Below, one piece after another: positions 1 through 10,092 of a DNA stretch of 10,092 bases. Within the stretch, counting starts at the first letter, position 1; each line of letters opens with the position of its first letter. A program made the translations under genes and the position numbers. The stretch lies in NCBI GenBank assembly GCA_041288095.1, contig JBGGMJ010000131.1:1-10092 (forward strand), in the 5' to 3' direction. The notes beneath the pieces are model-generated. The model was given only the letters and a program-made list of their open reading frames with translations, searched no databases and was not told the DNA's origin. Source of the DNA: Myxococcota bacterium (lineage in GTDB: Bacteria > Myxococcota > XYA12-FULL-58-9 > JALHOP01).

Positions 1-180
1 AACGGCGAGGTCGAGCTGCTCACGGGCAAGGTGAAGAAGCCCGTCCTCTTCAAGTCGAGTCACCAGCACAACGCGGTGCGCGTCTTCCCCAAGCAGTCCG
101 TCAAAGCGAAGCGCGAGAATCACACCGACGCCGAGCTCGGCGAGCTCCTGAAGATCGTGCCCGAAGCCGCGCAGCACTAG
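1..180 (+). CDS. 3' end of a protein of unknown function (partial, runs in from the left edge)
   Basis: Frame 1 is open from base 1 to TAG at 178-180 (NGEVELLTGKVKKPVLFKSSHQHNAVRVFPKQSVKAKRENHTDAELGELLKIVPEAAQH*), with strong G/C bias at third codon positions. It converges on the next gene; the two TAG stops overlap in CTAG at 177-180. Confidence 0.75.
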   Translation, partial: NGEVELLTGKVKKPVLFKSSHQHNAVRVFPKQSVKAKRENHTDAELGELLKIVPEAAQH

Positions 181-1118
181 CCCGTCTTGTTGAAGCGGAT
201 GGTGATGAACAACCGATCACCGGCGTCGATGACACCGTCGCCGCCGACATCGATCGGGCCGTCCCCGGAGATGTTCAGGTAGTAGATGTGCCCGCTGTGC
301 AGATCGGTGCAGTGATTGTTGGACCACGTGCTTGGCGTATCGATGAACGCGGTCATGGCGAGGCCTGGTGCTTCGCAGTGCTGCGAGTCGAAGCGACTCA
401 CGACGTTGCCGACATCGCAGGGCTCGTCGCTGATCGAGAGCTTGTAGCCGTAAAGGCCGCCCCCGAACGTGATGTCGGTGATGTTGTAGGTCAGCCTCGA
501 CGGCTCGTCTGGGAGGCGCACCCGCATGCTGATGACACCCGCGAACTTGAGCCAGCGCAGGTCGATGAGCAGGTTGTTGTTCTGCGCGAGGCTCGTCTCT
601 TCGAAGTCCACCATCGGATAGTCGGAGAGGGGGCAGTTGCCGTAGGACATCTGGCCCGCGCCGAAGATGGTGCAAGAGGCGCCGCCCACGGGACGAATCT
701 CCTGGGTCGCCGGTAGACCAACGCCGCCCTCGGCGCACCATGGCTGCGTGGGCCGTGGCGACGGTCCGTAAACGCGCGTGTCGAACGGTACGCAATAGCG
801 GTCAATGCATTCGCCGGCGAGACCCGCCGTGGCGCAGGCCGTGCCGTTGGGGACGGTGTCGTAGATGCAAGCGCCGGCTTCGTCACAGCGACCGTTGTTG
901 ACGCAGCCGTCATTGGCGGTCGCGGCGCAGGTGCAGGGCGCTGGTTCGCTGCTTGGCGGGGCGTCCGCGGGCTCATCGGCGGGCGGTTCGTCCGGTAGGT
1001 TGTTGCTCGGCGCCGGCAGGCGGGGGTCGGGCAGCTCGAGGGGGCGCAGGCGATCGCCACCGCAATGCAAGCACGCGACCGTTAGCCCCAACGCGAAGAG
1101 ACGTGACACGCCACCCAT
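177..1118 (-). CDS. Cys-rich putative lipoprotein or exported protein, tandem paralog A (313 aa)
   Basis: Hydrophobic N-terminal signal ending in Cys (TVACLHC), Pro/acidic linker, 8-Cys module (CTC...NDGC..NGRCD..GAC...NGTAC...GECIDRYC), then a domain with 6 further Cys and a C-terminal DVGGDGVIDAGD loop. Colinear with 1184-2116. Confidence 0.85.
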   Translation of the reverse strand: MGGVSRLFALGLTVACLHCGGDRLRPLELPDPRLPAPSNNLPDEPPADEPADAPPSSEPAPCTCAATANDGCVNNGRCDEAGACIYDTVPNGTACATAGLAGECIDRYCVPFDTRVYGPSPRPTQPWCAEGGVGLPATQEIRPVGGASCTIFGAGQMSYGNCPLSDYPMVDFEETSLAQNNNLLIDLRWLKFAGVISMRVRLPDEPSRLTYNITDITFGGGLYGYKLSISDEPCDVGNVVSRFDSQHCEAPGLAMTAFIDTPSTWSNNHCTDLHSGHIYYLNISGDGPIDVGGDGVIDAGDRLFITIRFNKTG

Positions 1119-1162
1119 CGCTGTACGTACCCGTGTCGGGCCGCTGCCGGGCGCGCGGCATA

Positions 1163-1180
1163 CCCTGACACGGTGTCGGC
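1163..1180. promoter_or_regulatory. Dyad-symmetric motif upstream of paralog A (candidate operator)
   Basis: CCCTGACACGGTGTCGGC, core GACAC-G-GTGTC. It is 16/18 identical to 2191-2208, which lies upstream of paralog B. Confidence 0.55.
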
Positions 1181-1183
1181 CCC

Positions 1184-2116
1184 TCAGGGGCGGTCGAACT
1201 GCAGCGTGATCAGCAGGCGCTCGCCCGCGTCGATGACGCCGTCGGAGGTGGGGTCCGCCGGCCCTGCGCCATAGATGTTGAAGTAGTAAATGTGTCCGGA
1301 GCGCAGTTGGTTACAGGGTGCGCCCGCGCCCGCCGGCCCGTCGACCGACCCCGCCATGTACGGCCCGCCGCCTTCGCAGTGCGTGGCGTCGAAGCGCGGC
1401 GACGTCACGCCGACATCGCACGGCGTGTCGCTGATGCTCACCAGATAGCCCGGCGTGTTCTGGCCATAGTCCGTGAGAGCGAACAAGAGGTTCGATGGCT
1501 CGTCGGGAATACGCACGCGCAAGCTCAGCACGCCGGCGAACTTCAGCCAGCGCAGGTCGAACTTCGCCTGCAAGCGCGTGGCGAGGCTCGTGTCCTCGAA
1601 GCTGACCATCGGATACGTCTCCACCGGGCAGTTGCCGAAGGCCATCTGGCCGGCCCCGTAGATGGCGCAGGCGGCGCCACCTATCGGATTCAACGGCTGG
1701 GTCGCCGGTAAGCCGACCCCCGAGATCGGACACCAAGGCGGTCGCGCAGGGGGCGGCGTCCCGTAGGTCTGCGTATCGAACGGTATGCAATAGCGGTCAA
1801 TGCACTCACCAGCCAAACCGGTGGTCGTGCAGGTGGTGCCGTTGGTCGCCGTGTCCCAGACACACGCGCCGCCGGCATCGCAGCGGCCGTTGACGGCGCA
1901 TCCATCGTTGATGGTCGCCAAGCACTCGCACGGGGTCTCCTGCGGAGGCTCCTCGGGCGGCGTTTCGGCGGGCGGGGCTTGCGGTGATGTTGGATTGGGG
2001 GCCGCGGGGGGCGGCAATCTCGGGTCCGGTGGATCGACGGGCCGCAAGCGGTCTCCGTTGCAGCACAGGCAGACGAAGGCGAACGCCACCGCCAGGGAAC
2101 GCGACACGCCACCCAT
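1184..2116 (-). CDS. Cys-rich putative lipoprotein or exported protein, tandem paralog B (310 aa)
   Basis: Start placed at ATG 2116 rather than 2131: GGAGG (2122-2126) lies 5 nt upstream, and the N-terminus MGGVSR then matches paralog A exactly. Same signal-Cys, Pro linker, 14 conserved Cys and a DPTSDGVIDAGE loop. Confidence 0.85.
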   Translation of the reverse strand: MGGVSRSLAVAFAFVCLCCNGDRLRPVDPPDPRLPPPAAPNPTSPQAPPAETPPEEPPQETPCECLATINDGCAVNGRCDAGGACVWDTATNGTTCTTTGLAGECIDRYCIPFDTQTYGTPPPARPPWCPISGVGLPATQPLNPIGGAACAIYGAGQMAFGNCPVETYPMVSFEDTSLATRLQAKFDLRWLKFAGVLSLRVRIPDEPSNLLFALTDYGQNTPGYLVSISDTPCDVGVTSPRFDATHCEGGGPYMAGSVDGPAGAGAPCNQLRSGHIYYFNIYGAGPADPTSDGVIDAGERLLITLQFDRP

Positions 2117-2130
2117 CCCAGCCTCCACCA

Positions 2131-2155
2131 AACACGGACTCTGTGGTGAAGTTCC
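2131..2155 (-). promoter_or_regulatory. Possible ECF-sigma-type promoter for paralog B
   Basis: The minus strand reads GGAAC-N17-GTT (GGAAC at 2155-2151, GTT at 2133-2131) just upstream of the GGAGG site. The motif is short and could be chance. Confidence 0.25.
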
Positions 2156-2190
2156 CTACACGTCCGCCGCGGCAGACGGCTTCGCCGCGT

Positions 2191-2208
2191 CCCTGACAGG
2201 CTGTCGGC
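2191..2208. promoter_or_regulatory. Dyad-symmetric motif upstream of paralog B (candidate operator)
   Basis: CCCTGACAGGCTGTCGGC, core GACAG-G-CTGTC. Its two differences from 1163-1180 are mutually compensatory. Confidence 0.55.
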
Positions 2209-2246
2209 GTGCGTGTCGCTTCGCTAGCTCGCGGCGATGCGACGCC

Positions 2247-4154
2247 CTACGGCGTGGGCTGCCCGTTGCTTGCGAGCACCTGCTCGATCGAGCGCGCCGT
2301 CAGTGGATGATACGTGGGCTTCGCCGCCGCGAACACGCGCTCGGCAATCGGTCGACCCCAGTCGCTCGCCACCAAGTCTTTGTAGACGGGGATGATGTAA
2401 CGCCGGCGCCCCTGGGTCGACAGGTGCTCCTCCATCGACGCCACCGCGCCGTCGTAGTGATTCTTGGCCGCGATGCGCAGCCACTCGAAGCGAATGGCGC
2501 GGTTCTTCGTTTGCGAAAACGCGAAGGCCTTGTCGAGCGCCGTCAGCTGCTCGGCCGAGCGCGGCTGGGGCATGTTCTTCAGGAAGTGCAGCCACTGAGC
2601 GGTGATCCAACCCTGGGCGGCGAGCGCGGTGGGCTCGGCGCCGCCTTTGAGCTTCTCGAGCTCCGCGTCGACGTTCGCGAGCAGCTTCGAGCTCGGGGGG
2701 ACCGCGTTGTTCGGCAGGCCCGGTCCGAACACCCATGCGTCGACTTGCGCGGTCTGCACGGCGCCCGCGTCGCCGTTGAACAGACTCTGCTTCACCAGAC
2801 GCACGAACTCTTCGCTGGTGATGCTCTGGAAGGCGTGCGTGTTGAAGTAGTTCTTCATGAAGGCGTCGAAGCGCATCCGTCCGACTGTCCGCTCCAGCAT
2901 ACTGAAGAAGCTCGCGCCCTTCGTGTAGGGAATCGAGTTGACGCCGTCATCGGGGTCGTCTGTCGCCTTCATGTCGAGGCAAAGCTTCGTCTGCTCGGGC
3001 TTGTCCTTGGATTCGACCAGCATCGCCGTGAGCTCCTGCCACTCGAGGACCTGGTTCAAAGCCATGCGGTCCTGGCCGTAGACCGTCTCGAGGATGCGGT
3101 TCTCGAAATACTGGGTCGCGCCTTCGTTCAACCAGAAGTCGTTCCAGGTGCCGTTGGTCACGAGGTTGCCGGACCAGGAGTGCGCGAGCTCGTGCGCGAT
3201 GAGAGACACCATCGACCGGTCTCCGACGATCGACGTCGGCGACACGAACGTGAGTCGCGGGTTTTCCATGCCGCCGAACGGGAACGATGGGGGCAGCACC
3301 AAGATGTCGTAGCGGCCCCAGCGGTAGGGTCCGTAAAGGCGCTCCGCGGCTTCGACCATGTTCTCGGTGTCGGCGTACTCGTAGGCGGCGGACTCGACCA
3401 CCGACGGCTCGGCGTAGACACCGGTACGGTCGCCAATCTTGCGGAACGCCAGGTCGCCGACCGCTAAAGCGATCAAGTACGGGGGGATACGCTCCGGCAT
3501 ATCGAACTGGAACGTGCGCAAGATGCCGTCGACTTCGCCCTCGTCTTCGCCGACGTGGGCCGCGCTCATGACCGCGCGCAGGTCGCTCGGGACATGAATG
3601 CGCGCATCGTAGGTGACGCGGACACTGGGCGTGTCCTGGAGCGGGATCCAGGTGCGCGTGAGGATCGCCTGACCCTGCGTGAAGAGGAACGGCTTCTGCT
3701 TGCCGGCGGTCTGCGACGGCGCGAGGAACTGCAGAGCGGTGGCGTCCGGGGCCGTCACATAGGAGATGACGATCCGATCACCGATCTCGGGGAGCGCGAC
3801 CGTCAACGCGGAGCCGATGAGGCCATCCGAGGCGCTGACCTCGAAGGTGAGCGGTTTACCGGCGCCGTCGACGATGCGCTCGATGAGCAGACCCTTGACG
3901 TCGAGGACGATGTGCTTGGCCGAGGGCTGGCGGTCGACCGTGAGCTTGGCCTCGCCGTGCATGGTGCGGTGCTCGAAGTCGGTCGTCAGGTCGAGGCTGA
4001 CGTGGCGCACCACCGCTTCGGCCGGCCGGGCGTGCGAGTGGATGTCGGCTTTGGCCGGCGCGGTCGGCGGCCCCCGCAGCGTGCCGGTGGTCGAGGTGAC
4101 GTGGGAGCAAGCAGCAAGGGAGAATGCGGCTACCGCGAATAGGAGATTGCGCAT
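2247..4154 (-). CDS. M1 family zinc aminopeptidase (leukotriene A4 hydrolase-like), predicted lipoprotein (635 aa)
   Basis: GGMEN exopeptidase motif; HELAH-x18-E zinc motif (HELAHSWSGNLVTNGTWNDFWLNEG); YTKG catalytic Tyr region; LTA4H-type C-terminal GRRRYIIPVYKDL; N-terminal lipobox LAAC. Confidence 0.95.
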   Translation of the reverse strand: MRNLLFAVAAFSLAACSHVTSTTGTLRGPPTAPAKADIHSHARPAEAVVRHVSLDLTTDFEHRTMHGEAKLTVDRQPSAKHIVLDVKGLLIERIVDGAGKPLTFEVSASDGLIGSALTVALPEIGDRIVISYVTAPDATALQFLAPSQTAGKQKPFLFTQGQAILTRTWIPLQDTPSVRVTYDARIHVPSDLRAVMSAAHVGEDEGEVDGILRTFQFDMPERIPPYLIALAVGDLAFRKIGDRTGVYAEPSVVESAAYEYADTENMVEAAERLYGPYRWGRYDILVLPPSFPFGGMENPRLTFVSPTSIVGDRSMVSLIAHELAHSWSGNLVTNGTWNDFWLNEGATQYFENRILETVYGQDRMALNQVLEWQELTAMLVESKDKPEQTKLCLDMKATDDPDDGVNSIPYTKGASFFSMLERTVGRMRFDAFMKNYFNTHAFQSITSEEFVRLVKQSLFNGDAGAVQTAQVDAWVFGPGLPNNAVPPSSKLLANVDAELEKLKGGAEPTALAAQGWITAQWLHFLKNMPQPRSAEQLTALDKAFAFSQTKNRAIRFEWLRIAAKNHYDGAVASMEEHLSTQGRRRYIIPVYKDLVASDWGRPIAERVFAAAKPTYHPLTARSIEQVLASNGQPTP

Positions 4155-5032
4155 GGTGGCATCGGCTTAGCGCGTTGCTCGGGCCTTGAGAAGAGGCCGC
4201 GCGCCGCCAGCATGCCGGCTATCACGAGCCCCGTGCCAAGCCACTGCATGAGGCCCATGGGCTCATCCAAAAGCAGGGCGGCGACGCCGATCACCAGCGG
4301 CCGTTGCAACAACGTGAAGATCGAAACCCGCGTCGCGCCAACCAGCTGCATCGCCTTGAGGAAGGCGACATTGGCGAGCGCGGCGAAGACGCCGGTCCAC
4401 AGGCTTGCGACCACGGCGGCCGGCGGGAACGTTCGTACGAGGGGTCCTACGACGAGCACGGCGCACACGCCTTGAACAGTCATGACCCACGATGAGACCA
4501 CGGCCGGCGCGACCCGCGTCATCAGGGCGTCGAGGTGCAGGCGGTAGACACACGATGAGACCACGGCCGCCGCGCATGCCGCGACGCCGAGCGTGTCGAG
4601 ATTGGCGTCGCCCGGAAGCTCGAGGGTCATCAACACGCCACAGACACACGCGGCGACCCCTAACCAGAAGAGTGGCCCGGTCCGCTCCCGGCCGCGCATG
4701 TGATTGACGGCGGCCACCAGCGCCGGCGTGGTCGTCACCGCCACGACCACGATGCTCGTGGGCACACGCGTGAGCGCGAACAAGGTCAGACCCGAGGTCG
4801 TCGCCAGGAGCAAGCCACCGAAGGCGACACCGCGCCGGTCGCGTGGGCTCGCCGGCAGCTTCGTGGCGACGCTGGCGCGGAAGCGGGTGATGGGCCAGAC
4901 CGCGAGCGCCGCGACCAGACAACGGCCGACGAACAGCGATTCGAGGGGGACGCCGTGGGTGTAACCGAGCTTGGCGACCAGCGGCTCGAACGACGCGGCC
5001 AGGAGCGCTAAGAGTAGCCAGACCGTCGTCAC
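4130..5032 (-). CDS. EamA/DMT family inner-membrane transporter (about 300 aa)
   Basis: True start is probably GTG 5032, overlapping the upstream TGA as GTGA; the Arg-rich N-terminal part of ORF 4130..5695 is spurious. About 10 hydrophobic segments in two repeats, with a typical EamA end (AFLKAMQLVGATRVSIFTLLQRPLVIGVAALLLDEPMGLMQWLGTGLVIAG). The stop overlaps the peptidase start by 25 nt. Confidence 0.88.
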   Translation of the reverse strand: MTTVWLLLALLAASFEPLVAKLGYTHGVPLESLFVGRCLVAALAVWPITRFRASVATKLPASPRDRRGVAFGGLLLATTSGLTLFALTRVPTSIVVVAVTTTPALVAAVNHMRGRERTGPLFWLGVAACVCGVLMTLELPGDANLDTLGVAACAAAVVSSCVYRLHLDALMTRVAPAVVSSWVMTVQGVCAVLVVGPLVRTFPPAAVVASLWTGVFAALANVAFLKAMQLVGATRVSIFTLLQRPLVIGVAALLLDEPMGLMQWLGTGLVIAGMLAARGLFSRPEQRAKPMPPCAISYSR

Positions 5033-6192
5033 GACACGCGCTCGTAGCGCTGCTGCTCGGGCGCGCGATGGCGCGGGCGGGAGACGTGCAATCGCTCGTT
5101 GATCTCGGAGGCCGACAGCGCTCCCCAGCCGAGGCTCGCGAGATTGCGGCAACCCGCGAAGAGCTCGGGGCCCAAGAGCACGCGCGCCAAGGAGACGACC
5201 GAATCGAGCACGGGCACGTCGAGCATCGCCTTCTTGGCGAGCTGGTGCGCCGGCAACAGCGTGCAGGTCACGTCTTCGCGCAGGTAGCGGTGATCGAGCT
5301 TCGTGGGCGCGATGCTCGTCTGGTAGTTCGGCACCGTGCGCATGGCGTGCAGGAGGGTGCCGCTGGTGTCGCATCCGTAATAGCGGTCGAGGAGGTCGCG
5401 CGCCGAGATGAGCGAGCTGCCATAGGCGCCCGCGATCGAGCGAAACTCGGCTTCGAGCGCTTCGATGAGCGCGGCCGTGCGCGGGGTGAAGCCGTCCATA
5501 TAGAAGAGGAAGGACTCGCCGCGGTCGACACGGTTCGCGTTCACCAGCACCGTGAGCGGGTGGACCAAGGCGCCGAAGTCGGTAAGGCCGCGCTGCACCA
5601 GGTTCGCGGCGCGCTCGACCTGCGGGAAGAAGCGCTGCAGCAGCGCGACGCCGCGCTCCATGTCCTCGGCCGCGGGGGTGGCCGCCAGGTTCCATTTCTT
5701 GATGCCGCGGACGTGCACCGAGCCGTCGTCTTGGAGGCGTGCCGCGAACAACGCGTCGGTCTCCGCGATGAGGTCGGGTTGGGCGCCGCCGTGCGCGTCG
5801 ATGGCACGGGCCAGCTCGAGCGAGCCGAAGAGCTTGCTCGAGAAGACGATGATCTCGTGGGCGCTCGTCAGGTAGGGCGCCATCTGCCGCGCGACATCGC
5901 GATACGCCGTCGCGACGGTGCAGACGAAGACGGTCGGGCAGATGCTCAAGAGCTCTTCCATGGAGCTCGTCACCATGGGGACGGCAAAGAGCCCGTCGAT
6001 GGCACCCGTGGCGCGCAGTAGCTTGGTCGTGGCAACCGCGGCGATCTTCCGCGGCGTCCGAACGAACAGGTGCGGGGCGTAGCCGCGCTGTGCCAGGTAC
6101 GCCGCCAGAGCATGGGCGCTATTACCTCCGCCGACGATGCCGACGGGGCCTTCGTTCGAGCGCGGAAAACGTACGGTGCGCAAACGAATCAT
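5029..6192 (-). CDS. NAD(P)-dependent opine dehydrogenase, octopine/nopaline dehydrogenase family (387 aa)
   Basis: Rossmann IVGGGNSAHALA; IAETDAL segment; LTDFGALVHPLTVLVNANR (catalytic His region); FLFYMDGFTP; HRYLREDV (catalytic Asp). These resemble the Arthrobacter CENDH-type opine dehydrogenase motifs as I recall them. GAGGGAG lies just upstream of the ATG. Confidence 0.88.
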   Translation of the reverse strand: MIRLRTVRFPRSNEGPVGIVGGGNSAHALAAYLAQRGYAPHLFVRTPRKIAAVATTKLLRATGAIDGLFAVPMVTSSMEELLSICPTVFVCTVATAYRDVARQMAPYLTSAHEIIVFSSKLFGSLELARAIDAHGGAQPDLIAETDALFAARLQDDGSVHVRGIKKWNLAATPAAEDMERGVALLQRFFPQVERAANLVQRGLTDFGALVHPLTVLVNANRVDRGESFLFYMDGFTPRTAALIEALEAEFRSIAGAYGSSLISARDLLDRYYGCDTSGTLLHAMRTVPNYQTSIAPTKLDHRYLREDVTCTLLPAHQLAKKAMLDVPVLDSVVSLARVLLGPELFAGCRNLASLGWGALSASEINERLHVSRPRHRAPEQQRYERVS

Positions 6193-6207
6193 CGCTCCCT
6201 CTGCGAT

Positions 6208-6228
6208 TGAGAATGACTCGCAATCTCA
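6208..6228. promoter_or_regulatory. Fur-box-like operator upstream of the opine dehydrogenase operon
   Basis: TGAGAATGACTCGCAATCTCA. 6208-6222 matches TGAGAAT-N-ATTCTCA at 12/14, and the 19-mer 6209-6227 matches GATAATGATAATCATTATC at 13/19 on the minus strand. It is an AT-richer island 15 nt upstream of the start codon. Confidence 0.65.
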
Positions 6229-6284
6229 TCGCAGACGCGGAAAGGCAAGGAGAAAGAGTGGGAGGGCCATCTTGGTTGTCGGCG

Positions 6285-6303
6285 GGAAGAGGCCGAACGG
6301 CCT
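6285..6303 (-). terminator. Possible weak terminator or stabilising hairpin after the pseudokinase gene
   Basis: AGGCC-GTTC-GGCCT hairpin (6290-6303) immediately after the TGA at 6305. It is followed only by CTTCC, with no real U-tract. Confidence 0.3.
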
Positions 6304-6304
6304 G

Positions 6305-7453
6305 TCAACTCGATCGATTTTGGGGCGCCGGGAGGGTGAAGCTGATGGTCACGCCGTCGCCCGGGAGACTTTCCGCCCAGATGCGGCCGCCGCATCGTCG
6401 GACGACCCGCTGGGCGGTCCCGAGCTCTGCGCGGTCGGCACGGAGGGTCCCAAATCCAGTATGCGACGTGAAGAGCGTCTTGGCGGTGCCCGCGTCGAGG
6501 CGCTGGCCGTTGTTACGGACGAAGTAGCATTGCTGGCCGGCGGTGGTGAGCGAGCCGACCTCGACGCGCGGGGCCGCCGCCCCCGCCGTGACTTTCCAGG
6601 CGTGCTTGAGCAGCGCTTCGACGAGGAGGCGGGCGAGCCCAGGGTCGACGTCGGCGCGCATCTCGCCGTTGACGCTGAGGTCCACCGTGCGTCCAGGGTT
6701 GACCTGTTGCACGAGCGCCGCGCAATCACGGGTGAGTTGCGCGAGGTCCACCTGGGCGGTGTGGGCGCCGCGGGGCGCGCTCAACACTTCGAGCTCGCGC
6801 GAGGCCAGCGCCATGAGCTCGTCGCGGCGCTTCTCTTCGGCGCGCAGGTGTCTCGCCAAGAAGACGGCGGTGATGGCGATGACGGTCAAGAAACCGACGA
6901 TGATGCCGAGACGCACGCGCGCGACGAGGGTCTGGGTGCGGACGATGTCGGCAAAGGCGCGATCGAGCTCGTCAGGGTCCACCGCGGTGACCCGCCCGAT
7001 GAGCTCGCGCGCCTGCTTTTCGCTCTCCTGCATGTCCTTGATGCTCTGGAGCAGCGACTCGCCGGTCTCGTTGCTCATGAGGCGCCGCGACACGGCGAGC
7101 CCGGCGGCATAGTAGGTCTTGAAGGCGTTGCGTAGAGCGCCGGCGTCCGACGAGGAGAGGCTCGGCTGCGCCGCGGCCACGATCTCGGAGACTTCGTCGA
7201 GCCACATGTGCGTGGTGCTCAGGACCTCGAGATCTTGGGCAGCGACCGCGTCCTGAAAGCCGCGGCGAATCCTCTCGAGCTGCGCGTCGAGCTTGGGGCC
7301 GAGCTTCATCTTGGGCAGGTAGCGCTCGCTGATCGTCAGGAGCGAGTCGCGAACGTGGACGTCCGCTATCGCGCCACTCCCGGCGACCAGGATGCCGCCG
7401 AGAATGGCGAGGCCGACGATGATGACGAGCCCGGCTCGGCGAGTGAGGCGCAT
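6305..7453 (-). CDS. Membrane sensor with degenerate histidine-kinase ATPase domain (pseudokinase, 382 aa)
   Basis: TM1, helical periplasmic domain (about 150 aa, four-helix-bundle-like), TM2, short coiled coil, then an HATPase_c-like region (VDLAQL...DPGLARLLVEALLKHAWK...YFVRNNG...RVVRRCGGRIWAESLPGDGVTISFTLP). No H-box is present. It starts 1 nt after the upstream stop (TGA-C-ATG). Confidence 0.85.
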   Translation of the reverse strand: MRLTRRAGLVIIVGLAILGGILVAGSGAIADVHVRDSLLTISERYLPKMKLGPKLDAQLERIRRGFQDAVAAQDLEVLSTTHMWLDEVSEIVAAAQPSLSSSDAGALRNAFKTYYAAGLAVSRRLMSNETGESLLQSIKDMQESEKQARELIGRVTAVDPDELDRAFADIVRTQTLVARVRLGIIVGFLTVIAITAVFLARHLRAEEKRRDELMALASRELEVLSAPRGAHTAQVDLAQLTRDCAALVQQVNPGRTVDLSVNGEMRADVDPGLARLLVEALLKHAWKVTAGAAAPRVEVGSLTTAGQQCYFVRNNGQRLDAGTAKTLFTSHTGFGTLRADRAELGTAQRVVRRCGGRIWAESLPGDGVTISFTLPAPQNRSS

Positions 7454-7454
7454 G

Positions 7455-7901
7455 TCACGGGCCTTTGATCTGAAGCGCCTTGGCTTCGCCGATGCCCGCG
7501 TCCGAAGACACGTAGGCTATTGCACCGCGATTGTTGGTCACGAACTTCACGACGTCTTGGTCGCTGGCGAGCTCGAGCGGCGGCAGCTCGCGCCCGGTGA
7601 ATATACGTTGCTGCCAGTAGCTGCGGACCTGAGGCACGGTCTTCCCCAAGACCGCCGTGGTGAAGCGTTGGCGGACCGGTGACTCGGAGGCGAGATCGAC
7701 CGGCCGGACGCCTTCGTGGTCGGGCCAGGTGGTGCGCCGCTTGAGGAAGAGGTCGGCTATCAGCTTGCGGTCCGCGGAGGTGAGCGGGTTGTCGCGGTGC
7801 ACGATGACCTGGAAGCCCGGCGGCGGCGGCTCGGCCACCGCGGGAGCAGTGGGGGCGGTCGTCCAGACGGCGACCGCTATGGCGAACAGAAGCGCGCGCA
7901 T
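7455..7901 (-). CDS. Small exported protein resembling one lobe of a type 2 periplasmic binding protein (family often annotated as phosphate ABC substrate-binding-like; 148 aa)
   Basis: Start ATG 7901 overlaps the porin stop (TGATG); the longer ORF to 8741 is an out-of-frame shadow over the porin. Signal peptide MRALLFAIAVAVWTTAPTAPAVA; motifs VIVHRDNP, IADLFLK...W, YWQQRIFTG, VVKFVTNNRGAIAYV. Confidence 0.82.
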   Translation of the reverse strand: MRALLFAIAVAVWTTAPTAPAVAEPPPPGFQVIVHRDNPLTSADRKLIADLFLKRRTTWPDHEGVRPVDLASESPVRQRFTTAVLGKTVPQVRSYWQQRIFTGRELPPLELASDQDVVKFVTNNRGAIAYVSSDAGIGEAKALQIKGP

Positions 7902-9070
7902 CAGAAATAGGCCGTGGTCTTGACCAAGACCAGGCCCCACTCCTTCTTGAGCTCGCTGCGTGGCTTGCCGTCGTTGAGCGCCGTGCTGAGGTCGGCGGTG
8001 CCGAGCATGTAGTGGCCTTCGAGCTTCACCAACCAGTTCTCGGTGATGTCGAAGCGGAAGGTCGCGGCGATGTCGTTCTGGATGTTGGCGCGCCCCTCGC
8101 GCTCGCGCGTGTTCGGGAAGAGGAGCGAATAGTAGGCGCCGGGTTGCAGCCAGTCGGTGATGCGGTACGTCCCCATGACATACGCGCGCTCGCTGGTCGT
8201 TTCCTGATCGTCTGGAAATATCGCTGGATTGCTGCTGTTCTGTGACTGCACGTGCCAGCGGCTGTATTCCGCGGCGAGCAGCAGGTTTTCGTACGTGTAT
8301 TCGGCGGAGGCGACCCACAAGACAGCTGGGATCTCGACGTTCACCGTCTCGACGCCGCCGAAGGTCGCCGTGGTGTCGAGGCGCAGATCTTGGAGGCTGC
8401 CACCGACGCGCAGGCCTTCGAGCGGGGTCTCCCACATGAGGCGGCCGCCCATGACGTAGGGGACGCGCAGTCGGTCGATTCTGACAGGGGCGCCTGGCTC
8501 GTTGGCGGGAGTGTCGATCTGGATGACGCCAGCGTAGAGCCGGTACTCGAGGTTGCCAAAGATGGCGAGCGGGATGAGGCCGTAGAGCTCGCCGCCGCTC
8601 TGCGCCAGCAAGAAGTCGCGATTCGCCGCCGGATACACCGACTGCGGCAACAAGACCTGAGCGCGCGCCGCATCGACGTCGTTGATCTCGTTGTAGAGGC
8701 CGAAGGGCATCTTGACGCGGCCGGCGCGTAGGCCAAGCCAATCACGGAACCGGTAGTCGATGTAGAACCAGTCCATTTTAGCGTTGTAGTTGCCGAGTGG
8801 CCCGAGCTTGCGCGCGAACAGCTGCGTGCCCATGCGCAACTTGTCGCCGAACTGCTTGGTGACGTTGACGCCGACCTCGCTGAACTCGAAGCTGCCGCGC
8901 TCGGCGCGCGACTCGGCGAGGTAATTGTTGTCCCAGGTCTTGATCCAACCCTGGCTCGCGAAGCCGTGGATCTCGAGCGGATTGACCTCGTCCGAGCCAA
9001 TAGTGACCGCGGAAGCAGGTGCCGCGACAGTGAGCACGGTGGTCGCAATGATGAGGCGAAGACGTGACAT
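7901..9070 (-). CDS. Outer-membrane beta-barrel (porin-like) protein (389 aa)
   Basis: Sec signal peptide ending APASA; alternating amphipathic strands; IHGFASQG and DWFYIDYRFRDWLGLRAGRVKMPFGLYNE motifs; C-terminal aromatic beta-signal (VKTTAYF). Confidence 0.88.
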   Translation of the reverse strand: MSRLRLIIATTVLTVAAPASAVTIGSDEVNPLEIHGFASQGWIKTWDNNYLAESRAERGSFEFSEVGVNVTKQFGDKLRMGTQLFARKLGPLGNYNAKMDWFYIDYRFRDWLGLRAGRVKMPFGLYNEINDVDAARAQVLLPQSVYPAANRDFLLAQSGGELYGLIPLAIFGNLEYRLYAGVIQIDTPANEPGAPVRIDRLRVPYVMGGRLMWETPLEGLRVGGSLQDLRLDTTATFGGVETVNVEIPAVLWVASAEYTYENLLLAAEYSRWHVQSQNSSNPAIFPDDQETTSERAYVMGTYRITDWLQPGAYYSLLFPNTREREGRANIQNDIAATFRFDITENWLVKLEGHYMLGTADLSTALNDGKPRSELKKEWGLVLVKTTAYF

Positions 9071-9079
9071 GCAGCCCCG

Positions 9080-9108
9080 AGACTCCGGCGAATCGCAAGT
9101 CGTGTCAA
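9080..9108 (-). promoter_or_regulatory. Candidate sigma70-type promoter for the porin operon
   Basis: Perfect TTGACA (9108-9103), 17-nt spacer, then GAGTCT (9085-9080), which keeps the -11A and -7T. It lies within the 57-bp intergenic gap. Confidence 0.4.
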
Positions 9109-9127
9109 CCGCTATAACCCTCTAAAC

Positions 9128-10092
9128 CTAGCGGCACTCCAGCAACAGCGCCTGGTAGGTGCGCTGCAGCCAGTTCTTGAAATTAAAGCGCTGCACCCAT
9201 TCTGGGAAGCTCCGGTGCACGACGCTGCAGCGATCGGCGAGACGCTCCGCTTCGGGGGGCAGCCAGTTGTTCGAGAGGTAGACGAGGAAAGGCGTGCGCC
9301 CTTCGGCCAGCGCCCGATCCACGGCGGCGTAGTCGTCGATGTAGTGCAGCTGGACGTGTGGCGACGCGTAGAAGCCGAACGCGAGCTCGCGGTAGGCATA
9401 CGGGCTCGCGTCGGCGACGTAGAGATCGCGTGGCGTGTGGCTGTTGTCCCAGATCGACTCGAGCACCAGCACCTCACCGCGCACCGGCTTGACGCAGTTC
9501 ATGACGAGATAGGCGAGATTGGGCAGGAGCAGGAGCACGACCAAGGCGCGGCCCCACCGTGGCAGCGCCAAGAGCGGGACGGTGAAGCGCTGGAAGGTGA
9601 CGACGAGCAGAGTCGTCGTGAGTGGCACCATCGGAAAGAGAAAGCGCAGCTCCTTGTGCGCGATGACCACGTGGCCGAGGAAAAACGGAATGGTGGCCCA
9701 CGTCAGCACGTGCCGCCGCTCACGCACCCAAGCCCACGGGACGACGATGAGCGCGAGGATGCCCACCGGCGGCGGCGTTTCGCTGACGATCTTACGGAAG
9801 TACCACCACCACGGCTGCACGCCGAAGGTCGAGGCCTTCGACTCGAGGATGTTGACGCGAAAGTATGCGAGCGGTGTGAGCGTCCAATCGCCGTACCCCC
9901 AATGGTCGACGACGCGCCCGAGGACAAAGACCGCCACCATGCCCGCTGCAGCGGACGCGAGTAGGCGCCACTGGCGTTGCACAAGGACCCAGGCGACGAC
10001 GCCGGCGATCATCAGACCCACCTGAAAACGCGCCTCGAAGGCGACGCCGGCGCAGACACCCGTAAGGACCCCGAGCTGGGCGCTACGCTTCT
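9128..10092 (-). CDS. Alg9/PIG-B-like (GT22, GT-C fold) membrane glycosyltransferase, 5'-partial
   Basis: The frame stays open past 10021 to the window end (KRSAQLGVLTGVCAGVAFEARFQVGLM...). Multiple TM segments, FGVQPWWWYF loop and HKELRFLFP motif characteristic of the Alg9/PIG-B mannosyltransferase family. Confidence 0.8.
   Translation of the reverse strand, partial: KRSAQLGVLTGVCAGVAFEARFQVGLMIAGVVAWVLVQRQWRLLASAAAGMVAVFVLGRVVDHWGYGDWTLTPLAYFRVNILESKASTFGVQPWWWYFRKIVSETPPPVGILALIVVPWAWVRERRHVLTWATIPFFLGHVVIAHKELRFLFPMVPLTTTLLVVTFQRFTVPLLALPRWGRALVVLLLLPNLAYLVMNCVKPVRGEVLVLESIWDNSHTPRDLYVADASPYAYRELAFGFYASPHVQLHYIDDYAAVDRALAEGRTPFLVYLSNNWLPPEAERLADRCSVVHRSFPEWVQRFNFKNWLQRTYQALLLECR

Follow-up and report, generated by a model that had tools for sequence, protein, structure and literature searches.

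A predicted Fur-type operator precedes an opine dehydrogenase-EamA gene pair in a Myxococcota genome: a candidate make-and-export cassette for an acidic opine

What might an opine dehydrogenase make, and in answer to which signal, when its gene runs into that of an EamA-family transporter and lies directly behind what looks like a Fur box? A preliminary description of this DNA had read the arrangement as a minimal metal-repressed unit that makes and exports a metal-binding opine. We followed up this reading in the window (the whole stretch of 10,092 nt analysed), in the genome that it comes from (5.85 Mb, 90% complete) and in a comparison set of 80 related opine dehydrogenase loci from several phyla. 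The interpretation as a whole is partly supported, and those of its predictions that were tested computationally were favoured. We found no paper describing such an opine dehydrogenase-EamA cassette. Given that the pair sits behind a predicted iron-uptake switch and recurs in many phyla, this soil-type bacterium may use it to make an undescribed simple metal-binding molecule.

Gene organization of the locus

The opine dehydrogenase gene (387 aa, CENDH/Octopine_DH type) occupies positions 5029..6192 of the minus strand, with its ATG at 6192. Its TGA stop (5031-5029) overlaps the GTG start (5032-5030) of an EamA/DMT-family membrane transporter gene (4130..5032, minus; 300 aa), the presumed exporter, and we could verify the GTGA junction reported earlier at 5032-5029. 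The transporter matches PF00892 in two stretches (7e-20) and TIGR00950 at 7e-18, under the cut-off of the latter model. A ribosome-binding site read from the sequence, AGGGAG (6195..6200, minus), lies 2 nt upstream of the dehydrogenase ATG, and the pattern CAG[AG][AG]G is retained across the 4-genome alignment of the genus.

A third co-oriented gene had been missed previously. Its start overlaps the 3' end of the EamA gene by 25 nt (2247..4154, minus), and it encodes a 635-aa M1-family aminopeptidase of the leukotriene-A4-hydrolase-like kind (PF01433, PF09127 and PF17900; TIGR02411 at 9.5e-146, under its cut-off) with a lipoprotein-type N-terminus (…LAAC). This gene follows EamA in all three congeners and in none of 77 other loci. 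No terminator-like sites above chance level were found between the genes of the unit, and the peptidase is probably co-transcribed with the opine dehydrogenase-EamA pair, in this genus only.

Family, fold and active site of the enzyme

The dehydrogenase matches PF02317 (Octopine_DH) at 7e-33, with a score of 114 bits (cut-off 30), and its best-matching known structure by sequence is 1BG6 (8.7e-36), the N-(1-D-carboxyethyl)-L-norvaline dehydrogenase of Arthrobacter sp. 1C (ArODH, or CENDH). The same structure is the top Foldseek match of a model of the enzyme (pLDDT 89.8), with TM scores of 0.84/0.93, an rmsd of 2.0 Å and 26% identity. A CntM type was rejected: the protein has no PF10100 match, and CntM structures reach TM scores of only 0.62-0.70 at 12-16% identity. 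The enzyme is thus of the Arthrobacter CENDH type and not a CntM, as had been proposed. Equally, the absence of a CntL partner held up, as neither the window nor the 90%-complete genome yielded a nicotianamine-synthase-like gene, although a cntL-like gene could still sit in the missing part of the genome.

Residues H211, R302 and D307 align to the catalytic H202, R292 and D297 of ArODH and do not vary among 18 family members; the same holds for K120 and G207, which align to ArODH A111 and N198. At the positions of ArODH D34 and D36 the enzyme has V44 and T46, with no acidic residue, and the intervening R45 is invariant; from this signature the cofactor is probably NADPH. The substrates are probably an acidic or polar amino acid and an alpha-keto acid, a guess that rests on two aligned positions with Lys, not Arg, as the basic residue. 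A basic residue together with Gly at ArODH positions 111 and 198 shifts preference to L-Asp, and the metagenomic enzymes of this type (mODHs) favour NADPH as cofactor and pyruvate with either L-Asp or L-Glu as substrates, according to the available part of Telek et al. 2024 (PMC10787698). The active-site residues seen here agree with those of the metagenomic enzymes that use these substrates.

A conserved operator shared with iron genes

The Fur-like box described earlier as a 21-mer, TGAGATTGCGAGTCATTCTCA (6228-6208, minus), is indeed present and ends 15 nt upstream of the opine dehydrogenase ATG. Its core is a 7-1-7 inverted repeat, TGCGAGT-C-ATTCTCA (6222-6208, minus), and the operator can be written as the 19-mer ATTGCGAGTCATTCTCAAT (6224-6206, minus); we annotate 6206..6228, with no strand assigned, as a predicted Fur-type operator from the sequence pattern, a position weight matrix (PWM) and conservation in the genus. 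The pattern TGNGANTNANTCNCA has one match in the window and none in 200 shuffles. All 21 box bases are identical across the four genus genomes, whereas the flanking sequence differs and enzyme identity falls to as low as 61%. Across the 5.85-Mb genome the opine box is the second-best of only three strong sites (PWM 32.7), and the feoA site ranks fifth in the scan.

The motif also lies upstream of feoAB, of a cluster with a di-haem protein (DHOR) and an imelysin/EfeO-like protein, and of an OEP-CzcB-CzcA metal efflux pump. The feoAB and pump sites are retained in four of four genus genomes, and the third site in three of three genomes with DHOR orthologues. The pump belongs to the CusA/CzcA family (TIGR00914, 934 bits versus a cut-off of 701), and its adaptor and outer-membrane components are similar to IhpB and IhpA, subunits of a divalent-metal exporter. 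Since feoAB, the EfeO-like/di-haem cluster and the CzcA-type pump have this motif in common, the gene set predicted to lie under it is an iron-limitation regulon. Reading the box as a metal operator, as first proposed, gains weight from its conservation and its sharing with feoAB and the EfeO-like cluster, and the opine operon would bind Fur and respond to iron. Two Fur-family genes were found, one scoring best as Fur and the other, adjoining katG, as PerR. A search for TonB receptors with the same box was negative: none of the 12 TonB-dependent receptor genes in the genome has one within 350 nt, and a profile search of the window found no importer for a metal-opine complex.

The pair and its neighbours in other genomes

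The anticipated linkage to EamA was borne out across several phyla, among them Melainabacteria, Vulcanimicrobiota and Myxococcota. In 57 of the 80 loci EamA is the next gene 3' of the enzyme and co-oriented with it, and in 62 it lies nearby, the additional cases being three further downstream and two upstream or divergent; a MatE exporter occupies its place in locus L058. In a quick tree rooted at the midpoint, the four actinomycete/Cystobacter rows without EamA lie on one side, and EamA linkage is scattered through the other 77 rows. A FolC/Mur-ligase-like gene lies 3' of the enzyme in 11 loci, after EamA in nine, after MatE in L058, and with no exporter found in L050; methyltransferase genes occur in at least four of the 11 (L018, L020, L073 and L081). 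The cassette had been called minimal: its enzyme-EamA core is recurrent, but the overlapping M1 gene of this genus and these ligase-like genes extend it.

The prediction of an upstream Fur box in homologues holds within the genus, where the box is invariant, but not outside it, where two Fur-type consensus patterns did not consistently match the upstream regions. As a result, metal control of the whole family rests on neighbourhood in a minority of loci. Independent evidence for a metal link comes from a Fur-family gene just 5' of the enzyme in L060, L064, L073 and L074, which represent two other lineages. Elsewhere a FeoB gene (L020) or an FTR1-cytochrome c fusion (L018) is divergent from the enzyme, a PepSY_TM gene lies upstream (L058), and Metal_resist (PF13801) genes lie 5' of the pair in seven Obscuribacterales-type loci. 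An ArsR-type regulator is found 3' of the enzyme in five loci, a multicopper oxidase gene overlaps the enzyme start in L082, and L073 also holds DUF1980 and an ArsP_1 permease. In six gut or rumen loci a double-BPD ABC permease comes next. Many of the neighbours in homologous loci have no relation to metals.

Proposed function and alternative explanations

On balance, and by a modest preference, we read the locus as an iron-repressed make-and-export cassette for an acidic-type opine, which most likely would bind metal outside the cell. When iron is sufficient, the candidate Fur (encoded on contig C114) would sit on the 7-1-7 operator and block transcription; under iron limitation the operon would be read alongside feoAB, the EfeO-like/di-haem cluster and the CzcA-type pump, since all carry the same operator. 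The CENDH-type enzyme, probably NADPH-dependent, would join an amino acid and an alpha-keto acid by reductive condensation; the former is probably acidic, for example L-Asp or L-Glu, and the latter is probably pyruvate. The product would be an N-(carboxyalkyl) amino acid, a small aminopolycarboxylate, which the translationally coupled EamA protein would carry out of the cytoplasm. Outside, it could supply iron through Feo and EfeO-type routes or buffer competing metals, and such an opine is possibly a one-enzyme metallophore. Two points weigh against this reading: a mono-opine of Asp or Glu would chelate metal far less strongly than molecules of the staphylopine type, and the closest relative with a solved structure, ArODH, was first obtained as an enzyme of catabolism.

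The exported opine might instead shield against mis-metallation, binding Zn, Co, Ni and Cu outside the cytoplasm at low iron, beside the CzcA/Ihp-like pump. That the cassette shares its operator with this pump and its IhpA/IhpB-like partners, that Metal_resist, ArsR-type, multicopper oxidase (L082) and DUF1980 plus ArsP_1 (L073) genes are neighbours, and that no dedicated re-uptake system was found all fit such a role. Yet the FeoB, FTR1 and PepSY_TM neighbours and the co-regulated feoAB and EfeO-like genes equally indicate iron supply, with which shielding is in any case compatible, and each neighbour group is a single lineage, so the groups amount to few independent observations; shielding alone seems unlikely to us. 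Less probable still is a cassette working in reverse, with EamA importing an opine or opine-type metallophore that the enzyme cleaves oxidatively for nitrogen, carbon or metal. In its favour, opine dehydrogenases can run in both directions, the strain that yielded the Arthrobacter CENDH was grown on a compound of this sort, the pirating of foreign chelators under iron control is widespread, and certain DMT-family proteins are importers. Nevertheless, the NADPH-type signature (no acid at D34/D36, invariant R45) fits biosynthesis, the substitute for EamA in L058 comes from an exporter family, the FolC/Mur-ligase-like (11 loci) and methyltransferase genes suggest elaboration of a product, and the pair has neither a binding protein nor an outer-membrane receptor linked to it.

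We see only a slim chance, lower again, that the box answers to another signal through a regulator other than the iron-sensing Fur, such as a paralogue of the Zur, Mur or PerR type or some unrelated protein. Fur-family boxes of differing specificity look alike, a regulon as small as three strong sites would better suit a specialised paralogue, the Fur-family proteins adjoining the enzyme in other phyla all score below the Fur, Zur and PerR cut-offs, and the DUF1980 and ArsP_1 genes of L073 are, we presume, zinc-linked. But the box recurs on feoAB and the EfeO-like gene across congeners, the only two Fur-family genes found are a katG-linked PerR-like one and one best scored as Fur, and the outer half-site bases TG…CA fit a Fur box rather than the boxes of Bacillus Zur or PerR. 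Least probable is an iron-sparing overflow, in which an opine formed from pyruvate and an amino acid re-oxidises cofactor when iron-dependent respiration fails and is excreted, as in marine invertebrates. The pair does occur in MAGs labelled gut or rumen or assigned to Selenomonadaceae, Synergistia or Riflebacteria, which we take to be anaerobes, and no uptake system is linked to it. Opine formation ends anaerobic glycolysis in invertebrates (introduction of PMC10787698), but an NADPH-type signature is ill-suited to a glycolytic NADH sink, as the available text of that paper also indicates. The active site appears tuned to amino acids that are acidic or polar, and the adjoining Fur-family and iron transporter genes, with the ligase and methyltransferase additions, better suit a dedicated product.

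Comparison with known systems

The make-and-export reading places the locus closest in plan to the Cnt systems for pseudopaline (cntOLMI, Pseudomonas aeruginosa), staphylopine (cntKLM, Staphylococcus aureus) and yersinopine. As there, an opine dehydrogenase of the NADPH type shares an operon with a CntI-like exporter of the EamA family, here with predicted metal repression, and the final step would be a reductive condensation with pyruvate or alpha-ketoglutarate. Cnt clusters use different exporter types, EamA, MFS or MatE, in the available part of PMC7438024, and MatE likewise replaces EamA in L058. Unlike in Cnt systems, the enzyme is of the PF02317/CENDH family and not PF10100, the product would lack an aminobutyrate arm because no CntL/NAS was found in the 90%-complete genome, the cluster has no importer, and the operator is common to iron, not zinc, genes. 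Whereas CntM homologues are reported from four phyla only (same part of PMC7438024), the present pair reaches Melainabacteria, Vulcanimicrobiota, Myxococcota and others.

Among individual enzymes, ArODH is the best sequence and fold match, with aligned catalytic His, Arg and Asp; it prefers NADH and hydrophobic amino acids, and its D34/D36 and A111/N198 correspond to V44/T46 and K120/G207 here. To our knowledge, neither an exporter partner nor metal control has been described for ArODH. The hot-spring metagenomic mODH-45 to mODH-582, whose nearest known enzyme is ArODH, combine a basic residue at its position 111 with Gly at 198, as here, and some have His at position 291, matched by H301; their basic residue is Arg where ours is Lys, the comparison being through the positions that the paper describes (PMC10787698). 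The available text of that paper gives no genomic context or physiological role for the mODHs.

The IhpABC-type RND exporter and the FeoAB/EfeO genes lie outside the cassette and carry the same operator within the genus, which makes them its regulatory company. In Bradyrhizobium, IhpABC is induced by low iron.

An opine dehydrogenase of the CENDH type

The opine dehydrogenase gene (5029-6192, minus strand) encodes a 387-amino-acid protein that matches the Octopine_DH family, PF02317, at 7e-33 (114.2 bits versus a cut-off of 30), over profile positions 2-149 of 150, the C-terminal helical domain. At the N-terminal end, the Rossmann motif G21-x-G23-x-x-A26 aligns with the glycine motif of the Arthrobacter N-(1-D-carboxyethyl)-L-norvaline dehydrogenase (ArODH, or CENDH; PDB 1BG6), from which comparison residues are numbered. 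An AlphaFold model was computed from 18 family members (pLDDT 89.8), and Foldseek ranked 1BG6 first for it, with E 1.3e-29, TM 0.84/0.93, rmsd 2.0 Å and 26% identity; next came Pecten octopine dehydrogenase at TM 0.67-0.70, then enzymes of the CntM type at TM 0.62-0.70 and 12-16% identity. 1BG6 was also the sole strong solved relative in a sequence search (8.7e-36). PF10100 (Staph_opine_DH, the CntM family) gave no match to the protein at E <= 0.01, and none in the source genome (G000), in a search whose control matched in no reference genome either. The enzyme has a two-domain, 1BG6-like fold and is of the Octopine_DH/CENDH type, the type that the preliminary description had proposed in setting it apart from CntM.

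H211, R302 and D307 align with ArODH H202, R292 and D297, and none of the three varies among the 18 aligned family sequences; R292 is the substrate arginine. The catalytic His-Asp dyad is named by Telek et al. 2024 (PMC10787698). ArODH D34 and D36 are replaced here by V44 and T46, and the adjoining R45 is invariant. Substitutions at 34 and 36 also figure in the list that this study gives of positive-charge differences in metagenomic opine dehydrogenases, enzymes that it reports as NADPH-preferring. On general Rossmann-fold grounds, the replacement may be read as a sign of NADPH preference.

Two further positions bear on the substrate: ArODH A111 and N198 correspond to K120 and G207, both invariant in the family. 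In PMC10787698, pairing Gly at 198 with a basic residue at 111 shifted ArODH preference from L-Phe to L-Asp, the reverse change restored the original preference, and natural enzymes with this pair favour L-Asp or L-Glu with pyruvate. Given the K120/G207 pair and these preferences, we would expect an acidic opine as the product, judging from the alignment alone and with Lys here as the basic residue versus Arg there.

Gene organization around the pair

Contig C131, which the window spans in full, belongs to a Myxococcota metagenome-assembled genome of 5.85 Mb (212 contigs, 89.98% complete), and every relevant gene lies on the minus strand. Upstream of the dehydrogenase are a partial GT22-family glycosyltransferase gene (9128-10090; Alg9-like mannosyltransferase, PF03901), a 389-amino-acid porin-like ORF (7901-9070; weak Porin_4/Porin_O_P matches) and a histidine-kinase-like gene (6305-7453; HATPase_c only, no HisKA match), the last separated from the dehydrogenase by 112 intergenic nucleotides. 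Directly downstream is the EamA gene (4130-5032), whose 300-amino-acid product matches PF00892 in two stretches; its start codon overlaps the dehydrogenase stop within the sequence GTGA. The EamA gene is followed by that of an M1 aminopeptidase (2247-4154; leukotriene-A4-hydrolase-like, with a lipoprotein-type N-terminus), which begins 25 nucleotides within it. The aminopeptidase keeps this position in all three congeners (G001, G002 and G003) and is missing at the other 77 of the best 80 loci of 170 confirmed relatives; its conservation among the congeners (84-91%) is above that of the dehydrogenase (61-84%).

The histidine-kinase-like gene is found in G002 and G003. In G001 it is missing and the box comes straight after the GT22 gene, so the histidine-kinase-like gene is no part of the unit. 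The GT22 Alg9-like gene (L013:114-1958 in another locus) is kept across the genus, in all four genomes, and belongs to a family known chiefly from eukaryotes. In the stretch 7455-9070 (minus strand), the porin-like ORF overlaps a 428-amino-acid alternative frame; identity to G002 is 86% for the former and 67% for the latter, and of the two the 389-amino-acid ORF is probably the genuine gene. Downstream of the peptidase gene (177-2131, minus strand), a pair of ORFs, 313 and 315 amino acids long, had no Pfam or NCBIfam match and no counterpart in the matching regions of the three congeners.

A scan for sigma-70-like promoters returned none, and terminator-like sites were no more frequent than expected by chance. 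Riboswitch control of the cassette was rejected, as a search of the window and eight loci yielded no Rfam family besides two tRNAs.

Conservation of the enzyme-exporter pair

Among the 60 relatives searched, the dehydrogenase occurs in all three congeners, in none of 18 others from the order and in one of 39 from the phylum, this last being a relative at 25% identity. Homologues at 41-53% identity are numerous in Obscuribacterales/Melainabacteria, Vulcanimicrobiota, Polyangiales, other Myxococcota, and gut and rumen MAGs, with single MAGs labelled Selenomonadaceae, Synergistia, Chloroflexota, Verrucomicrobiae and Burkholderiales.

In the best 80 of 170 confirmed relatives, an EamA gene lies directly downstream on the same strand in 57 loci (gap -60 to +200 nucleotides), further downstream in three (a split gene in one, an intervening DUF6686 ORF in two), and upstream or divergent in two, so that EamA is retained in 57-62 of the 80. 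Fifteen loci have no EamA despite sufficient sequence, and in three the contig end is too near to judge. One locus, L058, carries a MatE exporter in place of EamA. On a quick, midpoint-rooted tree, the root separates four actinomycete and Cystobacter sequences, all without EamA, from the other 77, over which EamA linkage is scattered, forcing at least five changes. The isolates represented among the 80 loci (Cystobacter, Saccharopolyspora and Streptomyces) all sit in that clade without EamA, and none of the cultured strains has the pair. The spread of the linkage and the MatE replacement thus identify the conserved unit as enzyme plus exporter. By analogy with CntI, and from the substitution of MatE at L058, the EamA protein would carry the product outward. 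We found no literature pairing a PF02317 dehydrogenase with EamA or placing it under Fur control.

A Fur-type operator and its probable regulon

The 21-mer TGAGATTGCGAGTCATTCTCA lies at 6228-6208, 15 nucleotides before the ATG at 6192, with AGGGAG between; both this box and the GTGA overlap are present in the sequence as first described. The degenerate palindrome TGNGANTNANTCNCA has one match in the window and none in 200 shuffles. The Fur box consensus is TGATAAT-n-ATTATCA, a 7-1-7 repeat; the core of the box, TGCGAGT-C-ATTCTCA, is likewise a 7-1-7 inverted repeat and agrees with it at 10 of 14 specified bases by hand count. Read in the 21-mer register, 15 of 21 positions fit the classical Fur box (hand count), but related sites on contigs C12 and C81 show another centre. 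Since those sites place the centre of symmetry at the C at 6215, the 7-1-7/19-mer reading was adopted. All 21 bases are identical in the four genomes of the genus while the flanks diverge, and the box is invariant despite dehydrogenase identity as low as 61% in G003.

A matrix derived from the top three sites found 32 sites scoring >= 12 in the source genome (5.85 Mb), three of them strong. These precede a di-haem oxidoreductase (PF06537) and imelysin/EfeO-like gene on C12 (34.5), the opine dehydrogenase-EamA pair (32.7) and an OEP-CzcB-CzcA heavy-metal RND pump on C81 (28.6). Lower sites lie before an amine-oxidase-family gene (PF01593) on C210 (19.7) and before feoA-feoB on C100 (17.7), five nucleotides from feoA. 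Among the genomes of the genus, the box is retained at feoAB in 4/4, at the pump in 4/4 and at the di-haem orthologue in 3/3; G001 has only a di-haem paralogue, which lacks the box. The source genome has two Fur-family genes: one on C114, scoring best as Fur, and one directly before katG, scoring best as PerR. Together, the shared box, its retention in congeners and the Fur-family genes define a small iron-limitation regulon of which the opine cassette would be a member, and we infer that Fur binds the cassette operator and that the operator responds to iron.

The PerR-like gene and the katG-type catalase-peroxidase gene downstream of it (C161:2003-4764; locus L094) resemble the furA-katG arrangement of actinomycetes. 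The C81 pump (C81:28948-34611; L098, L107) resembles the IhpABC subunits and has a double Fur-type site approximately 100 nucleotides upstream, kept in all four genomes; it would be a metal exporter turned on by low iron.

Genes near the homologous loci

We scanned representatives of all 235 clusters formed by 373 ORFs within 3 kb of the pair. The only further gene recurrent across lineages encodes a FolC/Mur-ligase-like protein of 454-491 amino acids, downstream of the enzyme in 11 of the best 80 of 170 loci (L018, L020, L024, L029, L037, L041, L045, L050, L058, L073 and L081; for example L024:8191-9624). It follows EamA in nine and MatE in L058; in L050 an exporter was not found. On the enzyme tree these loci belong to several branches, and at least four (L018, L020, L073 and L081) have a methyltransferase gene nearby. 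The ligase-like and methyltransferase genes suggest an extended product in those lineages. In the source genome, a query with the L024 protein detected no homologue.

A minority of the best 80 of 170 loci have metal-related neighbours, each group of which essentially represents one lineage, and many neighbours are unrelated to metals. A Fur-family gene directly precedes the enzyme in L060, L064, L073 and L074 (two lineages, with 62% and 48% internal identity). Divergent genes encode FeoB in L020 and an FTR1-cytochrome c fusion in L018. Other neighbours are PepSY_TM (L058), a double-BPD ABC permease (six gut-type loci), Metal_resist (seven loci), ArsR with SulP (five loci), a multicopper oxidase (L082), a TonB C-terminal domain (L021) and FecR (G002).

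The preliminary description had looked to homologues for both EamA linkage and upstream Fur boxes. The linkage is borne out, and a consistent box was found within the genus only: scanning TGATAATNATTATCA and TGCGAATNATTCGCA over 260 nucleotides upstream of the 80 homologues (best 80 of 170) gave nothing consistent outside it. The three congeners alone stood out clearly, at a locus-matched fraction of 0.02; low-scoring single loci, such as L037 (0.02), L016 (0.05) and L070 (0.06-0.08), share no pattern. Between the divergent EamA and Fur-family/dehydrogenase genes of L074 lies a perfect 25-bp palindrome, ATTATTGACACTTAGTGTCAATAAT (L074:6299-6323). L060 and L064 share TTTGCAAGTTATTTGCATAA, approximately 25 nucleotides before their Fur-family genes, and L060 also carries TGAAGAATCATTCTGCA, whose core resembles the box in the window. 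These palindromes are candidate operators.

Interpretation and comparison with Cnt metallophore systems

The best-supported reading is a metal-repressed make-and-export cassette without CntL, a small system of two genes and one operator. That its product is a classical metallophore is argued against by the lack of a linked importer, the lack of a consistent box outside the genus, the modest chelation that a single Asp or Glu opine would offer, and the type of the co-regulated pump. TonB-dependent receptors sharing the box, for which the preliminary description had suggested a search, did not emerge: none of the 12 such genes in the source genome is preceded by it, and we rejected them as box-controlled importers. 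For pseudopaline, an RND pump is reported as the outer-membrane exit (bioRxiv 10.1101/2020.05.13.092411). This role for the C81 pump was rejected in favour of metal efflux, a simpler reading for a pump of the CzcA heavy-metal class; its co-regulation fits a part in metal buffering when iron is scarce no less well than one in opine export.

A broader proposal, which we hold only tentatively and consider rather unlikely, is that the make-and-export cassette represents a widespread, unrecognised class of one-enzyme opine metallophores. In such a class, an NADPH-dependent CENDH-type enzyme would turn central metabolites into an N-(1-carboxyethyl)-Asp/Glu-like aminopolycarboxylate in one reaction, no nicotianamine synthase being required; EamA or MatE would release it under Fur-family control, and iron would enter by Feo/EfeO-type routes. 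The class would span several phyla and lineages (Myxococcota, Melainabacteria, Vulcanimicrobiota, gut and rumen lineages), some adding the FolC-like ligase and methyltransferases. If real, a make-and-export cassette of this kind would be simpler than any known metallophore pathway, needing a single enzyme and two central metabolites. It would also provide acidic-substrate opine dehydrogenases, hitherto described solely as metagenome-derived biocatalysts, with a function in physiology. The antiSMASH rule for opine-like metallophores is keyed on CntL and CntM, and genome mining by that rule would miss a CntL-less cassette.

The known opine metallophores, staphylopine, pseudopaline, yersinopine and bacillopaline, all need the CntL-CntM pair, and CntM homologues were reported from four phyla only (PMC7438024). 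Whereas the Cnt systems use a PF10100 dehydrogenase, the cassette described here has a PF02317 enzyme outside that family. Whereas a Cnt operon has an adjacent CntL (PF03059), the cassette has none, in agreement with the initial description: PF03059 was absent from the window ORFs, from the 89.98%-complete genome and from the representatives of all 235 neighbour clusters, drawn from 3 kb around the best 80 of 170 loci. A Cnt operon also has a dedicated importer, either a TonB-dependent receptor or an ABC system, unlike the window, which carries no such gene. The cassette would instead draw on the other opine dehydrogenase family to make and export its product, controlled by an iron switch and spread over phyla that are largely uncultured. 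Like the Cnt operons, which carry an EamA, MFS or MatE exporter, it has an exporter gene, that for EamA.
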